A DNA stretch of 58,991 bases, the filler included, from Circinaria calcarea (lineage: Eukaryota), in the NCBI GenBank assembly GCA_051942165.1. It is 10 parts of 10 records of this genome, joined end to end, with 100 filler letters (N's around TTAATTAATTAA, not from the genome) between each part and the next. Parts side by side here need not be neighbours in the genome. Positions count along the whole stretch, not along the records: positions 1 to 5,828 come from JAVECS010001771.1; 9 more parts are not named here. One strand, given 5' to 3'. This document shows positions 1 to 58,991 of the stretch, in pieces (the first letter of the stretch is position 1; the number at the start of each line of letters is the position of its first letter). The translations under genes and the position numbers were made by a program. The notes below the pieces were generated by a model. The model did not search any database and was not told the DNA's origin. It was given only the letters and a program-made list of their open reading frames with translations.

Positions 1-569
1 GGAAGGGGGAGGGGAGGAAGAGGGTACAAAGAAAAAAAAGAAAAAAGGTAAGGGATTTCATTCACAAGCGGAGTGCGCACAAGAGAAGTCTGACAGACAG
101 AGCTTTGCGGGTAAATACTAATGTAAAAACTATCATAGTAAAGCGACAGACTTGGATGTCACGCATGGGCATGCTTATAGCGCCGACGGCCGGTAATTTT
201 CTTCATATTGCCAGTTGCTGTACCTTTGGAAGATGTCTTTTCTCGAGATGTCAGCGGCCTTTTACTTGATTTCAAAATGGCAGTAATTAATGGCTGACCC
301 GTATAATCTTGTGATAAAACCGAATCCAACGCCAGAATCAGCTGTAGAAAAAATCTCCACTGTCGGGAAAAAAATGCTAATAACCAAAGCAATTTGACTA
401 TGGTTCAGGAAACAGCGAGAAAAATCGAGGGGATTTAAATATTGCTCCTTCTGTGGCTTCTAAGCAGGCGGAAGTGATTACCTCGACTCCAAAGCGCTCT
501 ATTGAACGGCGCGCAGTATAGCTCCTCCAGGCGTAGCTTGCTCTATAAACTAGTGATGGTGCGTATCTA

Positions 570-3500
570 TTAACCCGTTAAAGGTGTCATATACGTCCCC
601 CCGTAGCTTTGCAGCAACTTTTCGATTTGATGATACATTTTGAGAATATGACTCAAATCCGCTATGCTGATATCCCACTCCTTTTTCTCCATGTTCCTTT
701 CAATCTTCAAACGCATGTATAACGCACAATCCAATGGCGTGCCAAATGTCATGAACCGCGCAGACGAGTTGTAGCACCAGAGGTAATTGTCATATAGCAT
801 CTCGTCTCGTGGTGTGTTATACTTTGTGTTAGCCTTGAGACGATGCTTCCGATCCATTTTGCTCTGGTCAGCGTATTCTCGGAAAACGTTGGGCTTTACT
901 CCACATTTCAGCAAGACATCCACAACGCTGGGTAAGCCAGCGTAAGCGGCATAGTGCAGTAAGGTGCCTCCCTCCTCGTCGACTTGCTCCAGCATCCCAG
1001 GATGTGTGACCGGGAATGAGGATAGGACGTGTTTCTGGATTATAGACTTTATCTGATATTCAAAGAAGATCGAATGTGCGCGATCATTCCGAGACATCAC
1101 ATCCAATATGCGATGCTGCCTCACAAGCATGGCAATAACGTTTAATCCGAGGATGTGTTCGGTGGGTTGGGCCCCAGCTCCTAATAAGATATCGACCACA
1201 TCTAGGGATGAATAGGCTGCTGCTGCCAAGGGTATTTCCCTACTTAAGAAGTCGTGAACTGGTCTAGCACCATTGTCAAGCAGAACTTGGGCGATCAGAG
1301 GGAGCCTTTCTGGTTTCACTACGGGATCCAGGCTTCGAGGCAATTGAGCAAGTGCAGTGAGACCTTGATCGTTCCTGATGTTAGGGTCGGCGCCGCATTG
1401 CAACAATGCAACAACAGCATCGAGGTCACCTTTGCGGACAGCTAACATAAGAGGCGTAAAACCTCCCCGGTTGTCCCCAGGGAACTTTGTATAGTCCAAG
1501 CAATTTGTCAGAATGTCAATTTGGCCACCCATTGCCTGTAATGCTTCTATCGTTTGGCGAATGCTGCTTTGGCGATTTGCAGAGGATCCGCTAAACGCAG
1601 GATACCACAATCGAGTATTAGCGAAAGTCCGACCAACCCAGTTGTATTCTAGGCGATGGAATGGTGTATAGCCCTCCTCGTGGGTCTGCGAAATATCCAC
1701 GGTGTTGTTATGCGGAGCGATGATGGCTCGCAGAATTTGCCAGTCGTGGTTCGTTGCGGTTATATCCAGCATACTAAGACCTGCAACTGGGCTAGCCGGA
1801 AAGGAGTAGTCACCTTGGCCTTGCTCTCCATACACCTCCATATCCCGTACGTTCGTATCATCAATGTAAGAATCGACTTGGTTCCGCAAGCCAGCATCAG
1901 CGCCGATAGATAGAAGTGCAGTAGCTGCAGTTGGGTTTCTTGCGGTGACGGCCCAGTGTAAAGGAGATCCACGGGGCCATTTGAATGGAAAATGGTGGTT
2001 GAAATGTGGCTTTTGAGCCATGGCATTGGGATTTCCTCCGTGAGCCAGCAATAGGCCCGCAACCTCTTGGATGTATTCAGTGGGAAAGTTGAAAAGCCAG
2101 TGCAAGCATGTAACCCCTCTTGACTGCTCAGCAATCGAAGCGTCAGCGCCGTTACGACATAAAACTCTCACAATTTCCACAGATCCCGTCTGGCAAGCTA
2201 GATACAATGCTGTCACTCCCCACAGGTTAATTGTATTGAGAGGAACTTTGATACTGCCAAGCAGTTCTTTGAGCATTTCAAAATTCGCTTCCACCGCCAG
2301 GAAGCTGCAAAGATTCGACTTATCAGTATCACTAGGATTCATTAGTAAAAGCACTGGGATAGGGACTTTCGTCAATTCGGTAGTGGGTATTCGATCGACG
2401 TGATGTTGATTGTAGCCTCCATGCTTGCGAAAGATTTGAACGGCACTTCTCGCCAAAGAGGGGTCGATGTCCCTTAGATCATCTAGAGCTAAGATTGACC
2501 CGGTAGATGCCCCATTATAAAGCCACTGCCTAACCGTCTCGCTGGTGACCTCCTCTGGCCATAATAGATTATACGATGCAAAAACTCTATTAATAATTGC
2601 TTGAGCAGGTATGAAGCCTCTCCCCGCTGATTTCAAAAGAGCTTGTATGTAAAAATTGTTAATATCCGGGCTGGGCTCTGGTATAGTAGTGAATGAACTA
2701 ATAAGAAATATAGCAAAAAGCTCACCCGCAGACATTGAATCTCGGTGGTAATAAACGCTGTCTCTCAATCCCTGGACTATATAGTGATTTATCTTGGGCA
2801 AAGACCATTCGTGATTGAGGACTGACGACGAATCTTCGAAAACAACATCCGGCCAGTACGATCCGCTGTTCTTGAGATCTACGCCTAGTTTTATGCTGTT
2901 GATATTATTATCTTGGATCCTGAGTAAAATTCATATTAGTTAACGAAAGGAATTAAGTCGATCTGAAAATAATATACCATATTTGATAACTTGGGCTATT
3001 GTCTTTCAGAAGATCTGCCGTGTAATATGGCCTGTCCAAACCACGAAATTCTAAAAGGGACTTCAACGCGGCAGATGAAGTCGCGCGCAGAAACGGCGGC
3101 ATCTCAGATATAGACTGGAGAGCATCGATCGCGCAATGGCCAGCTCTTGCTCCCCTGTTTCTAGGTGGAGCTCTCCCGTTAAAGCACAGCATACTCCAAA
3201 TTATCAAGCCGAATGAGTAGTTGTCGGCCTTATAGTATTCGGTTATTGAAAGCTCTGTTCCATATCCATCAATCTCCGGCGCATTCCAGCCGGGAGTATA
3301 CGCCGCCACCTTGATAGATTTAAGGCCCAGATTCTGAGTTTCAACTACAGAGAACCCAAAATCTGCAAGTTTGGCTATCAAGGGGACCTCAGTGGCGGAA
3401 TTAACAAAGACAAGCACGTTTGATGGCTTCAAATCTCCATGAATAATGCCGTTCTCGTGCAAGGCATCTAATCCGGCTCCTATATCCAGGCACAAATGGT

Positions 3501-4200
3501 ATCTTACACTCCAATTCAAACGGTCATCACCACTGAGCAGAAAGTTTCCCAAATCAGCAAGAGCAAACTCCAGGACAAGAAGCGGCGCCCGATGCCAGTC
3601 AGTATTTGATGACCACCCAATCAGTTTAACAATATTTCTATGTGCCCTGAGAACTGGATGGCGGAGTGCGAGGATTTCCAAGTGCATGTCATGCAGCTGC
3701 TTGCTTGCACCTTCAGCCGAAAGATCTAAGCGAATGGAATTATCAACTTGGAAGAAGCTCCTTTTCACTGCGACAGTTTGAGACGCTACATCCAATCCAG
3801 GGGCGGCTTTGCGGATCATATTCTTGTAAACAGTGAACTGGCTGCCTTTGCCGATAGGGTCACGAAGATGGTCCTCAATAGAGAGTGGACCATCGACAGA
3901 AAGTTCTTTGAAGGTGTGCAAGAGGTCATGAATGGTGCTTAGGGAGCGCGTGCCTGCCTTGCTAAGATCCTTCAGATCCGCGGCCAGTGGTGCCTGCCTA
4001 CCTGGCCCTTTGGCGGGAGCGCTCAGTAGTTCGTTGTATGCACTATCGGCTTTGTTGGATACCGAAGCTGATTCAGATAGAATTGCAGTGGACGACGGAA
4101 TAAGCACTAGATCTTGATCACTGGCATCGCTAAGATAGAGAGTGTCATTTGGGATTCCAGCTGGGATTGCGAACTCGAGGTCTACCATGTCACAGCCCAT
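570..4200 (-). CDS. Ser/Thr protein kinase - Sel1-like helical region - ankyrin repeat protein (~1190 aa; exons 4200-2978 and 2919-570)
   Basis: Kinase motifs intact: IGKGSQFTVY, VAVK, HRNIVKLIGW, HGDLKPSN, DFG, WNAPE, ADNYSFG. A 58-nt intron at 2977-2920 (GTATAT...ACTAAT...CAG) joins ORF 2953-4200 in frame to ORF 570-2801. The second ORF carries ankyrin motifs (GVTALYLAC, GSPLHWAV, GFTPLMLAV, GGTLLHYAA) preceded by Sel1-like segments (LLKSAGRGFIPAQ; WLYNGASTGSILA). Confidence 0.88.
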
Positions 4201-4670
4201 GATGATGTTTAATTACCAGGCTTCGGATGTAATCAAGAGCTATTCTTAGATACCGTCGACGCTGGGCAATGAATTACTGCTTGTCCACAAAAGTTATAAG
4301 TATTACAATGTGGAAAGATTGACTGCCTTGTAGTAGTAAAAGAAAGTGGAAAAGCGCTCGTCAAAGAGCAAAATGCAGCTCATGCTCGCTGGACCCTGAA
4401 TGTAACTCCACCACGAGTACGCACACTAGCCCACCAATAACAGGGCATTGGTGACACACTCTGACAGTACCGTAGTAAGCTCCAAGACATCATCCCTAAT
4501 ATAAATGACAAGGCTGGGACAACTGCTTACCTTAAAGCATGAGGTGCAGATGTGGCGTATTCCGCTTGGCCACCAGCTTCTAAACTCAGCGTCAACAGCT
4601 CAGCATCTGCAGACAAATCTACGGACTGTGCCGTTTAATTTCCCAACTTCTTATACAGACAACCAGCAGC
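4201..4670. promoter_or_regulatory. 470-bp divergent intergenic region, probable shared promoter
   Basis: Lies between ATG 4200 (-) and ATG 4671 (+). TATA-like TAATATAAA near 4497-4505. Function is inferred from geometry only. Confidence 0.4.
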
Positions 4671-5828
4671 ATGCCCGCCTCCGAGGGTATTCTCGGTGTT
4701 GCTTTAGCAATCCCTGGCATTATAGACTTGTGCATTAAATACGGCAAAATGCTCGAGCGAAAAATCAGATTATTTGTGAACAGCGAAGAGCATATGCGTC
4801 TAAAATCGTTTATTCTCCAGCTTATAAATGGAGGTCTAAACGACATGTTATCTTATTTCACAGAGGAGAGCCAGATTCTTACCCGTTCGTTTGCGACTGA
4901 CTTGAGTGACTTGACGCGGCAATTACAAAACTTACTGTTGAAAGCTATTGAGGCCTTCCCACAAGATGCAATTGCAGAACATAAAGGGAGAATGTCAAAG
5001 TTAAAATTTGCGCTATATGACGCCAAGCGAATTGATGAGGCATCGGAGGAGCTGGAGGTATGGTATACTCGGTTCAAGTTACGTGCGGATATCTACGTGA
5101 CCTATGTCCTCCACCCAAAGATGGAACGTAGGCAGATCTCGAGCTTAGACCCAAGGGTGAAACCGAGTGTTACTTCGTCGGAGACCAGGCTCGAACGTCT
5201 CGGCCAAGGCCGCCGTATCGTCAGCAGCCCATTGTTGCTCGACTCCACATCTGGGATGGAGTATCGCCAACTTGCCAACTCCCCATTATGGATACTCAAG
5301 TCCCAATCATCCGCTTCGGACTCACTTGTGGAGTACCGAAGCTACCAAGGCAGCTCTCAAGACGAAATCCACACCACCCGCCTCACAGTTCGCAAGATCG
5401 CCCAAAAGCTCCGTGAGGTTGAATCCACCCAAGGTATTCTGCCTTGTCTAGGCTTCTCCGAAGAGCCTATTGACGACCGCTTCGCCCTTCACTTCTCCCC
5501 TCCCCTTAACGCGGACAACCCCCAGTCCCTACGGACTCTACTCGCAGATCCCCGGAACAAAGATAAGACAATTGGAAAGCAGCATTCGATCACCAATCGA
5601 GTGCATCTCGCGCAAGCGATTGCGTCTTCAGTTGGATATGTGCACTCCTTTGAATTTGTACATAAAAACATCCGCCCAGAGAACATCATCATCTTCGAGC
5701 CCCAGCTGTCAGGCGTCTCCGCAATCGAGCAATCACCACAGCGCTTCCCCTTCAAGATCGGCGAGCCGTACCTAGTAGGCTACGATGATGCGCGGCACGA
5801 GGTCGCCGAAACGCGTTATCTAGAAGCC
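4671..5828 (+). CDS. Putative HeLo/HeLo-like N-terminal helical domain + pseudokinase protein (MLKL-like architecture); 3'-truncated by contig end
   Basis: N-terminus MPASEGILGVALAIPGIIDLCIKYG is a Gly-containing hydrophobic helix followed by ~130 helical-looking residues, as in HeLo/HELL/SesA-type domains. The C-terminal half has kinase-fold motifs (GILPCLGF, RVHLAQAIASSVGYVH, FVHKNIRPENIIIF, PYLVGYD) lacking the catalytic HRD Asp and the DFG. Confidence 0.72.
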
Positions 5829-5928
5829 NNNNNNNNNNNNNNNNNNNNNNNNNNNNNNNNNNNNNNNNNNNNTTAATTAATTAANNNNNNNNNNNNNNNN
5901 NNNNNNNNNNNNNNNNNNNNNNNNNNNN
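5829..5928. other. Artificial contig linker (44N-TTAATTAATTAA-44N)
   Basis: Identical 100-nt spacer with stops in all six frames, seen 9 times in the window. Confidence 0.99.
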
Positions 5929-6821
5929 CACCCCTACTCCCCCGCCTCTACAAATCCTCCACAAATCCACAACCCATCCTACGCCTGCAAAATCCCATCT
6001 ATCTATCCTCCCACTACTCCTACTCCTACTCCAACTCCCCCTCCAACTCCAAGCCACCTCTATAAATCCTTGCAGTATGTGTGCAAACGAAACAGATCCC
6101 AAGGACCCGCAGAGCGGAGCGGCAAGGGGGGAGGCATTTCCCTCTCTCTCCACGTAGTCTAGTAAAGTTTCAAGTTTCCATAGTGCGACCATAGACCGGT
6201 TGGGAAGGTTTTGCTCGGACGGGAATCGGATGGTGCCGTTGTTCAGCTGCGCGCGAAGTGGAGTGTGGTGAGTGGTGAGGGAGTGGAGGTTGAGGGAGTG
6301 GGTGTTGAGTTGATTCAGGATGAGATTTTATTGATTACGGTTTGTATCGAAGAGAGGACTGCATGCGGGTGGTAGTATTAGCTACTGCCTATCTAACGAT
6401 CTAAAGGTTTCCGTCTATCCAAGTCTTCGCTTCTTCTCACCTCTATTATTTTAGCATCTCCATCCTCCGCATACCCCCCCGCACCCCCCTCCCCAGTTTC
6501 ACCCGTCTCAGGCTCACCGTTCAGCCCGAAAAGTCCAGGCATAGGCTGCTAGTATACCGAATCATATCTTCTTCACTAAGTAATCCAGCCAAGCCAGCGA
6601 GATCCATTTTCGGGTACTCCAGTCACTTTGGAGCCTTTGGGAGCTTATATTATTCCATCAGCACCGGTTTCATCGTCAGGTTCAGTTCCCGCAGACGATA
6701 TCATCGGGTCTTTCCTCTTTCCTTGATCCTCCAAGCCGGGCGGTTCTTATGACGGCTGTTAAAGCGTTAGGATCCAAGGAAGCTACTAATGCGTCATCGT
6801 TCGAAAACGCATATTTCTATT

Positions 6822-8203
6822 TCATGTCAAAAGTATATCATAGCCGTCTTTTTCAATTCTCACAGCCTCGGATTCATCGGCATATCTTCGTCGGACAAGT
6901 TCGAAAATGACAAGTCCAGCACTGGTGCTGGGAACTTGCCTGAGGGTGTTTGTTAGGAAACCCCGGTAAAGCCATGTTCTCCAGCCTCCAAAACGCCGTG
7001 CTAGCACAGAACATTCTAAATATGTTTTCTCATAAGCTTGACGGTAGTTTCTCACTGTCTGCGAGCTTGAAGCTGTGGATCGCGCGAGGAGCTCAAGTGT
7101 CTCTAGTCTACCATAGTGAACTTCTTGAATTAAAGCCAATAGATACTGGACCAGCTGCTGAATAATCGTGGCAGACATACCAGCTAGGAGCAAGAATGTC
7201 GGTTCAATAGTATAGTGAGGTTTAATTGTCTTCGTGCCACCCTCACTATCCGGTCCACGTCGATACGAATCGTCGATTGTATGCGGCTGAATGCCACCGT
7301 AGTACCTTGTGACGAAGGCGTAGAAGCTTTGCGCCTTTATATACTCAAAGGTCGAAAAGAAGACCCCGAATCCTAGAGAATCTTTTAAGAAGGATAAGCC
7401 CCACCCGGCATAAGCACCGCGAACTCCAATGTCTTGCAGCTTGTGTTTCCCATACTGCCATATATGTTTGTAACGCCCTTCTAGTATTTCGCTAGTTTTG
7501 AAACGAACCTGTAAAGCATCGAGGGGAGCAGCAACGACGGATTGTATAGTTCCAGCAGCAAACCCAGCTCTAAAGGTGTCTCGAACTGGTGGTGGGGGAT
7601 ATATCCGTTTGGTTGACTCAGAGGATGGACCATAAAGAGACCCTAATATTTGAAGGTAGGAGGTGTAGAGAACCGCCCTAATGCTAAGAAGTCGTTAATG
7701 ACACCGTATTTTCGTTGGCAGTCTGACTTACCTGATATTAGCCAAGAGTGGAGGCAAAACTTGATTGGGAATGAAAGCCCAACCATAAGTCTTGACGGCG
7801 TGACCCAGTAAACCCGGTGTGCTCATGCGCCATGACCATGATTCCTTTGCTTGAACGCGTGGGTTTATCGCCTTCGTAAATGCCTCGAGAATGTTAGCCC
7901 ATTTCAAGGCTGAGGCTGAAGAGTTCTGTTATACCAGATAACTGTTAAGTGATGAGCTGAAAATCGGCCAAGCCTCGAGGTATTCTGGACTTACTCCACA
8001 CGAGTCCGGAAGAAGGCTTTTGCGGGTGCTCTGAAGTAGAAGGCTACCATCCGTGAGGCAACAGCTCGTACACCCGCAGCAGATGCACCCGTGGCAGCAT
8101 TGTTCTTAGTATCCTTCTGTTGCACCTGTTCGGATTTTGGAACCAATCGAGGTGATTGGTCCTTGCTGATCTGCGCCGTGGATGCAACTCTCCCTTCGAC
8201 CAT
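6822..8203 (-). CDS. Mitochondrial carrier family protein (fungal), spliced, with a 7-nt micro-exon
   Basis: Spliced reading: GVRAVASRMVAFYFRAPAKAFFRTRV-DYL-AFTKAINP...PNQVLPPLLANI-SIRAVLYTSYL...AGFAAGTIQSVVAAPLDALQVRF (carrier Px[DE]xx[KR]-like signature)...WLYRGFLTNTLRQVPSTSAGLVIFELVRR. Start ATG 8203 is the most plausible choice. Confidence 0.8.
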
Positions 8204-8573
8204 ACTGGTGTGGAAAGAATGGCCTCGAAGGTCATGGTTAATACCTAGCCAATGGTACAATTGGATATCATAGCCGAACCCTCGTGGTGACTGTATATTC
8301 TTCTTGAGCGGTTTTAACTTATCCAAACATCCTCTCTGACATGTGATAGAATATGTCGTCCAGCGTTAAAGAAACGCCAAATTTTGACGCTAAACGCTAT
8401 TGAGCAAGCTGCCGTCTGCCACTTAAACGCGCTTCACGACATTTCACATATTGTTACTGCCGGTCATCCTCATTTTCTGTTCACTTCATTGATTTCTTTT
8501 CCTTCAACACCTCATTCAGACTTGGTTTCCAGGTCGCCCACACCCATCCTCTTACATTTGTAAGTTTGAGAAA

Positions 8574-11500
8574 ATGGCGGACGAGGTCAAAATCGACAAG
8601 CAGACTTTCCAGGATCGGCTGTCACAATTCATTTCAGCATGGAAAGCGGACAAGAGATCTGGCGACGCCCTGTTCGGAGGCGTGGGATCCATAGTCATCT
8701 TGATGGGCAAGGTCGAAGATCCCTCCACTTCGACCTTCAAAAAGAATAATGCTATGCATGTAAGGGCTTCCCTTCGTAAACTGGGTTTCTCTTGTGCTGA
8801 CTTTCTGTACAGTTCTGGCTCCTTGGATACGAATTCCCTGCGACACTCCTAGTCTTTACCACTGAAACCCTCTTTATAATCACCACAATCAAAAAAGGTG
8901 CGGTTGAATACTCAGAGCTACGTTTAGTTTTGGCTAAATTATGGTGTCGCAATTAGCAAAGCATCTTGAGCCTCTTAAAGGTGGCAAAATACCTATCGAG
9001 ATTCTGGTGCGAGGCAAGGATGCGGAGCAAAACAACAAGCATTGGGAAACATGCATAGATGCGATCAAGGCTGCCGGGGTAGGCTAGATTCTTGCGGCAG
9101 AGCTCTGCAGTAGCTAAAATGGTAGTAGAATAAAGTCGGTACGATCGCAAAGGACACATCTTCTGGCCCATTCGCAGACGAATGGAGGAAGGCATTCAGC
9201 GAGCATTCGAAGGAGTTAGAGGAGGTTGACATCTCGAATGCCTTGTCTGCAGCAGCTTTGTCCGTTCAGGATGAGAATGAACTCGTTTGTCTTAGGTGAT
9301 CCGCACCAGTACAACCGAGCTAACAGAGAATAGCGTTCAATCCGTAATGCTTCGAAAGCATGTACCAGTCTTATCGCCGAATTCTTTGTGGAAGAAATGT
9401 CAGAAGTCTTGGACGAAGAGAAGAAAGTGACTCATAAGCAACTCTCGGACCGCATAGACAAGAAAATCGATGACCGAAACTTCTTCATCAACTCCAAATC
9501 GAAGCTCCCAGCAGATTTTGACGCTGAGCAGCTCGAATGGGTTTATGGGCCCACGATACAAAGTGGCGGAAATTACGATCTAAAACTCACCGCGCTATCA
9601 GATGATAATAACTTGCATGCCGGTACAATCATTGCAGGTCTTGGGCTACGTTACAAGAATTATTGCTCAATGGTCGCTCGTTCTTACCTTGTCGACCCTA
9701 ACAAATCACAAGAGAGTAACTACAAATTGCTCTTGAGTATTCACAATGCCGTAATTACGGAGGCGCAAGAAGGTGTGGCTGTCAAGGACCTTTACAACAA
9801 AGCTCTAGGCATCATTCGCACGAAGAAACCTGATATGGAGAAGCACTTTCTGAAAAATGTAGGAGGTGGCATTGGCATTGAAACGCGAGATACTACCTTG
9901 GTCCTGAACGGTAAAAACACTCGGACATTGAGGGACGGTATGACGCTGTGCATCACGACAGGCTTTAGCGACATTACAAATCCCGAACCTCAGGATAAGA
10001 AGAGTAATACATACTCTCTGCTTATCACAGACACAATCAGGATAAGGAGAGGCGCCGAGAATGTCATCTTTACCAGCTCTGCGCCTTCGGACCTTGAATC
10101 TACATCATTTTTCTTCAAAGATGATGACGAAGCAGTGCAGGAAGCACCCAAAAGCAAGTCTAAGAAGGATCCCAAGGTTGGCGCTGTTGCTGCCAGTAAC
10201 ATTACCAAGACAAAACTCCGTGCCGAACGTAACACTCAGGTTGATGACGGTGCTGAAGCAAAGCGACGAGAGCACCAGAAGGAGCTAGCTCAGAAAAAGC
10301 AGATGGAGGGTCTCCAGCGGTACAGTGAAGCCACCAGCGATCAGAACGGCGTTGTTCAGAAGAAGTTCAAACGTTTCGAGTCGTACAAGCGTGATAACCA
10401 ATTCCCCTCGAGAGTCAAAGACCTTGTTATTGTCGTCGATCAAAAGGCTGCCACAGTCGTGTTACCAATCATGGGCCGTCCCGTACCATTTCATATCAAC
10501 ACTATCAAGAACGCCAGCAAAAGCGATGAAGGGGAATTTACATTTCTGCGCATCAACTTTTTATCCCCTGGGCAAGGCGTCGGCAGGAAGGACGATCAAC
10601 CATTCGAAGACCCATCTGCTCATTTCGTACGCAGTCTCACATTCCGATCTAAGGATGCCGTCAGAATGCAAGATATATCTGAGCAGATCACTGAGTTGAG
10701 GAAGAATATGGTTCGCCGAGAGAACGAGAAGAAGGAAATGGAAGACGTGGTGGAGCAGGACAAGCTCACTGAAATCAGAAGTCCGTCTTTCAATCCACAG
10801 CCATTCCGTACCTGCTTGCTGATATTAGTCTAGACCGCAAACCAGTTCGACTCGAAAACGTTCTCGTTCGCCCTGCTATGGACGGCAAACGTGTATCTGG
10901 CGAAGTAGAGATTCACCAAAACGGTTTACGCTATCGCGATCACCGTGGAAACAACATTGACGTTGTCTTCAGCAATGTTCGACATCTGTTTTTCCAGCCC
11001 TGTGCACACGAACTAATTGTCATTATCCATGTCCATCTGAAAAATCCGATCATGATTGGGAAGAAGAAGGCCAAAGACCTCCAGTTCTACCGGGAAGCCA
11101 GCGATATGCAATTCGACGAGACGGGCAATCGTAAGCGAAAGCACCGTATGCACGATGAGGAAGAATTTGAACAGGAGCAGGAAGAGAGAAGGCGGCGTGC
11201 TGCACTCGACAGGGAATTCAAGAACTTCGCCGAAAAAGTGCAAAATGCAGCCCAAGAGGACGGTGTGAGTGTCGATATCCCGGTTCGCGACCTTGGATTC
11301 AACGGGGTCCCCAATCGCTCGAATGTCTTCATGCAACCAACTACCGACTGCTTGGTCCAGCTCTCCGAACCTCCCTTCACCGTCATCACCCTGGACGAAA
11401 TCGAGATTGCCCATCTCGAACGTGTGCAATTCGGTCTCAAGAACTTCGACATGGTCTTTGTTTTCAAAGATTTCCACCGCGCTCCCGCACATATAAACAC

Positions 11501-11752
11501 CATCCCCGTCGAATCCCTGGAGAGCGTCAAAGACTGGCTCAACTCGGTTGACATCCCTTACTTCGAAGGGCCCCTGAACCTTAATTGGGGTGCTATCATG
11601 AAGACCGTTATCGCCGATCCCCATGAGTTCTTCGCCAACGGCGGATGGGAGTTCCTGGGTAACGGGTCCGACGACGAAGACCAATCCGAAGAGGAAGAAG
11701 AATCCGCGTTCGAGATGAGCGATAGCGAATTGGCAGTTTCAGACGAGAGTTC
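8574..11752 (+). CDS. SPT16: FACT complex subunit Spt16, multi-exon, 3'-truncated in the acidic tail
   Basis: N-terminal peptidase-like domain ([15 protein letters not shown] after splicing), [65 protein letters not shown] and an acidic tail. GT-AG introns link the ORF pieces. Confidence 0.97.
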
Positions 11753-11852
11753 NNNNNNNNNNNNNNNNNNNNNNNNNNNNNNNNNNNNNNNNNNNNTTAA
11801 TTAATTAANNNNNNNNNNNNNNNNNNNNNNNNNNNNNNNNNNNNNNNNNNNN
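11753..11852. other. Artificial contig linker
   Basis: 44N-TTAATTAATTAA-44N. Confidence 0.99.
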
Positions 11853-12237
11853 CACCGTTGCCTCTTCCACCAGCCTTGTCTCTTCGGAATCGCGAGAGAA
11901 CCAGAACGCCTCCCGTAAACGAATCAAAACCGCTCCATCGGACTCTACCACTGTTGCTCCACTTTCGCTCGTTCATGAGACGTCCACGGAGGCAAATGAC
12001 GGTGATGCTGAAGATGATGAGGCCGAGTACCGAGTCGATGTTTCTGACCGGCCTCATGGGCGGCGTTCTGCTTTCGCGGACTCCACGCACTACTCTACCC
12101 TGAGCATCGATACCAGGTTGGCCCAGGGATCACGGCCAAACCTTGAGAGAACGATAACTGACGACAGTCAAGATGGAGAGGGAGAATCCCCTGGCCTGGA
12201 TGCCTTGGCGATGGCCGCCAGCGGATTGAGTTCGTAA
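11853..12237 (+). CDS. 3' end of an unidentified gene (low-complexity C-terminus, probable nuclear regulator)
   Basis: Frame from 11854 is open for 127 codons to TAA 12235-12237: ...ASRKRIKTAP...DGDAEDDEAEY...ESPGLDALAMAASGLSS*. It has an NLS-like RKRIK and a terminal LDALAMAA helix. Absent from the ORF track because it has no start codon. Confidence 0.6.
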
Positions 12238-13665
12238 TGGATGATGTGACGTGGAACTCTTTTCAAGCTCAGAGCAGATTGCGGACGATCTGAGCCTACT
12301 GTTTACTCATGATTTCCTAACTTTGGGTATGGGATGGGAAAGAAAACAACTGATACCCTGGCTTTGCATACACGTTGGTACCTTGTACTTTGGTTAGGCT
12401 TATTGGGAGATTGTGCATACTTGGAGGTTATTCCAAAGCTCTGGAAGGGTGCCGCCTTTTCGAAGGTACCTGTGTTGCAGCTTCCATAGTTTGGGCGGTT
12501 TGCCGGTGCAAAGCATTGGTCACTCCTTAGGTTTGATCAACTGCTGACACTGCATTGAGGTAGAATAATTTTTCGGCATCGAAGTAGCTGTCATAGATGC
12601 TAATATGTGAAATCTGTTCTGAAGTTGATCCATCAACCTTTATGCATCCACATTTGTAGCCACTTAATGTCGACGACATTCTTTACCGTGTTGCAAAGTT
12701 AACGGATTCGTATCGATATAAATACCCAGCCAAGTGGGGATCCTAGTGGACTAGAGACTCTACGTTCAATGTACGAGATCCCATCAATCTCTATGATTAC
12801 ACCTTTGATCACGATTAATTGTCATATCATCATATGCCATCTTTCGCCATCTTTAATCAACCCTTTTGAAGGTTTCGGTATTTACTTTCCACCACGTCAA
12901 CAATTGTCATTTAAGAATCTCTCTTCGCTGAACATGTATTTAGAATGCTGTTTGGCTCGATACCATAGTGTCATGAGACGGCAGCCAGTCGCAGAAACGG
13001 TGGCATCTCAAATAATTGCCGGCCTAACTTGTACCTAGAGTTTGTGATAGTCTTTTCACTTTAGAGTGCTGTGGAGCGACTTCCTAACCCACCGAGGAAG
13101 GTGCATCATTTTGGTAGTATTAGATGAGGGGTTCCAGCCTAGAAAATAAAAATCATTCCACTCACTGAGTAGCTGTAGTCCTACAGAAGCCTTTTCAGTG
13201 CTATAAAGTGCAATCAAGCCTAGCTCTTTAATTGTGGGTTGCATTTTCACGGTTCGAACTTGCTTCAACCCCCGAGTACGAGCAACGTTGCTTCTCTCAA
13301 TGTCATTGCGGTGGCATACAGTGATGGCTACTAGATCTGATGAGGATAGCCGCAAGCGTGGCAAGCTTCAATCCTCCATCGATTAAGAGTTGTAGCATTG
13401 CGCTTTATTGTACTCTAAGTTTTAACACGCTATGCTGTCAACGTATTATATCGGGATGCTACTATGTTTGAATGTGCACTGCTTCATTACAAGATCAGCC
13501 TGGCCCGCCACTTCCCTGCGCCTTATGTGACCGTTTCCCGGATCCCGGCTGGCCGCTCGAAAATATCTTGCTGATGCTTCACACCCTACAACTATTGATG
13601 AGATTTCATCCGGTCTCGTTTCTTCTGGCTAATTCTAACTCCAACCTATCCTCTAGCTTTCTATC

Positions 13666-16600
13666 ATGAGCATGGATCGCGGAGGATCCGATTCAAGGGG
13701 CAGTAGAAACCTGAACGGGTCTCCCATGGAGAGAAAGGCTGAGGAAGTTGTATTAGACCAAACACCGTCAGATGCTTCAAACAACATCAACCAGGATATA
13801 TGTTTTTCTGAGAATAAGGATAGGGTGGTCGAGCTTGTTAAAGAATCACCAGATGCATCGGAGAGCCTGAGGCAGGACCCGTCTCTGCCGCTTTGCAATG
13901 GGAAGAGCCGAGCGGTCGACTCCGACCAGGAAACATTAAATACCACAACGCCGGAAGAGTCTCTCTCTAGGGACAAGGGCAAAGGCAAGAGTGCCAAGTA
14001 CAGGATCAGATTTGATATCTACAACATTCCAGACCAGTCCGCTGCCGAGGGTATTATTGCTGATCTTGAAGATCAACCCGAACATACAGGCGTCATGTGT
14101 GACGGGCCGCTGTGTAAAGAGAGCCAAACTCACATCAAAGGGCACCGGTACAAATGCACTGTCTGTGACAATGTTGATTTCTGCTCGGAATGCATTGCAA
14201 GTTGTAACAATTACCACGACGCAAGACATGCCATGGTCAAATGCCTACTTCCAACAACCTTTCAAATCCTTCGAAAAATCGATGAGAGCTCCAAAAGGGC
14301 GGTCTTATCAGGCCTTGGAGACGCGACACTGAAGCTTGACGATATAATGCATGTGGTACATGCAGAAACCAAAAGACCTGCACCAATCCCATCAACTACA
14401 GAGTCGCTTGATGAAGTTTCTGAAGCCGCTGATTTTGTCATTCTTCGGTCGAGGCTGGATGGACCCAAACCTCGAACCTCTCGCTTTATCGAGACAAACT
14501 CTATCCCAGATGATGACCGCTTTGTCACAAGTTATAGAGTCGACGAAGCCCTCAACGTCAGCATAACACATCGCCCATTTGATAGTCCTCCAGCTGCGGT
14601 GCGGGACGAAGGCGTCATGCATCATCAAGACGCTGATTTGCTGATGAAGGTCATGACCGGTCAAATATCGCAATTTAGATACCCTTCCGATGGCAAGTTC
14701 TTTCGAGATGCTCGGGCTGGGCGGCCGGCAACACGCTTGATCGACTTGAAACCTGGCAGATTCGATGATAAGCTTGAATGTAATATGAGAGAGGTTAATC
14801 TAGCTGAGGGACCAGTTTACGAAGCTTTGTCTTACACTTGGAAAGAAACTGCCTATGAACGTGCCCACCATGCCACATGGACAAAAGAGGTCGACGAGAC
14901 ATTCAAGAGTATGTCAAAGTACAGTCATGCCATTTACTGCGGTGACTCGTTCATCCAGGTCACTGTTGGCCTCCGCGATGCTCTGCGCAAATTACGGGAT
15001 CCAGTCGAGACCAAGACCTACTGGATTGACCAGCTTTCTATCGACCAGGGAAATCTCAGCGAACGCGCTTTTCAAGTACAAGTTATGGGGCACATCTACA
15101 ACAGAGCCAAGAGAGTGATAGTATGGACTGGAGATGAGGATGGAGATACAAAGCCGGCCTTTGATATAATTCGAAAACTTGCCACGGCCTGGAGCATCTC
15201 CCGAAAACTCACACTAACGCCAGAAGAACTCGTTGCAGACCTGGTCTTAGACTTGCCTTCTTTCGAATCGTCGGAATGGAGATCGCTCCTTAACTTCCTT
15301 TTACGACCAGTCTTTGGACGCATCTGGGTAATTCAGGAGATAGTGCTAGCTCAAGACGTAGTCGTCCGCTGTGGAGATGAACACATTACATGGTCAGAAC
15401 TTTCATCGGCTGCTTCGCTTTTGGCTGAAACCCCGTGGCTTGAAACTTTGCAGTCTCATTATGCCCACCAGAGTAAGTTCACCCATTGCGTTGTTATTAG
15501 CCTGGGGAAATCTTCCTTACGATAATATAGAACAGCGGAACAGTCAGTTACGACTTGGCCACATTGTCACGATCAAAGGATTTCGGGAAGATTTTCATGG
15601 TTTGACAGAGTTATCCATTGTGAGATTGCTTTACAGTAGTGGAATGTTCGAAGCGTCTGATCCGCGTGACAAGATATATTCGATTCTAGGCATAAGGGGC
15701 GCCAGGTTTGGCCTCAGAACCAGTAACGATTTTCAAGTGGATTATAAGAAGTCAACCCAAGAGGTGTTTACCGAGACGACCAAAGCTATAATAATGGGAG
15801 ATAGTTCCTTCGATATATGCGGTATAAATGGCAGTTTTTCGAGCAAGACTATTACAGGATTACCATCTTGGGTTCCTGACTACACTTCAAGCTCCACGAG
15901 TGTGGCAACATCATTCAGTCGTCCAGACCCTCCAAGTCCCTATAGCGCTTCAATTGACTCGGAATCCTTCGCAATTTGGCCTTATGAGAATCAAAGAAAT
16001 ATCCTTGTGGCGTCTTCACAAAAAGCTGATACGATTGTGACAATTGCTCAAAAGACAATATCAAACAGTGATCTATTGGCCACTCTCATCAGCGAGTGGA
16101 CTAGCCTAATATCACGTGGTCCAGATTACGTAACAGGTGAGTTCACTCCAGACGTCTTCTGGAGAACATGCGTTGCAGACACTACACTACGTTGGCGTCG
16201 AAGTCCTGCGCCGTTGTCTTACCACCAAAGCCTAGCTGCGTTCTTTTTAGAGCATGTCTCAAGATATGAAGAGTTTTCCAATGACCCACAGGGCTCCCAG
16301 TGGAACCCCGTCTTGGCAACCCTGGTGAACGATGCCTTGCACACCACCTCACAAAACGGGGTGAATGACGATATCCCCATAGGCGACCCAGACCCAGAAG
16401 CAATTTTGGCATTTCTCGGGATATGTAACAACCGACGTTTTTTTGTGACTGCAAAAAACTATTTTGGCATTGGACCTATCGATGCTGAAGTCGGTGATGA
16501 GGTACACATTCTTTCCGGAGCCCGAGTTCCGTTCGTTTTTCGCAAAATCAATCCAGACGATATTTCTTTGCCTGACGAGCACGATCCCGAGATCCAATCT

Positions 16601-16696
16601 TACAACATGATAGGGGAGACGTATGTGCACGGACTTATGAAAGGCGAAGCCTTGAAATCCAATGGCTTCGAGTGGAGTGGAATATGTATTCACTAA
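13666..16696 (+). CDS. ZZ-type zinc finger + HET domain protein (HET-6-like), ~990 aa; intron 15473-15530
   Basis: ZZ: CDGPLC..YKCTVCDNVDFCSEC..H..H. HET blocks: YEALSYTW, YWIDQLSIDQ..ERAFQVQVMGHIYNRAKRVIVW, RPVFGRIWVIQE. HET-6-like tail: ASDPRDKIYSILG, LPSWVPD, RRFFVT..YFGIGP..GDEV.IL.G..VPF, IGETYVHGLMKGE. A 58-nt GTAAGT...TAG intron joins the two ORFs in frame. Confidence 0.9.
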
Positions 16697-17667
16697 CCAT
16701 TATAACATCTCATGGAGAAAATCTAACAGGAGTGCAACGTGTAATACTAACAATCAAAGGCCCCTTGCCTCCCTTGGGCGTTTTCATACCTGTTCAACGG
16801 CGAAATCTAGCGCTAATCCTAAACTATTTTATTTATTTGGCGGTATCAAATCCTACTACTTATTCTACCACGCATGATTAAATTTTTCTTATCCCAGGGC
16901 TTTTCAGACGAGAATTGTGGCAGATAAAGCAATTATGGCTCTCTTCTAGTCGCTAATATTTCTTTTCAGGTGGAAGAAGGAATTCCCAGTCCAGGCTACA
17001 AAGCTTTTAGGACAAAGAGGGAATAGGACGAGCAGAAAGAGACGAACAATAAAGAAAAACCGAACTAATGACGTAGCAGAACGGACTGTGATGGAATTTA
17101 AAACGAGTAGAACGAGAGTCGAGAATATCATAACATGAATGTCGTCTCTGGCACAGCTTCAGAGCCGCGTCATGTCGTAGTGAATATGCCAGGCTCAATA
17201 TTAAATGGGAAATCCCTTAGTTTACATACTTTTACACACTCCTATATGCTAGGACTAGACGCTTTTGTCCGGGATAGAGCCTCCCGTTCACTACATTTCT
17301 TCCGCCACATGATCGGGATCTGAGAATGCCTGACAGTAAGTACTAGCATCTTTAAGGCTCTGAATCATGAGAAGACAAGGTTGATAAAAGTGGTTTACTT
17401 TTTTTTCCCAAGGTTAGACCGTTGGGAAAGGAACCGCGTTTTTTTTTATCGGATAGATTAACGTCTCTTACCACCTGTTGTTCTTTGGGAGCTTAGGGGG
17501 TTGTAAGCCCGGCACTTCCCTCTAGGCAACAAGAAGCCCGGGCCGTTTCTGACATGAATTGATTCCGACGGGACGGGGGGTTCCATGGAAAGGCGGTAAG
17601 AAAATAGGGGAATAGGGAATCAAAGCGAATCGCTATACCAAACTCCACACCCCTATCCCCCTCCCCC

Positions 17668-17767
17668 NNNNNNNNNNNNNNNNNNNNNNNNNNNNNNNNN
17701 NNNNNNNNNNNTTAATTAATTAANNNNNNNNNNNNNNNNNNNNNNNNNNNNNNNNNNNNNNNNNNNN
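17668..17767. other. Artificial contig linker
   Basis: 44N-TTAATTAATTAA-44N. Confidence 0.99.
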
Positions 17768-17844
17768 ATTTTATACGTTGAAAAAAATATATATATATAT
17801 TATATATAAATAACGCCGATTTGCGAAAAAAATACAACTTTGCG

Positions 17845-17927
17845 CTCAGACGTGTGCAGCCGAGACCTATTAATAAGCTTCGGATTGGCTCGCTAACCCG
17901 CTAGGGGCTTAGCGCCACACGTCTGAG
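17845..17927. repeat. Compact multi-stem inverted-repeat element beside a (TA)n tract; possible transposon terminus
   Basis: Perfect 12-bp IR CTCAGACGTGTG (17845-17856) / CACACGTCTGAG (17916-17927) enclosing an inner GCTAA-CCC..GGG-C-TTAGC hairpin. TA-rich tract at ~17785-17812. Confidence 0.5.
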
Positions 17928-18230
17928 AACTGAGGCAAAACTCGAGTGGGTAAAACGAGTAAACTTATTCAATTTAGGAGAAACCAATAATATACGGAGT
18001 ATTTAAATAATCGCTTAATATATCTGGCGACCAGGCATATTAATATTCTATCGGCAATGCCTCGCCCTTTTTTTCCATTTAATATTGGACCCTTCTTAAA
18101 CACTCCTGAAAAAGTACTAGTAGCTTATAGGGTATCGTAACTCCGATTTTATAACGATTACTCTCGAATATAACAATCCACTTCCTAGGTCCTCGTCCCT
18201 AGGTAATAATTTACTATTTAGATAATACAA

Positions 18231-18959
18231 CGAGTCGTCTCCGGATAATATATATTAATTAAAGTTTCATACTGTCTCGGTGCATGAGTGGAGTGGGTGT
18301 TAAATTACTAAGCTGACACATTTGTAGGTACGCTGGCTGGAGGTTCTTACACCCGGAAGCTTTTGTGCCCGGAGGGCTTTTACGCCCGAAGAAAAATAAG
18401 GGGTCCACTATTACTCTGTAAGCTACAAAGTAAACCTATAGAGTAACTTAATAATAAACCCCTTAAATATTAATTTCGTGCGCTTTCACGCTTACTTATA
18501 ATAATACGGGCGCCCTCGTGAAAACCGGCTTTGCCGAAAGTGCGAAAAGAGGCGAATATTATGATTATAGAGTTTCGAGAAAATGGCGGGGAAATTACGC
18601 TAATTAAGCGTGCCTTTTTTTCCATATCTCAGCGATCCCCCGAGTATTCTCCTTTCAGGAATACATATAAGGTAATGCATCGCACATATCACACATATCG
18701 CACTTTTCTACGTACGCATACAGAAGTTCTGTAGTATTTTATTAATAATATTCCATCGCACTTTTCGCACACATACAGTGCACTCATTAAAAATATAGCG
18801 CCCTACCTGTAATACACCTCTTTTCTCCGGGCGCAAGAACCTCCGGCCAGCGTGCCTATAAGCGTGCCAGCCTAATAATTTAGTACCCGCTCCACCCATG
18901 CGCAGAAGGTCGGGACAGTACGAAACTTTAGTCAATGCGTACTATCCGGAGACGACTCG
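18231..18959. mobile_element. Non-autonomous Mutator-like (MULE) DNA transposon / MITE, 729 bp, RIP-mutated
   Basis: TIRs of ~130 bp (18231-~18357 vs ~18826-18959), both starting CGAGTCGTCTCCGGATA. They differ by roughly two dozen substitutions, all transitions by eye, plus one ~7-nt indel. Flanking 9-bp direct repeat ATAATACAA (18222-18230) / ATAGTACAA (18960-18968). No transposase ORF. Confidence 0.85.
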
Positions 18960-19008
18960 ATAGTACAAGCGTGGCCGATACTTTCTTTTCCATGCTGCGA
19001 TCAACAAG

Positions 19009-22000
19009 ATGGAAGAATCGTCGAACAGCTCGTTTAGTAATCATATTCTGAGCTATGGAAATCAATTTAGCTCTAGCCTCGTCGTGAACGATGACTCTAT
19101 CAGAGGTCCTAAGGATAAGTCGACCCTCAATATTGGAATATATGGCTCGCAGGCCTTTCTTGACATCCCAAGAAACAATGAAAGAGATCTTTTGGACTTC
19201 ATCTTCTTCCTGGAAACCCACAATGTCAGAGTCGTTCATCCGAGCGACGTCCAACAAGATGATAATCAAATCGTGGGTTTGCAAGGCAGCTCCATGGAGG
19301 TCTTCCCCGGGACTTGGAGAAGCCAGAGAGTTGCGATTAAGCGTATACGTAAATCCAAACTGCCAGATGTTGAGTGGAAATTATCGAACCCTCCAGAATA
19401 CAAACGTCTGCTACAAATGCACCAACAGCGGCAAAGGGATATGCTGTTTGAGATAAAGGTCATGGCTCGTGGATTTTTCTCCAGTCATCCAAATATTGTA
19501 AAGTTATTTGCTGTCTTCTTTGAAGATAACGAACTCTTGCCTAGCGAGTCCAACATCTTCTCTCCTGGGATGATTGTTGAGCTTGCTGATCCGGAATATC
19601 CAGACTTAGATATCTACTTCCAATCCGAACATCGAGCGAGACCGATGCCATTTACTACAGTAGCCAATATCATAGCTGACATAGCCGATGGTCTAACAGC
19701 TTTACACTCTCATGGTGTTATTCATGCTGATTTGAAGCCTTCCAATATTCTGCTCTTCTTTGAATCAATGTCTCGAGAAAGGCCTATCGCAAAGATTGCT
19801 GACTTCGGATTTTGTGGCATATTCACCAGTGCTGAAGGTGCAAGGGGGGGCACATCTTACTGGAACGCACCCGAGATTGTTTTCGAGGAGTTCTGGTGTT
19901 CTAATACTCCAAATGCTATAAAGCCTTCGGCCTTTTACAGGGATATTTTTTCTTTTGGGCTTGTCGCGATTACCACTGCTTTGAACGGTAATTTACCGTT
20001 CGATTCTCAAATCGCCGCGAAGCTTAAGAGCGAAGACTCTGTTGTTGAGAACGTAGTCGCGAGACTTGGATATGATGCAATCGCTTTGGAATATACACCA
20101 GCTCAGATATGCCTGCTCAAACGCTTGGCTGAAGATACATTACGACTACACCCCGACAGTCGTGCGAGTAGTCTAGCTCATGTTCGGTCAAGTCTCCTTG
20201 GAAAGTAAGATTGAACCATTCGAACTACTTATTCCTCAATGACAACGTTTCCAGCAACGGCCAAGCGGCCCACGCTGTATACGAATCTGAAGTAGTTCCT
20301 TTCTCGGCTTTAGATTCTCTAGCAGAGGTGACCAACCCCTCTAGGTCGCATTCCATTGCTAACCATTGTTAGGATGACGAAGAGAGGTTTTTACGTGGTT
20401 TTCAATATCCAAAGGAACTAACTCAATATTCCCAATTACCGATTGCAATAGTCAGGCAATTAGACAACGCTGTCAAATCGATTGACTTAGAAATGACACC
20501 TATACCAGTGTTGGCTCAGTGCTTCCAATGGGCTTGTGCGAGAACAAGTCACTTAGGTTACCTTGATGGAAGCAACGATTACTCTCTGTTCGAAGCAACT
20601 GCAGAGAAAATGCAGAAGCGCGCTCGTACTGACAAATCTTACTCGGCACATTTAACTACTAACATGACCTCCGCGGCGGCTGATCACAGTCTAGAAACCG
20701 ATCTGCAAAGACTTTTGGATGCAGGTGGACTAGTTCCATCAATACTAGACTCAATTCGGCTGGGACATGAAAGGGATTTTAAGAAGCACTGCAAAGTACA
20801 TCATGTTGTATTGAGTGCAACGATAGACCCTGGGTGGGGACCTCTCCATTTTGGTGCTTATTACAATAGATCAGCCTTTCTAGAGCCGTTAGTACGCTGC
20901 GGAGCCGATACGGACAGGAGAGGAGGCATTAGTTCTAATGTAACGCCACTCGCAGTCGCTGCCCTGAACGGAAATGCGGAATGTGTTAGAGAACTTATTC
21001 GGCTCGGAGCAAAAGTTAACCCTCCATTCACGGGGATGTGGCGAATGCCACTGAGGGAGACTCTGATAGCCTCAGATGATACGCAGAGATATGTAGATGC
21101 AGTTGCTATTCTCCTGGACGCTGGAGCCTCCACAGACCATGATGGCTGTAGCACTGCTCCCATCCACATGTCAGCTCATCTTCCGAATACCCTTGGTGTC
21201 TTTCTCAAGCATGATCCGGGTTTGGTGCATTATCGAGATGCAACAAAACACACTCCATTACATTATGCTACTATTAAACGTTGTTTCGAAAGCGTGCAGA
21301 TTCTACTGCGTCACGGTGCCGATGTCAATGCTACAGATGAGTGCGGTTTCACGCCTCTACACTGGGCGTGCGAAATGTCTGGAAAAAATCAAACAAAATA
21401 CCACGGCCCTGGGTCCTGCCCGCCCTTACCTGTTGGTGGAGAAGAGGATGGCCAAAACATTATCAGAACCTTACGTGATGCCGGAGCAGACATAGATGCA
21501 ACGTTATTTGGCGGGATGTACGGTCCAGGGACGACCCCGGACTCATTACTCTATGACATCCAGACAGATGTTACTGAAGAAACAATTAACTTCTCTCGAT
21601 TTACTTTAGATGAGGCTGCAGTCCGCACTAGATTATATAGTACAGAAGAAAGGTTCGGATTCAGTTTCCTACCTACCCTTAAGATCTGTGATTTGATGGA
21701 ATGAGGATTGCACGCGAATAGTACTAACTAGCGTCTCTAGACAGTCCCCTGAGAGTACTACTATCCTCATGCCATGCAGAGGCATATCCCACTCCAGGTA
21801 TTTCCAATGTCGATATGTTATTGAAAATGTCTATCCCAACCATTATGACTTCATAGTCTGCATAGGGAGAATAGACGATTCTAAATACGCACTTCCATCT
21901 CATATTGGATTTGAAATATCTTCGGCAGATGGCCCTACTACAGTCTACGTTATGGGTGGAATTCTAGAAAGGTTTACCGATTTTTGTCCGAAGGATAAGT

Positions 22001-22212
22001 GTATGAATATTGTCAAGTACCAAGATTTCGATGTATACACTAGACGAAACCTTGAAATTACAGCTACGATTCTTGCAGATACAAGCGGAGGGGACTTTCC
22101 TATTGTTGGAGGACTGGTGAGTTTAACCTATCTATCACAGGCCCCCAGCCACCCAAGCCCACCCCAACCCCCATCCGAAAAATTTCTATTTGAGTCCCTA
22201 TGGCGTGACTAA
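19009..22212 (+). CDS. Ser/Thr protein kinase - ankyrin repeat protein with unrecognised C-terminal domain (~1006 aa; introns 20205-20254, 20328-20372, 21653-21740)
   Basis: Kinase: GLQGSSMEV, VAIK, HPNIVKL, HADLKPSN, DFG, WNAPE, DIFSFG. Three GT-AG introns, two with clear CTAAC branch points, restore one frame through ORFs 19009-20208, 20493-21704 and 21769-22212. Ankyrins: GWGPLHFGA, TPLAVAALNG, HTPLHYAT, GFTPLHWAC. Confidence 0.85.
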
Positions 22213-22858
22213 CCTCCATTTCAAAGCTCGTTAAGTGGATCCGGATCCAGAGAGAGAATCCAGCGATATTAAGAGGGATTGCACAAATTGAGTCCATTCC
22301 TCTGCAAGATTGCGCTGTGCTCGCTGCTAAAAAAATCATGGAAACTCCAATTAAAGTCGGACAATAGCGTAAAGCCGACTTAGCGCGGTTCGATGACTTT
22401 TTCTATAGGAGAACATGATAACTTGGGTTACTTCCCTTATGTTGTTGGGGAAATAGGCTTTTTAGTTAGATGGAACGTTAATTTCGACTCTATAGGTCTT
22501 TTCGAAGTCATACAGCATAGATCGGCGATACAATTTACCATTGGATTACGTGTTGAAATGTATGAAACGGCTGTGGATTTGCTATGTGGGAGGCTCGCTA
22601 CTTATACATGAATGACACTAACGCTAGGCCTAATACGGTCCATAGGGCGACTTCCAACATTACGGACTTAAGTGAATGTAAGTCCTATTGTTCGATCGAA
22701 TTTTGGTAGCTAACTCTCCTTTGTTATTCCATCTCCAACACCGTGAGCTAGTTTTAAGCGCGAACTTTCAGCGCGCGTTTGCCGTTTGTTTGCATGTATA
22801 TATTGTGGCTGGTACAGGGCACATGGTACCTAAGGAGAGTCGATATCCTAAGAGCCAT

Positions 22859-23572
22859 TGTTCGATCCGCGACACGTCTCGGTGAGCCCCGTGCGCGGGA
22901 CCCAGCAACCAAAGCCTGCTGTCATTAAGCGTACTCCCCGACTACTAAGTATCAACATGAGCCTCTCTATAGCCTCAAATTTAGACCATTGTCTAGTCAT
23001 AGGGTGTCAAACCTTTTGGGTTAGATCCTCGGGCGGACGTTATTCCGCCCGTGCCCACACACATAGATAGATTCTCTCGCTGCATTGCATGCAGCATAGC
23101 AGTTACACATAGCAGAGCATACACGTAGTAGCTCCACACACTCTCTCACTCGTTGATCGATGTATTATAATAACGCCGTAGCTTTACATAGGGCGAATTC
23201 CAACACCCCCCTGCGAAAGCTACAAGGAAATATTCTCTATGTACTCGGCCTTTATTAGAGGGCATAGGGCCTACCTAGTCACGTATTACCTACGGGTAAC
23301 ACATAATCCATGCTCGAATGGCCGCCATGCGCCTTTTATAGGATATAATAAATCTCCCAATAATGCCAGCCAACGCTCGGGAAGAAATATATCGGGCTGC
23401 GGCCAATAGGCAGAATCACGCTAAACGGTTTAAAAAATTAAATAGAGCAAGCAGCCCTCTATAAAATATTAACGGTTATTAGAATCGATTATATAAAAAT
23501 CTAACACGCTAGATCGTATAATCGATGCAGTAGGAAATAACCTTATACTTTCTTTAATTATTATTATTATAT
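22859..23572. mobile_element. Probable LTR (22859-23205) with adjacent decayed internal retrotransposon sequence
   Basis: TGTTCG...CCAACA ends, ~347 bp. Immediately followed by CCCCCCT, which reads AGGGGGG-TGTTGG (PPT + LTR start) on the minus strand, then AT/TpA-rich sequence to the contig end. Only one LTR is visible and no TSD can be tested. Confidence 0.45.
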
Positions 23573-23672
23573 NNNNNNNNNNNNNNNNNNNNNNNNNNNN
23601 NNNNNNNNNNNNNNNNTTAATTAATTAANNNNNNNNNNNNNNNNNNNNNNNNNNNNNNNNNNNNNNNNNNNN
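23573..23672. other. Artificial contig linker
   Basis: 44N-TTAATTAATTAA-44N. Confidence 0.99.
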
Positions 23673-24266
23673 CACAACAGCCCTCTTAGCTTTACAACTC
23701 CGCAAGTTCACCACCACACAGAGTACGATGGACGATACTACGTCATCCTGGGTAGATTGGCTGGCCAGACTCTAACCGAGGCATGGCCTAATATGAACGA
23801 GGCAATGAAGCAACACTACGTTTCCCGAGTTACAAATATCTGTAAAGAACTCGCAGTGTGGCAGGCCGATAGTATCAGCGGGGTCGACGGCCAGCACCTA
23901 TCGGATCAGTTTCTTACTCGGCGCGTGTTGCCTAACGACTGTTGCCCTCAAAACCTGCTGAACAATTGCAAGGAGCTCGGGATGGATTGCTCAACATTCT
24001 ACTTCTATCACTGCGACTTGGGGCCTGGGAACATAATTGTGAACCTAGCGGAAGGATCACTAGGCATTATTGATTGGGAAACGGCTGGATTTGTTCCCAA
24101 GGAATGGATAAGGACTAAATTTCGTGTTGCGGGCGGAATGGACCTACCGGGCGGCGATGAAGATTCTAGAGTGGACTGGAGAAGGCGGGTTCAGAGGCAA
24201 TTGGGAAAGGAGGGATTTCTCGAGGTTGCAGAACAATGGATGGGTTGGTGGAGCAATAGAGACTAA
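23673..24266 (+). CDS. Aminoglycoside phosphotransferase/choline kinase-like (APH) family protein, 5'-truncated
   Basis: Frame open from the contig start (HNSPLSFTTPQVHHHTEYDGRYYVILGRLAGQTL...). Brenner-type motif FYHCDLGPGNIIV and GIIDWETAGFVP. Confidence 0.85.
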   Translation, partial: HNSPLSFTTPQVHHHTEYDGRYYVILGRLAGQTLTEAWPNMNEAMKQHYVSRVTNICKELAVWQADSISGVDGQHLSDQFLTRRVLPNDCCPQNLLNNCKELGMDCSTFYFYHCDLGPGNIIVNLAEGSLGIIDWETAGFVPKEWIRTKFRVAGGMDLPGGDEDSRVDWRRRVQRQLGKEGFLEVAEQWMGWWSNRD

Positions 24267-24804
24267 TTTCTGGTTCATATCCGATATATTCCTAGCAGGT
24301 GGGCGCTGTCTAGTGAGGACCTCGCGTTGAACGTTGTGTATAGGAACAAGCATATGAGGATAAATAAGTGATATTGCAGTGAACTCTAAGAGATCTTCTA
24401 CGCCATTGAGCGCAGCTTCTCACATAATGGATGCTCAGCAACGCCTTCCTTAAGAAAGGTGCACAATAGAAGGCGGAGCGAGATAATATTTTATAGAATA
24501 TAGACTGATCTCGATATCCATCCTTTTTTTCCCGATATCTTTTATCCTCTCCTATTTCTTAGCGCTCGGGACTATCCCTCGGGACAATAATACTATCCAC
24601 ATAGCTATCGACCCGCTCTGAATCTCCAGGTTCCTGGAATATACAACGTGAAAATAATAAACGCCCGCCCCGCACCCAAGCCAGCAGCACCCTGGATACC
24701 GAAGCAGAGTCAGCTAAACCTCAGGTATGCCACGAGCTTGTAGCAGGATCGGCATAAGAAATAGCGGGCGAAAATAGAGCTCCGAAATCTTTTTCGGAAC
24801 AGCT

Positions 24805-27422
24805 TTAGACAGGCGGTAAAGATTGACCGATTAATTTTTCTTTGGCACTTTCCGTACGACACCCAGCGCAGAAGACCAAAGAAACGATGCCACGCTCCCA
24901 AGCCAAGACTGTATTCCGGTGTTGCATGCATAGATCCGGAGCAGCCAGGGTTTCGCAAACAGCCCTGACCCACGCAAAGCCGGGAGAAGCCGGAAAAGTC
25001 TGCTCACGACATTCCAAGGATTGCGAGCTACCGTTGGTGAAGCCGATACTCGGGAAGGGATCCTTCGGGCTCTTGTATATACAAGCTTCAGCTGCATACT
25101 GGTGGAAGCGGCAGACTCATATCTCACTTTGTTCTGGCATAAGACGACAGTTGCTTGATACAGCATATAAGGGCAGGCACGCCTAGAAATCCTCAAGGCT
25201 TGGCTTATTTCTGCCTTTTATCCAACCCACCAATAATGGGTTGATGTTCCCATCTCTCATCACCGTTCTCGCCTCAAACCATCTTACTTGAGATATTCCG
25301 AACTTGCGTATATGGAATTATCCTTGAGCCGGAAAATAGATAGATGTTCCTGTCCAAATTTTCCATTGGGGGTCTTTAAGTATTGGCGTAGCTGCGGTGC
25401 CTTTCCAGATCCATTATGTTTTGATCATTGACTTTCTGGGTTTTGTAATGTTAGATAAGTTATGGTTTGGCGAGTTATAAATAGACTTCTTCCGCGAGTA
25501 GCAGCTGCACCACTTACTTATATCAGAAGCCCGAACAATCCTGTATATTCCGGTCGAGAATATGTCGTGGACGCGTCGAGACTGTTGCTCTTCTCGACTT
25601 CTAATACTGCAGTTTTAGAGATGGCCCTCTCTTAGATAGTTAAGCTGCTTTAATAAATTCTTGTAGAGAATGAGTATCGCATAGTTTTAAGGACTGTCCA
25701 TCGGTCAGCTGCTGGAGGGGAGCTAGGTTGCACATACGGCGCTAAAGTACAGACTTTTTCTGATGGACGGGTGTCCGACTTCTCGGTGAAGAAGTCCGCG
25801 ACAGACGACTGCCGCAGGCATCTGGTGCGGTAATTAACTTCCATAAGGAATCCTTAACAAAACCGGATATCGTAAGTGTTTGTTTGCACCACCATCACTT
25901 CGCAATGACTCTCTTCTTCTGCAACTGGTGTGAGCTAAACACTGAGAGAGTACACGTTATCTAGGTGCATCGCAGAGGACAGCCAGATTCCAAAGAGATT
26001 TGTTTGGGCGAACCTCGCCCTGAACTTTCTGTACAAAGATAGCGTTCGAATACTAGGCTTGAAACTTTCCCTTCATCTCTTGGCTACCTCAAGACTTGGC
26101 TCATTGTTGTATTTATGCGTTATTTGGTAGTATATACTCCAAGCGCAAGAGTCTATTGATTCATCAAGGCTTGTGCTAACTCACAACTGATCATCAAAGC
26201 CTAGGTTTCCAAGAAGCTTTTATTAAGCTCAGGTGGAGGATAGCAGGGCATCCAGACGATACCCGTTCTTGTGCCTGGATAGATGGGATTCTTTTCGATC
26301 CAGAATCGAGACTTGTGAGGATCCGACACAATTATCGAAGCCGGCTGCTTTCTCGGTTCCTGTAATAATAGACAAGTACACACTGGGGTTTTTTACGTTT
26401 ACATCGGTATTAATACCAATAAGCTCTTGTGAAGTCCAATGCCCGCTTTTAGAACCGAGGACATTCTTAATTCTGCCCGGTACCATTGTTAGAAGTTGCT
26501 TAAAAACGAGATCTTTCGATTCTTTCAACTTCCTTAGAGAAATATAGGAGGACCAGGTCATCTCGATGTTGTCTTTCACGCTGAAGGCCTTCGGGACCTC
26601 ATCAGCGGGTGTTACGGCGGCCTTGGAGTATACCATTCAAGACTTGTTGACGTGCTTTTGCAGAAAGGTATTGACGGATTAGTCTTACTATGCGTATGAA
26701 GGTTCCATCCTTTTTCATTTATCGATCTGTTCCTTCACCCGGACCTCTGTATTCTTACGTACTTGACTTGACACAGCTCTCTTAAGAACCTTTATGCACT
26801 TTGCATGTGTTTTTCTCGCAGACTGTTTCCAGTTCTTCAACCAGTTGATAAAAGATTCTTGCTAAGGAGCATCACGGTTTGGCCTCGACGTGTTGCTATA
26901 TCGTATGTGGGGCTCTAATGTGCATGGACATAATGCCCTGAATAATCTCCGAACGGGCAAAGTAGTATACCCTATTAGAAGGAGGTGTTCTGGTCTGAGA
27001 GGATGTCCCATTGCAGCCATAACCGCGTGTCCCTTTTTCCGTCCAGGGCGCTCCGATTGCTTCATGGATTTCCACCGTCTTTACCGGACCTGGCCACCCT
27101 CCTTTTGCCTGGGATAACCTCAACAGATATGTCACAAGACCCCTATCTGGATCTATACTAATCCCCGCAACCGCGATTGCTCTTCGTGATCCTTCATTTA
27201 GTTGGTCTAGCGTAAGATGGATATCACGTTCTCGTTCCCACCTGACTGTAATGATTGCCTTATGTAATCAATTATTATTCGGATTTAGCTGTGGACCAAC
27301 ATTTTCAACTTTCTTATTCTGTTCCGCTTTCCAAGGAAAATATGCAACGTTGAACTAGGAGTGACGGCGGAGGCGGTAGAGGCAGAAGCAGCAGCGGAGG
27401 TAGGGGTAGAGGGCACCACCAT
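24805..27422 (-). pseudogene. Long decayed reading frame with scattered stops; contains a GIY-YIG-like segment
   Basis: Minus-strand ORF fragments 26862-27065 and 26229-26636 share a frame bridged by isolated stops. A similar stop-punctuated frame runs from ~25880 to 24805. Segment PSVYLSII...NCVGSSQVSILDRKESH resembles G[IV]Y...Y[IV]GSS...R...H. Boundaries approximate. Confidence 0.45.
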
Positions 27423-28011
27423 TGCAAAGCCTAAGGACCGCGGTCAGTATTTAACCGCGAGGATTTCCGCAAGCTTACTACGCCCATCCATGCACTTGCC
27501 ATTATGATATATATTCTCAGCACATTTCGCCAACACTGGTGAAAAATAACACCCCCCGAAATATATGCTTTTTACGGTTACTTTTATATCTAACGCAGGC
27601 ACGCGACGCCAAGATACCACGTTCTATATAAAAGGACCACTTGGCGATATATCCTCGGCGATCCTATACGTTTAGAGTTTTACTAACAACACAGAATCGT
27701 TAGTAAGGGAGCGCCGCAAGCTGTATTTCCTTAGGCGTCAACCGTCGCGAAACCCCTTGCGGGGTGACAAAAGCTGGAAAGGCTTCTGAAACAGCCACGG
27801 CCTCCCCGTTAACGAGTTGATGCCCCGGGTGATTCATATCTCACTATTTCACATATATATGTTAGCCAGAATTCCCACCAATCCAGAGGATGAACGCCTC
27901 CTTCATATGTTATATACGGCAAGAAGTGACTTGATGTATGGCAGGAATATGTTCAAAGCGGGCGTTTCTTGCTTATCCCCTTTCTAAGAGTGACGCTTTT
28001 ATTTGGAAATC

Positions 28012-29477
28012 CTATGAAGATGATGTATAGCTGCCAGAGCTATATTCCAAAGATTTTCTTGCGGCTTCAATGATGAACTGTGAACGTAATGCGCATAGAT
28101 GCCTTACTGGTATGAAAATTCTCCGTAGTTTGCCTTCTTCAAATATCAAATATATTGATATTACCTCGCGGAACATTCCCGTGTCTGATACCTGCACTTG
28201 AACTGTATTCTCCCCGCTGCAGCTTTGTCGAAAGTCACGGAAATTATATTCATCGAGTAACATAACTACCTCTGCCTTACTAGTTACCGCACCCTTTTCT
28301 TGAAATACATACATGGATGCCATAGGTCAGAAAGATATAGGTTTCATCGAGAAGCCTATAGGTGGAAGATGTCTCGCAGCAACTGCTTAATGATGTTGGA
28401 AGCACACTCCTAGGTTCCTAATTGGCTCACCGAGTCCCGGCGCAAATGTCGTCAAATACAGCGCCATATCTGTAAGACGTTATATGGTTGGCGTGTTTGA
28501 CTCCAATTATATAGCAGTTGAAGTACGTCCCACCACAATCTTGAAACCTCCCGTTAAAGTTCAACTGCCCGAGCTCTGAATTTGCGCTGATCTGGCAGAA
28601 CCTGCCATAACCATGCCTCCTATTACTACGTTTGCGATCCAGGCTCTTCGTCCTCTGTCGCTGCCCTTCACGTGCGAGCTTTGAGTACTTCCTTATATAG
28701 CATCGAACTGCCTCCGTGTAGGTAAGAGTTCGCTTCGGACCATTGAATCAATAGCTGGATGCTAGATACAGGCTTCGGCTTTTGAGCTGCGCCCCTATGC
28801 CTGCGTTGTTCCTTGAATGCTTGTTCCCTATCTCAGCGAGTGGTTCTTTTAGGACATATAAGTATTCTGCCTAGATGCATGCTCTCTGCTTCGCTCCGAT
28901 TTCATGAATGGGCTATTGTAACGGAACCAGGTACATTTGGCTCATATATAGGTAAAGATTCTAGATTTGTATAAGAAGGATAAGATGGTTCGGCTGCCTT
29001 GAAGGTATTTAACATTATCGCGGATGACGCTTTCCATGGGGACTCCATAACATGGATAAGGTTATGAGCTGTGTATCCTACAGGCTTCTCGACGGTTCTC
29101 ATATAGTACGGATAGTAATTAAGATTGCGTATGGATGCAGCAGTGATGAAAACCAAACAATGAATAAAGTCTATCAATATCCCCAAGCATCGCCAATATA
29201 CCGTTCTAATTTTCGCCGCCAAGTCAAACTTGACAGGCATCTAGCTCTAGGGTAGTAGCCAGCCCAATTCTATCAAGGCCAAGATCTGTATGGCCATTAC
29301 TCAAACTGTATCCAATGCTATCCTTTCCAATGTCGAGATTCGTAGAATGTTTTGTCGGCGCAGGAGCATGAACAGGTTGCTGGTTTTTTCTCAATAGGGT
29401 CTCTCGAGCTGCGCGGACACAGCCCCCGAAAGCAAATCTAATGAGAGAATCTCCTGTCAAGCTACCAATGGCGAAGA
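28012..29477 (-). pseudogene. Second decayed gene relic of unknown family, cut by the contig end
   Basis: Colinear minus-strand ORF fragments 29224-29460, 28902-29240 and 28012-28323 with protein-like composition, separated by stops or frameshifts. No recognisable motif. Confidence 0.3.
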
Positions 29478-29577
29478 NNNNNNNNNNNNNNNNNNNNNNN
29501 NNNNNNNNNNNNNNNNNNNNNTTAATTAATTAANNNNNNNNNNNNNNNNNNNNNNNNNNNNNNNNNNNNNNNNNNNN
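29478..29577. other. Artificial contig linker
   Basis: 44N-TTAATTAATTAA-44N. Confidence 0.99.
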
Positions 29578-31241
29578 CAACCATGCTGCGGAAGAAAAGC
29601 TTGAAGTCCTCAATTCTCAACTACATACTATCATGACTCGGAGCACTGGAGCAGCAGCCTCGAGATACTTGCCACCTCCAGAGGCATCCGGTCAAGGCTT
29701 AGAGGATCAGTTGGAGTACCTTGAAGGGGGATTGGGCGCTGTCAGTCGACGTGTTCAGCAACTCGGAGAGTCTGCCGAAAGCTCGGCATCTAGGCTTGCC
29801 ACTCACGAAAGCAGAGCTGAGCACTACGACTCAGTAATCGGAGCGTTATGGAAAATTCTGACAATTGCAGAGCAAGATGGTATTTTGGAACATGAGGATC
29901 GCGACCAAGTTACGCCAGCGTCTGATACTGACTTCTCACTGCAAATATTCTCGGCCAAGATACAGGCGCTTCTTACACAGGCAGCGGATCTGCAACGGCA
30001 AAAAAATATCCTTTCTCAACAGGTCCAATATCAACGAGAACTCAATAACACCGTGGATGCCCAAAAGGAGAGCCAAGTCAGACATAGCGTGACAGAGCTT
30101 GATCATACCAAAAAGCAGCTTGAATTTCTCGAAAAAGAATCCAAAGCTCACCGAGATGAGCTGGTTCTCGTTTCAGCTGAGCTGGCGACCGCGAGACAGG
30201 CGATTGCCTTGAGAGATGAGCAGAAAGGGATGGAGGAGAGCAAAGCACTCAATGCTGAGAGAACGGCTAGAAAAGAAGCCGTAGATAGCATGTTCACAGA
30301 GCTCGCGGAAAAACAAGGGTTGATATCCCGACTTGAATCAGAGCTTCGAAGTGTACATGACAAGACGAGCGAGGCCAATCTGCAAGAAAGACTGACCTTG
30401 GCAGAGCAAAGAGTTCTACGACTAACGGCACAATTGGAAGAGACGATGGAGAATTCGACAGTGATGGAAGTCAGTGCGCTTACATTGAGGTCTGATCTGG
30501 AAGGAAAATCGCAAGCAGCAACGAAGACCTGGAACCAGATAAATGAGCAGAATGCAGAAATCGCTCGTCTACAAACCGAACTTACGTTTGCCAAGGCTGA
30601 GTTGGATACTGCGTATGGAACAAGAGCCCAGAGAGCTGCAGACACGGCTGCAGATCCGATCTTGCAGAGGGAAGTTGACGTGCTCACTGAGCGAAATCTC
30701 TCCTTAATGGAACAACTCGCAGCTTTGAGGGCAGCACAAGCTTATACAGGGGAGGGCAGTGTAGAGCTTAAGGCGCACGTCGAGATCTTGGAACGTGAAC
30801 TTGGTGAGACAATCGCTGACTATGAAGCGATGACAAAAGCAAGCGTTGAATATGAAAAGGAGAGAGAGCAGCTGGAGAACATCATTGACGCATTGCGGGA
30901 TCGCATCGAGAGTCTCGAAGGCGATCTGACCGATGAGAGAGTCCAGATGCTAGGTCTAAGAAGCCCAGGACATCCTAGCTCAAGAGAGCCCAATACGGGA
31001 GGGAACACAAGCACGATGGTGTTGAAGAACGAGTTCAAGAAAATGATGCGCGAGACAAGAGCCGAGTATGCGAAGGCCATGAGAGTAAGACTTATGTGTT
31101 GCTGCGTCAATGCAAATCAGAGCTGACAGTAACGTATAGGCTGAACAAGAAGAGCGCCGCAGACTCGAAGCAGTTCTACGAGCAGTCAGAAAGGGGCATA
31201 CGAGCGGAAGGTCAACATTGCAGAGTAGCGTTTCGAGTTGA
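29578..31241 (+). CDS. Long coiled-coil protein, probably Uds1 (up-regulated during septation)/'involucrin-repeat' family; 5'-truncated; intron 31085-31139
   Basis: Heptad-rich ORF with LQTELTFAKAELDTAYGTRAQRAA and STMVLKNEFKKMMRETRAE, spliced to AEQEERRRLEAVLRAVRK...TGA 31239-31241. Confidence 0.75.
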
Positions 31242-32028
31242 CATTGAAAGCTTCAAACACACATGATGTCGTGTCGCAGACACGCGAACTGGTGCGCCTG
31301 TACGCTGAGCATTTTTTCCGAGCTGAGGAATATTTGGATGTGTTGAGAGGATATATTTTACTATAAGCTGGTTGTTTTCCAACTGTAATGGTGGTCTGGC
31401 TGCCGCAATTCTATCGGGTTATGTGTTCAGTAGCTGCTCTACGCTAACCAGTGGATTCGTTGGACCGAGAGACCTAGGGAAGGCTGTACCTAGCAAGTAA
31501 AGCCTGTAACGAACTTTCAAAAAGGGTCCTGAGGGTAGGGTGATTCCATTTCAAGATCTCTTTTGGTCCTGAGGTCGATTCACCTATCTTTCGTTACACG
31601 TTTGCCTTTTTGCGTATCGCCCACTTTCGCTGATTCAGACTACCAACGTACGGACGACCAGACGAAAACAGTTGAGAGCTTCTGGTCTCACTTTTGATTT
31701 TATGATGTAAAGAGACCTACGTACTTATCGAGATTCTGCTGTACTATATCCGCGGTTGCTTTACGGCTGGTTTTTCGTCTCTCAGGAGACTATATTGGGC
31801 GGTGACCGCTTAGACCCAGAACCTAGACAAACCACAATCACCAAGAACAGAAGGTACGGCTGAGTTATATGAAAACTCGCGAACTTGGACCCCAGCTCGA
31901 CTCTCGACATGCATGCTCCTATCCAGCTTGATCCCTTTCTCAGTAATAACGTCAAAGAACGAGTTACCCATTTCTCTAGAGGACTGATTGTTTATACGCC
32001 TTAAGACAGCAGTATTGCCAGTACAACT

Positions 32029-33378
32029 ATGTCTCAAAGGCTTTCATCGATAGCACAGCATGTTCGCTCACCGCTCAGCGAGAACACCAACGACGTGCGA
32101 GTGAACACTCCGGCAACAGGCCTCGATCCCACCACCACAATCCAGTCTAAGACATTACGCCACCAAACTTCTCGAAGGAAATTCCATCCAAACGCAGATT
32201 CATCAGAAGCTTCTCCCAGCGAACATAGCTCTCTATTCGAGGCTTTACCCTGCCCTTCCCCGTCGGACTCAATAATTATACCAGCAACTTTGACAAGCTC
32301 CCCTACCGGTGTATTCGTCACGGGAGGTAGATCCTGGTCGGGCAACGACACGCATTACGACGCACCTCGGTCCTCTACCATACCTAATAGTCTTACTATA
32401 CGAACAGTTCACCATCCAACTCCTCTGGAGCCAATTACCGAGCAGAAAAGCATTGCTACGCTTCGGCCGCGTGGCAGCTTACATGTTAGACAAAGAAGAT
32501 CCGTCGTATCAATTTTATCCAAACCTGCGTCAGTGCAAAGCATTAAGGCTGCTGTCAGGGCTCGCCGCAAGCAATCTTTCAGCCTTGACGATCTGCCATT
32601 TTTCCGTCGCTCATCGCGCTTCTTCAAAAGCTCTTCTGGCGATAGCGCATTTCTCAGCGTCGGTGGGGAACCTACACTTCCTAATCAGCCATGCCAACCA
32701 CCACCTTTGCGTATCCCTACACCTCCAGGCCTTCCTAAGTTCAACACGCCTGCCGCATCCAACTACCGATTGCTAGCACCTCCCCTACGCTTTCGAGATT
32801 TGTTCCGTCTGAATGAGACTCGGGAAAAGAGAGAATGGATAGCGCAGACCGCCTCACTGCCCAGGGGGGTGATCATGAGAGGTGACAACGGCGTACTTGT
32901 TCGGGGCAGATTCCGGGCTGGGCAGAGCGGGCATACAGGTGGCTTTGGGAGGGCAGGAGAGGGTAACCGGGGGACTATTCCGATGCTTAGAGTCCCTAGT
33001 CCGGCCCGTGCCGGTGTTAGACTTGTCCCGCCTACCGAAGGTGCTGAAGGAATGGGAGGTGACAGGATCAACGAGCAAGTTTTGCACGACGTTGATCTCC
33101 CCTTATCGATGCAAGGGCCAACTACAGTCGGCACTCCGCTGGTCGAGGGCAGTGAAGCTGACGCTGAACCACGCCCGACGGTTGAAGCGACTCGAGCCGG
33201 CGTACTGACTCGCGAAGAGAAGGAGAGCAGATGGGCTAGGGTAGGTGAAGCGCTGTGCTCTATCTGTTGCGGAGCCGAAAAGTCCGAGGACGGGACTTTA
33301 CACCCTCAAATGGTACGCAGCCTGACGGACAGACGCTCTCCCGCATATGCGCGGCCGCTCTTTGCAGGCAATCCATGA
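32029..33378 (+). CDS. Hypothetical Ser/Pro/Arg-rich protein, 449 aa
   Basis: Uninterrupted 1350-nt ORF with ATG. Mostly disordered composition; PPLRIPTPPGLPKF block and a C-terminal LCSICCG. Confidence 0.65.
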   Translation: MSQRLSSIAQHVRSPLSENTNDVRVNTPATGLDPTTTIQSKTLRHQTSRRKFHPNADSSEASPSEHSSLFEALPCPSPSDSIIIPATLTSSPTGVFVTGGRSWSGNDTHYDAPRSSTIPNSLTIRTVHHPTPLEPITEQKSIATLRPRGSLHVRQRRSVVSILSKPASVQSIKAAVRARRKQSFSLDDLPFFRRSSRFFKSSSGDSAFLSVGGEPTLPNQPCQPPPLRIPTPPGLPKFNTPAASNYRLLAPPLRFRDLFRLNETREKREWIAQTASLPRGVIMRGDNGVLVRGRFRAGQSGHTGGFGRAGEGNRGTIPMLRVPSPARAGVRLVPPTEGAEGMGGDRINEQVLHDVDLPLSMQGPTTVGTPLVEGSEADAEPRPTVEATRAGVLTREEKESRWARVGEALCSICCGAEKSEDGTLHPQMVRSLTDRRSPAYARPLFAGNP

Positions 33379-34072
33379 TGCATATCGCTATATAGCTCTC
33401 CTTCCATTGCATGCATCATATTGGATAAAAGAATAGGCATGTTTGGGTCTCGGAACTGATGTATTCTTCTCCTCTATGGCCGCATGCGCATTAAGATGAC
33501 TTTATGCGTTCAGTATATCAGGCTTAGAATAAGTAGCAAACGACAAATCTCTACCTGTTCATAATGACCGGAAACTCCCCTGCAACTACTGCATACTTCA
33601 TCCACCTGACGACGTTGTATGATATAGTAGCAATTTTCTCCCTCCGTAGCCTCCGGCAAATATGAGATGGACCCTTGCATCCTCCGGAATAGGCGAGGTG
33701 ACTAGCGGCGGAAAGGTAAGCCCAATCAGATGCAGGCGTGCCCCATTGAGCCTTGAAAATCAATTCGGAATTTAAAAATGGGTGGGGCTAGAAGAGTAAG
33801 AAGGTAAGGTAATACGAGTCAACCCTCGACAGCATCGTCTTGCTTCTTCTGCCACCTGTCCTCTTTTACCATCTCTTACTTACCCTTCAAGACCTTTGTC
33901 CTCTCAAGTCAATTCAACCCTCCACCACTCTTACTCACCCAGTCACTCGTTTTAGCTCCTTCTCCTCGCAAGTCATTGCCCTCGCGTTAGAGGTCAACTG
34001 CGCGAGATTGCAGTTGAGTGGAGTGGCAACATTAGGAGGATATAGTCCCGTCAGCTTCGATTCCTTTGGAAG

Positions 34073-35382
34073 ATGAAAGGTACGTGGAATCTATAGCATA
34101 GCACTGTTTACTCAGCTGATTGGAGCTCACAGCACTCATCCTCGTGGGCGGCTTCGGCACCCGACTACGGCCCTTGGTACGAGCCCTCTTCTCTGGATTT
34201 ATTGGGCCAAGAGCTGGCTCGAATGAGAGAGAGAGAGAAAGAGGATACTGAGATCAGGCTCCCTAACTGCAACCAGACTCTCACCCTCCCTAAACCTCTT
34301 GTCGAATTCGCCAATCGCCCCATGATCCTCCACCAGGTCGAGAGCTTAGCAGCGGCAGGCGTCACAGATATCGTACTTGCCGTCAACTACCGTCCAGATA
34401 TTATGGTAGCAGCTCTGAAAAAGGTAAGCCAACTGTGGCTCCCACCACCACGGCCCTCTCCGGCATGAAATCGCTACATTGAGCTGAATAAGCAATACTG
34501 TAGTACGAGGAAGAATACAACGTCAAAATTGAATTCTCGGTCGAGTCCGAACCCCTCGGCACGGCCGGTCCCCTCAAGCTGGCCGAAAAGATCCTCGGCA
34601 AAGACGACACCCCCTTCTTCGTCCTCAACTCCGACGTCATCTGCGACTACCCCTTCACCCAGCTCGCCGACTTCCACCGCGCCCACGGCCAGGAAGGCAC
34701 CATTGTCGTCACCAAGGTCGAGGAACCGTCCAAGTACGGCGTCGTGGTGCACAAGCCGGGGCACACCTCGCGCATCGACCGCTTCGTCGAGAAGCCCGTC
34801 GAGTTTGTGGGGAACCGCATCAACGCGGGCATCTACATCCTCAACCCGAGCGTGCTGACGCGGATCGAGCTACGGCCGACGTCCATCGAGCAGGAAACCT
34901 TCCCGGCCATCTGCCAGGATGGCCAGCTGCACTCGTTTGACCTCGACGGCTTCTGGATGGACGTCGGCCAGCCCAAGGATTTCCTCTCGGGCACCTGCCT
35001 CTACCTCTCCTCGCTCGCGAAAAAGAACTCCAAGAAGCTGACGCCACTCTCAGCTCCCTTTGTCTACGGCGGCAATGTCCTCGTCGACCCGTCCGCCCGG
35101 GTCGGCAAGAACTGCCGCATCGGTCCCAACGTCACCATCGGACCCAATGTGGTGATCGGGGACGGGGTGCGGTTGCAACGATGCGTGCTGCTGGCGGGCA
35201 GTAAGGTCAAAGATCACGCGTGGGTCAAGAGCACGATTGTCGGCTGGAACAGCACGATTGGCAAGTGGGCGCGGTTGGAGAACGTCAGCGTGCTGGGGGA
35301 TGACGTGACGATTGGGGATGAGATTTATGTCAACGGCGGCAGCATCCTACCGCATAAGAGCATCAAGCAGAATGTGGATGGT
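34073..35382 (+). CDS. MPG1: Mannose-1-phosphate guanylyltransferase (GDP-mannose pyrophosphorylase), multi-exon, last exon missing
   Basis: Spliced [37 protein letters not shown]...EPLGTAGP...FVLNSDVIC...FVEKP...[12 protein letters not shown], followed by hexapeptide repeats ([17 protein letters not shown]). PSA1/VIG9 ortholog. Confidence 0.97.
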
Positions 35383-35482
35383 NNNNNNNNNNNNNNNNNN
35401 NNNNNNNNNNNNNNNNNNNNNNNNNNTTAATTAATTAANNNNNNNNNNNNNNNNNNNNNNNNNNNNNNNNNNNNNNNNNNNN
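35383..35482. other. Artificial contig linker
   Basis: 44N-TTAATTAATTAA-44N. Confidence 0.99.
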
Positions 35483-36018
35483 TCATAAACTCACTCAATG
35501 GCTCGCCTACTCCCTCATGACTCCCATGTCCAAGCTCCTTCACATTCACTTTGCGGGTGCCGATCTCTTGACGGGTTTACCAGAATACAGAAATGGTGGC
35601 CTTTTCATCGATACCGGCCTACTTACATTGAAGGATGAAGACATGACCAGAGGCCTGGAAGCATATAAACGAAACTCTCGAGTAGAGGGACAACCGAGTA
35701 TGGAGGTCGTCCCACTCTTTACTACCGACGATGATGTGATTGTGGAATGGAGGGCTGTGACTGTTGGATTTTTGGACGAGTTGCTTGGAGAAGTCAATGC
35801 GATTTTGGGATTGTACAGGAGTAATGGATTGACTTTGGCACAGATGTTGGAAGCAGGGACGTGGAAGGTAGGTTTTCCTTGCCTCTTTACCATACAAAGT
35901 CCTAGTGGCTAATACGGTGCTCTAAACAAAACAGGGCGGAAGGGAGCTCGCTCAAGTCTCGCGTCCGAACACGCAAGGTCCTCCTATCATGATTCTATCC
36001 GACGGGACCGTTTTTTAG
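35483..36018 (+). CDS. URC4: Uracil catabolism protein 4 / Urg3 (DUF1688) family, 3' part
   Basis: HKLTQWLAYSL...LTGLPEYRNGGLFID...IVEWRAVTV...LAQMLEAGTWK spliced to GGRELA..RP...PPIMILSDGTVF* (TAG 36016-36018). Confidence 0.9.
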
Positions 36019-37481
36019 GAACTTTCGCCCGCCTTCACATGTCACAACAGGTTCATCTTCACATTCATTTCGAATCGTCTTTTAATAGGGCTCTCTTGTT
36101 TTCATCTCACTTCAGTCTTTGAATCAGGGATTTGACGGGAGTGTAAGCGGCCAGCTGGAGGCTGAAAGTCGAGTGAGGGGCTTTGTTATGCGAAGGAGCA
36201 GGTTGGCTGGCTAACCAAGGCCTTTGGGCCTCACAGCCTGCCTTCGGGCATAGATAGAATTGATCAATTCTATTCACATCATTAGATGCGTGCACCTCCC
36301 ATGACAGCCTGACTGCTGTATATAATAAACATTCTCAAAATCCAGCGAAATTCTTAATATACCGAGCCATCATGTTTACTTTTGTCTCCAAACTCTAATC
36401 AAAAACCGCTGTGCGGCTGTGCTCTCGCAGCACGAATGGCTAATGCCGCTAGACTTTTAGAATTGCAACAAGGCAGTCCTACCCTCACCCCCCGAATATT
36501 CTCCCAGACATTTTACACACGCATCCCACCTACATTACACACACTACACATATGCAGTGTCTGATAGTATTTCCAGAGCATTTATCCATACATATATTCC
36601 GATAATCCCGTGCAGACCATTGACGATGTAGAGTCCTCCCTGTCATGCACCTCCTTTCTGATACCAGAGCTAGAACTTGTGAGCGGAGATTATATCGAGC
36701 AGCAGTTCGTTGTGCCCGTTGGCTCACCACATTGTTTCCGCAGCCTTGTCGTTAGCTACACATTGGCACAGTGGCTTCGCACCAAAGTAAGTTGTAGTGT
36801 AAACTACTACGGAGTATGCACAGGGGGCGGCATAAGTCATGGGGGTTCCGAGGTATTGCCGAATAATAGTCTATATAGATTGAAACAATCACTATAGTAA
36901 TAATTCAATACCCTTTCAATCTCTCGGAATCAGCAGTATGTATTTGGGAGAAATATACAGAGGGGTGGTTGGAGGTTCATGGCTGATTGTTCAATCTGAA
37001 TATCATACGTCGGTAACACCTCGGAACCCCCATGACTTATGCCGCCCCCTGTGATGTACAGTACAAATGCAGAGAGATACGTGAGAGTAATATGCTAAGT
37101 ACCGCTGAGGCTGAGCTCCAAACCATTACCGCCGGTCACCCAGCTGGCTCGTCAAAGCGGCAAGGGCTTTGTTCAGTCATCTTCTACCACCAAGGTGCTG
37201 CCATAGAAGCGATGGACGTTTAGAACGCAGAAAGGCATGAGAAGGGGGAGAATAGGAGAAAGCGAAAGAGGGGAGTGGCAAGATTGAAAAGCTGTACCTT
37301 TCACATGTATGGATTGAGTAATTATGTCATGACGTTTCGAACAACTATCTGGACAAACCAAATTGACCGACTGCATCTAAATCCCTGGCCTGAATCGATT
37401 CAAGACGGTTGTTCCAATATCTGAACGAACATCAAGTGGCAACTTCACATTGCAGAAGAGGTCTACCTTTGTGTTGGCTCG

Positions 37482-38306
37482 ATGATCCTAATGCCGCAGA
37501 ACCACCCCCCTCCGCCAGACCGTCGGATAATCTTCTCGGGGAAGAAGTGCTCGGAATCGCGCTCACGCCTCCCGGCTACCACCACCAACGCCATTCCCAA
37601 CGCCAGTCTCGCCCGCTACAACGTCGCCCCATCTGCATGCACGCCTCAAGGCTCTCCCGAATACTCCCAAAAGTACGCCGAATACAGCGTCCTCCAACAA
37701 CATGTCCTATTCTGGGACCGCGACAACGATGGCATCATCCGGCCCTGGGACACCTATGTCGGCTTCCGCGAGCTCGGCTTTAGCATCGTATTCTCGCTCA
37801 TCGCCGTGATCCTGATGAACGGCAGCTTTTCCTATCCGTCGCGTCTCGCGCATTCTTATCTTCCCGATCCGATGTTCAGGATATACGTGTCCAGTATCCA
37901 CAAAGTCAAACATGGTTCCGACACGGGCATCTATGACTCCGAAGGCCGCTTTCGGCCCCAGATGTTCGAGGATTTATTCGCGAAATACGATAGAGATTCT
38001 ACCGGTGGATTGTCACCGGCGGAACTCTTTGACCTGATACATGGGGATCGGGTCGCGGCGGATCCGTATGGATGGTGCGCGGCGTTTATGGAGTGGTTCA
38101 CCACCTGGTTGTTGATACAGAAGGATGGGAGGGTGTGGAAAGAGGACATACGGCAATGCTACGACGGAAGTTTGTTCTGGAGGATTAGGGAGGAGAGGAT
38201 TAGCGGAAGGGGATGGGATCAGGGATACGGGTTCAGTAACGCTATGAAGGATCTATTCGGTTACCGGATTGGAAATAGTACCAAGAACGGCAGAAGAATG
38301 GCATGA
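37482..38306 (+). CDS. Caleosin / peroxygenase family protein
   Basis: SVLQQHVLFWDRDNDGIIRPWDTYVGFRELGF (heme His + EF hand), hydrophobic stretch with proline knot (SYPSRLAHSYLPDPMF), IHKVKHGSDTGIYDSEGRF, YDGSLF. True start may lie upstream. Confidence 0.9.
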   Translation: MILMPQNHPPPPDRRIIFSGKKCSESRSRLPATTTNAIPNASLARYNVAPSACTPQGSPEYSQKYAEYSVLQQHVLFWDRDNDGIIRPWDTYVGFRELGFSIVFSLIAVILMNGSFSYPSRLAHSYLPDPMFRIYVSSIHKVKHGSDTGIYDSEGRFRPQMFEDLFAKYDRDSTGGLSPAELFDLIHGDRVAADPYGWCAAFMEWFTTWLLIQKDGRVWKEDIRQCYDGSLFWRIREERISGRGWDQGYGFSNAMKDLFGYRIGNSTKNGRRMA

Positions 38307-39293
38307 TGATTATGATACTAAGGACGGTGTCTAAAACAACAAAGCATGGCGTTCAGGCCTCCAATTATGCAAAGGGGCGACTGAATGAATGTATGATATG
38401 CCCGGAGGAAATTTCCCAAAAGCCAATGACGCTAAAAAGGGTGTACCGATGCCTTAAAATTGATAAGCATCTTCGAGGCAACAACCAACTAAGCTAAGGC
38501 TATTAGCCATTATGTAATACAGCCCAAATGGCCATCACAGCACGCTGACACAGGTTGACAGGGAACCATAATCAGGTGAGAAGAAGCTCTACGCGAAATC
38601 CCTTGAGTATGTTGGTATGGGAATTTCGATCCCCTCATATGTTGTGTGTGTAACCTTCGTGTTTGACCTCTCGCCTGTTGACGATCAACTATCATATTGC
38701 AGGAATACCCTATACCAAAACTTTGCATATACAAATTGGGCATACTCCAGTAATGGAGTGTATCTCTACACGTGAGACTTGAGCTAACCTTGAGCGTGTA
38801 GGTTGTCAGATATGGAGACAATCTTACGCGTAAGCTGAAGGATTTAGGTCGTGTATTCAGTTGGCAGCGGCCTGAAGTTAAAATACATGCAATCAAACTA
38901 CAAAACCCTTGCGAAGGACTTCATTGGATGACCCAGAAAGGGGCAAATTGATCCGTCGGATACCGGACAAGTATTGAGGCGCTTGAAGGATACCGCTTGC
39001 AGTGCTCTAGTAAGCTGGAGTGAAGAGGCTGAGTAAGATACGTAAAGTGACCTACATGGTTTTGTTCTCGTGCAAACCTGTCGATCCTCGAGCCTGCCGC
39101 CGTGTGGACAAACTCAATTGCGGTGTGGGCTCAGCTTTTAGCTCTTACTCGGATTGTCTCACTGGCACAATCCGGGTGTAGATGCTCAAACTTTTCTCTC
39201 TTATATTGAGTGTCTCTTAATGCATCCTCTTCTTCCGTGTTGTGTGTTTCATGGCAACCTCCGATCAGTTTCTATAGCCTGTATCCTATAATC

Positions 39294-41286
39294 ATGTTTC
39301 TCCAACGCTGTTTGACGGCTTTGGTTCAGGTTCTTGATCTCGTCACACTCTCGCCATGGGGTAGCAGAGAACCAACGCAGCAGCCGCTGTTTGGATTCTC
39401 TTTACCTGGCCACCGTGAATCTGGGTCTCCGATTTTCTACCCTCCAAATGGTCCGTCACAAATCAAATGTGATTACAGAGGGATGGGAGATGAATGGAGA
39501 GCATGCAGTACACCACAAGACCGTGGTTGCTGGCTTAAAAAGGACGGGGAAGATGAGTTTAATATCACTACAGACTACGAGACACGATGGCCGAAAGGAG
39601 TGACTCGGAAGGTATCTCTGTTGTTCTATTCTCATCAATCTCTTAGTCGTTATAACGCGATCCATATGGCTAAAACCCCTTTACTTAGTATCACCTAGAT
39701 GTTACCAAGATGGAACTGGCTCCGGATGGCTTCAAGAACCTTGACGGGAAGGTGTTCAACAGGACCTATCCTGGTCCTTGGATCCGTTAGTGTTATATCC
39801 AAGTGGCTTACTTGAAGCTGTACTGACGGAACGTTATCAGAGGCATGCTGGGGAGATGATCTAGGTATACCATCTTTAACTACTACATCTACGTTGGCCA
39901 ATTAGCTGATCTCATCATAGAAATCACAGTCACAAATTATCTCAAGAATAACGGGACTACAATCCACTGGCATGGTATCCGTCAGCTTGGCACAGTGGAA
40001 ATGGATGGTGTTAACGGTATACTGTCGCATCCCCCAAAAGGTTGCAGTCGACGCGCTGATGGCATTTCGAAAAGGTGTCACTCAATGCCCAATTGCTGTA
40101 AGGCAAGTTCTGCGCCAGTCTAGATTCCTCTCAACTAACTCGAGAGACCAACGACTCATTCACATATAAGTTTAAGGCTACACAATATGGAACCTCATGG
40201 TAAGCTTACATCGGTCAGAGTAGAAGGCGGCCCTTTTGCTAATTGATCCAGGTATCATAGGTAGGCAGCCCTTGACAGCAGATGGTCGCCTTGAAGCGAG
40301 GTGGGAGCTTCATGGCTTGCCCCGGCCTTTCTTTAATTGCTCAGACACGTTACGATACCTGGTGTGATTCACATTACTGATAGATCTATAGTCATTATTC
40401 CCTGCAGGTATGGCTCTATCTTTGCTTTCACGTGGATTTGAAAGACCACTTATTTTAGTTCAACAATGACAGTACGGAGATGGAATGCTGTAAGTAGTTA
40501 TCTTCAACCTACTCCAAGTGCCATTCATAACCAGATATTAGAGGCCCTTTGACAGTCTATGGCCCTTCATCGGCAAACTACGATGAAGCTATTGACCCCA
40601 TCCTAATGACCGATTGGAATCATCGAAGTGCCTTTACAGACTTTTACCAAGAACTCGTCCCTGGGGCAGGCCCGCCCAATATGACGAGCATCCTCCTCAA
40701 TGGCAGAGGTATAATGATGCTGGTATCTCTTCCTCGAAGCTCCTTTCAATTGACATGGTCAGGAAATTATACATGCACCGAGCAAGAGAATCGTGACAAA
40801 AACTGCACGAACCCACCCGAGAAGTACACTATGAGCTTTCAAAGAGTATGGTATTAATCCTCCACGTACGAATCAACTTACTGACTCTATGTCTAGGGGA
40901 AGAAGTATCTCATGCGATTGATTAATACATCGGTCGATACAACTTTCGTTTTTGCTATTGACAATCATAACGTGACGGTCGTTGGAAGTGACTTTGTCCC
41001 GATCCACCCATATACTACTAGCTCCGTCCTCGTTGGCATTGGTAAGCCGATCGACCACTATCACCATGTCCAAGACTGATAATCACAGGGCAACGATACC
41101 ACGTCATAGTCGAAGCCAAGCCCATCAATGACACCAGGCCGGTAGAGGACCAGAATTTCTGGATTCGTACATTCGTTGCGCGAGGCTGTGGAAGATTCAC
41201 AACTCCACAGGACGAGAAAGTCGGCATACTACGCTACAGCCCCGGAAGTACTGCGCTTCCTACTACCACGAACCAAACTTTCCCCT
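39294..41286 (+). CDS. Laccase-like multicopper oxidase (AA1), highly intron-rich, 3'-truncated
   Basis: Copper motif L1 [23 protein letters not shown] and L2 GTSWYHSHYSLQYGDGMLGP reconstructed across short exons. Also [38 protein letters not shown]. Confidence 0.92.
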
Positions 41287-41386
41287 NNNNNNNNNNNNNN
41301 NNNNNNNNNNNNNNNNNNNNNNNNNNNNNNTTAATTAATTAANNNNNNNNNNNNNNNNNNNNNNNNNNNNNNNNNNNNNNNNNNNN
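41287..41386. other. Artificial contig linker
   Basis: 44N-TTAATTAATTAA-44N. Confidence 0.99.
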
Positions 41387-42991
41387 GCCCTCTCCTAAGG
41401 GCTTTGCGGCGGAAAATAACACCGGATGGTTGTGCTTGAATGAACTTTTTACCAGCTTTAGTTGGAAGCCTTCAGCTTTCGCTTTACGTCCACAAAAACC
41501 AGCTCGTTAGGATCTTCTGCGATGTTATAAAAGGTACATCCATGGTCGGTAATTCGAAAATAGCGTGGGCAATAATCCTCGCACAATAAAGGCGGATATC
41601 TTAAATATAGACAGGATTTATTTGAATTGATCCTTCAAGGCATTGATTATAGTATATACACCGTCATCATTCCTGTTTTTTGCCTGCAGACTTTCACCTT
41701 CTGCAAGGCACCATTCTTGAACATTATGCCAGAGGGAGTTGGGACTTTGGGCAATCCATTGATAATTTTTGCCGTTTCCCCCTCGGCACCTGATTTCGCT
41801 TCGAGTGTGGATATAGCAACTGTAGCTTCTCATCGTACTTGGTAAAACGAGTTATAATATCCAAGAGCACGCTCGACCTCTCTTGTCACTAAGGCATTGT
41901 AGAGAACCCACAATCAGCTTGGTGATTTGCTTCTAATCCAAGAGCGTTGCTGCGGGAACACGACATGATGAAAGAAGCACGTGCTGCTCAAAGGAACTGA
42001 AATCCCATTTCAAGGCGTCGTATGGTATTTGCACAGCTATTGTGCATTTCCCCCTTTCCGGGATTTCAATATGATTGTGATAATCCCTATGCAGTCGAGC
42101 ACCTCGATGGTGGTGATAGTAATTTTTAAAAGGATACCTTATAGACTTGTTTACTGGCTCTTGACTTGTACTTACATGGTGGTGGTGATGGTTTTCCCCG
42201 CAGATATCCAGATCAAGTGGAGTGACGGCATGCGGGGAAACCTCTTCGGGTCTCGACCATCCTTTAATATGATGGAATCTCAAAAACGTCTGCCACAATC
42301 AGGCGAGATTGGTGGAAAGACGTTCTGTGATTGCGACATCATCTTTTGACGAATTGTGTCATGACTTCCGGAAGGGGATTCATCGAGATGTTTTGTATAT
42401 GGTTTCTTATTGGGGGACGCCTCAGCTTCGAATGAGTCCATACAAGTTTTGCAGCCACTTTAAGCTGTAGTTGTCCTTTTTTGGTCGGGAGCCGTACCTC
42501 TTCAAGTGTGGTGGTTAAGTAGTCTATCTATGGAATCTTCGGACTTCTAGTCGGACTCTTAGTAGAGAAACTTCAGCATTTCAGGAGTAGGGTGACCCTC
42601 GGATTGCTATATCCACTACTCAGCTCGGCGTCCTAGTCAATCCTAGGCCTCTGATAATGCTTCGGGATATTGATTAGTGTTACTCCTATGTAGTGGTTCC
42701 TTGTATTAGGAACGTTTGATAAACTAAATGATAGATCATATATACAAACAAGCTATAGTGAGAACGGTGATTAATCTCACTTGTTATTTGGGAATACCTG
42801 TACTCCAGTAGTATCGTCATCACAACATGCATCGGGCAGGGATAGCGTATGAAATTATGAAGCTATAGCGTTACCGCATCAAATCTCGAACATTCCGAGT
42901 AGCTATTAGCACAAGTAGCTCGTAACTAATAATCACTTACGTTGGTACTCGAAAGTCTATCTCCAAAGTACTAAACGTAGCGTACATCGAC

Positions 42992-45095
42992 TCATTCCTC
43001 TTCTGGATCCCTAGGGCCTCTCCACTCTATCTCTGCCTGGTACTTATCATCGTCTTGTAGATAAATGGTCAATGGCTTGGTAAGCGGAAGAAAGTTAACA
43101 CCCTTGTCTTTCCAAAACTTTAACCGTTTCGCTGTCGTCGGCCTCGACTTGTTGACGCTGAACACCTTGACACGGTGACAACTAAAAGTCACATGGAGGT
43201 CCTAGTTCCTGCAAGGGCATATTACTATGTATATTTGATTCACCATCAAAGGAAGGGGCCTATACCAAGTCGAGCGGACGAAGGTCAGTTTGTTGAATGG
43301 AGAGCCAAGCATACTGTATGCCGAACTTCTGTATGCAGAAGTTCTGTACTACCCGTATTAGTAGTAGCGCGGGTTGCAGAGTTTTCTCTAAACTTCGCAT
43401 TTTGCGAACTATATACGTTATAATATATATCGACTATTGCGTACACTTCCAATACCGTCTTAATGCATTGCTTGAGTTACTCCCTGCTAAACCTTTAACA
43501 TAGTTAGGTATTTAGGCAATTGTCTCAGCATGTTCAATAAATTCAGTCATATTGTTATTTCAATTGGAATTTGTACGCACCTCACAACCAGTTCCAGCCA
43601 GCCTTCAGCGTCTACGGGTAAATCGATTTGCCATAGCCTCCGGGCGTGGTAGTATTTCTTGGACAATTCTTCATACGGTGTCTCATACCAGATATTGCCA
43701 CCATCGCCGCTCACTTCAACCCTCTGGGGGTAGTGTCCCCCTTATTACGGTATCAGCTGAAGAACGCTGTAGCTGGCGACAGTGAAACATACCTCCGGAA
43801 TACGCCCAGCCTCGCATTTTGATTTTACCATCATGGACGATAACATCCTTCTTTACTTTAGACATGATCGCAGATGATACGGGCATCTCTTGGATACTGA
43901 AATCGTTGCAATAGGTCGCGTTGTGCTTACCAATTTGAGATGTGTAATAGAGGTACTCCTTCTTTGAACTGGAGCAGTAGATGGTTCGGCAAGAGCGTTG
44001 ATCCTCGCATGCCACTTGATCGATCTCACGCCAATATAGCCAAAGACAACTGCCCGGAGTGGATAGCCATGAGTCTTTGGCAAAGGTTTACCATTCATTT
44101 CCCATGCCAGTAGTACTTCGTGAATCTTGACCTTTCGCCACGGTACGGAAACGACATAGCTGTACACTTGACCGTCTTTAAAGTACGTATCAACCCCCAT
44201 GAGTTCGATGTGTTTAGCCCCATCCTTGACTCCCCCGCAGTAGTTGATGACTCTCTTCAAGCTTACACCTGTCCAACGTGCTGTGCCTATGGCTCCTTCC
44301 CCCACTGTAAACTGACATTAGTATAGCATCTACCATGCTGGAGATCTGTACCTTACAGGAGTATTGATCAACTCGTTCCCATGACCAGGATACTGTCGGA
44401 TCTGTTTAATCCTTCGAGTGCCTGAGCATTGTAGTGAGACAATGTTCGATTGGCGAGGAAAGAAGTCTTCGTTCTGAAGATCCTTCATCGTCAAACGTTG
44501 CGGCTTGTTCACCATGCCATCAACATCCAAGTGCCAATCATCTACATTGATTCTGGGAATGCCCCCGTGGTTTCGCACGAAGTGATCTTCATTGCGGGTA
44601 ATCCCGGTTTCTACAAGGCGATCCTGAGCTCTCAGACATGATCCAGATGGTGGACAGTAGAACGACGTACTCTAGGTGGCTCTCCGTTGTAGGGAAAGTC
44701 GAGCAGGTGAATCATATCAGGTGCTTTTTCTTCCAGAACAGTCTCCCAACTCTCTTTGGGCTGATCCATCAAAGTCGGTCCCAGGGCCGCAAAGTATTAC
44801 TTCCATCGTATGTCTCCGAGCTTCAGATTCGTATTCGGGATCGGCATAAGTTGAAATTCTGGTTGCTTTTCGCGATCCAGATATTAGCAGGTGGTAGTCG
44901 CAGCCGCCAGAGGATGATGTCGCTTACCGGCGCAAACTTGTAATGCGAGAGTATCTCTTTGGCTTTCTTCTGCTTCTCTGGGTGTTTCTCCCATTCTATA
45001 TAACCATGCCATCCCGCTTCCTCCTCGGGGAAGTAGGCGTAGCGGTGGTCCAGTTCACGCAGAGGTGTTGAGTAAGCAGTAATGTGTGGTTTCAT
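42992..45095 (-). pseudogene. Sulfite oxidase-family molybdopterin oxidoreductase pseudogene
   Basis: Motifs FPYNGEPP, HFVRNHGGIP, LQCSGTRR (Moco Cys), WGEGAIGTARW, LAWEMNGKPLP.THGYPLR, GWAYSGG, RVEVSGDGG. Lesions: in-frame stops at 44797-44799, 43525-43527, 43504-43506 and 43202-43204; 1-nt deletions near 44300 and 43965; solo LTR at 43291-43500. Confidence 0.88.
43291..43500. mobile_element. Solo LTR (copia-like TGTTG...AACA ends), 210 bp
   Basis: Begins TGTTGA and ends TTAACA. 5-bp TSD CAGTT (43286-43290) / TAGTT (43501-43505), differing by one transition. Removing the LTR and one TSD restores host frame N-T-(Q)-L-T-F-V-R-S-T-W. Confidence 0.88.
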
Positions 45096-45286
45096 TACTA
45101 CCTGAGTATGTAACTATCTAAGCTATATATGCAGCGAAAAGTGCTTTTATGAGGTGTGTAGAGAGTGTTGAGCATGGACCTCCTATATAACACATGCATC
45201 GATAAGCCCTATGACTTCCAACAAGAGGTATATTGAACATTGGCTGCTCTTTGGGCATGGCGACGGTTGATGGGGACAATAGACGA

Positions 45287-46390
45287 TCAATTGAGCTCTA
45301 CTGCAAAATGGCCGATGGGGGGAAGTACGGCGATGTGGTATTGGGGCGGGGAAGAGGGGAGAGAGGAAATGGCTTTAGCCATCATAATGGAGGTCGCTGA
45401 AAGATACCTTGCTCGAACAAACCCCAGCGCAGTGGTTGATACCGGGCCTGTACTGATAATGACATCTTTACCTGGTATTCCACCCTTTGAACCAATTGAA
45501 GCTTGAACAGCCATTGTGCTTTTACGAGGAATAGAGTCACAGAGATGCTGTTCATAAAATACCTTTAGCTGTAGAGTTTGCTCGATCATTAATGGCGAAA
45601 TATAACCTTAATACACGTCATGCTGGTTATCAGAGTCTTAGCAAAATAGCTTTGGACAAACCCTGTTGATTAGGAGTATGGCATTGCACCACAATCTAGA
45701 ATCGTCTTTTCAGGATTTTAAGTTATCTACATAGGAATATCCGTTACTATGCTGAACACACTATACGGGTAAGATACTAAGCTGCAGAAGTGAAATTACG
45801 CGGTATAACCCACTGGGCTAGTAATTGGGGGGAGGCTCCTTCATATTCATCTCAACTCCAGACTGTTGCCGACAAGCTTTAAACTCCGTATTTTTCCATA
45901 GCAATCGCGGCCTAACCTTCAGTATTCTCTAGTTCTACCAGATTTTTCTCTCCTTCTCTACCTCTACTCAACCTCGGAAAGTAACTACCCTTATCTTTCT
46001 GATGTGGTCGTTCTCGCTGGACCAGACCCTTGGAGTTCCTTGAATGTTCTGCTGATCTTCTAGGGATGTAAATTCTCTCTTCAATAGAGCCTTGCTCGAC
46101 CTGCTCACTGAGAAGCCTCCGCCGATATAGCTAAGATGCCCTTGAGGCCTAGGATACGAAATCGGTTCTTTAGCTCAGGCGTATACATAGCAGACTCCAC
46201 GTCTTATCCCAAAGGCTTTCGCGTGCTTTGAGGGACGCAGTTGGCACAGAGGCCTTTTTAGATTAAGTAGAGGTCGAGCTGAGTATAGGTATTTCCCTAT
46301 TGCCTCTGGTATTGGGGCTGGTGGATGCAGGCCTTGCAAAATGGGAACGGAGATTCTGGCTGAGTTAATACATAGAATGTTGGAGATATG
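45287..46390 (-). pseudogene. Possible decayed gene relic (unidentified)
   Basis: Minus-strand ORF fragment 45287-45589 plus upstream stop-punctuated protein-like sequence. No motif recognised; boundaries approximate. Confidence 0.2.
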
Positions 46391-47188
46391 TTCATCACTA
46401 CTACCATTGCCAAACCTGTTTTGAAATTGAAGGACAGTATCATCTACTGTTGAACTTTACGAGGTCTGTAGATACTCGATAAGTTGCGTTGGAATTGGGC
46501 GCTGTGTTACGTTTTCTGTTACGTATTCACAATGCAGTAAGTGAGGCAATTCGTGTGTAGTATTTCAGTATGGGCGAAATCTACGTGAAGTATGAAGAGT
46601 CTATGGAGTGAAAGTGTGAAAACAACGCTTTTTATGTGTGTTCCACCACGCTAGTTACTCGCGTAATAGCTCACGTAAACACGTGTTCCTGCGTGTATGT
46701 GCCTAGTTCGACATCTACAAACAAGTAGAAGCTTCAAACAGAGAACGCCGAATCTTTGCGATAGCGTACATATTTATATCCAAAAGCAACCGCCTCATTT
46801 GTCCTGACAGCTAACCTTTGTAGATGAAGCTGATATCATATATGATCCACGATTCAGTCAGTACGTATAGTTTAAATACAGTCAGTGCTGACAACAGAAT
46901 TTTTCTTGCCCTAAACAAAATGATGGATCAGGGCGGTGGGTTTATATCTAAACCCTCCACTGTAAGCTTGAAGGCATCGTTTCTCGAGTAGCTACCAGCC
47001 ACGTCGAGATCCAGCCTACCTCTTTCACAATCTTCAAAGTCTACCACAACAGAGAGAAAACCCCCATCCTCAACTTCCCACAGGGGTCCAGCCAAAATAT
47101 TCCCCATGGGACCAATAATACATGAGCCGCCACGACTGACAAACTCGTCATCTTCATCGCTTGTTGATGCCTGGTCCGACTTCGCGGA

Positions 47189-47288
47189 NNNNNNNNNNNN
47201 NNNNNNNNNNNNNNNNNNNNNNNNNNNNNNNNTTAATTAATTAANNNNNNNNNNNNNNNNNNNNNNNNNNNNNNNNNNNNNNNNNNNN
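47189..47288. other. Artificial contig linker
   Basis: 44N-TTAATTAATTAA-44N. Confidence 0.99.
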
Positions 47289-47364
47289 CCCCCGTCCCCC
47301 GTCCACCGTCCACCGTCCACCGTCCACCGTCCACCGTCCACCGTCCACCGTCCACCGTCCACCG
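47289..47364. repeat. Heptanucleotide tandem repeat (GTCCACC)n, about 9-10 units
   Basis: Read directly at the contig start; likely cause of the assembly break. Confidence 0.95.
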
Positions 47365-47988
47365 CGACAGCTGAGCCTGAGCGTAGCGGAGTGAAGCGAA
47401 GCGAAGCTATGAATGGAAAGCAGTTAATTACAGAAGAAGGGAAAGGATAGGAGAAGGGATAGGAAGTTACCGGCGGAGGGAGAGGGTAGAGCAAAGGATC
47501 CTAAGGGTAAGGATCCCAAGGGAAAAGAAAAAGGAAAGGAAAAGTGAAAAAATATACGTACCCAGTAACTTTTCCCCAGATTGTAGTATGCGGTAGACGA
47601 ACGAAGAACATTTCACCGTGGATGCAAGCAAGCAAGGTATTTGTTTATTTGTTTATTTGTTTGAGAAAGGGGGATATAGGGGACCCCTTGCTCTTTCTGG
47701 TCCCTGGAGAGAGAAAAAAGGTGTAATAGTAGTGGAGCCGTAGCGTGGCGTAGTTGGCTGTGATTTCGATTTCGATTTCGATTTTCCAAAAGGGATAACT
47801 GAACCTCCGCAAGAGAGGAGGAGGCGGCTTTTGAGATATGCGCAAATCGGAAATTGAGATTTATTCATCACCGAGGTATGAATATAAAAAATGGGGAAAG
47901 GGGACAACCATGTTATATACAAAAATCTTTCGAGTTCGCAGCAGCGGGAGATTTCGTCATCATCTACCCTTTCTCTCCCCCTTTATCC

Positions 47989-49994
47989 CTACGCTCCCTC
48001 ATCCGTACCTGCTGCATCCCCATGGCCATCCCCCCTCTGCCCTCTCTTCCATTCCTTCCACCCCGGAGCATCCAGTCCCTCATCCTCAAACTCCTCATCG
48101 CTCACCACCTTCACAATCTTCACCTTCCACTTGCCCACGCGCAAGACCAGTAGATTCTCATCCACGATAAACCGTTCCGTCATTTCCGGCTTCCAGTTCA
48201 CAATAGGGCTAAAATCGAGTGCGTTACCCATGCCGCCCTTTTGGCCGGGTTTACTTCCAATGTAAGCTCCCCTTTGAGAAGCTAGACGGTGGCCTTCACT
48301 TCGGGATGAAACCAGGCCGGCCGAGTAGAGAACTCGCGCGATGGGCTGGTTGTAGATGAGGGATTTGGGAAGAGTCACGTTGGAAGGTGGGGCGTTGGTG
48401 GAGGTGGTGGCTGGGGCGTTGGGGTTTAGTGAGGAGCTGATGTCAGGATTTGTATTAGGATTGGTGTCGTCGGGGACTGGAGGTTTAGGAACAGTGGCTG
48501 AGCGGAAGAGCATGCCGTGTTGGGATTCGACTGCGTTTGCTTCGGGTACGCCGTGGATGAGTTCGATTATTTCGCGGGCAAGTTTGCGCTGTGCTATACG
48601 TTTGGACGGTTGCTGCTCATGCTGGTTGATAATCTTGTCGATTTCAGGCAGGGGGATGAAGGTAAAGAGCCGTAGATACCGTCCAACATCTGCGTCGGCG
48701 GATCGTAAGAAGAACTAGAAGTGCCCTTGGTCAGCCATGTACTTTGCTGGGCATGGAACAGGACGACTTACTTGGTAAAGATCAAAAGTACTTGTCAGCT
48801 CCTTGTCCAGCCACACCGCGTTCCCTGCACTTTTACCAAACTTCTCACCAGATGCCGTAGTCAGCAGAGGAACCGTGAACCCCATCGGTTTCATCAACGG
48901 ATCTTCCTTCTTTTGCCGCAACTCAGGGTCGTAGTGGGTTTTGGCAATGTGCTTGATAGCGTCCATTCCAGCGATAATATTACCGAACTGGTCAGAGCCG
49001 CCGATTTGCAGCTGAATTCCTTTCGTTGAATACATGTGCCACCAATCATACGCCTGCAGCAGTGGATAGGTAAACTCTGCAAAAGACATGCCATCGCCTT
49101 TCTCGATCTTATTTCGTGCGCTACCGAACAGTCAAGTTAGAAAGAAAGTCAGACTGGCGAAGATGAGAAGGACTCACTCACGTGTCCCGACCCAGCATCG
49201 TCCCAATCCTAGTCCCATGCCCAAGAAGTCTTAGAACCTCAATAATGGGAAGCTTATTCATCCAAACATTGTTGTTTACCAACTCCCTACGCCAAGCCCA
49301 TTCCCAGACATAGCCGTATTTCTTGTGAGCATGGGATTCCACGTTTGCCCAAAGCATTTTCATCTGATAGTGCATTTTGACCATGTTGGCTTTCCTAGTA
49401 TCCGGCGGTGGCAATTCTCGGGATGTAGTCCTCCCCGTAGGATCTCCAACCTGAGCAGTGGCTCCGCCGAGCTAAACATATCAGCATCACTGCTAGTACC
49501 ATAGCTTTCGGGTCCAAGAGCCTACCAAAGAAACAGTATGATAACCGTGAATGTATAACCAGAAAAGGGCCATCAATGGTAGCAGATGTCCAATATGTAG
49601 GGAGGGCGCCGTAGGATCGACCCCTACATACGCGCCCACCCTCTTGTTTGTCATTAACCCATCAAGCTCATCGCGCTCTCTGTGTTGCGTTAGACTCTGT
49701 TTCTATTATCTAAGGAGCATATCTCTGATGGTACCCTGCAATAGCATTGACGTAGCCTCTTTGTTCGAGGATACTCAGCATACCCGTCTTCCTGCCCTCT
49801 TTTATCTCCTTCGCTTGGATGTTCCATTGCTCGGCGGCTTCTGCTGTCTTCCTGTGCCAGTTTTGAGAGACAGACCTCCGCTGCCCCAGTATAGTACGTG
49901 CCAATCGTCTTTTCTGCTGAATTTGGCGACAAGAGGAACATGTGTATAGGGGCCGCAATGAAGAAATCTTAATAGCGTAGGCGGCCTTGTTCAT
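47989..49994 (-). CDS. MSY1: Mitochondrial tyrosyl-tRNA synthetase, multi-exon
   Basis: Arg/Ser-rich presequence, YVGVDPTAPSLHIGH (HIGH), GGATAQVGDPTGR, MSFAEFTYPLLQAYD, QIGGSDQFGNI, GEKFGKSAGNAVWL (KMSKS-type), and a C-terminal S4-like domain (LVSSRSEGHRL..GAYIG, LRVGKW). Confidence 0.95.
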
Positions 49995-50284
49995 TTCACA
50001 GTTAGAGATTATTTGATACGTTCAGACAAACCTCGTCGCGAATTTTGATCGCCTCAGCGCGAACCCTGGCGGACCCTGGCTTTACCATATCGGACATTCT
50101 AAACTCCGGATAAGCTCCCCAACCTTGTCCCTATTGGTGGGCAAGCTGCTAACATAAACACGACGAGACAATGGTGACTACCGATTTATACGGGCAGCCG
50201 TTCCAGTTGAAGTTTGTTAGAGCAGGTAAGCAGCTCAGGTAGTCAAGCTGACACAATCACTGATAATAAGAGTACCCAGCCCAA

Positions 50285-53066
50285 ATGATTCTGTTCTCGA
50301 ATGTCGTCTGCGACCCTCCTCTAGGGCAGACCACGGTCATACCCCATCATCAGCATGTAGTATGTCCAATCGCAATAATCTGTCCAATGTGACCAATGAG
50401 TAACGAATATTTTCAAGGCCAAGTTCACGGTTCTGATCGAGTCCAGCAAGTCGTTCCCTGAACAAGGCTGGGAGGCGATATTATGGCACAATGGTCATGC
50501 CTCTCAAGAATGGGGCGAACTAAAATTGGAGGAAGTGAATTCGGTGACAGGTCCGGTAAAATCACCTCGTCGTCGCTTCTACTTGGCCTGATTGTATGTC
50601 TCAGCTTGCTATTAGCTCCAAGGGCCGGTCTAGAGTGTACCGACGGTACTTCACCGGGAATATCTCCAGGCATGCGGGAGCTCCGAAACCAGTGCAATTC
50701 ACTCTAAAGTACAAGACAGCTTCAAGTGACTCTTGGAAGTGGATGAACGAGCAGTCCTGTCTTACAGATGGAGAGCTCTACTTCCAATCCAGTACCTTTG
50801 CCGAACACTTGGACAGTTATTTTGAGGACTTCAGCTCTGATTTCGCAGTACATTCGGTCAACAGCGAAGTTCCAGAGACAGCTCTGTGGTCTTTGACGAA
50901 ACCTGTTGGGCGTGTGAAAAGCGACGATCGGTCTGTCGTTACTAACGATATCTTAGGGCTGCCGCGCGAGTTTTCTAGATGGTTTGCTCTTGTCCGGATC
51001 TGGACTCCTTGGCTGGCGCCTAGACATGGCAAATATCAATTTGCGCCTACAGAGGATGCCCTCCTATGTTCGTTCTTACGCCATGATGGGCTTCACCTGG
51101 TTTTACTGGCAGTCAGTGGTATCGAAGATGTACTGACGGTATTCAAACATGACGGAAGCGGCCGTATTATCGTGTCTTCAAGAAACGATAGCCACGATTC
51201 GGGTCAGGCAAGAGTCATTGCCGCCGTAGGAAAAACTTTCGAGACGGCTAATGCTGCGTGCATGTACCATGCACGAAAACTTGTCAGTGGAGATCAATAC
51301 TCGAGCGGAGACATGCAGACGGAGCTGAAGCTGGCTCCAGATGATAAGGAGAAGGCGCAGTGGATGGAAAATTGGTATGATGGCCTGACATATTGCACCT
51401 GGAATGGTCTCGGACAGGATCTGACGGAACAAAAAATATTCGATGCCTTGGATATTCTGGACGAGAATAATGTCAAAATCACTAATTTGATCATTGACGA
51501 TAATTGGCAGTCTCTGGATAACTACGGAGACTCACAGTTCAATCGTGGTATGACTGATTTCGATGCAAATAAAGGAGGCTTCCCTCGTGGATTAAGACAT
51601 GCTGTTACAACGATCAGAGACAAGCACCCAAACATCCAACATGTTGCCGTCTGGCATGCGATCCTAGGGTATTGGGGTGGTATATCACCCGAAGGTAGCA
51701 TTGCCAAGGAGTACAAGACTAAAGTGGTCCGCAAGCACGGCATTGCAAAAGGTACCATGACGGTTGTGGACGCGGATGATGCGCAGAGGATGTACAATGA
51801 TTTTTATAAGTTTCTTTTGAGTGCCGGGATTGACTCGGTGAAGACCGACGCTCAGTTCTTCCTGGACTTGTTAGAAGATGCCGAAGACCGCCGGCGCTTC
51901 ATCAAGGCATATCAAGATGCTTGGACGATCAGTAGTCTTCGATACTTTTCGATCAAAGCCATTTCATGCATGTCACAAACTCCTCAGATACTATTCCATA
52001 GCCAATTGCCCACCAACAAGCCTCGACTGATGGTCAGGAACTCTGATGACTTCTTCCCCGAGATCCCGACTTCCCATCCTTGGCATATATTTATGAACGC
52101 GCACAATTCCCTTTTCACGTGTCATCTAAATATTCTTCCTGATTGGGATATGTTCCAAACTTCCCACGAATACTCGTCTTTCCATGCTGCCGGTCGTTGT
52201 GTTTCCGGGGGACCCATATACTTTACCGATGAACCTGGGAAACATGACCTCAATCTAATCAAGGACATGACCGCACAGAGTCCCAAAGGGAAGACGGTCA
52301 TATTGCGACCAAGCACCATAGGACGAAGCCTGGGAGTGTATACGGCGTACGAGGAAGAAAGATTACTAAAGGTGTCAACATATCATGGCCGCAAAGGCAC
52401 AGGTACAGGCATCCTTGGTATCTTCAACGTAAGCCAAAGACCACTATCGGAATTTGTTGCTCTACACGAGTTCCCTGGGGTGGAGTCTGGTCAGCAATAC
52501 GTTGTACGCGCACATAGCACCGGTGAGATCTCCGGAGCGATGAAAGATGATGACCCGCACGCATTGGTGTCGTTGCAGGTAGAGGTCAAAGGCTGGGAGA
52601 TATTGTCAGCATTTCCTTTGCGCACATTCACCTTGCGAGGAAGTCGGGGCATCGAGAACGGGGCGACAAAGGTTGCCTGTCTAGGTCTGATAGGAAAGAT
52701 GACCGGCGCTGCAGCGATTACAAGTTCGGATGCTCATGTGGAGGAGAATGGCAGGCTACGAATGGCGGTCTCAGTGAAGGCGTTGGGCACGCTTGGTAAG
52801 TCAGCTTTGCCATTGATCTCTCATATCACGACCTGCTTTTTCGGCTGATATGGCGGGCAGGAATCTGGATATCGGATTTGCAAACTCGAACGGTCGAGGG
52901 GAATTTCTTAATTATGATCCTGGGCAGAGCGATCCCTTCTCGTGTGGTTAAGAAGTCGGAAGCCTCGGAGAACTTGCTTGAGATTGACATTGAGCAGGCG
53001 TGGAAGGAGATGGAGCTGGATAGCGGCTGGAGCAACGAGGTTACCGTGGAGGTTATTATCTCCTAA
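50285..53066 (+). CDS. GH36 Sip1/raffinose synthase-like alpha-galactosidase, multi-exon
   Basis: LTYCTWNGLG, LIIDDNWQ, VWHAILGYWGG, GIDSVKTDAQ (nucleophile KxD), ISCMS, RNSDDFFP, PDWDMFQT, HAAGRCVSGGPIYFTDEPG. Last intron ~52795-52860 joins exon ending 53066. Start ATG 50285 is tentative. Confidence 0.92.
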
Positions 53067-53090
53067 GCTATGCGGCCCTTGAAAAGCTTA

Positions 53091-53190
53091 NNNNNNNNNN
53101 NNNNNNNNNNNNNNNNNNNNNNNNNNNNNNNNNNTTAATTAATTAANNNNNNNNNNNNNNNNNNNNNNNNNNNNNNNNNNNNNNNNNNNN
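53091..53190. other. Artificial contig linker
   Basis: 44N-TTAATTAATTAA-44N. Confidence 0.99.
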
Positions 53191-54588
53191 TGCAATATTG
53201 GGAGGCTTATCGAGTCGGGCCTGGACAGAGGAGCGGGACGCATCACAACCGTAGGGAGCGGAAGGGGAATGGGAGGGAGTCGGACTTGATTATGTACCCT
53301 CTGCCCAATTGACCAGAGGTGCCTCCGACGAGTGTCCTAGAGACACATCGCGCTGCTAGCACAAGCAGCTGCTGCAGAGCCACGTCGTCGGCCTTGATAT
53401 GATCGGTTGCTTCCACTGGCACTCAAGATATGGGACGCTACAGTCCTGACTTGGTACGGTGCATTCCTGCTGATACTTCTTACAAAGGGGCCTACGAACG
53501 CCGTGCAGTTATCTGTGGTCCTTTCCTGGAGTGCTACATGACCAGTTATTCGGGGGCGCGTCTCTATGCACCAAATCTCCGATAGTTATACTCAAAAGAC
53601 AACGTATGCGAGTTCGTCACCAGAGAGAGGCTCTCAACAGGTCTAGTTACCTTTGCCTAACTTCCTCCAACATTGTGGCAGCGTGTCCTTCTCTGGGTTA
53701 CATGTATCGCTAATCCGCTGGGTGGAAGAGTACCACAGTCAAGCCTTTATTTCCAGGACCTCCAAGGAAGAGTATTTGCTGGGCGGACAAGGGCTCGGAC
53801 TTGAAAAAATAAGAACCGTGACTTCTTTCTCCCTTGGACATACAACTGGCGTGTGCGCACTTCTTACTGTTCTACTTCATCACCATAGCGTACGATAGAC
53901 GATCAGTTATGTTTTTCGTCTCCGGCGATTTCAAGGTTTGCACGGTTTGTGGCGGGGATCATGATGGGACTTGATTTGAACTTAGCGAAACTTTGGGAGC
54001 CGCAACTTGAAATCTACATACTCAGATGTATGCATCTTGCATATCTCTCCATCTCCTGTGAAGCTTGACCACGTCGTGGCGATGCGCCAGTCGCATGCAG
54101 CCTGCTAAAAGAGTGCACAAGCGTCTCCGTCTCCATCGTGTCCTCGGACTTCTACCTTCCCATTGCGCCTACCCTTAGGGAGACCGACTCTTCCAGAGCT
54201 CCATTGCTCATCATTTTCCCACCGTTCGCTCGGACTTATACACCGACTTCGGCTCCATGAACACCCTGCTGCCACTTGCCATCCTCCACGCCGCCCCCCC
54301 CACTCCGTCCGTGTGGCTCTCCATCCATAACTCAACCAAGCCAAGCTACATGACTGCGAGATTGAGCCTGCTCGTCCCCCTGTATCGGTGATCTAGTGTT
54401 TAGGTCCTATGAAAGTATTTTCCAGGCGGAAGGCAAACTGTTGTCGTTGTAACCGGCCCATCCTGTTTTTGAAGTACTTGCTTCAGCGCTATAATAAGCC
54501 TTCGGAGGGATCAATCCATCGCTAATTTGATGTTCCTCCGTAAATCACTTCACATACTCGCTTTCGACGCCACGACCACCCTCGCAAC

Positions 54589-57500
54589 ATGTCAGATGAA
54601 GAGCGGGGCCGGAGGCCCAAGGTTGTCGAGGAAAGGATAAAGGAGATGAAAATCAAAAGTGGAGATTCCTCTGAGGAGGAAGCATATGATACGATATGGG
54701 TAGCAGGCTTTGAAGATGAGTCGGTGGGCAGTAAGACCGCTACCAATTCGCCCATGGAACTGGACGTAAAATCAGCGACACAATCGCCAAAGAAGAGTCG
54801 GAGTGGTGTTCAGTCTCCACGTCCGGTGAAGGAGGAGCACGAAGAAGTTCTGGGTGGGGAAATCACCGTCAAGCAGGAGCCAGGTCAGCCTCCCAAACTT
54901 GCCCGAAGCTCGACGCTGAAGGTTGTTGCGCGAGCGGCACCGCTATTCCACGACTACGCCGACAAAACGGAGGAAGCAACAAGTGTTTTTCAAGTGATTA
55001 CAGAATGCAGCTACTCCAACAAGTTCCTGGGCTCTACGGAGCATGCCATGGACTGCGATTGCGCAGAAGAGTGGGGTAAGACTGACTGAGAGCCCTGATG
55101 CCAATATTTTCTGTGACCTTGATAGCTGAGGGCGTACTTTAGATGCCTCGACCAAGATCAACTATGCCTGCGGAGACGATTCCGACTGTATCAATCGCGC
55201 CACCAAGATGGAGTGTGCTGGCGACTGCGGGTGCGGCTCTGACTGTCAGAACCAGCGATTTCAACAACGACAGTATGCGAACGTGACCGTCATTAAGACC
55301 GAAAAGAAAGGTTACGGGCTACGTGCTGACACTGAATTACAACCCAATGATTTTATTTTTGAGTATATCGGCGAAGTCATCGGCGACAATCAATTTCGCC
55401 GCCGGATGCTCCAGTATGACGAAGAAGGAATCAAGCACTTCTACTTCATGTCCCTTAGCAAAGGAGAATTTGTCGATGCAACGAAGAAAGGGAATCTGGG
55501 TCGGTTTTGCAATCACTCGTGCAATCCAAATTGTTATGTGGACAAATGGGTGGTGGGTGACAAACTTCGCATGGGCATTTTTGCCGAGCGCAAAATCAAA
55601 GCCGGCGAAGAGTTGGTGTTCAACTACAACGTCGATCGCTATGGAGCTGACCCACAGCCTTGCTACTGCGGTGAACCCAACTGCACGGGCTTTATCGGCG
55701 GAAAGACTCAGACCGAACGCGCAACAAAACTGTCAAACACCACCATTGAAGCTCTCGGCATCGACGATGGAGATGGATGGGATACCGCCGTCGCGAAGAA
55801 ACCCCGCAAGAAGAAGGCAGGAGAGGATGATGAGGAATACGTCAACAATGTTCAGCCAAAGTCACTCGATGAAGACGGCGTTACCAAAGTTATGGCCACG
55901 CTCATGCAATGTAAGGAAAAGTGGATTGCGGTTAAATTACTCGGTCGGATTCAACAATGTCAGGATGAGCGTGTTATCAACCGGGTAGTGAAGATGCACG
56001 GTTATCAGATACTAAACTCGGCCTTGTCGACATGGAAGGACGACTTTAATGTTGTTCTACAGATCCTTGACATCCTCGACCACTTTCCACGCTTAACGAG
56101 GAACAAGATCAGCGACTCCAAAATCGAAACCACCGTTGCAGACTTGGACGGTTGTGGTGATGAACGGGTAGAAAGTCAGGCTGCGGCGCTATTGAAGGAG
56201 TGGAGTACCTTGGAAGTGGCTTACCGGATACCACGCAAGAAACGAGATCCAAATAGCACTGTCGCCTCGGACAAGCGAGATCGCCTAGAAAGACGGGAAT
56301 CCGGTCGCGAGGATAGAAAGCCACGCTCGAGATCCCGATCACGGTCACGGTCAAGGTCCAGATCTGACGATGTACCACGAGGCCCGGCAGCACCTACTGG
56401 TCCTCGAGGCAATCTACCCCAACGAGGCGCGGCCTTCTATACAGGAACCAGACCTGCTTTTCGTCCTCCTAGACCACCTTTCAACAATCTACCGCCAGGC
56501 TGGTTTACCGCAACCTCCAACGGCAGTACTTATTACTATAATACAAGCGGACAGACAACCTGGACAAGACCCACAATAGCTGCGGCGCAACCTCCCCCAC
56601 CTCCAAAGCCTACCTCAACCAACAAAGCCTTGGAGGATATTATCAACGAAATCACCAACGCGAAAGCAAAGACTCCTGATAAGGTCTCTGCTACGGCCAC
56701 TCCTCAGCCCACCGCCAATGAGGCCAAAAAGGACAAAAAAGAAGGCAAGGAGAAATGGCGGGCATATACCGAGGAAAAGCAAAAGAAGTTATATGAGAAC
56801 ACGGTATGCTTCACCACATGACCAAATATCCCATGCTGCTTACACTTCTTCTATAGCTCTTTCCTCATGTCAAATATGTCGTCGATAAGTACAAGACCAA
56901 GCTAGCCAGGGATGATCTCAAGCGGTTTGCGAAAGAGGTAATATTTTGGAAGCATGTCTTGGCCGCACGAATGCTAACGTTATGGAACGACAGGTGTCGA
57001 AGAAGCTTGTCAACTCAGACTTCAAGAACAATCGTGTTGAAGATCCTACCCGGATTTCTTCAAAGCAGGAGAAGAACGTCAAGAAATATGTAAAGGACTA
57101 CTTCGATAAGGCAGTTGCTAAAAAGCGAGAGCACGATAAAAGGAAGGCAGAACGAAAGGCAAAGCCTGGAGGGTCACGTGAATCACCTGCCGCTGTTGTG
57201 GAAACCCCGGTGAAGAAAGAGGATGAGAGCGACGGTGAGGAAGTCATGGTCATGTCAGAAGATGAGGATGTAAAAGACGAGGATGTCAAGGAAGGACCAA
57301 AGTCTATAACACCGATGACGCCAATGGATCAAACTATCAACGGCGACGGACTGAAGAGGAAGCGTGAAACAGACCATGGGCTGAATGGGGTTAAGATTGA
57401 AGACGAAGAGGCGACACCTAGCAAACGGCCGCGATCGCTCACACCACCTGCACCACCACCTCCTCCACCCCCGGCTGAAGGCATGCCTGAGGATGAATCA

Positions 57501-57836
57501 ACCATGTACGACTCTGGTGAATACAACGGCGAGACACCGCAGGACTCTCCCTATGTGATTTACAGCCAGGGGACAATCAACGGCGTCACAGCCATGGTTG
57601 AGGAACAAATGGGCGCGGTAGACCCACCGCCTCCGCCGCCTCCATTTCCGATAGAGAGTCCAGTAAACGAGATGTCATACGTTACCGATCATCGGCAAAC
57701 AAGCAAGATCATTGACAATTTCGAGTTTGTCAGAACACCTGATGGTCATGAGGAGATGTCTGATAAGCAAGATGACGATTTCGTAACTATACATCAAGAT
57801 CAACCAAGATACCTCGAAGCCCAAGGAGGCGCATGA
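54589..57836 (+). CDS. SET2: Histone H3K36 methyltransferase Set2 (AWS-SET-postSET, WW, SRI), three introns
   Basis: AWS ([29 protein letters not shown]), SET ([25 protein letters not shown]), post-[15 protein letters not shown] ([17 protein letters not shown]) and SRI ([19 protein letters not shown]). Confidence 0.97.
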
Positions 57837-58441
57837 TAGCCGTTTGGAAGTTCTGATATTTCTCCTTGGACAAGAAGATTCCGCGATAAGAAGATGCATG
57901 CTATCTAGGACGAAGCCAGGAGACTTTGAACTCGAGATGAAGCGTCACAAATGCAGTCGGTCTTATCCTATCGAAGGGATCGTAACCTGCAGATCACTCG
58001 TGCGGTTCCATCTCATGTGACCACGAGTTTCTCTATGCACTCACCTTTTTCGATGGAAAAGAAGCCAGTTCTGTGTGAACGTTCATGCAGCGGAGGCGGT
58101 CCTTTGAACATCAGCCTCTTCGTTCTCAGAGGAAACCAAATCCAACAGCGCATTGTCACTATTTAACCGAAACGTCTAATCTCAGCGTTCATATCTTACG
58201 CCATGATCTGCATCTACGTTCACCTCTTTTCACGGCGAATCTTTGGCATGGTGGATTTCATGTTCACCAAACAGCAATGGGGGCATCAGGCTCTAGATCA
58301 CAACCAGCTTCACAACCAGGGTCAGGTTCAGCGGACAGGGAGAGGACAAGGGGACCGGTTGAGGGGATTCAACAAACGGCATTGCACATACATAACATGC
58401 GTGTAGTCATGTATTTTTTCTATGCAATGTAAAACCCAAAG

Positions 58442-58473
<32 letters not shown>
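58442..58473. repeat. Hexanucleotide microsatellite (GGTCAA)5
   Basis: Read directly; lies in the low-complexity 3' flank of SET2. Confidence 0.9.
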
Positions 58474-58474
<1 letters not shown>

Positions 58475-58991
58475 TTTACCTGAACGGATACCAATACCAA
58501 AACAACACAAAAATAAAACATATTCCATGTTCCATGTTTCACGCATCCACATCCACATCCTCCCGTTATCTTAGCTTTTTTATTAAAAAAGAATCAAAAG
58601 GCTAAGGTAAACCACCTCCCACCCCCCCTCTCCTTTTTTGGGGGGGTAGAAGAAGAAACCCCAACGGAAAAAGGCCAAGAAGAGAAAAAAGAAAAGCAAA
58701 GGGAAAAAATGCAAAACGAATGTTTACTTACTTACGATTTGTGGGTTTTTTATTGAAAAATCCAAAATCCCAAAACAATCTGACATGCACAATGCACTCA
58801 ATAATCCAAGCTAGCTAGCTGGCTATGCTAGCCCGGGGGAACTTTAAAAAACGTGTGAAATCATGTAGGTTAGTTCCCGACTGATTCCCGACCGATTCCC
58901 GACCGATTCCCCTTTACCTTTACCTTTGCCTTTGTCTTCCCGTTTCCCCTGTCCCCCCTCCCCAATTTCCCAATAACAAATCCCCCCAATC

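What the first reader, a model, noticed from the sequence alone, without database searches (positions are those of the whole stretch)
570..5828. Head-to-head kinase-ankyrin / HeLo-like-pseudokinase pair: candidate fungal RIPK-MLKL-like cell-death module
Seen: two genes diverge from a 470-bp spacer within one contig. One encodes a catalytically intact kinase fused to Sel1-like and ankyrin repeats; the other has a HeLo-type N-terminal helix plus a kinase fold with dead catalytic motifs. Established: HeLo/HeLo-like domains are membrane-targeting death domains related to the MLKL four-helix bundle; animal MLKL (4HB + pseudokinase) is activated by RIPK3 phosphorylation; fungal death effectors often sit next to their activator (NLR-amyloid effector pairs, gasdermin-protease pairs); ankyrin repeats act as sensors in fungal NLRs. 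Inference: an NLR-free, amyloid-free two-gene system in which the repeat sensor activates the kinase, which phosphorylates the pseudokinase and releases the HeLo-like domain. I do not know of this pair being characterised, but cannot exclude it.
Basis: partly seen in the sequence, partly recalled or inferred. Interest (0 to 1): 0.88.

Follow-up and report, generated by a model that had tools for sequence, protein, structure and literature searches.

The report
Fungal kinase and MLKL-like pseudokinase pair
Two back-to-back fungal genes, an active kinase carrying ankyrin repeats and a dead kinase whose helical head resembles the animal cell-death protein MLKL, form a widely conserved, co-evolving pair that may be a kinase-triggered cell-death switch in fungi.

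Summary
Contig 1 of the window (1-5828) carries two genes diverging from a 470-bp spacer. One encodes a 1190-aa catalytically intact kinase with ankyrin repeats. The other is cut by the contig end and encodes an N-terminal helical bundle plus a kinase fold with HKN in place of HRD.

- In 28 of 39 dereplicated metagenome loci with enough flank, the pseudokinase family has a kinase gene head-to-head within 2 kb. The background is 1 kinase hit in 296.5 kb of far flank.
- The partner kinases carry ANK or WD40 repeats, or TPR in one tandem case.
- The two gene trees share 11 of 26 bipartitions (shuffles reach at most 3), and Mantel r is 0.90.

A profile of the full-length family ranks mouse MLKL first among 177,635 PDB sequences (E 2e-10), aligned across both domains. 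A Ser/Thr in the activation-loop equivalent is present in 94 of 94 members.

HeLo Pfam membership, kinase-pseudokinase binding, phosphorylation and killing are not shown. My literature searches found only one sentence on HELL-pseudokinase proteins and nothing on the paired repeat-kinase.

Verdict: a real, conserved module and a new variant of the RIPK3-MLKL kind.

The parts
2978..4200 (-). Exon 1 of the kinase-ANK gene: N-terminal extension and the complete kinase domain. VAVK Lys146 is at 3765-3763, HGD Asp256 at 3435-3433, DFG at 3363-3355 and APE at 3282-3274.
   Evidence: Translation. Pfam Pkinase 4e-21. Motif coordinates. K, E, HxDxKxxN, DFG and APE are invariant in 18 of 18 family rows.
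2920..2977 (-). 58-nt intron (GTATAT...CTAAT...CAG) between the kinase exon and the repeat exon.
   Evidence: Read from the sequence. Removing it joins the two long ORFs in frame into 1190 aa. Homologue P0085 aligns on both sides of it.
570..2919 (-). Exon 2 of the kinase-ANK gene. It holds a roughly 200-aa helical linker with no Pfam family, then ankyrin repeats (Pfam-called repeats at about 2303-1350) and a C-terminal remainder. The stop is at 572-570.
   Evidence: Pfam Ank_2 2.7e-30 and Ank 8e-30. No Sel1/TPR hit. No DNA-level tandem repeats.
4201..4670 (.). 470-bp spacer between the two divergent start codons, presumed to be a shared bidirectional promoter region.
   Evidence: Coordinates of the two ATGs. 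In related loci the kinase ORF ends 109-1465 bp from the pseudokinase ORF.
4671..5828 (+). 5' part (386 codons) of the MLKL-like pseudokinase gene, cut by the contig end. About 126-130 C-terminal codons are missing.
   Evidence: Translation. It is 77% identical to the 516-aa P0004 over its whole length. The rest of the gene is not found elsewhere in the window.
4671..5144 (+). N-terminal helical bundle, residues 1-158. Helices span 5-36, 38-65, 72-94 and 107-158; the first is hydrophobic (GILGVALAIPGIIDLCIKYG).
   Evidence: AlphaFold2 model, mean pLDDT 87.9, pTM 0.72. The nearest language-model clusters are HeLo PF14479 at 0.92, and 0.94 for a distant member. It aligns co-linearly to the MLKL N-terminal region.
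5661..5684 (+). Degenerate catalytic loop HKNIRPEN, with Asn where the HRD aspartate would be.
   Evidence: Sequence. The HRD-position Asp is present in 0 of 94 family rows and Lys in 94 of 94. It aligns to LHRNIS of mouse MLKL.
5811..5813 (+). Thr381, the family-invariant Ser/Thr in the activation-loop equivalent, six residues after the invariant Arg that follows G-Y/F-D/E. It is the candidate phospho-acceptor.
   Evidence: Ser/Thr in 94 of 94 rows (T 60, S 34). It falls in the NSISRT stretch of mouse MLKL in the profile alignment.

Best explanation
This is one copy of a conserved two-gene module of Pezizomycotina.

The plus gene encodes an MLKL-like protein with three parts: an N-terminal four-helix bundle with a hydrophobic first helix, a long connecting ('brace'-like) helix, and a pseudokinase domain. 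The pseudokinase has H-K-N instead of HRD and G-Y/F-D/E instead of DFG.

The minus gene encodes its cognate active Ser/Thr kinase fused to ankyrin repeats. In sister subfamilies the repeats are WD40 or TPR instead.

Proposed mechanism (inferred):
1. The repeat domain keeps the kinase off until it binds a ligand or detects a perturbation.
2. The released kinase phosphorylates the invariant Ser/Thr (Thr381 here) in the activation-loop equivalent of the pseudokinase.
3. This conformational switch frees the N-terminal bundle.
4. The bundle oligomerises and inserts into a membrane, causing regulated cell death or another membrane-directed response.

Shown here: the gene architecture, the loss of catalytic residues in one partner and their strict retention in the other, the recurrent head-to-head linkage, the co-diversification, the profile-level similarity to MLKL, and the invariant Ser/Thr.

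Inferred: sensing, phosphorylation, release, membrane attack and death.
For: Linkage
- Among 60 dereplicated relatives' loci from metagenome contigs, 39 have at least 2 kb upstream.
- 28 of these have a kinase ORF on the opposite strand within 2 kb.
- 4 have an adjacent kinase in another orientation, and 7 have none.
- Only 1 kinase hit lies in 296.5 kb of flank more than 3.5 kb away.
- All 28 partners carry Pfam Pkinase.
- Their repeats are ANK in 6, WD40 in 9, KA1 in 1 and none called in 12. A tandem partner in L016 is kinase plus TPR_10, 5e-86.
- In a named genome, Trichoglossum hirsutum GP486_001564 (pseudokinase) and GP486_001565 (kinase-ANK) have consecutive locus tags, and the same longest-contig length (24,858) is listed for both.

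Co-diversification
- For 29 pairs, 11 of 26 bipartitions are shared. Shuffles gave a mean of 0.22 and a maximum of 3, with 0 of 2000 reaching 11.
- Mantel r is 0.90 overall, and 0.80 within the 20-pair WD40/other clade.

Active versus dead
- The partner kinases keep HxD...N and D-x-G in 29 of 29 rows.
- K, E, HxDxKxxN, DFG and APE are invariant in 18 of 18 kinase-ANK proteins.
- The pseudokinase family has Asp at the HRD position in 0 of 94 rows.

MLKL likeness
- The family profile ranks mouse MLKL (4btf_A) first of 177,635 PDB sequences, at E 2e-10.
- The match is one stretch, profile 23-422 against chain 14-399.
- Within it, HKNI aligns to HRNI and G-Y/F-D/E aligns to GFE.
- In the Foldseek search with the full-length model, only the rows for AtMLKL3 (6ka4_A) and MLKL (4btf) have alignments spanning more than 500 columns.

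Phospho-acceptor
- Ser/Thr is present in 94 of 94 rows at the loop position that aligns within MLKL's NSISRT stretch.
- Human MLKL's RIPK3 substrate residues T357/S358 lie in its activation loop (PMC8044208, passages read).

N-terminal domain
- It gives a confident four-helix model.
- HeLo clusters are the nearest by language-model features for two members that are only 23% identical to each other.

Sensor-type repeats
- The WD40 partners show 126-bp DNA tandem repeats at 73-87% identity.
Against: - The N-terminal domain alone matches no Pfam HeLo, Helo_like_N or SesA model (0 of 36 members at E<=5).
- Its profile does not reach MLKL or HET-s at E<=10 in the PDB.
- Fold searches with it return only generic helical bundles.
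- MLKL leads the PDB list by only about 5 bits over LIMK1. Most of the score comes from the kinase-like domain.
- By rigid structural alignment the kinase-like domain is closest to BRAF, HER2, CTR1, RIPK4 and IRAK4 (Z about 20-21), and MLKL is not in the top 50.
- The partner kinase is not specifically RIPK-like.
- 7 of 39 eligible loci lack any kinase neighbour.
- The census covers only the best 80 of 294 confirmed relatives, all from metagenome contigs.
- Tree congruence could partly reflect shared species history.
- The window's own pseudokinase gene is incomplete.
- There are no expression, phosphorylation or toxicity data.
Confidence: 0.55

Rival explanations
1. The pair is a conserved kinase/pseudokinase signalling pair unrelated to cell death. 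The pseudokinase acts as an allosteric regulator, scaffold or localiser of the repeat-kinase, and its N-terminal helical domain is an adaptor or coiled-coil rather than a membrane-attacking bundle.
For: Linkage and co-diversification show a functional tie but say nothing about what it produces. The N-terminal domain fails every direct HeLo/MLKL test on its own. Pseudokinases that regulate partner kinases allosterically are well known (recalled general knowledge).
Against: MLKL is the top PDB match, with a co-linear two-domain alignment. HeLo clusters are the nearest by language-model features for two divergent members. A strictly conserved Ser/Thr in the loop fits a substrate better than a pure scaffold. 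The partner carries the ANK/WD40/TPR trio, including WD40 arrays homogenised at the DNA level. From recall, that trio is typical of fungal non-self receptors.
Confidence: 0.25
2. The signal runs the other way, or the pseudokinase is a guarded decoy. The pseudokinase (or its N-terminal domain) is the element targeted or sensed, and the repeat-kinase is the responder or executor. This would resemble the kinase-pseudokinase decoys of plant tandem kinase proteins, or an allorecognition pair in which polymorphic repeats recognise the partner.
For: Nothing in the sequence fixes the direction of signalling. Plant kinase-pseudokinase immune proteins appeared in the search listing and abstracts. One annotated Fusarium protein, P0118, holds DUF7580, kinase and ANK in a single 2075-aa model, as tandem kinase proteins do.
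Against: The kinase-repeat protein contains no recognisable executor domain. The hydrophobic-helix bundle sits on the pseudokinase. The invariant loop Ser/Thr on the dead partner, together with strictly retained catalytic residues on the live partner, fits kinase-to-pseudokinase signalling.
Confidence: 0.12
3. The adjacency is fortuitous: two unrelated genes share a bidirectional promoter. Alternatively, the plus-strand ORF in this window is a dead fragment.
For: The plus gene is cut at the contig end, so its integrity cannot be checked. 7 of 39 relatives' loci have no kinase neighbour.
Against: 28 of 39 loci are head-to-head, against 1 kinase hit in 296.5 kb of far flank. The trees are congruent. 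The 386 codons are open and 77% identical to a full-length relative.
Confidence: 0.03

Closest known systems
Animal MLKL activated by RIPK3 (necroptosis)
   Same: Both have an N-terminal helical bundle, a connecting helix and a C-terminal pseudokinase. The catalytic loop is H-K/R-N and the DFG position reads G-F/Y-E/D. A Ser/Thr sits in the activation-loop stretch. A separate active kinase is the obvious upstream partner. MLKL is the best PDB match of the family profile. That RIPK3 phosphorylates the MLKL loop comes from PMC12881547 and PMC8044208 (passages read).
   Different: The partner kinase is genomically linked head-to-head and co-diversifies. It carries ANK, WD40 or TPR repeats. A RHIM was not looked for. 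It is not specifically RIPK-like by sequence. The N-terminal bundle has longer helices and is not detectably MLKL-like on its own. Function is untested.
Plant MLKLs (AtMLKL1-3; Pm13)
   Same: These are MLKL-like bundle-plus-pseudokinase proteins found outside animals and used in immunity (abstracts seen). AtMLKL3 (6ka4_A) is one of only two top-50 Foldseek rows aligned across more than 500 columns of the model.
   Different: No linked cognate kinase-repeat gene was mentioned for the plant proteins in the abstracts I saw. No sequence-level hit to plant MLKL appeared among the best 60 PDB matches.
Fungal NLR / HeLo or HELL amyloid pairs (NWD2/HET-S, FNT1/HELLF, PNT1/HELLP)
   Same: Both are two-gene clusters in which a repeat-bearing sensor controls a helical-bundle, membrane-targeting executioner related to the MLKL 4HB (PMC12881547, passages read).
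   Different: Here there is no NACHT/NB-ARC domain. I did not scan for an amyloid motif. Signalling would run through a kinase and a pseudokinase switch instead of amyloid templating. The Pfam HeLo/HELL models do not match.
Fungal gasdermin / protease-repeat clusters
   Same: The logic is the same: an enzyme fused directly to WD40, TPR or ANK repeats, without a NOD, is encoded next to a pore-forming executioner that it is thought to activate (PMC12881547 legend text).
   Different: The enzyme is a kinase rather than a protease. The executioner is MLKL-like rather than a gasdermin. Activation would be by phosphorylation rather than cleavage.
Kinases fused to repeats: RIPK4/ANKK1 (kinase + ANK) and LRRK2/Roco4 (ANK/LRR...kinase...WD40)
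   Same: The domain logic of the minus gene is the same. Roco4 and LRRK2 are the nearest solved relatives of its kinase domain. The RIPK4 and LRRK2 architectures are recalled.
   Different: There is no Roc-COR GTPase. No paired pseudokinase gene is known to me for those kinases.
Pfam DUF7580 (PF24476)
   Same: Full-length relatives pass its gathering score (30.3 against 27 bits) over the kinase-like domain. 25 of 36 members match.
   Different: It is a domain of unknown function. The name occurs in no paper of the held library. The window's truncated copy does not reach it.

Membership tests
MLKL-like proteins | C-terminal protein-kinase fold that lacks the catalytic aspartate | tested here: met
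   The kinase fold gives Z about 21 to BRAF, HER2 and CTR1 over model residues 187-516. HKN replaces HRD. Asp is present at that position in 0 of 94 family rows.
MLKL-like proteins | Sequence relationship to MLKL across both domains | tested here: met
   The family profile A5 has mouse MLKL 4btf_A as its top hit among 177,635 PDB sequences: E 2e-10, profile 23-422 against chain 14-399. The margin over the next hit, LIMK1, is only about 5 bits.
MLKL-like proteins | N-terminal four-helix bundle homologous to the MLKL 4HB | tested here: inconclusive
   The model has four long helices, pLDDT 87.9. The N-terminal profile alone gives no MLKL hit at E<=10. Foldseek and VIA return only generic bundles. 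The region aligns co-linearly with high posterior within the full-length hit.
MLKL-like proteins | Phospho-acceptor in the activation loop, used by an upstream kinase | tested here: inconclusive
   Ser/Thr is present in 94 of 94 rows at the aligned loop position. Phosphorylation itself cannot be tested here.
MLKL-like proteins | Membrane permeabilisation and cell killing by the released bundle | not testable with these tools
   This needs expression and membrane assays.
HeLo / HeLo-like / SesA (Pfam PF14479, PF17111, PF17107) | Match to the family's Pfam model | tested here: not met
   No hit for the window protein at E<=1, for 0 of 36 family members at E<=5, or for 26 further relatives at E<=0.01.
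HeLo / HeLo-like / SesA (Pfam PF14479, PF17111, PF17107) | Remote likeness to HeLo domains | tested here: inconclusive
   Language-model features put HeLo clusters first at 0.92 for the window and 0.94 (175 shared features) for the distant member P0031. This is a lead only. The solved HET-s HeLo is not among the rows shown in the fold searches.
Active eukaryotic protein kinase (minus gene) | VAIK Lys, alphaC Glu, HxD catalytic loop, DFG and APE | tested here: met
   Pfam Pkinase 4e-21. Motifs located. Invariant in 18 of 18 aligned family members.
Ankyrin-repeat protein (minus gene) | Pfam Ank models above threshold | tested here: met
   Ank_2 105.2 bits and Ank 101.7 bits.
   No hit at E<=1 or at E<=0.05 for residues encoded by 2918-2300. 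Only the distant homologue P0117 has a Sel1 hit.
Fungal NLR (STAND) receptor | NACHT or NB-ARC nucleotide-binding domain between effector and repeats | tested here: not met
   There is no NACHT/NB-ARC Pfam hit in the window protein or in the partner ORFs given to Pfam for the 28 linked loci. The 1190-aa protein has no GxxxxGK[ST] motif.
RIP kinases | Kinase domain closest to RIPKs; RHIM motif | tested here: not met
   The nearest solved sequences are Roco4, LRRK2 and plant receptor kinases, and no RIPK is among the 39 hits at E<=1e-8. A RHIM was not searched for.
DUF7580 (PF24476) | Score above the gathering threshold | tested here: met
   Met for the full-length orthologues P0004, P0005 and P0012 at 30-31 bits against 27. 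The truncated window copy lacks the C-lobe and does not hit.

The most novel reading that the evidence does not exclude
Fungi possess true MLKL homologues, each hard-wired to its own activating kinase. The kinase itself carries the ligand-sensing ANK, WD40 or TPR repeats. This would be a kinase-driven, NOD-free and amyloid-free necroptosis-like pathway. It would mean that kinase-to-pseudokinase release of a four-helix-bundle executioner is an ancient design shared by animals, plants and fungi rather than an animal invention. The multiple paralogous pairs per genome would form a diversifying innate-immune or allorecognition repertoire.
Probability: 0.4. Interest if true: 0.9.

Novelty: new variant of a known kind. 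Interest (0 to 1): 0.8.

Why it matters
The 2025 review of fungal regulated cell death (PMC12881547, passages read) asks for broader exploration of HeLo/4HB proteins in fungi. It also asks how far necroptosis and fungal necroptosis-like death are conserved. It notes in one sentence that some HELL domains sit on kinase/pseudokinase proteins.

This locus and its relatives supply what that sentence lacks:
- a cognate, genomically linked and co-evolving active kinase that carries the same repeat types as fungal NLR sensors;
- a specific invariant Ser/Thr as the candidate switch.

That turns the open question into a defined two-gene experiment: kinase-dead mutants, a phosphosite mutant and bundle-only constructs. 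If the module works as proposed, it adds a third activation principle for fungal executioners (phosphorylation, beside amyloid templating and proteolysis). It would also give comparative immunology a fungal counterpart of RIPK3-MLKL.

Tried and rejected
- Own genome: none is held for this window.
- Earlier findings of this scan: a word search returned nothing. One search was a malformed query.
- Foldseek on the N-terminal model against the PDB: no match at E<=1e-3. The best rows are designed bundles, FAT domains and the ApoE N-terminal domain.
- VIA wide search on the N-terminal model: top Z 10.7 to a designed three-helix bundle. A wheat resistosome CC domain (9h2l_A, Z 8.6) is tied with many unrelated bundles. 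MLKL and HET-s are not among the 50 rows shown.
- N-terminal profile A2 against PDB sequences: 44 weak hits at E<=10, none of them MLKL or HET-s.
- N-terminal profile against short proteins: 3 hits, none with a Pfam family.
- phmmer of the N-terminal 150 aa against 1.84 billion representatives: 35 hits. Nearly all have the same roughly 500-aa architecture or are fragments. None is of NLR length except two bacterial surface proteins (P0071, P0079), which are spurious.
- Local HMM of the N-terminal domain over all 8,125 ORFs of the loci: the only extra hits are split exons or second copies of the pseudokinase.
- VIA second look at the full-length model: MLKL is not in the 50 rows shown.
- Complex prediction on the L001 pair (the window pair's sister in the pseudokinase tree; kinase residues 90-413, pseudokinase residues 180-516): no verdict, score 0.01, controls not run, alignments not used by the tool. 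This counts neither for nor against binding.
- The look-up of sequencing runs: one DNA metagenome run with a small share of the words, and no RNA holder listed.
- Pfam on the long C-terminal extensions of 10 partner ORFs without called repeats: no family at E<=0.05.
- TRF on the window's ANK exon: no repeat array at the DNA level.
- Literature searches: none found a paper on a fungal kinase-repeat / pseudokinase pair. Subscription journals and preprint supplements were not searched.

Full report
**What is in the window**

The 58,991-base window is ten short contigs joined by N44-TTAATTAATTAA-N44 spacers. The finding lies on the first contig, 1..5828. No whole genome is held for it. The closest named relative of either protein comes from the lichen-forming fungus Toensbergia leucococca (72% identity). 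The contig is therefore from a Pezizomycotina fungus.

The minus gene starts at ATG 4200. A 58-nt intron (2977..2920, GTATAT...CAG) joins two long ORFs in frame, and the product is 1190 aa.
- Pfam calls a protein kinase domain (4e-21) and ankyrin repeats (Ank_2 2.7e-30).
- The catalytic signature is complete: VAVK Lys146, HGDLKPSN, DFG and APE.
- The roughly 200-residue linker has no Pfam family. In particular it has no Sel1 or TPR hit at E<=1 or E<=0.05.
- There is no Walker A motif.

The plus gene starts at ATG 4671, exactly 470 bp from the other start codon.
- It is open for 386 codons until the contig ends at 5828.
- Full-length relatives have 505-523 aa, so about a quarter of the gene is missing.
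- The missing part is not on another contig of the window.

**The plus-strand protein family**

A word-indexed search found 51 relatives at E<=1e-3.
- They come from Lecanoromycetes, Pezizomycetes, Geoglossomycetes, Leotiomycetes, Dothideomycetes and Sordariomycetes, according to the names the sources give.
- Full-length members match Pfam DUF7580 just above threshold, plus weak kinase models.

The AlphaFold2 model of the 77%-identical orthologue P0004 (pLDDT 80.2, pTM 0.79) shows three parts:
- an N-terminal helical domain;
- a very long helix (107-157);
- a kinase fold.

The kinase-like part aligns to BRAF, HER2, CTR1, RIPK4 and IRAK4 at Z 20-21.

I aligned 94 family rows: 34 database proteins and 60 dereplicated metagenome ORFs, a few of which are the same protein seen twice. 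The results are:
- The HRD position is never Asp (Asn 79, others Gly/Ser/Lys/Arg).
- The preceding Lys is invariant.
- The DFG position reads G-F/Y-D/E.
- An Arg three residues later is invariant.
- Six residues after that Arg, a Ser or Thr is present in 94 of 94 rows (T 60, S 34). In the window this is Thr381, codon 5811-5813.

**Is it MLKL-like or HeLo-like?**

Direct tests of the N-terminal domain alone gave nothing specific:
- No Pfam HeLo, Helo_like_N or SesA hit in 0 of 36 members at E<=5, or in 26 further relatives.
- No MLKL or HET-s among 44 weak PDB hits of an N-terminal profile.
- Only generic helical bundles in Foldseek and VIA searches with a confident model (pLDDT 87.9).
- phmmer against 1.84 billion representatives found the domain only on this same architecture (35 hits).

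Three results point the other way.
1. A profile of the full-length family has mouse MLKL (4btf_A) as its best hit among 177,635 distinct PDB sequences, at E 2e-10 and 43.3 bits.
   - A single alignment runs from profile position 23 to 422, through the bundle, the connecting region and the pseudokinase.
   - Within it, VHKNI aligns to LHRNI, G-Y/F-D/E aligns to GFE, and the invariant Ser/Thr falls in MLKL's NSISRT stretch.
   - From recall, that stretch holds the mouse RIPK3 phosphosites S345, S347 and T349.
   - For human MLKL, the passages I read in PMC8044208 place the RIPK3 substrates T357/S358 in the activation loop.
   - The margin over the next hit is small (LIMK1, 37.9 bits), and most of the score comes from the kinase-like domain.
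2. Among the top 50 Foldseek rows for the full-length model, only AtMLKL3 (6ka4_A, 613 columns) and mouse MLKL (4btf, 508 columns) align across both domains.
3. Language-model feature searches put the same HeLo (PF14479) clusters first for the window's N-terminus (0.92) and for that of P0031 (0.94, 175 shared features). The two N-termini are only 23% identical.

My reading is that the protein is MLKL-like in architecture and probably in ancestry. HeLo family membership is not demonstrated.

**The linkage test**

I scanned metagenome contigs with the family alignment. Of 586 pattern stretches, 294 were confirmed relatives, and the best 80 loci were kept.

tblastn with the three parts of the window's kinase-ANK protein gave a clear result. 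The six closest full-length loci with upstream flank (L001, L002, L003, L005, L006, L007) all have a kinase, linker and (where the contig allows) ANK homologue. It lies immediately upstream on the opposite strand.

I then did the following:
- built a kinase HMM by iteration on the loci's ORFs;
- scored all 8,125 ORFs;
- dereplicated loci at >=90% identity of the pseudokinase, giving 60 clusters without the window;
- counted neighbours.

Of the 39 clusters with at least 2 kb of upstream flank:
- 28 have a kinase ORF on the opposite strand within 2 kb;
- 4 have an adjacent kinase in another orientation (L013, L016, L058, L067);
- 7 have none (L021, L029, L034, L056, L062, L063, L075).

In 296.5 kb of flank lying more than 3.5 kb away there is a single kinase hit.

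I gave Pfam 109 of the 135 ORFs of >=110 aa on the partner side of the 28 loci. I left out 26, mostly ORFs overlapping a longer one in another frame.
- Pkinase was found in all 28 partners.
- ANK repeats follow in 6 (L001, L002, L005, L007, L009, L019).
- WD40 follows in 9 (L028, L035, L045, L048, L055, L059, L060, L066, L072).
- KA1 follows in 1 (L076).
- No family was called in 12, some of which are cut by contig ends.

The same-strand partner in L016 is a kinase fused to TPR_10 repeats (5e-86). The loci without a kinase have unrelated neighbours such as JmjC, GST and the NatA auxiliary subunit.

WD40 partners show 126-bp tandem repeats at the DNA level: 8.2 copies at 73% in L055, and 3.9 copies at 87% in L059. 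From recall, this is the hallmark of the rapidly evolving WD repeats of fungal HNWD/NLR receptors. The window's ANK exon shows none.

Independent support comes from a named genome. The pseudokinase P0017 is Trichoglossum hirsutum GP486_001564, and the best kinase-ANK homologue P0085 is GP486_001565. The same longest-contig length (24,858 bp) is listed for both.

One annotated Fusarium duplospermum protein (P0118, 2075 aa) contains DUF7580 (with HKNIRSDN), then a kinase and ANK repeats, in one model. This is either a fusion or a merged gene model.

**Co-diversification**

I built trees for the 29 pairs (28 loci plus the window), using the pseudokinase ORF and the C-lobe columns of the partner kinase. 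Both used IQ-TREE in 'quick' mode.
- The trees share 11 of 26 bipartitions.
- 2000 label shuffles gave a mean of 0.22 and a maximum of 3.
- Patristic distances correlate at r 0.90 (0 of 2000 permutations as high), and at r 0.80 within the 20-pair second clade.
- Both trees split the pairs the same way. One side holds nine pairs, including all the partners with called ANK repeats (W1, L001, L002, L005, L006, L007, L009, L019, L037). The other holds the WD40/other partners. Support is 99 and 100.
- Part of this congruence may reflect species history. The deep split between paralogous subfamilies means the pairs have duplicated and diverged as units.

**Active against dead**

All 29 partner kinases keep the HxD...N catalytic loop and D-x-G. 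In an alignment of 18 kinase-ANK proteins, the beta3 Lys, alphaC Glu, HxDxKxxN, DFG and APE are invariant. One partner is thus held catalytically competent and the other is uniformly dead.

The window kinase's nearest solved relatives are Roco4, LRRK2 and plant receptor kinases (TKL-like). No RIP kinase is among the 39 hits at E<=1e-8.

**Mechanism and rivals**

The best-supported reading is a sensor-kinase / MLKL-like executioner module. Its proposed steps are:
1. The repeats sense a ligand or perturbation.
2. The kinase is activated.
3. It phosphorylates the invariant loop Ser/Thr.
4. The hydrophobic-helix bundle is released and acts on a membrane.

Only the anatomy, conservation, linkage and similarity are shown. 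Every step of the mechanism is inferred.

A structure-based interaction test gave no verdict and is not counted either way.

The rivals are:
- a non-lethal kinase/pseudokinase regulatory pair;
- a reversed or decoy arrangement;
- chance adjacency, which the census rejects.

**Literature**

Eight full-text searches found only one relevant statement. [quoted passage not shown] - I found no description of the paired repeat-kinase, the co-phylogeny or the conserved Ser/Thr.
- 'DUF7580' occurs in no held paper.
- PMC9815663 and its preprint, PMC12258605, PMC5485727 and PMC10197012 were read as passages only.
- Subscription journals and supplements were not searched, so prior description cannot be excluded.

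**Verdict**

The interpretation passed every computational test it proposed. The module is a new variant of the RIPK3-MLKL kind, with NLR-type repeats on the kinase and tight genomic coupling. It makes the question of kinase-driven necroptosis-like death in fungi directly testable.

Noticed in passing
window 5829-5928 and nine further places (11753, 17668, 23573, 29478, 35383, 41287, 47189, 53091): The window is a concatenation of ten contigs of about 5.8 kb, joined by N44-TTAATTAATTAA-N44 spacers. Features must not be read across these joints.
   Followed up: yes
window 19330-19998 (+): Another kinase-like coding stretch on a different contig (tblastn with P0085: 28% identity over 234 aa, E 3e-12). 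Its neighbours were not examined.
   Followed up: no
P0118 (Fusarium duplospermum CEP54_006574, 2075 aa): One annotated protein holds a DUF7580 pseudokinase (residues 764-929, HKNIRSDN), then an active-looking kinase (1031-1237) and ANK repeats. It is either a natural fusion of the two partners or a merged gene model of a tandem pair.
   Followed up: partly
L055 565-1636; L059 6860-7353: The WD40 repeats of partner kinases are 126-bp tandem arrays at the DNA level (8.2 copies at 73%; 3.9 copies at 87%). This suggests concerted evolution like that of fungal NLR WD repeats (recalled).
   Followed up: partly
L061 695-5521; L063 8895-11167: A second pseudokinase copy, or its N-terminal exon, lies in tandem downstream of the first. 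This indicates local duplication of the family.
   Followed up: no
L048 79-1020 (-): A pentapeptide-repeat ORF (Pfam 6.4e-25) lies just beyond the kinase-WD40 partner. It may be a further exon or a third gene.
   Followed up: no
L027 5381-6160 (-): A second kinase ORF (Pkinase 4.8e-27) lies about 3 kb upstream, beyond the adjacent partner kinase.
   Followed up: no
window 4200-4192 (-): The kinase-ANK protein as modelled begins MGC, a motif that could be a myristoylation/palmitoylation signal (recalled from Src-family kinases). It is not conserved in the L001 orthologue, which starts MSESIG, and the start codon is unverified.
   Followed up: no
L003, L013, L021, L039 (records with the prefix Ga0307514): Four family loci, two of them on one 503-kb contig, come from records with the same prefix. 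The family is therefore probably multi-copy within a genome.
   Followed up: no
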